Source: Sharpea porci | GTDB lineage: Bacteria > Bacillota_I > Bacilli_A > Erysipelotrichales > Coprobacillaceae | Direction of reading: 5' to 3' | Assembly (NCBI RefSeq): GCF_009695655.1 | Contig: NZ_VUNM01000005.1 | Location: 1-24,000 of the forward strand | DNA: 24,000 bases | Part shown: piece after piece, positions 1 through 24,000 of the stretch | How the letters are laid out: each line of letters starts with the position of its first letter | Numbering within the stretch: position 1 is the first letter of the stretch | Translations under genes and position numbers: made by a program | Notes under the pieces: model-generated | Databases searched by the model: none | Told to the model about the DNA's origin: nothing | The model's input: only the letters and a program-made list of their open reading frames with translations

Positions 1-69
1 CTTGGAGCCATGAACATCTGCAACTCAACTGAGTATGTTGGCGATAGTAATATCAGACATACTGCGTAG
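1..69 (+). CDS. 3' end (23 codons) of an ORF entering from upstream of the window: ...LGAMNICNSTEYVGDSNIRHTA*. Possibly the C-terminal tail of a TnpB-like nuclease.
   Basis: The frame is open from nt 1 to a TAG at 67-69. GAMNI weakly resembles the (N)AAxNI tail that follows the RuvC-III Asp in TnpB-family proteins. The ORF is followed by a structured non-coding block. Too short for a firm call. Confidence 0.2.
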   Translation, partial: LGAMNICNSTEYVGDSNIRHTA

Positions 70-208
70 GGAACTATATGTTCTGCCCTATGATGGGTGA
101 TGGCACACCCATACCTTGCACTACGACTTAACAGAAATGTAATGGTCAGCCACTATGTAGTGGCAGGTAGCAAGAATCCCCTGCCTTTAGGCATGGGGAG
201 TGTCAATC
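70..208 (+). ncRNA. Hairpin-dense, GC-elevated non-coding block. Candidate structured RNA: an omega/reRNA-like transposon right end and/or the pepF terminator.
   Basis: Stems read directly from the sequence: ATGGGTG(93-99)/CACCCAT(106-112); GCCACTA(149-155)/TAGTGGC(158-164); GGCAGG(162-167)/CCTGCC(180-185); CCCCTGCC(178-185)/GGCA-T-GGGG(190-198). The last two share a strand, so they are mutually exclusive or form a pseudoknot. Composition changes abruptly to AT-rich at the pepF stop codon (209). Confidence 0.3.
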
Positions 209-2017
209 TTATGAATTTTCTAATTTCTTTAATGTTTCTTCAACATCATCCAAGATACTCGCAAATTTCTTGAGTGCTCTTGCCACTGGTGCAGATGTTG
301 TGAAATCAACACCAGCATGTTTTAATTCATCAAGTGGATAAGCTGAACCACCCATTGATAAGAATTCAAGATATTTCTTTACAGCCTCATCACCATCATT
401 CAAGATAGCTTCACTTAAAGCAACAGCTGCTGAATAGCTTGTAGCATATTTATAGACATAGAAAGGACGATAGAAATGTGGAATTCTTGCCCATTCATAC
501 TTCACTTCATCATCAATAACTAAGTCTTCACCAAAGTATTCTTGAATAAGTTTCTTATAGAGATTGTTAAGACTTGAAGCTATCAATGCCTCTCCTGCTT
601 CAGCCATTCTATGCGCATCACGTTCAAATTCCGCAAACATCGTCTGACGGTAAACAGTGCCCTTAAAGCCTTCAAGATACTGATTCAAGAGAGCAAGACG
701 TTCTTTTGGGTCGGTTGTCTTGGCAAGCAATTGTTCAATTAAGAGATTTTCATTAACTGTTGAAGCCACTTCAGCAACGAATAATGTATAATCGGCATTT
801 TGTGGTTCCTGGGTATGATTGCTTAGCCATGTATGCTGGGAATGCCCCATTTCATGTGCAAGCGTACTTACTGAATCCAAAGTACCTGTAAAGTTTGTCA
901 GAATGAATGGGTTGGAATCGTAGGTTCCACTTGAGAAAGCCCCACCACGCTTACCAGCATTTGGATAGACATCAATCCAGCCATCATGATAAGCCTGCTT
1001 AACACGATTGACATAATCTTCACCAAGCGGCTTAACAGCTTCTAAAACCATCTCCTGTGCTTCTTCATAAGTATAATGCTTTGTCGAACCTGGCATTAAT
1101 GGTGTATAGAGATCATAGTAATGTAATTCATCAAGATGAAGCATCTTTTTTCTTAAAGCAACATAGCGATACATCTGATTCATATATTCATGAACTGTAT
1201 CTACTAAGCCATCATAGACACTTTCAGGCACATGTTCATGAGCCATGCTCATTGCTCGTGAAGATGAATAATGTCTCACTTTCGCACTGGCTACTGCTTC
1301 TTTAACATTGGCATTATAAGTAGCGGCAAAAGTATTGATATGTCCTTTATAACTCTTATAGAAGCTCTCAAAAGCATTCTTTCTAAGCATACGATCAGTA
1401 TTTGTCTCTAAGAGTATATAATTACTTTCTGTTAGCTGATGCTTCTCTCCATGACTGTCTTCAACATCATCAAAAGTCATGTCAGCATCCTGTAGGTTTT
1501 CACTGATCTTGCCAGGAGCGGACAAAACTTCTGTATAGGCAGCTAACAGGGCTTCTTCTTTTGATGAAAGGACATGTGGCTTTGCATCAAGTAATTTCTG
1601 CATTATAAACTTATAAGGCTTCAGCAATTCATCCTGCATAATATCTTCCATTGTCTTTTCATCAAGGGAAAGGATTTCTGGTTCAGCAAAGCTTATTGCA
1701 GTAGCATATTTTGTATAGATTTCAATAGCTTTAGCTTCCATTGCCTGACCATCATTATTACGTGTATCTTCACAATTTCTTAATGATGCATAACAATAAT
1801 AATCAGAGAGCTTACGAGAAAGCTTTGTATCAAAATCAAAGAATGCACGAAGATTCTTTGCATTATGAAGTGTTCCTTGATAAAGACTAAGCTGGTTGAT
1901 CATATCTTCAAGCTGATCTTTTTCTTTAGCCCAAGTCTCATCATCTTTATATAGTGTTGATAAATCCCACATATATTCAGGATCCATATCTTTACGTTCT
2001 TTTAATGTCTCTGCCAT
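209..2017 (-). CDS. pepF: Oligoendopeptidase F (M3B zinc metallopeptidase)
   Basis: 602 aa. HEMGH zinc motif in the context LAHEMGHSQH. Length and overall pattern are typical of PepF. RBS GAGGAG lies upstream of the ATG. Confidence 0.93.
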   Translation of the reverse strand: MAETLKERKDMDPEYMWDLSTLYKDDETWAKEKDQLEDMINQLSLYQGTLHNAKNLRAFFDFDTKLSRKLSDYYCYASLRNCEDTRNNDGQAMEAKAIEIYTKYATAISFAEPEILSLDEKTMEDIMQDELLKPYKFIMQKLLDAKPHVLSSKEEALLAAYTEVLSAPGKISENLQDADMTFDDVEDSHGEKHQLTESNYILLETNTDRMLRKNAFESFYKSYKGHINTFAATYNANVKEAVASAKVRHYSSSRAMSMAHEHVPESVYDGLVDTVHEYMNQMYRYVALRKKMLHLDELHYYDLYTPLMPGSTKHYTYEEAQEMVLEAVKPLGEDYVNRVKQAYHDGWIDVYPNAGKRGGAFSSGTYDSNPFILTNFTGTLDSVSTLAHEMGHSQHTWLSNHTQEPQNADYTLFVAEVASTVNENLLIEQLLAKTTDPKERLALLNQYLEGFKGTVYRQTMFAEFERDAHRMAEAGEALIASSLNNLYKKLIQEYFGEDLVIDDEVKYEWARIPHFYRPFYVYKYATSYSAAVALSEAILNDGDEAVKKYLEFLSMGGSAYPLDELKHAGVDFTTSAPVARALKKFASILDDVEETLKKLENS

Positions 2018-2079
2018 TTTTTATCACTCCTCTTTTCTATGAGTATAGCACTTTTTACCACTTCGCTCTAGAAACATGA

Positions 2080-4533
2080 TTAATCAATAATTGTTCTCTT
2101 CAGCATTTCACAAATACCAGAAACGCCATCTCCTGGCTTCCAGAAAGTGACATAGCCTTCAAGAGAACTTGCTTTTTCAACCAATGATGGCACACTTTCA
2201 TCAACAACAATCCAACATTTATACTGACTATTTTTTGCATCCTGAATCATATTACTAGCTGCACTATGCCCATCTAAAGCAAGAAGCAAGGATGGTCGGC
2301 GCTTAAAGATTTCAAAAGCAAAGCTCTTATAAACACCTAGTGGGGATGATTCAATGGATATGCGTACACCAACATCTTCCTTTTTGATACGTTCTGCTTC
2401 CTTACTTGTCAGCATCTTAGGGACAAAGCTATAGACTTCAAATCCTTTGGCATGATCCAAAAGATATTTCTCATAACCGGACATGCTTGAACCAATCACA
2501 AAGAAGACCTCTTCTTTATTCACACTTTCAATGAGTTCATCAAGAAGATGACATTCATCTTCTTTTAGTTCTGTTTGATGATTGACATTATTAAATGATC
2601 CACCAACAATCACAATAGGAATCTTATGAAGTGGCAATGGATGAATCTTTGTGACAAGAAAGAGAGAAGCTTCAATATTACGGCTTGTAGGCATCAATGT
2701 AATCATATGATGTTTCTCTTTTTCAAGACGTTCATTGTAATAGTTGACCACGCTTTGTGTGCCAAGTGCTTCCTTAAAGTCTTTCATCTTCTCATGAAAT
2801 TCTTGCATAGCTGTATGACAAATCGTCTGCTCAACATCATGCATTTTCTTCATTTCATCAAAGCTTAAGTCAAGCATCCGTTCAAGAGACAACTGCTCAT
2901 CAATGGAATTCGTCCCATAAAGCGCACCACCATCTGTTCCCTGAACGCAGCGAATATCATTTCTTAAATAGTCTTTTAAGGGATGATGCGTTAATTCTGT
3001 CAGGTTGTTAAGTCTTACATTGGATGTAATTTGGAATTCAAGAGCTATTCGATAATCTTTAAGCTTTTCTAAAAGTAGCTTGCCTTTTTTACTATCGAGA
3101 GCAGGCGTATAGAGACCATGACCTAAGCGTACATGGGGAAAGAACTGACCGGGTGCGAGCGCCTTTTCTACTTCAAGCACGCTATTGAGGACATTATCTG
3201 GCAGGGAGTCATTCTCTCCGGCATGGAATCTGATGACAAAGCTAGGAATATCTTTCGCTATAGCGACAATCGCCTGTATAACTGAAGAGAGCTCACGAAT
3301 ATCATTCATTTCTTCACCCACGAAATCACTTCCAGCAACATAGGGATCATTAGCTACAGCTTTTAATACTTGCAGATTTTCATTAAAGACATTCTGACTT
3401 ACCCGATCTTTGACAATCGTCAAAGGAATACGTCTAAAAGCACATAGAAAACGTAATGTTACGCCTGTTTCCTTTGTGATTGCCGGCATGACTTCATGGA
3501 TTTGTGCAAGGGTATGGGCTGCTTCACTTGCCTTGACAAGCGCTGTATCCGATATTTCTGCATAAGTCACTCCAACCTTCTGATAACTTCTTGCAACAAA
3601 AAGTAATTGATCTTGATAAAGAGTATTATAACGATAGACAGGATTTCGACGATCTAAGTCCATTTGTTTTAATGCATTAACAATATCTTCATCGTCAATA
3701 TCTTCAATATGTTCTAAGGCAATAGGATCAAGTACACTTGTCCCTTTGGTAAAGACATAACGATAAATATAGACTTTCTCAAGATTTGTGAAAACAGCCT
3801 GACCATCTTTCATAACAGCGAGTGAAGTTCTGATCTTGGCTATATTCTCTGAAGCATGTTCAAGATTTTCCAGAATGAGACTTGCGAAATTGAGATAGGT
3901 ATGATCATCAATCTTACGATCTAAGTATTTTCCCTTTAATTGACTATAAGCAAATGATCGAGCAATAGTCTGTCTTCGATTTTCTAATAGTGCTCTTTGT
4001 GTAGGGGTGATATTGAGTTGTAGTTTCTTAATATAATAATAAGGATAACGTAACTGATGATGAATAGCTAAGGCAATAAGAATATCGGGCGAAAGATTCG
4101 CAGAACGATGGGTATGAAGATCACTATGGAACTTCACTTCTTTACGAATATAAGTCTTTACAAGTGTCTTCTCAATATCAAGCTTATAGTCCTTAGTCTG
4201 ACTCATCAGAGTTTTCGCAATGGCTGGCACATAGGCCTTACGCTCTATGCGTCCATCAGGATAAATATTTGCCACCTTTGTATTATGGAAACGTAAAATA
4301 TAGACCATTTCATTATCACCATCATAAAAACAAGGCACATCACCTTTAATAATTTTATATCCATAGTCATCATAACGAATTTCTAGCTCACAGACCTTTG
4401 CGAGATTCGTTATTAAATTACCTGTTTGATGATGTGGCGAAGTAATGACATAGGATAAATCATCCCCCTGCATATCAAGTGTAACAATGATATCCTTTTC
4501 TTTATCAAGATAAAACTTTCCAAAATAGGCCAT
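2080..4533 (-). CDS. Multidomain protein with three parts: an unknown N-terminal domain (~aa 1-125), an adenosine/AMP-deaminase-like amidohydrolase domain (~aa 130-560), and a C-terminal Rossmann-like SLOG/LOG/DprA-like domain (~aa 635-817).
   Basis: 817 aa. The ordered deaminase-fold motif series is: FHSDLHTH (HxH, aa 136-142), VAGSDFVGEE, FHAGEN (aa 436-441), RLGHG (aa 469-473), EFQITSNV, and VQGTDGG (aa 530-536). The C-terminus alternates beta strands and glycine-rich loops: IPIVIVGGSF, VFFVIGSSMSGYEKYL, LLLALDGHSAASNMIQDA, CWIVVD. RBS GAGGAG. Confidence 0.75.
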   Translation of the reverse strand: MAYFGKFYLDKEKDIIVTLDMQGDDLSYVITSPHHQTGNLITNLAKVCELEIRYDDYGYKIIKGDVPCFYDGDNEMVYILRFHNTKVANIYPDGRIERKAYVPAIAKTLMSQTKDYKLDIEKTLVKTYIRKEVKFHSDLHTHRSANLSPDILIALAIHHQLRYPYYYIKKLQLNITPTQRALLENRRQTIARSFAYSQLKGKYLDRKIDDHTYLNFASLILENLEHASENIAKIRTSLAVMKDGQAVFTNLEKVYIYRYVFTKGTSVLDPIALEHIEDIDDEDIVNALKQMDLDRRNPVYRYNTLYQDQLLFVARSYQKVGVTYAEISDTALVKASEAAHTLAQIHEVMPAITKETGVTLRFLCAFRRIPLTIVKDRVSQNVFNENLQVLKAVANDPYVAGSDFVGEEMNDIRELSSVIQAIVAIAKDIPSFVIRFHAGENDSLPDNVLNSVLEVEKALAPGQFFPHVRLGHGLYTPALDSKKGKLLLEKLKDYRIALEFQITSNVRLNNLTELTHHPLKDYLRNDIRCVQGTDGGALYGTNSIDEQLSLERMLDLSFDEMKKMHDVEQTICHTAMQEFHEKMKDFKEALGTQSVVNYYNERLEKEKHHMITLMPTSRNIEASLFLVTKIHPLPLHKIPIVIVGGSFNNVNHQTELKEDECHLLDELIESVNKEEVFFVIGSSMSGYEKYLLDHAKGFEVYSFVPKMLTSKEAERIKKEDVGVRISIESSPLGVYKSFAFEIFKRRPSLLLALDGHSAASNMIQDAKNSQYKCWIVVDESVPSLVEKASSLEGYVTFWKPGDGVSGICEMLKRTIID

Positions 4534-4720
4534 ATTTCTTTCTCCTCGTATTTCCCCCTACTTTAACACCTTTCCTATCACAATGAAAGAAAAAGCATAA
4601 AAGAAAAAGATTCATCTTAATAGACATTTCTGAGCACTCATTGTGTTCTCCTCATCAATCAGGATGTGATTGATTAAAAAGAAGGAAACTATGAAAGACT
4701 AAAATATCTACTGCCTCAAA

Positions 4721-4764
4721 AGAAAAAGTGACGACCTCATATACTTTGATTTTGAGATCGTCAC
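4721..4764 (-). terminator. Intrinsic terminator downstream of the aldo/keto reductase gene
   Basis: On the minus strand, GTGACGATCTCA ... TGAGGTCGTCAC forms a 12-bp stem with one G-U/mismatch, followed by TTTTT. Confidence 0.7.
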
Positions 4765-4803
4765 TTTCATCATTTACAAGATACACTTTTCACTACAACA
4801 CAA

Positions 4804-5724
4804 TCATGGCAATGTCTTGCCACTTGCAAGATAGAGATCATACCATTCCTGTCTTGTCAGCTGAATGTTGGTTGCTTCACACATTTCTCTTAAATGAATG
4901 GGTGACGTTGTACCAGAGATTACTTGCATAGAAGCCGGATGTCTTAAGATCCAAGCTACGGCTATAGCAGCTTTTGTCACATGATATTTGTCACTCAGTT
5001 TTGCGAGTTCTTCATTTAATCGTGGGTAGTCAGGATGATCAATAAACGTACCTTCACTCCAGCTTGCCTGTAAAGGGCTCCAGGCTTGAATCATAATTTC
5101 ATTAAAACGGCAAAAATCAAGTACGCCACCATCTTTATCGATTGCGAGGTCTTCAGTCATATTCATATGTAAGCCACTATCGACCATCCCTGAATGAACA
5201 ATAGAGAATTGGAGTTGATTAGCGACAATGGACTGGTTGGCATACATCTGTAAAAGTCTCATCTGGCCAGGCGTGTGATTGGAAACACCAAACTGACATA
5301 CTTTGCCCTGTTTATTTAAGGTGTTGAATGCATCAGCTACTTCCTCATAATCACAAAGGGCATCAGGACGATGTAATAAAAGAAGATCAAGATGATCCGT
5401 ATGCAGTCTTTCTAGCGTTCCATTAACTGCATTGATAATATAATCCTTTGAGAAATCATAACGTTTTCCAGGCACAATGCCACACTTACTCTGAATAATC
5501 ATTTTTTCTCTTAGTTCAGGGCGTTTAGCAAGCACTTCGCCAAAGATTTCTTCACTCTTTCCACCACCATAGATATCCGCATGATCAAAGAAATTAATGC
5601 CACAATCAAGAGCTGTATCAATCAGTTCTTCGACTTCTTGTACACTCTTATTCGCAATGCGCATACAACCCATACCGATGGCAGAAACATGATATTGCGT
5701 ATTAGATAATTGATAATATTTCAT
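4804..5724 (-). CDS. Aldo/keto reductase family oxidoreductase (YdhF-like)
   Basis: 306 aa. Motifs: FDHADIYGGG, HLDLLLLHRPD, GKVCQFGVSNH. RBS AGGAGG. Confidence 0.9.
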   Translation of the reverse strand: MKYYQLSNTQYHVSAIGMGCMRIANKSVQEVEELIDTALDCGINFFDHADIYGGGKSEEIFGEVLAKRPELREKMIIQSKCGIVPGKRYDFSKDYIINAVNGTLERLHTDHLDLLLLHRPDALCDYEEVADAFNTLNKQGKVCQFGVSNHTPGQMRLLQMYANQSIVANQLQFSIVHSGMVDSGLHMNMTEDLAIDKDGGVLDFCRFNEIMIQAWSPLQASWSEGTFIDHPDYPRLNEELAKLSDKYHVTKAAIAVAWILRHPASMQVISGTTSPIHLREMCEATNIQLTRQEWYDLYLASGKTLP

Positions 5725-5777
5725 AACAAATCCTCCTACTACTATTATGCATCACAAGAAGAAGGAAGAAAAGATGA

Positions 5778-6890
5778 TTAAGCTAAATTAGGATCGATTG
5801 TGATATAGACAAGTAATTGAGGATGTAAAGCAAGAATTTTATTCTTGATGGTCTTTTTTGTTTCTTGGGGGTTGTTGTGATCAAAGTCAACGACGGCATC
5901 AAAGCGAACAGCATGCTTTTCTTTATCATAATAGAATCCATGCATTTCATGAACATGGGGCTCATTGTCAATAATCGCTTGAACATCATTTCTTAAACGA
6001 ATAACCTCTTTATCGCTTGTATTAATAGAATAGATGGAGACACCAGTAAGAAAAACATGAGTCTTTTGTTTCACTTCGCTGACAATCCAGCGGGTTAATA
6101 CATCGATGTCTTCAGCCTTCATCGTATCGAGTACCGCAATATGAACAGATCCCGTATGGGCTACTGGTCCATAGTTATTAATCACCACATCATATGTTCC
6201 TTTAACAGCCTCATGACTATTGATAATATCTTTAATTTCACTAATCAATGTTTTATCAAGATGTTCGCCTAGAAGACGTGAAACCGAATCCCTTAACATC
6301 ATCACACCACTATATATAATAATGATTGATATCAACAAGCCAACAATACCCGCAAGCTGAATATGAAAAAGCATATAAACAACACCAGAAATAAGTGTCC
6401 CAAGAGAAATGAGTGAATGGGTCAGTTCTTCCCTACCCGCATGGACTAAGGCACTGGACTGATAGAGATGACCCGTATGAATATCATGTCGACCCACAAA
6501 TATACGTGCTATTAAAGAAATGACAACGACAAGTAGCGTATAGAAATGCATTTCTGGTTCAGAAGGATGCAGGATTTTATCAAATGATTCAATAAATGCT
6601 GTAATGCCTGCATAGGTGACTAAGCCAGCAACAATTAATCCACTCATATATTCTATGCGTCCATAGCCAAAGGGATGTTTATGGTCAGCCTGTTTACCAG
6701 CATACTTTGTTCCTAAAACAGTAATTACCGAACCAGCTGCTTCAGTGATATGTGACAATCCATCCAACATAACCGCAAAAGAGCCTACAAACAACCCTTC
6801 TAATGCTTCTAGTAAAGCTAACAGCACATTGACAATCGCTGCATGTGTTCCTGCTTTGACAACTTCATCTCTTCTTTTATTCTCATTCAT
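5778..6890 (-). CDS. Cation diffusion facilitator (CDF) family metal efflux transporter
   Basis: 370 aa. Six N-terminal hydrophobic helices, an HxxxD-like site (VGRHDIHTGH), and a cytoplasmic C-terminal domain typical of CDF proteins. Confidence 0.85.
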   Translation of the reverse strand: MNENKRRDEVVKAGTHAAIVNVLLALLEALEGLFVGSFAVMLDGLSHITEAAGSVITVLGTKYAGKQADHKHPFGYGRIEYMSGLIVAGLVTYAGITAFIESFDKILHPSEPEMHFYTLLVVVISLIARIFVGRHDIHTGHLYQSSALVHAGREELTHSLISLGTLISGVVYMLFHIQLAGIVGLLISIIIIYSGVMMLRDSVSRLLGEHLDKTLISEIKDIINSHEAVKGTYDVVINNYGPVAHTGSVHIAVLDTMKAEDIDVLTRWIVSEVKQKTHVFLTGVSIYSINTSDKEVIRLRNDVQAIIDNEPHVHEMHGFYYDKEKHAVRFDAVVDFDHNNPQETKKTIKNKILALHPQLLVYITIDPNLA

Positions 6891-6967
6891 AATAACTCCT
6901 CACTGCATGCTTTTTTATTGTCGATTCTATCACTTTCTATTACAATACTTGAGAAAGTGAGGTATTT

Positions 6968-7678
6968 ATGAATCTAAAAGCTATGCGCAGAACAACCATC
7001 ATTCTGCTTATTCTCTCAATTATTATTTATCTCATCCAGATTCTCATCTTTAATGATCCACGGACGACCTTCTTCTATATTCTGCAAGATTTAGCCTTTA
7101 TGCCTATTACGATTGCCTTTGCGACACTCATGGTTGGTGAAGTGCTCAATTGGCGTGAAAAGAATGAACGCAAGGAAAAGACACGTATGTTGACAAGTAC
7201 ATTCTTTACAGAAATAGGTGCTATCCTTGCCCATTATACACTTTCTATGACCCAAGAGGATGATTTTTTGCATCTTGTGGCAAGAAATGGCGGCCATATT
7301 GACAACATGACAGAAGATGAAATCATCCAAAAACTTGAACATCATAAAATCAAAGTTAAGCTCAATAAAGAAGGCTATGAAAAAGCACGTAATCTCATCC
7401 TTTCTAACCAGACAAACCTTCTTGTCATCAGTTCCAACCCCTTAATACTTGACCACGAATATTTTACGGAAATGCTTTGGGGTGTTTTTCATTTAATTGA
7501 TGAATTCCGTTTGCGAGGAGAATGGGAGGCGCTCTCTCCAACTGATATTGCTCATCTTAATGCGGACTTTGCCAAGGTCTTACGCTTAATGCTGATTAAT
7601 TGGATTGGTAATAGTGAATATCTCGCTAAAAACTATCCTGCTTTCTATAATGTTGCCTTCAATAAACTTGATTATTAA
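6968..7678 (+). CDS. Hypothetical membrane-anchored protein: two N-terminal TM helices plus a helical cytoplasmic domain
   Basis: 236 aa. RBS GTGAGG. Divergent from the CDF gene. I recognise no family motif. Confidence 0.6.
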   Translation: MNLKAMRRTTIILLILSIIIYLIQILIFNDPRTTFFYILQDLAFMPITIAFATLMVGEVLNWREKNERKEKTRMLTSTFFTEIGAILAHYTLSMTQEDDFLHLVARNGGHIDNMTEDEIIQKLEHHKIKVKLNKEGYEKARNLILSNQTNLLVISSNPLILDHEYFTEMLWGVFHLIDEFRLRGEWEALSPTDIAHLNADFAKVLRLMLINWIGNSEYLAKNYPAFYNVAFNKLDY

Positions 7679-7698
7679 GACAATTATCGATAATTTAG

Positions 7699-7727
7699 TA
7701 TCCATTATTTCTGTTTGTGTGTATAAT
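7699..7727 (+). promoter_or_regulatory. Candidate sigma-70-type promoter for the YnbB-like gene
   Basis: Perfect TATAAT at 7722-7727. The -35 (TATCCA) at 17-nt spacing is weak. Confidence 0.3.
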
Positions 7728-7759
7728 GTCCAATGTTAAGAAAGTTGTAGGTATAATGA

Positions 7760-9013
7760 ATGATTTTAGATGATATTGATCAAGAATTGCTTAGTCTTGC
7801 GAAAGAGGCAGATGAAGCATTACAAGAAGAATATAAGAAAATCGAAGCCTTAAGTCTTAAAGCTTCAAACAAAGTCCTTTCGGCTTTTATTAAAAATGGT
7901 GTTTCCTATTCTGATTTTGCGGATGTGAATGGTTATGGGGACTTTGATCCTGGCCGTGATAAAATTGAAAATATCTTTGCGAGAGTACTCGGTGCACAGG
8001 ATGCATTAGTCAGACCACAAATCATGAGTGGGACAAATGCTATTTATTTAACCCTTTCTGCTTTATTAAAATATGGTGATACAATGATTTCTTTAACCGG
8101 TGATCCTTATGATTCCCTGCAGGAAATGATTGGTTTATTTGGTTCATCATCACAATCCCTTAAAGCCCATGGGGTTAAATATGAACAGATTGACTTAATC
8201 AATAATGAATTTGATGAAACAAAAATTGTTGAACGTTTGAAAAGAAACGATGTGAAGCTTGTCGAAATTCAACGTTCCAAAGGCTATTCCCATCGTAAGT
8301 CATTAACAATAAGTCGTATTGCATCTATTATTAGTAAAATTCGTGAAGTGAATAAAGATGTAATTATTATGGTTGATAACTGTTATGGTGAACTTGTCGA
8401 AGAGAAGGAACCATGTGATGTGGGGGCCAATATATGTGTTGGTAGCTTGATGAAGAATTTGGGTGGAGGTATTGCCCAGACTGGTGGCTATGTCGCTGGT
8501 GATGAAGATCTCATCAAGATGGTGGCTGAACGCTTAACTGCCCCTGGTATTGGTAAATCCCAAGGTGCCAACTTCAATAAAAACAACGAATTCTTTAAAG
8601 GGATTTTCATGGCCCCAAATGCCGTTAAGAATGCTTTAAAGACACAGGTTTTCGCTAGCTATATGCTAGAAAAGCTAGGCTTCAAAAATGTCAGCCCACG
8701 CTATAATGAAGAACGTACAGATATCATCCAGACGGTCGAACTAGGTACACTTGAAAACCTTACACATTTTGCCCAGGGCATTCAGTCTGCTTCACCCATT
8801 GATTCCTTTGTCAGAGTCATGGCTGCACCAATGCCTGGATATCCATTTGATGAAATCATGGCCGCAGGCAGCTTTACTCAAGGTTCAACAATTGAACTTT
8901 CAGCTGATGCACCTGCCATTGCCCCCTATACGCTCTATATGCAAGGTGGTCTTTCCTTTGAATATGGCCGTCTTTCCATCCTATTAGCCCTATCAAAAGT
9001 AAAACAAGCTTAG
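7760..9013 (+). CDS. PLP-dependent methionine gamma-lyase / C-S lyase family protein (aluminium-resistance / YnbB-type)
   Basis: 417 aa. Family-typical SGTNAI and EIQRSKGY (PLP lysine) motifs and typical length. Confidence 0.85.
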   Translation: MILDDIDQELLSLAKEADEALQEEYKKIEALSLKASNKVLSAFIKNGVSYSDFADVNGYGDFDPGRDKIENIFARVLGAQDALVRPQIMSGTNAIYLTLSALLKYGDTMISLTGDPYDSLQEMIGLFGSSSQSLKAHGVKYEQIDLINNEFDETKIVERLKRNDVKLVEIQRSKGYSHRKSLTISRIASIISKIREVNKDVIIMVDNCYGELVEEKEPCDVGANICVGSLMKNLGGGIAQTGGYVAGDEDLIKMVAERLTAPGIGKSQGANFNKNNEFFKGIFMAPNAVKNALKTQVFASYMLEKLGFKNVSPRYNEERTDIIQTVELGTLENLTHFAQGIQSASPIDSFVRVMAAPMPGYPFDEIMAAGSFTQGSTIELSADAPAIAPYTLYMQGGLSFEYGRLSILLALSKVKQA

Positions 9014-9038
9014 AAGAGTATCTTCTAGGCTTGTTTTC
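9002..9038 (+). terminator. Intrinsic terminator overlapping the stop codon of the YnbB-like gene
   Basis: AAACAAGCTTAGAAGA-gta-TCTTCTAGGCTTGTTT forms a 16-bp stem with one mismatch and ends in a T-run. Confidence 0.75.
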
Positions 9039-9065
9039 ATCTAACATCTTTTATCATGATATGAT

Positions 9066-9089
9066 CAAAAAAGCTAGGATCACCTAGCT
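9066..9089 (-). terminator. Intrinsic terminator of the SDR gene
   Basis: AGCTAGG-tgat-CCTAGCT on the minus strand, followed by TTTTTT. The stem overlaps the TAG stop codon. Confidence 0.6.
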
Positions 9090-9834
9090 AATAAGAACCC
9101 ATCTGTCCGCCATCAATACGAATGACAGTATTGTTGATATAATTGGCTTCATCACTGATTAAGAACTTCACTAAATGGGCAACTTCCTCAGGCTCACCAT
9201 AACGCTTGACAAGAATCTTGTCGCATTCTTCTTTCAAGAAATCTTCATCATAGCCTTCAAGTTCATGCTTTGTCCCGATAAATCCTGGGGCAATGGCATT
9301 GACATTGACATAGGGTGCATACTGTAAAGCAAGATTATGGGTCAATGAGATCAGTGCTGCTTTACTGGCATCATAATCAAAGCACATCGGATAATAGGTA
9401 TTCATGCCATTTGTAGAAGCAATATTGATGATGCGTCCCCACTTGTTATCGACAAAATGACGATAGAGTGCTGAGGCACAATTATAGGCCCCGACCACAT
9501 TGACATCAAGCACCTTTCTAAATTCTTCGGCTGTCTTTAATTCAAAGAGATTGGGTAAATCAATAGCAGCATTATTAATAAGAATATCAACACCACCCAT
9601 GTCTTCCTCAATCGCTGTCATCATATCTTTGACTTGATCTTCACTAGAAACATCAACCTGATAAATATGGGCATGAATGGGATAGGCTGAAGTGATGTCT
9701 TCAAGAAGGCTTTGGGCTTGTTGGTGGGAAGTATGATAGGCAATAGCGATATCATAGCCCACTTGAGCTAGCTCTCTGACAATGGCTTCACCAATCCCGG
9801 TCGCACCACCAGTCACTAATACAACTTTTGCCAT
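9088..9834 (-). CDS. Short-chain dehydrogenase/reductase (FabG-like SDR)
   Basis: 248 aa. TGGATGIG cofactor motif, NNAA, and the catalytic YDASK (YxxxK). Confidence 0.9.
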   Translation of the reverse strand: MAKVVLVTGGATGIGEAIVRELAQVGYDIAIAYHTSHQQAQSLLEDITSAYPIHAHIYQVDVSSEDQVKDMMTAIEEDMGGVDILINNAAIDLPNLFELKTAEEFRKVLDVNVVGAYNCASALYRHFVDNKWGRIINIASTNGMNTYYPMCFDYDASKAALISLTHNLALQYAPYVNVNAIAPGFIGTKHELEGYDEDFLKEECDKILVKRYGEPEEVAHLVKFLISDEANYINNTVIRIDGGQMGSY

Positions 9835-9837
9835 AAG

Positions 9838-9862
9838 AGAAAAAAGAGCTTATTAAGCTCTT
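9838..9862 (-). terminator. Intrinsic terminator of efp
   Basis: On the minus strand, AAGAGCTT-aat-AAGCTCTT is a perfect 8-bp stem followed by TTTTCTCTT. The efp TAA stop lies at the stem/loop junction, partly in the stem. Confidence 0.7.
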
Positions 9863-10410
9863 CCTGCATATTTACCATCTGCTGTATAAACAACAACATG
9901 TTCTCCTTCAGCAATAAACTGAGGAACTAAGATCTTAAGTCCTGTATTTGTGACAGCGTCCTTTGTCTGGTTAGATGGTGCACCTTTGATTGCTGGTGCT
10001 GTTTCGGCAATCACAAGCTCAACCTTTTCAGGAATCTGTACATTTAATAAATCATTTTCAAAGAATAAAAGGTTTACTTCCATGCCATCAACGATGAAAT
10101 ACTTCTGGAAACCAATTAAATCTTCATTTAATTCATACATATCATATGTTTCAGTATCCATGAAATAATAAATCTTATCTGCTTCATATGAGAATGTTGC
10201 TTGTTTCTTTACAATATTTGCTGGTTCAAACTTAGTTGAAGCATTGAAGTTTCTTTCCTGTGTTGCTCCAGTCTTTAAGTTTTTCATTTTTGTTTTAAGA
10301 ATTGCTGCACCCTTACCTGGTTTAACGTGCATAAATTCAAGAACCTGCCAAGGATCTCCATCAATTGTCAATGTAAGACCTGTTCTAAAATCACCTGCTA
10401 AAATAGCCAT
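9853..10410 (-). CDS. efp: Elongation factor P
   Basis: HVKPGKGAA loop with the conserved modified Lys. I moved the start to the ATG at 10410, which gives MAILAGDFRTG..., because the GTG at 10419 used in the ORF track overlaps the AGGAG RBS. Confidence 0.93.
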   Translation of the reverse strand: MAILAGDFRTGLTLTIDGDPWQVLEFMHVKPGKGAAILKTKMKNLKTGATQERNFNASTKFEPANIVKKQATFSYEADKIYYFMDTETYDMYELNEDLIGFQKYFIVDGMEVNLLFFENDLLNVQIPEKVELVIAETAPAIKGAPSNQTKDAVTNTGLKILVPQFIAEGEHVVVYTADGKYAGRA

Positions 10411-10488
10411 ATTTTTCACTCCTAAATCTAAATTATTTTAATTCATTTGTATTGTACACTTTTTCTTGATAAGTCTCAATTAGAAATA

Positions 10489-11409
10489 TCACGCTTCAGT
10501 AATTGCAAGGGTTATAATCCCTGCAACAATCATGAAAATAAAGAAATATTGTCGTTTTGTCAAGCGCTCTTTTAAAACAACTCTAGAAAGCAGTAAAGAC
10601 ACAACAACAACCGAATCCATAATGGGTGCAGCAATAGCACCATTGCCACTCATCGCAAAGACATAAGTAAACTGTCCGGCTGTTTCGCATACAGCAGCAA
10701 GGATCTTATCACCCTGCTTAGGTAAGTTATACTTCACGCCCTTACACCACATAAAGATCATCAAAATCACAGCGACAATTAAGAAAGTCAATTCATAAGA
10801 TGTATTGGCAACAAGCTCAATCGTATTTTCATTGACATGCGTTAAGGTTGTTGTCGACATCTCTAAGACAATATCATCCATAAATGTCCCCGTCGCATCC
10901 AAGATGGCATAACAGAATGGCATCGCAAAGGCAATAATAGCCATCTTCTTGCCTATTTTCTTCTTACGGTCAGTTGCGCCATGGTTATCCAAGAAGCCAA
11001 CACCAATCACCCCAATCATTTCGGCAATGACAGCCAGGACAGAAATCCAAGATACTTTCTCAGCGAGAAGAAGAATACAAAGAAGAAAGACAATCCCACC
11101 CGAAGTGTTTTCAATCGGGTCAGATATAGATTCTTCGATAAAGCGCATACCAAAATATGATAATGTCATGGAAAGAATATAACAAAATGATACAGGAAAA
11201 TAGTATATAAGATTCATCGGATCATAATGAATATTCTTTGTCAGTAATGTAAAAATAGCGTGGGCCCCCATCACAACGCCAACTGTTACTGATATCTTTA
11301 AGTGGGCATACTTTTCATCAGGTCGTGCCCCTTTCTTGTAGAACAGTTCGGCTAAGCCCCACATAAATGTTGTGGTTAAGGCAAAAAATAGCCACATATA
11401 TAAATTCAT
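10489..11409 (-). CDS. DMT superfamily (EamA-like) membrane transporter
   Basis: 306 aa, about 10 hydrophobic helices in a two-half duplicated pattern. RBS AAGGAGG. Confidence 0.7.
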   Translation of the reverse strand: MNLYMWLFFALTTTFMWGLAELFYKKGARPDEKYAHLKISVTVGVVMGAHAIFTLLTKNIHYDPMNLIYYFPVSFCYILSMTLSYFGMRFIEESISDPIENTSGGIVFLLCILLLAEKVSWISVLAVIAEMIGVIGVGFLDNHGATDRKKKIGKKMAIIAFAMPFCYAILDATGTFMDDIVLEMSTTTLTHVNENTIELVANTSYELTFLIVAVILMIFMWCKGVKYNLPKQGDKILAAVCETAGQFTYVFAMSGNGAIAAPIMDSVVVVSLLLSRVVLKERLTKRQYFFIFMIVAGIITLAITEA

Positions 11410-11495
11410 TCCTCCTTATTTCGACAAAGCAATCAAATGCATCATACCAAAATGTCAAGAGAATGAAAATAAAAAAGCATGGAGACCTGTTATTC

Positions 11496-13733
11496 TTATA
11501 GGAATTGATGATGGGCCCAATGATGAATGCGTTTTTTCATTCCTTCAATATCAAGAACACCGTAGGCAAAAGATTTGCGGACAAGTTCATCAGGAAGATA
11601 CTGATCATATTTTTCAAAGACGGGCATTTCTTTTTCATACAGTAAATCAAGAGGATCAAAGTCCTTCTGGGCTTCTTCTTCAAGAATGTTAAAGAATGTT
11701 TCTTCATCTGCATCCATCGTAAACATGATGTAGTAAGGGCGCAGGCTATTGAGGCCCTTCAGACGCAATCTGTTGCGGCACTTTATTTTCAAGAAACGCT
11801 CCATCGCAAGAAAACCATAGCTGCCAAGCCAAGGGAAAAGCACCCACATCTTACCACCTATATTAACAAGAGGATGATGGATGATGTCGGCATTCTTAAA
11901 AGTATGCCGTGCTTCTTTTAAACGATAGATGGCTTGATTCATAAGATAGGGATAACTTTTGTCACTACTTAAAACATCATACATTTTCTCTAAAATACGC
12001 GTATGAATATCACCAGGAACATCACCAAAATAAGCCGGAATATTGCCCTTGACAAGATTGCAATAAACCTCACGGCGATGATGATCCACTTCTTCTACAA
12101 CCCATACTCTTCCCGCAATCGCAATCTTATCACCAATTGGTGGTGGCTTGACAATCGTCCCTAAGACTTCGCTTCCAGCATGAACTGTATATTCAAGATT
12201 TTCCGCAAAGACGGCAAAGAATTTATGATTGTTGACAACTCGTTCACCAGCAATGCCGACTATCAGTCCACCATTCTCTGTTTGATTAATATGATCGATA
12301 GAAAGCAAATGTCTTAAAAGAATCCGATAGTCATCCTGGGAAACATTATGGAAGATGGATAGTGTCAGCACTCTTGAAGCAAGTTCTGCTGCACTCATCT
12401 CTCCAAGAGAAGCGAGAATGCTCATTGTTTGATGATAAAGCAAGGAATAAGGGATTTTGTTTTTGATTGGCGGTTCAACAAAGCGCTCTTCAATATAGAG
12501 CTGGATGAGGGCAATGCCCTGAATAAGGTACCAAGGGATGCTTTCGGGTAAAAGAGCTCTTGCTTCAGGATGATCTTCACGCATCACAAACCACATTTCA
12601 CTTGGTGCCCCTCTTCTGCCTGTTCTGCCCATTCTTTGCAGGAAGCTCGAGACTGTAAAGGGGGCATCTATCTGAAAAGCACGTTCAAGCTTACCAATAT
12701 CAATACCTAATTCAAGTGTTGCGGTTGCACAGATGGACATAGAAGAATGTTCATCCTTCATGTCTTCTTCAGCACTTTCCCGATAGCTTGAAGAGAGATT
12801 GCCATGATGAATGAGAAAACGGTCAGGTTCATGATTAGCTTCACAATATTGTCTTAAATGTTGGCAGACACTTTCACATTCCTCACGACTATTCGTAAAA
12901 ATTAAACACTTTTTCCCTCTGGTATGTTCAAAGATATAGCCCATTCCTGGATCAGATGCAAAGGGGGCTTTGTCAGTTGGTGCATCAAGAGCATGAACTT
13001 CCTCCACCATTTCTTCCTCTCCTGCCTGGGGAGCCTGATTAAAGAAGTGCTCCATCGATAGACGCCATACTTCCTTGCCACTATCAAATTTTGGAATAAT
13101 ACTGCCTCGATGACTCCCTACATTTAAAAAATCAGCTGCCATTTTCATATCACCAATCGTGGCCGATAAGCCAATACGACGGGGATCACAACCTGCTTCC
13201 TGACAAAGACGTTCGATTAAGCAGAATGTCTGACCTCCTCGATCCTGTCTTAAAAACGCATGTAATTCATCAATGACAATAAAACGCAAATCATGGAAAA
13301 GTGAAGGTATTTCCATATGTTTTCTTAGCATCAAAGCTTCTAGTGATTCAGGGGTAATCTGTAAGATACCTTGAGGTTTCTTCAGCAGTTTTCTTTTTGC
13401 CGTGGCGGGGGCATCGCCATGCCATCTGGTAACTGTAATATCGCTCTCTTCACATATTTCCTCTAATCGTTCATACTGATCATTGATTAATGCTTTGAGG
13501 GGAGCAATATAGAGAACACCTACGGAAGAGGGAGGATCTTCTTCAAGAAGAGTGAGAATAGGAAAGAAAGCTGCTTCTGTTTTACCCGATGCTGTCGAAG
13601 CGCAAATCAGGACATTCTTATCTGTATGAAAGATAGCATCTCCTGCTCCATTCTGGACAGAACGTAAAGAGTGCCAATTATGGCGATAAATATAATTCTG
13701 AATGAAGGGAGCATAACGATCAAAGATATTCAT
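11496..13733 (-). CDS. sngC: SF2 DExH-box helicase (Lhr-like core plus ~350-aa C-terminal extension); third gene of a Shango-type triad
   Basis: 745 aa. Motif I ASTASGKTEA, motif II VIDELH, motif III SAT, motif VI QRMGRTGRRG. Its RBS (TAGGAG) overlaps the stop codon of the upstream ATPase gene. Confidence 0.75.
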   Translation of the reverse strand: MNIFDRYAPFIQNYIYRHNWHSLRSVQNGAGDAIFHTDKNVLICASTASGKTEAAFFPILTLLEEDPPSSVGVLYIAPLKALINDQYERLEEICEESDITVTRWHGDAPATAKRKLLKKPQGILQITPESLEALMLRKHMEIPSLFHDLRFIVIDELHAFLRQDRGGQTFCLIERLCQEAGCDPRRIGLSATIGDMKMAADFLNVGSHRGSIIPKFDSGKEVWRLSMEHFFNQAPQAGEEEMVEEVHALDAPTDKAPFASDPGMGYIFEHTRGKKCLIFTNSREECESVCQHLRQYCEANHEPDRFLIHHGNLSSSYRESAEEDMKDEHSSMSICATATLELGIDIGKLERAFQIDAPFTVSSFLQRMGRTGRRGAPSEMWFVMREDHPEARALLPESIPWYLIQGIALIQLYIEERFVEPPIKNKIPYSLLYHQTMSILASLGEMSAAELASRVLTLSIFHNVSQDDYRILLRHLLSIDHINQTENGGLIVGIAGERVVNNHKFFAVFAENLEYTVHAGSEVLGTIVKPPPIGDKIAIAGRVWVVEEVDHHRREVYCNLVKGNIPAYFGDVPGDIHTRILEKMYDVLSSDKSYPYLMNQAIYRLKEARHTFKNADIIHHPLVNIGGKMWVLFPWLGSYGFLAMERFLKIKCRNRLRLKGLNSLRPYYIMFTMDADEETFFNILEEEAQKDFDPLDLLYEKEMPVFEKYDQYLPDELVRKSFAYGVLDIEGMKKRIHHWAHHQFL

Positions 13734-13742
13734 AATGAACTC

Positions 13743-15089
13743 CTAAATTGTAAACTCGGCAAAGCCATCATTGGTTTTATTAGAAAGGACATCACTTTCA
13801 TGATAATTGAATTCTTCACTATTTAAGAGATCTTTCACTTTCATATCTGGATGTTGATAGAGAATATCAAGAAGTTCAATAAAATCTCTAATGACTTCAC
13901 GAGGAGTAATATTGCTGCTTGCACCAATACGCTGATATTCAATTTGAATAAAGAGAGCAATATCATCCGTTGTCACTTTCTTGTCATAACGATACATTGT
14001 CGCATGAATATCGGCAAGCTTTTCACATAATACAAGCATTTCTTCAGGATTCAAAGGCTCAAGATGAATAACGGGGGCAAGTAAGTCACGGACGCCTTCC
14101 TTGGCAAACTTCCCTTCAGCAAGTCGAGAACGCAATGCCTCATAGCTATAGACACCACGACGTTTGTCTTCTAATGCCTGTGGCGTTGCACCCATAATAA
14201 TGCCAAGATGCTTTGCTTTCCCTTGAAGTGTATCATTATACATCATCAAGATCTTTTCATAATTGTATTGACGGGTAATGGCATTAGGAATCTTATAGAT
14301 ATTGACAAGTTCATCAATCATAATCATCATCCCAGCATAACCAGCCAGCGTGAAAAAAGACGCAAAAAGCTTAATATATTCATACCAATCATCATCCGTA
14401 ATAATGATATTGACACCCAGTTCATTTTTAGCTTCTCTTTTAAGGCTATATTCACCCCTGAACCACTTCAAAACAAGTGCCTTGGTTTCATCATCACCTT
14501 GTAAATATGCATGATAGTAACGTGAAAGCAAGGATGCAAACTCGAAACCATGAACAAGTTCGCTCATTTGGCTTGTGACTTCATAAATTTTCTGATCGAC
14601 TAGACGACTTAACGCTATGTCACCAACCTTTAAACCTGACTGTGTCACAGCTTCACTTTGAATCTGAGAAATCCAGCGATCAAGCACCAAAGCCAAAGCT
14701 CCACCTTCAGGCTTTGTTTTCGTGGAAAGATTAGCAATCAGCTCACGATAAGTCGCTAATCCCTGTCCTCTTGTCCCTTGCAAACGTCTTTCTGGAGACA
14801 AATCTGCATCAGCAACAATAAAGCCCTGATCCATCACATAATTACGAATACTTTGTATCAGAAAACTCTTTCCTGAGCCATAGCGTCCCACGATAAAACG
14901 GAAACTTGCGCCACCATCCTTAATCATTTCAACATCATGTAATAACGCTTCTATTTCATTCTTTCTCCCCACCGTAATATAGGGCAGGCCAATTCTAGGA
15001 ACCACCCCACCCTTTAGGGAATTCATGACAATCGAAGCGATACGTTTAGGTATTTTTCTATTTACGTCCATAAAGTAATTCTTCAACAT
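13743..15089 (-). CDS. sngB: DUF2791-type P-loop ATPase (BREX BrxC/BrxD-like ATP-binding domain); second gene of a Shango-type triad
   Basis: 448 aa. N-terminal GGVVPRIGLPYITVGRKNEIEAL, Walker A GRYGSGKS, Walker B MMIMIDELV. The start is uncertain: ATG at 15089 or at 15071. Either one overlaps the end of the upstream gene. Confidence 0.7.
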   Translation of the reverse strand: MLKNYFMDVNRKIPKRIASIVMNSLKGGVVPRIGLPYITVGRKNEIEALLHDVEMIKDGGASFRFIVGRYGSGKSFLIQSIRNYVMDQGFIVADADLSPERRLQGTRGQGLATYRELIANLSTKTKPEGGALALVLDRWISQIQSEAVTQSGLKVGDIALSRLVDQKIYEVTSQMSELVHGFEFASLLSRYYHAYLQGDDETKALVLKWFRGEYSLKREAKNELGVNIIITDDDWYEYIKLFASFFTLAGYAGMMIMIDELVNIYKIPNAITRQYNYEKILMMYNDTLQGKAKHLGIIMGATPQALEDKRRGVYSYEALRSRLAEGKFAKEGVRDLLAPVIHLEPLNPEEMLVLCEKLADIHATMYRYDKKVTTDDIALFIQIEYQRIGASSNITPREVIRDFIELLDILYQHPDMKVKDLLNSEEFNYHESDVLSNKTNDGFAEFTI

Positions 15090-16863
15090 CCTCTCTATAA
15101 TCTTCTATCAATACAAGACGATTATCTTCTATTTCAACAATATTATCACCTATTTCATCATAATAAGCTTCATTCATCTCATCAGCAACTACTTCAATAA
15201 AGAGATGATGTTCTTTTAAGAATGAAGTTACATCTTCATTCTTGAGAAGCTTTTTGATTATAACTTCAGTCATCTGATCCTGATCATCTATTTCTTTTTC
15301 AACAACTGGTTTGACCTCCACTTCCTTCTCTTCTTCTGTCAATAAGCTTTCTCTTGTCAAAGCTGCTTCATAACGTATCTTTTGCAGGCTGGCAAGATTG
15401 AAATCCATTTGTTTATGTTTTTCTTCATAGTCTTTGATTGCCATTTCTTCATAAGATTCCATAAAATCAAAAGCATCATCGACTTTAAGCTTTCTACCTA
15501 CTTCAAAATAGGCACGAAGAAAACGGTCTATTTCTCTGATCAAGCCTTTGATGAATTTAGAATCGCATTTTTCAATTTGAAAAGCTTTGATATTCCAGTT
15601 GTTATATTTATCTAAATGATAAATGCGAATAGGATCAATATCATAAGTGAGAATGTCCTTTTCTTTATTTCTTTCATATAGGGCATTGGAAACTGGATAA
15701 AAGCTTGTCGTGCGCTGTCCTTTGAAGATAAAACTGAAGAGTGTTTTCTTCTTTATGCGATAATCTTTAAAAGCATTCTTGATGATCATTCCAGCTATTT
15801 CCTTTGTCTTTTCAGGTTCTTTTTTATAGACTGGCGATTTATAAAAAGAACGATCAGAAAAAGCCATGATACTTTCAAAGATTTCTGAAGGTGTGTGTTC
15901 TTTGACTTTCTTTAAAGTCATCAAATTTTGATCAAGCTTTAACATGCCGTCAGGAAAATAGGCTTTTACGCGTTCAATAGGAAAATGCATATCTAAGGCA
16001 AGTTCAAAAATCCACTCTTCAACCCTATCTTCCATCCGTTGATCATGAGCTATTGGTCTTACAAAACGCTCTACGAACTCCTCGAGCTTGTCAAAACGCT
16101 CTTGTACATCTTTACAGCCTATTCCATTTAATAGCTCATAGACATAAAGATAACTAAGGGAAGTGGCTATGGGAAGATATTCTCCCTCCCTGACTTTCTT
16201 ACGCCATGAAAAATAACCTCTTAATATTTCTGGTGGCATATCATAATAACAAGGAAAATAACTCTTATAGTCTTCGCTCCAGGGATAATCATCTTCATAG
16301 TCAACCATAAACTTTCCCTGTCTTATAAAATTAGGCACCCATTCATAATAAGCATTACTTTTCGCTAAGGCATACATTTCTCTTAACTTCTCAGGAATCT
16401 CTTTAGTAGTGGTTTTGGGATTTTGAGGATGAGCAGCATGAATATGTTTTCGTCTTCTGATTTCTTTTTTAGGGATAGCTGTTTCATGATAGCTAGAATC
16501 ATCATGATCATCTTCAAGGATAATTAGATGATCATCATAAATAAGGAAGACTTGGTCAATTAATTGAAAAAGCAATCGTGTATCATGAATTTTATTCATA
16601 TCAAGAGTGAGAAACTTACCAATGCTTTCCATCTTGACATCTTTTATAGCCTGCTGCAGAGATAGATCCAATCCCAATTCATCTAACAGAAGATTACAAT
16701 AAGCCTTCTGACTACTTGTTTCCTGATCAAAGAAAGTGATGAAATAAATCATGCATTTCTTCGTTTTCTTATCATTAACTAAATAAAGATTCTGTTGTAT
16801 TTCAAGATTACAAGAGCTTGCATATTTATTTTTAATATAATCTAGTGCCTCATTAATCAACAT
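15058..16863 (-). CDS. sngA: TerB_N / TerB_C domain protein with an extra ~125-aa N-terminal domain; first gene of a Shango-type triad
   Basis: 601 aa. TerB_N-like signature YFSWRKKVREGEYLPIATSLSYLYVYELLNGIG (aa 217-249). Acidic C-terminal region (LLTEEEKEVEV..., DYREDVEELL) resembling TerB_C. RBS AAGGAAGGG. Confidence 0.65.
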   Translation of the reverse strand: MLINEALDYIKNKYASSCNLEIQQNLYLVNDKKTKKCMIYFITFFDQETSSQKAYCNLLLDELGLDLSLQQAIKDVKMESIGKFLTLDMNKIHDTRLLFQLIDQVFLIYDDHLIILEDDHDDSSYHETAIPKKEIRRRKHIHAAHPQNPKTTTKEIPEKLREMYALAKSNAYYEWVPNFIRQGKFMVDYEDDYPWSEDYKSYFPCYYDMPPEILRGYFSWRKKVREGEYLPIATSLSYLYVYELLNGIGCKDVQERFDKLEEFVERFVRPIAHDQRMEDRVEEWIFELALDMHFPIERVKAYFPDGMLKLDQNLMTLKKVKEHTPSEIFESIMAFSDRSFYKSPVYKKEPEKTKEIAGMIIKNAFKDYRIKKKTLFSFIFKGQRTTSFYPVSNALYERNKEKDILTYDIDPIRIYHLDKYNNWNIKAFQIEKCDSKFIKGLIREIDRFLRAYFEVGRKLKVDDAFDFMESYEEMAIKDYEEKHKQMDFNLASLQKIRYEAALTRESLLTEEEKEVEVKPVVEKEIDDQDQMTEVIIKKLLKNEDVTSFLKEHHLFIEVVADEMNEAYYDEIGDNIVEIEDNRLVLIEDYREDVEELLYGRK

Positions 16864-16875
16864 GTTGACCCTTCC

Positions 16876-17439
16876 TTATTGTTCTTGTTGGATTTTGGTT
16901 TCGGTCTCCTTTAAAATCTCATCACGCAATTTACTTAGCCAGGAAGAAAATTCCACAACATCAAAGGCATAATGTCGTTGCAAATCATATTCATGATCTT
17001 CCCATGAATCAATGGGCGCTTCATTATGTTGGATGACGGCTTCAAGCTTATCGAGGGCTTTGAAGATTTTGGCTTCTTTGCTTTGACATGCTTCCATTTC
17101 TTGATAAAGCGCATGCATATTTTGCGATAATTGATCAGGAAGTGTATTAAGAAATACATCAAGTAGCTTAGCTTCCTGTTGACGATCTTCATCGGTCTTT
17201 AAGAAGACAGGAATATCACCAGTAAAACATTCACCAAGATCATGAATCACACACATACGCATGACCTTATTTATATCAACATCGCTAAACGTCTCTTCGA
17301 GAAGTAAAGCCATCATGGCTATCCGCCAGCTATGTTCAGCTACACTCTCTATGCGGTTATTTTTTGTGACACAATGTCTTGGTGTGTCTTTGAGCTCATT
17401 AATAATATGAACGATTTCTAAATAATCTTTAGGTGTCAT
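16876..17439 (-). CDS. HD-domain phosphohydrolase, YfbR-like (5'-deoxynucleotidase family)
   Basis: 187 aa. ESVAEHSWRIAMMALLL and VIHDLGECFTGDIP motifs (H...HD...D metal ligands). Its ATG overlaps the upstream stop (ATGA). Its own stop is 12 nt from the sngA-like start. Confidence 0.85.
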   Translation of the reverse strand: MTPKDYLEIVHIINELKDTPRHCVTKNNRIESVAEHSWRIAMMALLLEETFSDVDINKVMRMCVIHDLGECFTGDIPVFLKTDEDRQQEAKLLDVFLNTLPDQLSQNMHALYQEMEACQSKEAKIFKALDKLEAVIQHNEAPIDSWEDHEYDLQRHYAFDVVEFSSWLSKLRDEILKETETKIQQEQ

Positions 17440-17723
17440 GCACGTTGTTGGATGACAACATGAATACTGTCACCTTCACCTTTCTTTAGCTTTGTACGAA
17501 TGCTTTTTAACACACCAATAATATAACAGATGGTGCCATCATCATGCTTTAAGCCCATGTTGACAATACTGCCATCATAGGCGATACCATCAAAGGTTGC
17601 ATGAACTTTCACTCTTCCTTTTTGAAATTCTTCTCTAATATCCCAAGGAAATTCTACATAGGCACCACCCTTTTCTGGGATTTCATGAATGATGCCATCA
17701 TATTCATAGACTTTATTGTTCAT
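17436..17723 (-). CDS. DUF1905 family protein
   Basis: 95 aa. GGAYVEFPWDIREEF..GRVKVHATFDGIAYDGSIVNMG..GDSIHVVI matches the DUF1905 pattern. RBS AAGAGG. Confidence 0.8.
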   Translation of the reverse strand: MNNKVYEYDGIIHEIPEKGGAYVEFPWDIREEFQKGRVKVHATFDGIAYDGSIVNMGLKHDDGTICYIIGVLKSIRTKLKKGEGDSIHVVIQQRA

Positions 17724-17743
17724 ATCTCTTTACCTCTTGCCCC

Positions 17744-17780
17744 ATTCTAGCACAAACAAGATAGAATTTCAGCGAAAAGA
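17744..17780 (-). promoter_or_regulatory. Candidate extended -10 promoter for the DUF1905-HD-Shango-like operon
   Basis: On the minus strand, TGCTAGAAT (TGn + TAGAAT, plus-strand 17744-17752) lies ~20 nt upstream of the RBS and ATG and just downstream of the ars-operon terminator. The -35 is weak. Confidence 0.4.
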
Positions 17781-17800
17781 AAAAGGCGCAAAAGCACCTT
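17775..17800 (-). terminator. Intrinsic terminator ending the arsenic operon
   Basis: On the minus strand, AAGGTGC-tttt-GCGCCTT forms a 7-bp stem including one G-U pair, followed by TTTTTCTTTTC. Confidence 0.65.
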
Positions 17801-17813
17801 TTTGTAAGGAATA

Positions 17814-18059
17814 CTATAATCCCTGATGGGCAATCATGAGCGATTCAATATCACTTGTCTTAAGCACACGCCCCGTTGAAACAATCTCATCATCCAACAT
17901 GAGTGCTGGCGTTGTCATAATGCCTAAGCTGGCCATTTCACTAAAGTCTGTAATATATTCAACTTCTCCCTTTAAGCCCGTATTTGCGAGGGCTTCTTTT
18001 GTGGCTTTTAAGAGTGCTTCACACTTCTTACAGCCGCCTCCTAATACTCTCACGCGCAT
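17814..18059 (-). CDS. Small thioredoxin-fold protein (redox-active disulfide protein 2 type)
   Basis: 81 aa. N-terminal CxxC (GGGCKKCE) and the TTPAL...GRV pattern typical of this family, which is commonly linked to ArsP-type permeases. Confidence 0.85.
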   Translation of the reverse strand: MRVRVLGGGCKKCEALLKATKEALANTGLKGEVEYITDFSEMASLGIMTTPALMLDDEIVSTGRVLKTSDIESLMIAHQGL

Positions 18060-18062
18060 TGT

Positions 18063-19118
18063 CTAATCCTCCTTGACAAACCAATTTTGTGTCTTATTTG
18101 CGATATTTACTAATGTCAACATAACAGGAACTTCTGTCAAAACCCCCACTGTTGTAGCCAGGGCTGCTGGGCTTGTTGTCCCAAATAAGGCAATGGCAAC
18201 CGCAACTGCTAATTCAAAGAAATTGGATGCACCAATCATTCCAGCTGGTGCAGCAATATCAAATGGCAAATGGATGGCTTTGGCAGAAAGATAAGCAATA
18301 AAGAAAATAAGGAATGTCTGTATGATCAGTGGTATCGCAATCAATAGGATATGGATGGGATTACTGATGATGACAGCGGACTGAGATGTAAAAATCAAGA
18401 CTAATGTCAATAAGAGACCAGCTGTTGTTACATAGTCAAATTTATGAACAAAGACATTTTCAAGATAGTCTTTTCCCTTCTTCTTCACCATTATAACACG
18501 AGTTAGTATACCTCCGGCTAGTGGAATCACAACAAAGAGAAAAATACTGACAAATAATGTACTATAAGGCACACTGACCTTTGAAACGCCAAGTAAGAAC
18601 TTCACAATAGGCACAAAGGCAAAAAGAATAATACAATCATTGGTAGCCACCTGAACAACAGTGTAGGCAGCACGGCCATGTGTTAAAGTGCTCCAGACAA
18701 AGACCATTGCGGTACAAGGTGCGGCACCAAGTAATACGGCTCCAGCAAGATACTGACGCGCTAAATTTTGGGGAATAAAACTTTTAAAAACATAGAAGAG
18801 AAAGAATGAAGCAAGCAGGTACATAGTAAAAGGCTTAATAAGCCAGTTGACAATCCATGTCAAAAAGAGACCTTTTGGATTATCTTTGATTTGACGAATG
18901 CTTTGAAAGTCAACTTTGATCATCATAGGATAAATCATAATCCAGATCAAAATCGCAATCGGGATGGATATCCCGGCAATCTGCATTTTATTCAACACTT
19001 GGACAACGGCAGGAAAGAAGTGCCCAATCATCACTCCCGCAATCATACATAATATGACCCAGACACTTAAATAACGCTGGAATATAGAAATATCTTTATT
19101 CTTCACCATCTTATTCAT
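18063..19118 (-). CDS. acr3: ACR3 family arsenite efflux transporter
   Basis: 351 aa, polytopic. Conserved LLGAAPCTAMV motif with the essential Cys. Overlaps arsR by 8 nt. Confidence 0.9.
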   Translation of the reverse strand: MNKMVKNKDISIFQRYLSVWVILCMIAGVMIGHFFPAVVQVLNKMQIAGISIPIAILIWIMIYPMMIKVDFQSIRQIKDNPKGLFLTWIVNWLIKPFTMYLLASFFLFYVFKSFIPQNLARQYLAGAVLLGAAPCTAMVFVWSTLTHGRAAYTVVQVATNDCIILFAFVPIVKFLLGVSKVSVPYSTLFVSIFLFVVIPLAGGILTRVIMVKKKGKDYLENVFVHKFDYVTTAGLLLTLVLIFTSQSAVIISNPIHILLIAIPLIIQTFLIFFIAYLSAKAIHLPFDIAAPAGMIGASNFFELAVAVAIALFGTTSPAALATTVGVLTEVPVMLTLVNIANKTQNWFVKED

Positions 19119-19422
19119 CCTCCTGACAACAATCCTTTTTTTGACAAGCTTGAGAACAGTTCAATGAATCAATGAATGTTCTAAAGGCCGTTAATGTTTC
19201 ACAATTTAATGAATAATAAGTATTCTTCCATTGCTTTCTCGTTGTGACGAGATTGCATTCAACCAAGACTTTCATATGATGTGAGAGCGTTGGTTGGGTA
19301 ATCTGGAAAGCTTCGAGTAGCTTACATGCACAAAGCTCCCCTCCTGTCAACATTTTGACAATCTTGAGACGATGGGCATCGGATAACGCCTTACATATTA
19401 ATGATGCATCAATTTCATTCAT
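19111..19422 (-). CDS. arsR: ArsR/SmtB family metalloregulator
   Basis: 103 aa. ELCACKLLE metal-sensing CxC motif followed by a wHTH (ITQPTLSHHMKVL). Cys-rich C-terminal tail. Confidence 0.9.
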   Translation of the reverse strand: MNEIDASLICKALSDAHRLKIVKMLTGGELCACKLLEAFQITQPTLSHHMKVLVECNLVTTRKQWKNTYYSLNCETLTAFRTFIDSLNCSQACQKKDCCQEDE

Positions 19423-19431
19423 AATAACCCC

Positions 19432-20427
19432 CTAAATAAGTAATGGCTGCAAAATATTAAAGAGATAACCAACAACAATAATACCTACCACACAAATAGC
19501 GATAAAAATACCAAGCAGCTTAGGCTTAATCGCTTTTCTTAACATGATCAATGAAGGCAGACTAAGAGTTGTAACAGCCATCATGAAACTTAGGACAGTA
19601 CCAAGAAGAGCTCCCTTTGAAAGCAATGCTTCAGCAACAGGAATACTGCCAAATATATCAGCATACATGGGCACACCCACAATTGTGGCAAGAACAACAC
19701 CAAATGGGTTCTTGTTGCCAAGAATCGTTTCAATCATATCTTCAGGGATCCAGTTATGAATAATCGCACCAATACCAACTCCTAACAGAATATAAGGAAA
19801 GACTTTCTTGAAAGTGGAACTCATTTGTTCATAGGCATAATCAAGACGATCTTTCTTTGTAAGTGTCACACCCCTCGTTTCGACTGCTCGGGCATTCTTG
19901 ATGAAGTCCTCAACTTCATCATCAAGCTTTAATTTCTCAATAAGCGAGCCACCAATAATAGCAATCAACAATCCCATAATTACATAGACAATCGCTACAC
20001 GATAGCCAAAAATGCCCATTAATAGAATCAGGCTGCCAAGATCAACCATTGGTGAAGAAATCAGGAATGAGAAAGTCACACCAAGAGGTAAACCGGCACT
20101 CGTAAAGCCAATAAAGAGTGGAATTGATGAACACGAACAAAATGGTGTCACCGTTCCCAATAATGCCCCTATCATGTTCGCAAAGATTCCATGAAAACGC
20201 CCCATAATCTTACGACTTCTTTCTGGGGGAAAATAGCTCTGAATGTAGGAAATGAGGAATATCAATAGGCAAAGTAGTATTGTGATCTTTATGACATCAT
20301 AGAAAAAGAACTGTAATGAGCCACCTATTTTTGTTTTGATATTGATGCCTATTGTTTGAAGTAAGAAGGCTACAAGTCTATTGAGCCAATGCATGGCAAG
20401 AATTTCATTCTGGATAAATGTTCCCAT
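19432..20427 (-). CDS. arsP: ArsP-type permease (DUF318 family; organoarsenical efflux-like)
   Basis: 331 aa, polytopic. Signature TPFCSCSSIPLF vicinal-Cys motif. Confidence 0.8.
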   Translation of the reverse strand: MGTFIQNEILAMHWLNRLVAFLLQTIGINIKTKIGGSLQFFFYDVIKITILLCLLIFLISYIQSYFPPERSRKIMGRFHGIFANMIGALLGTVTPFCSCSSIPLFIGFTSAGLPLGVTFSFLISSPMVDLGSLILLMGIFGYRVAIVYVIMGLLIAIIGGSLIEKLKLDDEVEDFIKNARAVETRGVTLTKKDRLDYAYEQMSSTFKKVFPYILLGVGIGAIIHNWIPEDMIETILGNKNPFGVVLATIVGVPMYADIFGSIPVAEALLSKGALLGTVLSFMMAVTTLSLPSLIMLRKAIKPKLLGIFIAICVVGIIVVGYLFNILQPLLI

Positions 20428-20454
20428 ATGTTTACTCCTCTATCACATTGATAT

Positions 20455-20495
20455 TTATCTATATGAATAATAAATCTCGCATAGATAATTGTCAA
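20455..20495 (-). promoter_or_regulatory. Candidate ars operon promoter with an overlapping inverted repeat (possible ArsR operator)
   Basis: On the minus strand, TTGACA (plus 20490-20495), a 17-nt spacer, then TATTAT (plus 20467-20472). A perfect 8-bp inverted repeat, TTATCTAT (20455-20462) / ATAGATAA (20481-20488), brackets the -10. Confidence 0.45.
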
Positions 20496-20500
20496 TATAA

Positions 20501-20527
20501 TAAAAACTATAAGCTTCTGCTTATAGC
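20501..20527 (-). terminator. Intrinsic terminator upstream of the ars promoter; it ends transcription coming from the bioY/IS side
   Basis: On the minus strand, CTATAAGC-agaa-GCTTATAG is an 8-bp stem followed by TTTTTATT. Confidence 0.65.
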
Positions 20528-20733
20528 TTTCTAATCGTAATTTCATTAAGAGACAAAGAAACAATACCTTCATCACATTTCATACTTACCTGTCCATCTA
20601 CCTCCAGATCGATAAATGATACACGACCATAATCCTTCAATTCGACCCACTTGTCTTTAATAGTACTTCTCTAACCACAAAAACTTTCTTTAGACTTCAT
20701 ACAATCACCAAGGCACAAACCATCTGTGAACTA

Positions 20734-20755
20734 CTCCGACTTATAGAAGTCGGAG
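20734..20755 (-). repeat. Right-end subterminal hairpin (candidate TnpA recognition hairpin and part of the omega/reRNA scaffold)
   Basis: CTCCGACTT-ATAG-AAGTCGGAG is a perfect 9-bp stem. It shares its loop and stem-proximal bases with the left-end hairpin. Confidence 0.6.
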
Positions 20756-20869
20756 CTTCCTGCTTCAGCCACTACTGCGTTGGCTGCGATGTTACGCAGC
20801 TCAATGTCTTACACAATGTCCACAGGCGTATGAGTTCGGGCTATTCCATCCCTACTGCAACATTTAGTT

Positions 20870-22009
20870 CTAGGCTGCCCCGGCAAGCAGCCGCAGGCCT
20901 TCATTCAGGATATTGATGGCTGCGTTCTGGTCACGGCCTATCGTGAGTCCGCAGTCTCATGTCATCTTGCGGATAGACAAATCCTTCATCTCGGGATGCA
21001 ATGTACCGCAGCAATGACATATCTGTGATGATGGATACCACTTATCTACCTTAACAAGATACTTGTTCCTGTCGGACAGCTTATACTCAAGCATAGACAG
21101 GAACATGCCGTATCCGTTATCCAGGGTCGCTTTGCCGTTGCCGAACCCGCGATTCGCCATAGACTTCATGTCTAGAGATTCCACGCATACAACATCATAC
21201 CGATTGGCTATCTCAGCAGATATTTTATGCAGGTTGTCCAGACGCTGATTTGATATGTGTCTATGAATTTTATTTACTTTACGGAGCTGCTTGATATAGT
21301 TATTGGATTTATCTTCATGCTTTTTATAGCCTTGCATGCGGGACAGCCTGCGCTGTGCCTTGGCAAGCCTGTCATGGCTTTCACGGTAGTACTTATGATT
21401 AGTACCAACATTACCGTTGCTGTCTACATATAAGCCGTCAGATGCATAATCCAGTCCAATGGCATTGGCTTTATCCGCTATATAAGTATTTTCCACTTTA
21501 TCAAATTCAAAAAGCACAGAAATATAATACTTGCCATCTGATTCCTGAGATACAGTAGCCGACTTGATAATCCAGCTGCTGTCAGGGATACGATGGATGA
21601 CAGCTTTGACCTTGCCAATCTTAGGAAGCCTGATGTACTTGTTGTCTGTAATCGCAACTGTCCCTTTCTGATTGTTTGTCGTGTAGGACCTGCGGCTGTG
21701 CTTTGCAGACTTGAACTTAGGAAATCCGTTTTTCTTCTTGCGAGATCTGTCAAATGTGTTGCGAAATGCTGCCTGCAGGTTCATCTGTACGTTCGCAAGG
21801 GCAAGACTGTCTACATCCCTGAGATAAGGATATTCATCCTTATACCGAGCAGGCGTTACATCAGGAAACTTGCCAGTTGCTTTATAGCCTTCAATCTTAT
21901 CGGAAAGCATGAGATTATAGACCTTGCGGCAGCAGCCAAAGGTCTTAGAGAACATAATGTTTTGTTCAGCTGTAGGATATACTCTGTACTTAATTGCCTT
22001 GTTTGCCAT
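20870..22009 (-). pseudogene. tnpB: IS200/IS605-family TnpB (OrfB, RuvC-like RNA-guided nuclease) interrupted by an in-frame TGA
   Basis: RuvC-I AIGLDYA; RuvC-II VVCVESLDMKSM; zinc-finger first half CHCCG. A TGA falls at 20957-20959. The same frame then continues DCGLTIGRDQNAAINILNEGLRLLAGAA* (RuvC-III) to a TAG at 20870-20872. Strong RBS GGGAGGGAAGG. Confidence 0.8.
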
Positions 22010-22257
22010 CCTTCCCTCCCTGTGACTCTATATATTGCTTAATGATATCTGCTGTGGCCCCGCCTGCGGTCAGCAGGCAGAAGCTCTGTGACCAGAACAT
22101 CTCTTTCCATAAGGATTTGCGTATTTCAGGAAATTCCTTCTTTATGATACGGCTGCTCGCTGATTTGTAGGCATTAATAATCCTTCCTGATACATCTGGC
22201 CGTATCGTAGCCCATGTTCTTTGTATGGGCCATGTACCTGACCGTGTCCTGAGCCAT
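21990..22257 (-). pseudogene. tnpA: IS200-type Y1 (HUH) transposase TnpA remnant with an internal deletion/frameshift
   Basis: The ATG at 22257 follows RBS GGAAGGGAG and encodes MAQDTVRYMAHTKN (IS200 TnpA N-terminal AHTK(W)N pattern). That frame then stops after 27 codons. The C-terminal two-fifths (IRPDVSGRIINAYKSASSRIIKKEFPEIRKSLWKEMFWSQSFCLLTAGGATADIIKQYIESQ, including the catalytic Tyr) is in another frame. The CKYHIV...HxH(U) block in between is absent. Confidence 0.7.
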
Positions 22258-22286
22258 GGCTGTCGTCTCCCTTCCTGTACAGCAAT

Positions 22287-22315
22287 ATTATACCATGAGC
22301 ATTGCTCACCGTCCA
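22287..22315 (-). promoter_or_regulatory. Candidate promoter internal to the IS left end, driving tnpA/tnpB
   Basis: On the minus strand, TGGACG (plus 22310-22315), a 17-nt spacer, then TGG-TATAAT (extended -10; TATAAT is plus 22287-22292). It sits ~30 nt upstream of the tnpA remnant ATG. Confidence 0.5.
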
Positions 22316-22351
22316 CCTTGTGCAGGCGATATGAAAGGCAGGTGCCGGCCT

Positions 22352-22375
22352 TGCTCATGACTGAAGTCATGAGCA
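22352..22375. repeat. Perfect palindrome in the IS left end (stem-loop of unknown role)
   Basis: T-GCTCATGACT-ga-AGTCATGAGC-A forms an 11-bp stem with a 2-nt centre. Confidence 0.6.
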
Positions 22376-22408
22376 TGCAGCGGGCAGGTTGTCAGCAAAA
22401 CGCCGTGT

Positions 22409-22960
22409 TTATCGCAATTCATCCCGCCACCTATAGAGGTGGGGGATTTCTTGCTCACGGCGTGTTAAAGCATCACCAACAAGAAATGGCAATACACAAA
22501 CGAGAAAACTATTGTTGAAAGATGGTTTTGTAAGATACATAAAATAGCCACATCCCACGCTATAGGAAATATCTGTACCAACAATCATGCCCACAAGATT
22601 CCTAAGTTTGTGATCATAGTTATGGACAAACCAACTGCTGACATAAGCCATAATAGGAAAAGCCAATAAAAATCCCCCATTAGGTCCAATAAGATGATCA
22701 ATACCACCGGTAAAGTTTGCAAAAACAGGCAAGCCGATTGCCCCCATAAATAGATAGACCAATGTCATCATCAAAGCCTGATTCTTGTTGAAAGTCATGG
22801 CAATGACATATATCGCAAGAGTCTGTAGACTTATAGGAACCATACCTGGGAATGAGATTACTATTTGTGCACCAATAACCAGCAGTGCAATAGCCATCGC
22901 TCTTTCAACGATACAATTTGTCTTATTCTTTATATTTGGATTCCCCTTTATGTGCGTCAT
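22409..22960 (-). CDS. bioY: BioY biotin transporter S-component (ECF-type). Its 3' end is replaced by IS-derived sequence.
   Basis: 183-aa ORF with VPISLQTLAIYV, GLPVFANFTGG, LIGPNGGFLLAFP and PFLVGD motifs. The last ~18-20 codons (...ALTRREQEIPHLYRWRDELR*) read into the IS left-end hairpin. The true start could instead be the internal Met (MAIALLV...). Confidence 0.8.
   Translation of the reverse strand: MTHIKGNPNIKNKTNCIVERAMAIALLVIGAQIVISFPGMVPISLQTLAIYVIAMTFNKNQALMMTLVYLFMGAIGLPVFANFTGGIDHLIGPNGGFLLAFPIMAYVSSWFVHNYDHKLRNLVGMIVGTDISYSVGCGYFMYLTKPSFNNSFLVCVLPFLVGDALTRREQEIPHLYRWRDELR
22423..22446 (-). repeat. Left-end subterminal hairpin (candidate TnpA recognition hairpin)
   Basis: CCCGCCACCT-ATAG-AGGTGGGGG forms 6 bp, one mismatch, then 2 bp. 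It has the same ATAG loop as the right-end hairpin and lies ~18-26 nt inside the bioY junction. Confidence 0.55.
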
Positions 22961-23002
22961 TATAACACAAGATTTCTTATTTTGAAGTTCAAATATTAAA
23001 AA

Positions 23003-23029
23003 TAAAAAAAGGACATCTAAGCGATGTCC
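23003..23029 (-). terminator. Intrinsic terminator of the MATE gene
   Basis: On the minus strand, GGACATC-gctta-GATGTCC followed by TTTTTTT. The stem overlaps the TAG stop codon. Confidence 0.75.
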
Positions 23030-24000
23030 AATTGATAGATATGATGATGATAAGCACTTTTATAGAGAATCCAGGAAACAATGAGAGCGATGGCTTCTGA
23101 TATTGGGAAAGTAATCCATACACCCATGACACCAAAATAGCGAATGAGTATAAAGGATAAGGGAATGGTCAGAATGAACTGACGCAGCAGAGAAATAAAG
23201 AGCGAATACTTACCCTCGCCGATAGCTTCAAAGACCCCGGACATCACAATACCGAATGTTGAAATCACAAAACCTAGGGCTAAGACACGCAAGCCAGGAA
23301 TACCCATGGTCATCATTGTTTCATTGGCACTAAATAAGGATAATATTGGTTTTGTCGCAACAATAAAGAGGACTGTGCCAGCTAAGAGTATAGCCCCGAT
23401 TGTCTTTGTCGTAATCATAATGGTCTCTTTCATACGCTTAAAATCACGGGCACCATAATTGAAGCTGATAATAGGACGCATACCCTGAATAACACCATTG
23501 GATGGCATATAGACAAATGTCTGCAGCTTATAATAAATACCAAAGAATGCAACCGCAGTTTGTGATGAAAGCGAAAGAATCATATTCAACAAAGATACAA
23601 GGATGGATGGCAAGCACATCATTAAACATGATGGAATCGCAATCGCATAGATTTCTTTAAAGGCTGAAAAATGGAGACGTGTTTTCAGATGAAGATGAAT
23701 GGGTGTCTTTAAATAAGTAAAGAGGATGATGGAAAGAATGCAGGAACTAAACTGTCCAATAATAGTGGCAATAGCAGCCCCAGCAACGCCTAAAGCTGGC
23801 ATATGGAAATAGCCAAAAATAAGAATCGGATCGAGAATGATATTTACGAGCGCACCAACCATCTGCATGATCATTGGAACAACCATATTACCACAAGCCT
23901 GAAACATCTTTTCAATCGCAATATGAATAAAAGAAGCAAATGTCAACGTAATAACAATCATCCCATACTGTCTGCCATAATCAAGAACGGATTGCTTTGT
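23017..24000 (-). CDS. MATE family efflux transporter (5' end lies outside the window)
   Basis: The frame stays open upstream of the listed Met to the window edge (..TKQSVLDYGRQYGMIVITL..). The polytopic, Gly/Ala-rich helices are typical of MATE/NorM-like proteins. Confidence 0.8.
   Translation of the reverse strand, partial: TKQSVLDYGRQYGMIVITLTFASFIHIAIEKMFQACGNMVVPMIMQMVGALVNIILDPILIFGYFHMPALGVAGAAIATIIGQFSSCILSIILFTYLKTPIHLHLKTRLHFSAFKEIYAIAIPSCLMMCLPSILVSLLNMILSLSSQTAVAFFGIYYKLQTFVYMPSNGVIQGMRPIISFNYGARDFKRMKETIMITTKTIGAILLAGTVLFIVATKPILSLFSANETMMTMGIPGLRVLALGFVISTFGIVMSGVFEAIGEGKYSLFISLLRQFILTIPLSFILIRYFGVMGVWITFPISEAIALIVSWILYKSAYHHHIYQLDIA

Follow-up and report, generated by a model that had tools for sequence, protein, structure and literature searches.

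The window, that is, the whole stretch of DNA analyzed here, comprises the first 24,000 nucleotides of contig NZ_VUNM01000005.1 of Sharpea porci. An intact open reading frame with an ATG start codon lies on its minus strand, and the product is identical to WP_154514598.1 of Sharpea porci, named "adenosine deaminase" by both NCBI and UniRef. The gene is flanked by pepF (Peptidase_M3) and an aldo/keto reductase gene, as an earlier reading made from the sequence alone had said. A hairpin with a U-tract stands between the aldo/keto reductase gene and the deaminase gene, which in Sharpea forms its own terminator-bounded transcription unit; the intergenic region 4534-4720 is presumed to be its promoter region. 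No riboswitch or leader RNA reached gathering score in the window, region 4450-4900 gave only chance-level matches, and the GC content of the gene showed no anomaly. A candidate defense cluster also lies inside the window, approximately 7 kb from the gene.

2080..4533, minus strand: complete ORF, 817 aa plus stop (identity to WP_154514598.1)
4542..4547, minus strand: Shine-Dalgarno sequence GAGGAG, 8 nt ahead of the ATG (sequence)
4721..4767, minus strand: terminator-like hairpin and U-tract at the end of the upstream aldo/keto reductase gene (dG -22.3 kcal/mol, z -5.4)

Domain architecture

The 817-aa protein is made up of three domains: an N-terminal beta-rich domain, an adenosine deaminase (ADA) TIM barrel and a C-terminal SLOG-type domain. 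The sequence-only reading had described a fusion of an ADA-like core with a C-terminal SLOG-type Rossmannoid domain, and this was borne out by Pfam (PF00962), by the family alignment and by Foldseek searches with AF2 models. Conservation of motifs was assessed in an alignment of 30 family sequences (55-94% identical). The features of the protein are as follows.

4141..4533, minus strand: N-terminal beta-rich domain, aa 1-131 (family alignment, AF2)
2698..4140, minus strand: ADA-family (beta/alpha)8 deaminase domain plus C-terminal helical linker, aa ~132-612 (Pfam, AF2, Foldseek, HMMER alignments)
4108..4116, minus strand: HxH metal ligands H140-T-H142, in model strand E137-142 (alignment, AF2)
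3574..4089, minus strand: helical region after barrel strand 1, aa ~149-320 (Pfam, alignment, AF2)
3214..3225, minus strand: HAGE, aa 437-440, with metal ligand H437 and catalytic acid E440 (alignment to solved ADAs)
3115..3123, minus strand: GHG, aa 471-473, with catalytic His H472 (alignment to solved ADAs)
2926..2940, minus strand: GTDGG, aa 532-536, with metal ligand D534, and G535 replacing the second Asp of TDD (alignment to solved ADAs)
2083..2646, minus strand: SLOG-superfamily domain, aa ~630-817 (AF2, Foldseek, conservation)
2590..2604, minus strand: GGSFN glycine-rich loop after SLOG strand 1, aa 644-648 (alignment, AF2)

The N-terminal domain of approximately 130 aa is a distinct unit which the sequence-only reading had missed. 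It is the best-conserved region of the protein (74% mean column identity), its invariant residues including P33, H35, G38-I41, K99-A100, P103-I105 and M110-K114. Profile searches returned no Pfam match and no usable PDB sequence match for this domain. A match to the proteasome subunit Rpn10, which came up when profiles of the two terminal domains were run against the PDB, was dismissed as chance (E~1). In hhalign the N-terminal domain of the main family reached a probability of 0.1% against the "u" module of a distant branch (see below), and the two were judged not to be homologous. The N-terminal domain could itself be the sensor.

Within the deaminase core, Pfam A_deaminase (PF00962) matched aa 314-564 (E=5e-13; score 49.2 bits, cut-off 27) and was the sole family matched at E<=1, so that neither an AMP-deaminase family nor CARF was found at that threshold. 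The 60% of the protein outside this match is more conserved than the catalytic core. The AF2 model containing the barrel had a pLDDT of 83, and Foldseek matched the barrel to ADA, Cad1, ADAL and AMP deaminase structures (E 5e-8 to 4e-5), with 6n9m, 6n91, 2pgf, 1add and 8z3k at probability 1.00 and a target-normalised TM of 0.5-0.68. Other fold matches included the adenine-acting 3rys, the N6-methyl-AMP enzymes 6iv5 and 6j4t, and the ADGF-type AMP deaminase 9nte.

All of the ordered deaminase motifs that had been claimed from the sequence were invariant in the 30-sequence alignment: DLHTH (138-142), VAGSDFVGEE (399-408), HAGE, GHG, TSN (503-505) and GTDGG. H140, H142, H437, E440, H472 and D534 were likewise invariant, their positions being checked against solved ADAs in HMMER alignments. 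The full set of metal and catalytic residues is intact, which supports a predicted catalytic competence. The same alignments placed T533-D534-G535 opposite the (T/S)-D-D of solved ADAs, and G535 does indeed align with the second Asp, as had been claimed. This TDG is invariant in the family, and the distant branch has it too, as GTDGYG. The second Asp of the canonical TDD contacts N7 of the purine (D296 in mouse ADA). As the N7-binding Asp is invariably lost, the enzyme may act on something other than a plain adenine nucleotide.

The large insert proposed to follow the first strand is also real. The HxH motif (aa 142) is separated by 172 residues from Pfam profile position 78 (aa 314), and AF2 modeled aa 149-320 mostly as helices. 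Approximately 110 of these residues are additional to the canonical ADA, and the region carries a family-specific invariant motif, KDGQAVFTN.EKVY..RYVF.K.

The C-terminal assignment to the SLOG/LOG/DprA type was upheld by structure. AF2 modeled aa 614-817 with a pLDDT of 92, and the top 50 Foldseek matches in the PDB belonged to the SLOG superfamily (TRPM2/3/4/8, Moco carrier or binding proteins, LOG/YvdD, DprA and YgdH) with two exceptions, LpoA (probability 0.25) and ATU2773 (probability 0.41). The E-values were modest (6e-5 to 2e-2, with TM 0.55-0.7). The best matches were the MHR1/2 regions of TRPM4/3/8/2 and Moco carrier protein, followed by LOG (including YvdD, At5g11950 and C. glutamicum LOG), DprA and YgdH/PpnN (9us2). 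Two conserved loops were found at strand ends in the AF2 secondary structure, GGSFN (invariant except at F, which is nearly so) and ALDG(H/N)S...N..Q (aa 752-764, invariant or nearly so). The LOG catalytic motif, PGGxGTxxE, is absent, and the corresponding loop reads ALDG(N/H)SAA.N(M/L)IQ(D/E)A. Across 29 C-terminal domains no LOG, DprA or other SLOG-family Pfam profile matched at E<=10, scattered chance matches aside, and a profile search found no PDB sequence match. Given the lack of both, we take the domain to be a new sequence family within the SLOG fold. It could be catalytic or purely structural.

A profile of this SLOG domain matched only 162 proteins among 1.84 billion representatives. 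All seven of the matches of at least 627 aa that were scanned with Pfam carry an ADA domain, and where the SLOG gene is separately encoded it lies directly downstream of an ADA gene. Judged from these sequences, the linkage of SLOG and ADA appears stable.

Distribution, gene neighborhood and inheritance

The sequence-only reading had called the gene an orphan, which holds for its partners and fails for its homologs. Sequence databases returned more than 5,500 matches, putting homologs in the thousands, and at least 560 species-representative genomes encode a full-length relative (48-94% identical). Members are confined to Firmicutes and Coriobacteriia that live as anaerobes in the rumen and gut, and mean column identity is 65% across families and two phyla. 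Identity above 50% between Firmicutes and Coriobacteriia implies horizontal transfer. A locus assigned to "Duodenibacillus" (Proteobacteria) was rejected as evidence of a third phylum; this locus (L055) has five neighbor clusters in common with the Lachnospiraceae locus L037 and with a further locus, L047, and is probably a mis-binned contig. Searches of 50,697 phage records, 72,556 plasmid records and 2.9 million viral contigs (IMG/VR) found no member.

Clustering of 949 ORFs from 80 related loci and the window revealed no conserved operon partner. The 125 proteins immediately flanking the gene in the 80 loci fell into 111 Pfam families and were encoded by housekeeping genes, and PADLOC found no defense-island enrichment among them. 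The RdrA, CARF and cyclase partners said to be missing were indeed absent from the window and the 80 loci, as was TIR; no cas genes occurred in the window or flanking the gene in the 80 loci, and purine-metabolism genes were not conserved nearby in those loci. Between Sharpea species the gene is syntenic, with 93% identity compared with 92-95% for most flanking genes. Of a vertically inherited core gene with conserved metabolic neighbors, the pattern which the sequence-only reading had named as counting against it, the vertical inheritance was found and the conserved metabolic neighbors were not. In Sharpea and in most of the family the gene behaves as a fixed part of the chromosome and not as a mobile defense module, and its context favors a function of that fixed kind.

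A distant, low-GC branch (22-34% identical) keeps the HAGE, GHG and TDG motifs. Its genes sit in small cassettes, some with small proteins of unknown function beside Mob_Pre/TnpV and others with a clostripain-type peptidase and a zinc-ribbon protein. The accessory partners comprise a PLC-like protein "u" and an amphipathic protein "d", with clostripain or SecA-like genes. These cassettes look like conflict systems. Neither u nor d was found in main-family loci by tblastn.

Comparison with known systems and rival explanations

The closest known system is Cad1 (CAAD), a CARF-fused adenosine deaminase of type III CRISPR that converts ATP to ITP (PMC11645235). Both proteins join an ADA-fold effector to a Rossmannoid nucleotide-sensor domain in a single polypeptide, CARF_ADA was the best PADLOC profile match (E=1.9e-8, profile positions 337-580, the deaminase part only), and Cad1 structures (8z3k, 9of1, 9mmw and 9c6f) were among the top fold matches. 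In Cad1, however, the sensor is CARF and N-terminal, whilst in the Sharpea family it is SLOG and C-terminal, the N-terminus being an unrelated beta-rich domain with no CARF found. The Sharpea-family barrel also differs in its helical insert and TDG motif, and the gene, which is highly conserved and fixed in the chromosome, has no CRISPR or Cas10 neighborhood. The RADAR protein RdrB is similar in size (about 800 aa) and in having an ADA fold with large insertions. RdrB is not known to carry a SLOG domain and works with the RdrA ATPase. No RdrB model matched (PADLOC E<=1), and an adjacent RdrA-like ATPase was absent from 80/80 loci.

For the C-terminal domain the nearest structural matches in the top 50, TRPM MHR1/2 (LSDAT) and Moco carrier protein (E 6e-5 to 1e-3), are non-catalytic SLOGs that bind ligands such as ADPR, ATP and Moco; sequence identity to them is 11-17%, and their partner domains and biology are entirely different. 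At the level of fold, the family resembles ThsA (SIR2-SLOG, Thoeris) and other SLOG-sensor effectors of the Burroughs/Aravind classification in joining a SLOG domain to an enzymatic effector, and by this analogy a SLOG fused to an effector enzyme would be expected to be a ligand-gated architecture. Where those proteins carry SIR2, TIR or a transmembrane domain as the effector, the Sharpea family has ADA; a ThsB/TIR neighbor is absent, neither a PADLOC ThsA model nor a Pfam SLOG family was matched, and ThsA structures fell outside the top 50. Eukaryotic AMP deaminase, the bacterial AMP nucleosidase Amn and ppGpp-regulated PpnN/YgdH share the concept of nucleotide allostery over adenine-nucleotide degradation, and 9us2 (YgdH) and 9nte were among the fold matches, but their domain composition is different and no AMP-deaminase Pfam family was matched. 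We found no description of an ADA fused to SLOG/LSDAT in the searchable literature, although the SLOG survey of Burroughs et al. 2015 (NAR) may have mentioned it.

The protein might be a single-protein anti-phage or abortive-infection effector, in which a nucleotide derived from infection is sensed by the SLOG domain or by the N-terminal one and the ADA domain converts ATP or dATP to ITP or dITP, arresting growth as Cad1 and RdrB do. The signal might then be a nucleotide made or modified by phage, or might come from an unlinked TIR, cyclase or CRISPR system. A sensor with an ADA is already an immune logic in Cad1, whose profile and structures are among the best matches, and SLOG domains are known immune sensors (ThsA, PMC11204291). 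The transfer implied between Firmicutes and Coriobacteriia, the cassettes of the distant branch and the candidate defense cluster in the window could be read in the same way. Against this, the flanks in 80 loci are housekeeping genes, the gene was missing from the phage, plasmid and viral collections searched, and it is syntenic in Sharpea and diverges like its flanks. Its 65% mean column identity is unusually high for a defense gene, PADLOC at E<=1 matched CARF_ADA and no RdrB or ThsA model, and the accessory proteins of the distant branch were missing from all main-family loci. The immune effector suggested by the sequence-only reading finds no support in context, and we consider an anti-phage role unlikely.

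A bifunctional enzyme of purine salvage or degradation we judge to be quite unlikely. Here the SLOG domain would be catalytic, a nucleotide N-glycosidase of the LOG/PpnN kind that frees a base or processes a nucleotide. Deamination of what it makes would fall to the ADA-fold domain, whose substrate might be adenine or an adenine, modified at N6 or in the ring, that derives from RNA, tRNA or plant cytokinins. Such an enzyme would suit the nucleic-acid-rich rumen and gut niche of the family, its housekeeping-like chromosomal context and its vertical inheritance; the LOG and YgdH/PpnN structures matched by the C-terminal domain, the 3rys, 6iv5 and 6j4t matches of the barrel and the altered TDG, which suggests a non-standard purine substrate, are also consistent with it. 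However, the LOG catalytic motif is replaced, the Lysine_decarbox/LOG profile was unmatched at E<=10, the best fold matches are non-catalytic SLOGs, and neither conserved purine-metabolism genes nor an upstream purine riboswitch was detected. That the protein is an ordinary housekeeping adenosine deaminase, an Add ortholog with decorative extra domains, agrees with its database name and the PF00962 match, but is very improbable. All NCBIfam Add equivalog models scored 15-35 bits against cut-offs of 216-530; the canonical equivalogs (TIGR01430 and PRK09358) were missed, the best score being 35 bits against 459, and TIGR01430 giving 28.5 against 216.6. The N7-binding Asp is missing, the Pfam match leaves uncovered the 60% of the protein that is more conserved than the catalytic core, and the distribution is niche-restricted and not universal.

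Proposed function

The frame offered by the sequence-only reading, a ligand-gated nucleotide deaminase or a metabolic salvage enzyme, remains the right one. With moderate confidence we propose the former, a ligand-gated adenine-nucleotide deaminase that follows a Cad1-like logic with a SLOG sensor in a stand-alone three-domain protein; its substrate class, the sensor role of the SLOG domain and the direction of regulation are all predicted. The enzyme would be cytoplasmic, and its metal-dependent ADA-fold domain would act on adenine nucleotides or nucleosides, the candidates for deamination being ATP, dATP, AMP and modified adenine compounds. A nucleotide-derived ligand on the C-terminal SLOG domain would turn the deaminase on or off, probably by rearrangement of the oligomer or of an active-site loop, as in Cad1. 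Given the fixed chromosomal behavior of the gene, the ligand is more likely to be an endogenous metabolic or stress nucleotide than the signal of a linked sensor.

A more far-reaching possibility, which we regard as doubtful, is that the family is a new class of signaling enzyme, in which chemistry related to that of Cad1/RADAR has been domesticated in a single gene that operates without a linked sensor gene. The SLOG domain, possibly with the N-terminal domain, would respond to a nucleotide second messenger or to a nucleotide arising from infection or stress. The ADA domain would then change the pool of adenine nucleotides, turning ATP into ITP for instance, or destroy a modified or 7-substituted adenine nucleotide. 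The low-GC cassette branch would represent the ancestral, conflict-system form.

Editing of the nucleotide pool by ADAs (Cad1, RADAR) is a recently recognized immune strategy, and SLOG is an established sensor of nucleotide signals (ThsA, TRPM2). The Sharpea-type family unites the two in a common gene labeled merely "adenosine deaminase". If the protein is a simple salvage enzyme after all, a widespread mis-annotation would still be corrected. The identity of the substrate and ligand could give a function to two unassigned domains, explain the invariant loss of the N7-binding Asp, and show whether sensor-gated deamination of ATP or AMP occurs outside dedicated defense loci, where it might serve control of energy charge, dormancy or purine turnover in anaerobic gut communities.

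Gene, domains and conserved residues of the Sharpea deaminase

The deaminase gene (2080..4533, minus strand) is an uninterrupted open reading frame encoding 817 aa. It begins at an ATG, with the ribosome-binding site GAGGAG 8 nt before it, and its GC content (0.36–0.39) is the same as that of its surroundings. Because a strong hairpin followed by a U-tract (4721–4767; dG -22.3 kcal/mol, z = -5.4 against shuffles) terminates the aldo/keto reductase gene upstream, the deaminase gene begins its own transcription unit. No riboswitch was found upstream of the gene, and pepF lies downstream after a gap of 62 nt. An identical protein from Sharpea porci (WP_154514598.1) is present in public databases under the name "adenosine deaminase".

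A full-length AlphaFold2 model (mean pLDDT 83, pTM 0.77), built on a 30-sequence family alignment, was divided into three parts: a beta-rich N-terminal domain (aa 1–131); a (beta/alpha)8 barrel from aa ~135, with D138-L-H140-T-H142 on its first strand, a helical region (aa ~149–320) after that strand, and the rest of the barrel followed by a long, helical linker that extends to aa ~610; and an alpha/beta domain (aa ~630–817). Model confidence was low in the loops at aa 242–250, 369–379, 440–443, 508–512 and 535–538. The N-terminal domain is the most conserved part of the protein, with a mean column identity of 74%, compared to 65% for the whole protein and 54–60% for the C-terminal (SLOG) domain, and it had no match in Pfam or among PDB sequences. 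It was not singled out in the initial, sequence-only reading.

The sole Pfam match of the protein was A_deaminase (aa 314–564, E = 5e-13, 49 bits against a cut-off of 27), and its sole PADLOC match was the deaminase half of CARF_ADA, which is the Cad1 model (E = 1.9e-8). Foldseek searching of the PDB with the full model returned adenosine deaminases, Cad1/CAAD, ADAL/MAPDA, adenine deaminase, ADA2 and ADGF-type AMP deaminase (E 5e-8 to 4e-5). HMMER alignments to solved adenosine deaminases (ADAs) placed HAGE (aa 437–440), GHG (471–473), TSN (503–505) and T533-D534 at the canonical catalytic positions, and G535 opposite the second Asp of (T/S)DD. The six metal/catalytic residues and G535 were all invariant in the 30-sequence family alignment; HAGE, GHG and TDG were kept even in a branch of 22–34% identical relatives, where TDG reads GTDGYG. 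The Asp that G535 replaces corresponds to D296 of mouse ADA, which in established ADA enzymology is hydrogen-bonded to purine N7; a mouse ADA D296 mutant structure (1fkx) was among the Foldseek matches. As this N7-binding Asp is universally Gly, in a loop (aa 535–538) of low AlphaFold2 confidence, the sequence change points to altered purine recognition.

When aa 614–817 were modelled alone, the pLDDT was 92 and the pTM 0.90. The top 50 PDB Foldseek matches of this C-terminal domain all belonged to the SLOG superfamily except two of low probability, LpoA (0.25) and ATU2773 (0.41). They included the N-terminal MHR domains of TRPM4/3/8/2 (E from 5.6e-5), Moco carrier/binding proteins, LOG-type proteins (YvdD, At5g11950 and C. 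glutamicum LOG), DprA and YgdH. The predicted structure thus identifies the domain as SLOG at fold level, as had been guessed from the sequence alone. A glycine-rich loop, GGSFN (aa 644–648), follows SLOG strand 1 and is kept in the family, and a second conserved loop reads ALDG(N/H)S...N..Q (aa 752–764). The catalytic motif of LOG proteins is PGGxGTxxE, and this is missing from the domain. No Pfam SLOG family matched it even at E ≤ 10, nor did any PDB sequence, and at sequence level it is a new family. A profile of the domain gave only 162 matches among 1.84 billion representative proteins, nearly all of them fragments of the same family, and an ADA domain was found in all seven of the matches of at least 627 aa that were scanned against Pfam. 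These searches indicate that the pairing of ADA with SLOG is old and exclusive.

Distribution and genomic context of the main family

The gene had been described as an orphan; with regard to homologs this did not hold. A protein search with the Sharpea deaminase gave more than 5,500 matches, the best 120 of which were all full-length (791–896 aa) and 55–94% identical, and at least 560 relatives were confirmed when one genome was taken per GTDB species. The best 80 of these loci (of at least 560) were from rumen/gut Lachnospiraceae, Erysipelotrichaceae (Sharpea, Solobacterium, Faecalitalea), Oscillospiraceae, Ruminococcaceae and Coriobacteriia (Atopobiaceae), and metagenome loci with relatives include human-gut assemblies. 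Protein identity above 50% between Firmicutes and Actinobacteria implies horizontal spread between phyla. Within lineages the gene is stable, with a neighborhood common to closely related species: between S. porci and S. azabuensis the deaminase is 93.1% identical and in perfect synteny, and the flanking housekeeping genes are mostly 92–95% identical (two are 99–100%). A predicted membrane protein of 236 aa without a Pfam match, encoded at 6968–7678 (+), is 95% identical and syntenic in S. azabuensis. One contig (L055, titled Duodenibacillus sp.) was the only proteobacterial locus among the 80; as it has five neighbor clusters in common with a Lachnospiraceae locus (L037) and with a locus titled "bacterium" (L047), it is probably mis-binned.

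When 949 ORFs of the window and the 80 loci were clustered, no conserved partner emerged; the commonest neighbor cluster, a generic ABC-type ATPase, was present in 12 loci. Among the 125 immediately flanking proteins, 111 Pfam families were represented, most of them with housekeeping functions (for example amidase, TrmO, glycoside hydrolases, iPGM and pyruvate kinase), and PADLOC showed no defense enrichment among these proteins, with only generic radical-SAM and helicase matches. No linked signal-generating gene was found. Searches of 50,697 phage records, 72,556 plasmid records and 2.9 million IMG/VR contigs gave no relative. Given the lack of a partner or of defense enrichment, the mostly housekeeping flanks and the absence from the phage, plasmid and IMG/VR sets, the main family is a solitary, chromosomally fixed gene.

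Other features of the window

11496–16863 (-): candidate TerB-ATPase-helicase module; three co-directional genes, for a DEAD/ResIII helicase (745 aa), a BrxC/BrxD-family ATPase (PF10923, E = 9e-169) and a TerB_N/TerB_C protein (601 aa)
16876–17439 (-): HD_3/YfbR-like phosphohydrolase, next to the TerB-ATPase-helicase genes
18063–20427 (-): ArsR-family regulator, with an ArsP-type permease on one side and an SBF (ACR3-like) transporter on the other; probably an operon for resistance to arsenic or metalloids
20957–22376 (-): IS200/IS605 element; Y1 transposase TnpA (128 aa) and TnpB/OrfB (350 aa) with a Cas12f-like TNB domain

The TerB-ATPase-helicase gene group looks like a candidate defense or DNA-processing module. 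It lies ~7 kb from the deaminase gene, with housekeeping genes between.

A distant branch on low-GC contigs

The 22–34% identical relatives are on contigs of 0.26–0.36 GC, with ADA and SLOG either fused in one protein (773–1,181 aa) or encoded by two neighboring genes (L085, 700+261 aa; L082, 597+318 aa). These genes are found in small, conserved cassettes. The protein encoded upstream, "u", weakly resembles Zn-phospholipase C at its N-terminus and contains a YGFENxYG module; the one encoded downstream, "d" (~155 aa), has an amphipathic basic helix at its end. In some contigs "u" forms the N-terminal part of the deaminase polypeptide. Homology of the "u" module to the N-terminal domain of the main family was rejected on direct comparison.

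Cassettes and partner genes of the distant branch (contig:positions)

L081:3–4019, L082:6777–11396, L084:1–4063, L085:5356–9285, L131:1–2198, L135:7419–15146: u/d cassettes (L084 also with Mob_Pre and TnpV)
L139:4023–9933, L137:2–6940, L140:6281–9084: second subgroup; ADA (503–524 aa) and SLOG (241 aa), or one fused 797-aa gene
L135:12035–14695: divergent SecA-like ATPase (886 aa), between two "d" copies; the gene comes immediately after that of a u-ADA-SLOG fusion of 1,181 aa
L085:2568–3419, L114:276–1127: 283-aa protein, encoded upstream of the cassette with split ADA and SLOG genes; its N-terminal glycine motif, GGGSGLSTAAG, looks SIR2-like by eye

In the second subgroup, a conserved 132–137-aa protein follows the ADA/SLOG gene(s) in L139 and L140, and a clostripain-family (Peptidase_C11) protein and a zinc-ribbon protein precede them in L137 and L139. 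The 283-aa protein had no Pfam record and no PADLOC match; the distant-branch partners likewise gave no PADLOC match, and none of them was found in main-family loci. The distant branch resembles a conflict or mobile system and may reflect the ancestry of the family; it says nothing direct on the role of the Sharpea gene.

A possible ligand-gated deaminase

The ADA catalytic set of the protein is intact but for one systematic change, its SLOG fold has conserved crest loops, and the ADA-SLOG linkage is obligatory. We propose that the SLOG domain would bind a nucleotide-derived ligand and thereby gate the deaminase, a mechanism to which we give an even chance. Gating is suggested because the best structural relatives of the domain are ligand-binding SLOGs, because the LOG catalytic motif is missing, and because several loops flanking the active site were modelled as flexible. 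In Cad1, ligand on the sensor shifts a catalytic His and a hexamer is required (PMC11645235). The substrate would most plausibly be an adenine nucleotide, but with TDG in place of TDD it could also be a modified purine. Since the gene behaves like a fixed part of the chromosome, we favor a ligand that is endogenous and a function in physiology, in the control of the nucleotide pool, energy charge or stress, and place a dedicated anti-phage role second. The sequence-only reading had raised the possibility of an immune effector; gene context lends this no support, and we consider such a role unlikely. That the protein is a bifunctional salvage enzyme seems to us quite improbable, and a plain adenosine deaminase of the Add type scarcely credible, as the cut-offs of the NCBIfam Add equivalogs were missed widely (at most 35 bits against 216–530).

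The proposed sensor-gated enzyme is nearest in its working to Cad1, with which it shares the combination of sensor and ADA, but the Sharpea protein is not itself a Cad1, having neither a CARF domain nor a CRISPR context. Nor is it an RdrB: its sole PADLOC match was to CARF_ADA and it has no RdrA neighbor. Its likeness to ThsA is confined to the use of a SLOG domain. The protein belongs to the ADA family (PF00962) and, at fold level, to the SLOG superfamily. It falls short of the Add thresholds, lacks the TDD signature and, by sequence, lies outside all existing SLOG families. No account of ADA fused to SLOG turned up in the searchable literature, the foundational SLOG survey lying outside that search. 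What would be new here is the combination of sensor and effector in a nucleotide-modifying enzyme, together with two sequence families without a Pfam match. The ADA-SLOG family is widespread and strongly conserved, it is misnamed in current annotation, and it lends itself to direct testing.

Follow-up and report, generated by a model that had tools for sequence, protein, structure and literature searches.

The window analysed here is a 24,000-nucleotide stretch of a Sharpea porci contig. On its minus strand lie three adjacent genes in the order sngA-sngB-sngC (Table 1), which the first-pass annotation had described as co-directional open reading frames of 601, 448 and 745 amino acids. All three frames are there, but the middle one most likely starts at its second ATG, as in other gene calls and in the NCBI record. 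This start yields a protein of 442 residues, identical to WP_154514606.1, and leaves an overlap of 14 nt with sngA instead of 32 nt. The spacer between sngB and sngC is 9 nt long and contains a GGAG. The products of the locus are matched exactly by the Sharpea porci protein records MST88674-88678; in one source SngB is annotated as “biotin carboxylase”. Neither the Rfam nor the tRNA scan of the window gave a hit, and no terminator was detected downstream of sngC.

Table 1. Features of the sngABC locus and its upstream neighbours, in positions of the window.
Feature	Position	Strand	Description
sngC	11496..13733	-	DExH SF2 helicase, Lhr/BrxHI type
sngB	13743..15071	-	BrxD-like AAA+ ATPase; most likely start at the second ATG (442 aa), longest ORF (448 aa) begins at 15089
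sngA	15058..16863	-	601 aa: YjbR-like domain, TerB_N and TerB_C
SngA N-terminal domain, residues 1-111	16531..16863	-	divergent YjbR/MmcQ-like ‘double-wing’ fold (predicted)
SngA hypervariable recombinant patch, residues 55-125	16489..16701	-	from comparison with L010 and L018
SngA disordered linker, residues 112-153	16405..16530	-	pLDDT below 50 throughout
HD_3/YfbR-like 5'-deoxynucleotidase	16876-17439	-	Pfam match
DUF1905	17436-17723	-	Pfam match
Promoter-like site, extended -10	17772-17744	-	consensus scan only
Terminator-like hairpin of the ars-like operon	17803-17780	-	consensus scan only

The best matches of all three proteins are Shango-specific PADLOC profiles. SngA matches its profile with an E-value of 6.5e-53 (residues 137-596 on profile positions 63-526 of 528, 88% of the profile), SngB with 4.5e-190 (BrxD 2e-45) and SngC with 3.8e-280 (929.7 bits, residues 3-734), the runner-up for SngC being BrxHI over its full length (1.2e-120, 401.9 bits). 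The Pfam assignments agree with those proposed in the first-pass annotation: TerB_N (residues 152-290, 6.6e-18, 65.6 bits against a cut-off of 25) and TerB_C (residues 474-594, 1.1e-8, 35.8 bits against 26.3) are significant in SngA, as is PF10923 (formerly DUF2791) in SngB (8.7e-169, profile positions 1-413 of 414), and SngC contains DEAD (2.2e-30) and Helicase_C (3.8e-19) domains. The signatures it had named were also located: in SngA the TerB_N-like YFSWRKKVREGEYLPIATSLSYLYVYELLNGIG (residues 217-249) and an acidic TerB_C-like tail with 31% D/E in the final 101 residues; in SngB an intact Walker A (GRYGSGKS, 68-75) and Walker B (MMIMIDELV, 254-262); and in SngC ASTASGKTEA (45-54), VIDELH (153-158), SAT (190-192) and QRMGRTGRRG (366-375), with helicase motifs I, II (DExH), III and VI intact.

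Shango (Millman et al. 2022; Johnson et al. 2023, PMC10250203) is built from these families in this very order: a TerB_N/TerB_C protein is followed by a PF10923 ATPase and then by a DExH helicase, without a nuclease or toxin domain. In the Sharpea proteins, too, no nuclease or toxin domain is recognisable. The defence role of the family has been shown experimentally in E. coli and in P. aeruginosa PA14 (PMC10250203; bioRxiv 10.1101/2022.05.11.491447). These validated systems are proteobacterial, whereas the Sharpea copy lies in a Firmicute and is known here from its sequence; it further differs by an extra, strongly divergent YjbR-like domain at the N-terminus of SngA. We fetched 80 loci from species genomes of Clostridia, Bacteroidales, Chloroflexi, Planctomycetes, Spirochaetes and Kiritimatiellia, of which 63 have the complete triad in the order A-B-C on one strand, 61 of them contiguously (gaps checked visually). 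Loci L006-L008 likewise keep order and strand, and the genes are adjacent, in this same arrangement, even in relatives whose SngA is just 27-35% identical. In relatives the TerB_N/TerB_C gene always precedes the ATPase-helicase pair. This conservation of gene order across distant phyla supports the Shango call, and we regard the Sharpea triad, judged by its profile matches and synteny, as very probably an anti-phage system of the Shango type (SngA-SngB-SngC), intact and chromosomal, and of a sub-type with an N-terminal YjbR/MmcQ-like domain in SngA. A search of the GenBank phage collection with SngB gave no match, and IMG/VR yielded no relative of SngA. A tellurite-resistance Ter cluster was considered and rejected, as TerB proper (PF05099) is unmatched in SngA at E ≤ 1 and ter genes are absent from the window.

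The additional N-terminal region of SngA, put at about 125 residues in the first-pass annotation and given there as a feature of this version, is real, comprising a folded domain (residues 1-111) followed by a disordered linker, but it is not peculiar to this copy: a YjbR/MmcQ-like N-terminal domain occurs in about 40 of the 59 SngA relatives sampled (about two thirds), and a YjbR-TerB fusion has already been reported (PMC7641849; bioRxiv 10.1101/2021.07.23.453527). The AF2 model of the domain (pLDDT 87, pTM 0.80), whose underlying alignment includes YjbR-like relatives, has a predicted ‘double-wing’ α/β fold, with 3H9X as top PDB match (TM 0.64/0.65, probability 1.00); matches to 3H9X and 2FKI lie at TM ~0.62-0.65, with probability 1.00. 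For the model of full-length SngA (pLDDT 82.7), 2FKI comes second, followed by MotA-CTD; no solved structure was found for the SngA core. In sequence comparisons, a profile of the domain built with SngA relatives matches PDB 2KFP/3H9X (E = 1.4e-12), and hhalign aligns the Sharpea N-terminus end to end with those of other SngA proteins (probability 63%, E = 7e-5).

The Sharpea domain thus shares its predicted fold with YjbR/MmcQ proteins (PF04237; E. coli YjbR, 2FKI; P. syringae PSPTO_3016, 3H9X/2KFP), but unlike them it has no match to Pfam YjbR at E ≤ 1; even among the 59 relatives this family matches only seven, weakly (best E = 0.001). It also lacks the motifs conserved in the YjbR-like domains of other SngA proteins (KW..PGFSVL..TGKW..MRQWD), all four tryptophans being lost. 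Due to this loss, DNA binding by the Sharpea domain is uncertain and at most putative. By charge, the Sharpea domain cannot be told apart from those of other SngA proteins.

Of the three proteins, SngA is by far the fastest to evolve. The median identity between the Sharpea proteins and those of the other loci is 32% for SngA, 75.5% for SngB and 73.8% for SngC, and the pairwise medians among the other loci are 51%, 83% and 83%, respectively. Against locus L005, dN/dS is 0.18 for SngA, 0.03 for SngB and 0.04 for SngC, and the least conserved stretch of SngA includes the linker (identity 62% in residues 101-150 and 56% in 151-200). Comparison with L010 and L018 further reveals a hypervariable, recombinant patch at residues 55-125, where nucleotide identity drops to 70% between flanks that are about 100% identical. 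Within this patch 31 of 71 residues differ between Sharpea strains; dS reaches 0.79 here but only about 0.05-0.25 across the remainder of sngA, and dN/dS in the patch is 0.44. Since dN/dS is below 1 throughout, positive selection on SngA is not demonstrated.

An alternative mode of action, put forward with the first description of Shango, is membrane surveillance or abortive infection, in which the TerB-type protein would sense perturbation of the envelope at the membrane and trigger growth arrest. Millman et al. speculated along these lines because TerB had been reported to be membrane-associated (bioRxiv 10.1101/2022.05.11.491447), and the idea has been repeated in the literature for DinB, the TerB protein of Dionysus. 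It fits the present proteins poorly: SngA contains TerB_N and TerB_C only, without TerB proper, and SngA, SngB and SngC all lack transmembrane-like segments (maximum 19-residue hydropathy ≤1.5 for each), consistent with cytoplasmic proteins. Moreover, SngA is paired with an AAA+ ATPase of DNA type and a helicase resembling Lhr, and its N-terminal fold is predicted to be of a DNA-binding type. We therefore consider this explanation unlikely.

The surroundings of the cassette raise the question of how far the functional unit extends. The first-pass annotation had placed it next to an ars operon and an IS element. An ars-like operon (ArsP, ArsR, ACR3, thioredoxin-like) does lie upstream, but the DUF1905 and HD genes intervene before sngA, and the IS200/IS605 element is present at a distance of about 4 kb from sngA. 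DUF1905 and the HD gene overlap by 4 nt, and 12 nt separate the latter from sngA, so the two genes are probably co-transcribed with it. The promoter-like site just upstream of DUF1905, which follows the terminator-like hairpin of the ars-like operon, would be the probable start of a transcription unit running into sngA. DUF1905, HD and sngABC might then form a five-gene operon acting as one functional unit, in which the YfbR-like 5'-deoxynucleotidase adds a nucleotide-depletion arm; in line with this, the HD gene belongs to the segment that diverges along with sngA in L010 and L018. However, the promoter and terminator were recognised by consensus alone, the two additional proteins have no PADLOC match, and the HD gene of L005 is shorter (167 aa) and 73 nt away from sngA. 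Outside Sharpea, the two genes accompany sngA in none of the 80 other loci, nor do they in L006-L008. We rejected them as conserved Shango components, and a five-gene functional unit appears improbable.

In all 15 Sharpea contigs examined, the cassette is flanked by the HD and EamA genes and thus occupies one and the same site, of which no cassette-free copy was found among them. The “accessory context” suggested earlier is thus not demonstrated, and fixation at a single site in the sampled contigs would be less expected for a mobile defence island. This constancy at a chromosomal site adjoining efp and other core genes would also suit a domesticated housekeeping module for DNA repair or replication restart, consisting of an Lhr-like helicase and its loader and no longer active in phage defence. 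Strong purifying selection on SngB and SngC and a GC content without strong deviation are compatible with such a role, and the proteins of known structure nearest to SngC include the repair helicases Lhr (5V9X, 9.4e-29, residues 33-374) and YprA/MrfA, with Lhr in first place and ASCC3 and YprA after it. For the motor domains of SngC, no solved structure is closer than those of M. smegmatis Lhr and the Lhr-core helicases, yet the sequence match is limited to the helicase core and the genomic partners differ. Further, SngC scores 930 bits with its Shango-specific profile and falls far below the NCBIfam cut-offs of the Lhr and ligase-associated DEXH equivalogs, which were rejected as assignments (TIGR04121, 196 bits against 850; PRK13767, 175 against 849). 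The clade of the cassette is scattered over unrelated phyla at ~75% identity, and a C. estertheticum plasmid carries a cassette of the same clade adjoining a relaxase gene, which together indicate horizontal transfer. A hypervariable, recombining SngA is also more typical of a host-parasite interface. On balance, we consider a housekeeping function unlikely.

The homology of SngB to BrxD and of SngC to BrxHI, both from type 2 BREX (Pgl), extends over the full length of the proteins. BrxD and BrxHI are an equally tightly linked pair for which helicase loading has been proposed; BrxD belongs to the ORC/Cdc6-type AAA+ ATPases, and the helicase BrxHI contains WH, β-barrel and Lhr-CTD-like domains (PMC12839542). 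No solved structure was found for SngB. That the Sharpea pair is a remnant of such a system is nevertheless hardly conceivable, despite the matches to BrxD and BrxHI, because no PglX, PglZ, BrxC or PglW is encoded in the 24-kb window (ORFs of at least 80 aa), the BrxD equivalog (NCBIfam BREX_BrxD) reaches 157 bits and so falls below its cut-off of 350, the Shango profiles score far higher, and relatives always have the TerB_N/TerB_C gene ahead of the pair. In contrast to type 2 BREX, the Sharpea locus has no methyltransferase, and a TerB_N/TerB_C protein replaces the BREX core, so that no epigenetic means of telling self from non-self is evident.

For the Shango system itself, we tentatively propose that SngA is a variable adaptor which brings a motor, the ATPase-helicase pair resembling BrxD/BrxHI, to phage DNA; this model may well not hold in the form given here. 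SngA would act as adaptor or sensor, its double-wing domain and TerB_N/TerB_C core recognising a feature of phage DNA or a phage protein. It would then recruit or license SngB, an ORC/Cdc6-type AAA+ ATPase, and SngB in turn would place SngC, the Lhr-like DNA helicase, on the phage DNA or activate it there. ATP-driven unwinding or translocation could then interfere with replication or transcription of the phage, with no need for a dedicated nuclease. We infer the order of these steps from domain homology, since a Shango mechanism or structure was found neither in the literature searched nor among PDB entries.

The divergence of SngA and its recombinant patch make this protein, and the patch especially, a candidate seat of the trigger or specificity determinant. 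A more specific proposal, which we regard as rather doubtful, is that residues 55-125, the second half of the YjbR-like domain, are the phage-specificity determinant of the sub-type and are exchanged from strain to strain by recombination, the Sharpea version having moved from DNA binding to the recognition of a phage protein.

Since the YjbR-type extra domain is common to many Shango systems, the Sharpea locus is an ordinary, known Shango without a new component, with the exception of the evolutionary speed of SngA; this speed and the recombinant patch are new but modest points. The Sharpea records name the three genes generically and could be re-labelled as Shango. The contrast between SngB and SngC, which remain ~75-83% identical across phyla, and SngA, at 30-50%, may serve as a guide for experiments, and if residues 55-125 do determine phage specificity, swaps of SngA alleles would offer a direct handle on the Shango trigger.

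The first-pass annotation had read three co-directional genes of the window as a Shango anti-phage triad, and this reading is supported by the Shango profiles of PADLOC, by Pfam domains and by the A-B-C synteny found in relatives. All three ORFs were recovered on the minus strand at the coordinates reported, and every motif quoted from their products could be placed at defined residues. SngA carries the YFSWR...NGIG signature at residues 217-249 and has a D/E content of 31% in its final 101 residues; SngB has a Walker A motif (GRYGSGKS) at 68-75 and a Walker B motif (MMIMIDELV) at 254-262; SngC has motif I at 45-54, the DExH box (VIDELH) at 153-158, SAT at 190-192 and motif VI at 366-375. Profile searches for the proposed domains were significant for SngA, which matches Pfam TerB_N (6.6e-18, residues 152-290) and TerB_C (1.1e-8, residues 474-594), and for SngB, which matches PF10923 BrxC_BrxD, the former DUF2791, end to end (8.7e-169). 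Both helicase domains, DEAD (2.2e-30) and Helicase_C (3.8e-19), were found in SngC. Among the PADLOC defence profiles, the top match of each protein was its own Shango model (SngA 6.5e-53; SngB 4.5e-190, with BrxD as runner-up at 2e-45; SngC 3.8e-280, with BrxHI as full-length runner-up at 1.2e-120). The Shango systems of E. coli and P. aeruginosa PA14 have been validated by experiment; their three genes encode a TerB-like protein, an ATPase and a helicase (PMC10250203; bioRxiv 10.1101/2022.05.11.491447). The locus is an intact, straightforward member of a known system in a species already sequenced, and standard defence-finder tools should be able to detect it.

Features of the window and parts of the full-length SngA model
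Feature	Position	Strand	Size or place
sngC	11496-13733	minus	745-aa ORF
sngB	13743-15089	minus	448 aa as longest ORF; 442 aa from 15071
sngA	15058-16863	minus	601-aa ORF
HD_3/YfbR-like 5'-deoxynucleotidase (HD) and DUF1905 genes	16876-17723	minus	upstream of sngA
ars-like operon (ArsP permease, ArsR, ACR3, thioredoxin-like)			beyond HD/DUF1905, further upstream
IS200/IS605 element (TnpB, probably degenerate TnpA)	20957-22376	minus	~4 kb from sngA
EamA transporter, efp, SDR			downstream of cassette
SngA domain 1	residues 1-111		full-length model
SngA disordered linker	residues 112-153		full-length model
SngA large core, mostly helical	residues 154-482		full-length model
SngA C-terminal helix-helix-helix-hairpin-helix unit	residues 527-598		full-length model

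The start of sngB is probably the second ATG, which gives the 442-aa form used by the NCBI record and by the gene calls of all related contigs; with this start, sngA and sngB overlap by 14 nt. The spacing between sngB and sngC is 9 nt, with a GGAG ahead of the sngC ATG. In some public records the exact SngB protein (13743-15071, minus) is named 'biotin carboxylase', likely a propagated mis-annotation of the PF10923 ATPase.

The ATPase motifs of SngB and the helicase motifs of SngC are intact, and Pfam shows no nuclease, toxin or TerB (PF05099) domain in the three proteins. Both SngB and SngC are homologous along their full length to BrxD and BrxHI of BREX. BrxD is an ORC/Cdc6-type AAA+ ATPase, proposed as loader or activator of BrxHI, which comprises a winged helix, a beta-barrel and an Lhr-CTD-like DNA-binding domain (PMC12839542); SngC groups with BrxHI, DruE and DpdJ in an SF2 clade associated with defence (PMC12278908). 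Literature searched to mid-2026 yielded no mechanism for Shango, and searches for solved structures of SngB and the SngA core returned none. Tentatively, we infer that SngA would act as a variable adaptor or sensor that guides the conserved SngB-SngC motor to phage DNA, and that the motor, by unwinding or translocating, would block replication there. The alternative that Shango performs membrane surveillance is weakly supported; no transmembrane segment was found in SngA, SngB or SngC. For all their homology to BrxD and BrxHI, it is unlikely that the ATPase and helicase are a BREX remnant, each scoring best against its own Shango profile.

The A-B-C order is kept in three metagenomic loci (L006-L008) with SngA proteins of 28-32% identity. 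Relatives of SngA, sought in one genome per species, numbered at least 584, and the best 80 of these were examined. They belong to Clostridia, Bacteroidales, Chloroflexi, Planctomycetes, Spirochaetes, Kiritimatiellia and other groups, the majority being rumen or gut MAGs. A complete A-B-C set on one strand is present in 63 of these 80 loci, so that syntenic orthologues do exist in relatives, and visual reading of the gaps showed 61 of the 63 to be contiguous; a stricter scripted window gave 53, the other eight flags being due to start-codon choice. Among the irregular loci, an insert of 2.4-3.2 kb separates sngB from sngC in two (L057, L058), ~2 kb lie between sngA and sngB in a third (L088), L044 carries an orphan sngA followed by 5.6 kb in which neither sngB nor sngC is present, and in L064 an sngB gene lies upstream in the opposite orientation and sngC has no match.

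Of ten window proteins queried, every one was present in the collection, and nine, SngA-C, HD and DUF1905 among them, have Sharpea porci records (MST88665-88678, WP_1545145xx/146xx), with Sharpea placed in the Erysipelotrichaceae. Read from a GTG start, the EF-P ORF has 188 aa and clusters with 185-aa Sharpea EF-P proteins. S. azabuensis also has the Shango triad. The ars operon and IS element that had suggested an accessory context are indeed neighbours of the cassette, but its accessory nature is not shown, since all 15 Sharpea contigs examined carry it at one common site, one of them with an SngA only 79% identical. GC content shows no clear deviation. The same Shango clade occurs on a 344-kb plasmid of Clostridium estertheticum, adjoining a relaxase gene (SngB 76% identical), and 696 plasmids of the collection carry SngB homologues, some of them perhaps BREX BrxD. 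Searches for carriage by phages were negative, both for SngB in the GenBank phage collection and for SngA relatives in IMG/VR. Despite the common site in Sharpea, the triad is unlikely to be a housekeeping repair module.

The IS200/IS605 TnpB has 350 aa, with OrfB_IS605 and Cas12f-like TNB domains. A 128-aa ORF overlapping tnpB aligns to no more of the Y1 transposase profile than its C-terminal third, so TnpA is probably degenerate. At the same point, related Sharpea contigs have a different TnpB (416 aa) or a contig break.

Upstream of sngA, consensus scans place a terminator-like hairpin at 17803-17780, ending the ars-like operon, followed by a promoter-like site with an extended -10 at 17772-17744; no terminator was found by scan 3' of sngC. 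A 4-nt overlap joins DUF1905 to HD, and a gap of 12 nt follows before sngA. Because of these consensus-scan signals and the tight spacing, DUF1905-HD-sngABC may form a single transcript. An augmented five-gene operon is nevertheless unlikely to be the functional unit: neither HD nor DUF1905 adjoins sngA in any of the best 80 of the at least 584 relatives, and we therefore rejected both as Shango components and regard them as Sharpea neighbours. The HD gene, too, diverges (95% identical) in strains with the alternative sngA allele. In the Sharpea-like contig L005, the thioredoxin-like gene is separated from DUF1905 by a 261-aa dCTP-deaminase-like gene (1808-2593; PF22769, 2.1e-10), which the window lacks; its presence may point to a small variable site immediately before the Shango unit.

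Elsewhere in the window, an 817-aa protein (2080-4533, minus) has a Pfam A_deaminase domain (5e-13, residues ~311-580) as its sole recognisable part, and this domain is similar to the deaminase portion of CARF_ADA, a CRISPR-associated profile (PADLOC 1.9e-8); ~310 N-terminal and 240 C-terminal residues carry no annotation, and the protein falls below every NCBIfam adenosine-deaminase cut-off. A 236-aa ORF (6968-7678, plus) has no Pfam match at E <= 0.001; its copy in related contigs has precomputed MJ1433_N/MJ1433_C matches.

The full-length SngA model (pLDDT 82.7) has four parts, and Foldseek found no PDB counterpart of the core beyond YjbR matches. The extra N-terminal domain noted in the first pass is present, but is not peculiar to this copy, as a domain of ~115 aa precedes TerB_N in ~40 of the 59 SngA relatives aligned. 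The profile of these domains matches PSPTO_3016 (2KFP/3H9X), a YjbR/PF04237 'double-wing' protein, at E = 1.4e-12, and seven of the 59 relatives have weak Pfam YjbR matches. The Sharpea domain is ~17% identical to the other N-termini and lacks their conserved motifs; in profile-profile comparison it aligns with them end to end (probability 63%, E = 7e-5). Its AF2 model (pLDDT 87, pTM 0.80) has 3H9X as top PDB match (TM 0.64-0.65, probability 1.00), followed by E. coli YjbR and the DNA-binding domain of phage T4 MotA. Fusion of MmcQ/YjbR to TerB was noted by Bell et al. (PMC7641849), and an in-silico study described a Lactobacillus protein with YjbR-like, TerB-N and TerB-C parts (bioRxiv 10.1101/2021.07.23.453527). 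The domain is thus a common, previously noted YjbR-like module.

Median protein identity between Sharpea and 40 other loci is 32% for SngA, 75.5% for SngB and 73.8% for SngC, compared to 51%, 83% and 83% pairwise among the others. Between the window and L005, identity and dN/dS are 79% and 0.18 for SngA, 97% and 0.03 for SngB, 94% and 0.04 for SngC, and 97% and 0.02 for ACR3. In two further Sharpea contigs (L010, L018), ACR3, DUF1905, SngB and EamA are 100% and SngC 99.7-99.9% identical to the window, SngA merely 88.4%. Over 16700-16500, nucleotide identity to these contigs is down to 70%, and SngA positions 55-125 show 31 differences in 71 residues. The high dS of this patch (0.79, versus ~0.05-0.25 in the rest of sngA; patch dN/dS 0.44) indicates that mosaic sequence was imported, as opposed to point mutations arising locally. 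These comparisons mark SngA, above all the second half of its N-terminal domain, as the diversifying part, with positive selection not proven. What the locus adds is solely this quantified hypervariability of SngA and its mosaic patch.
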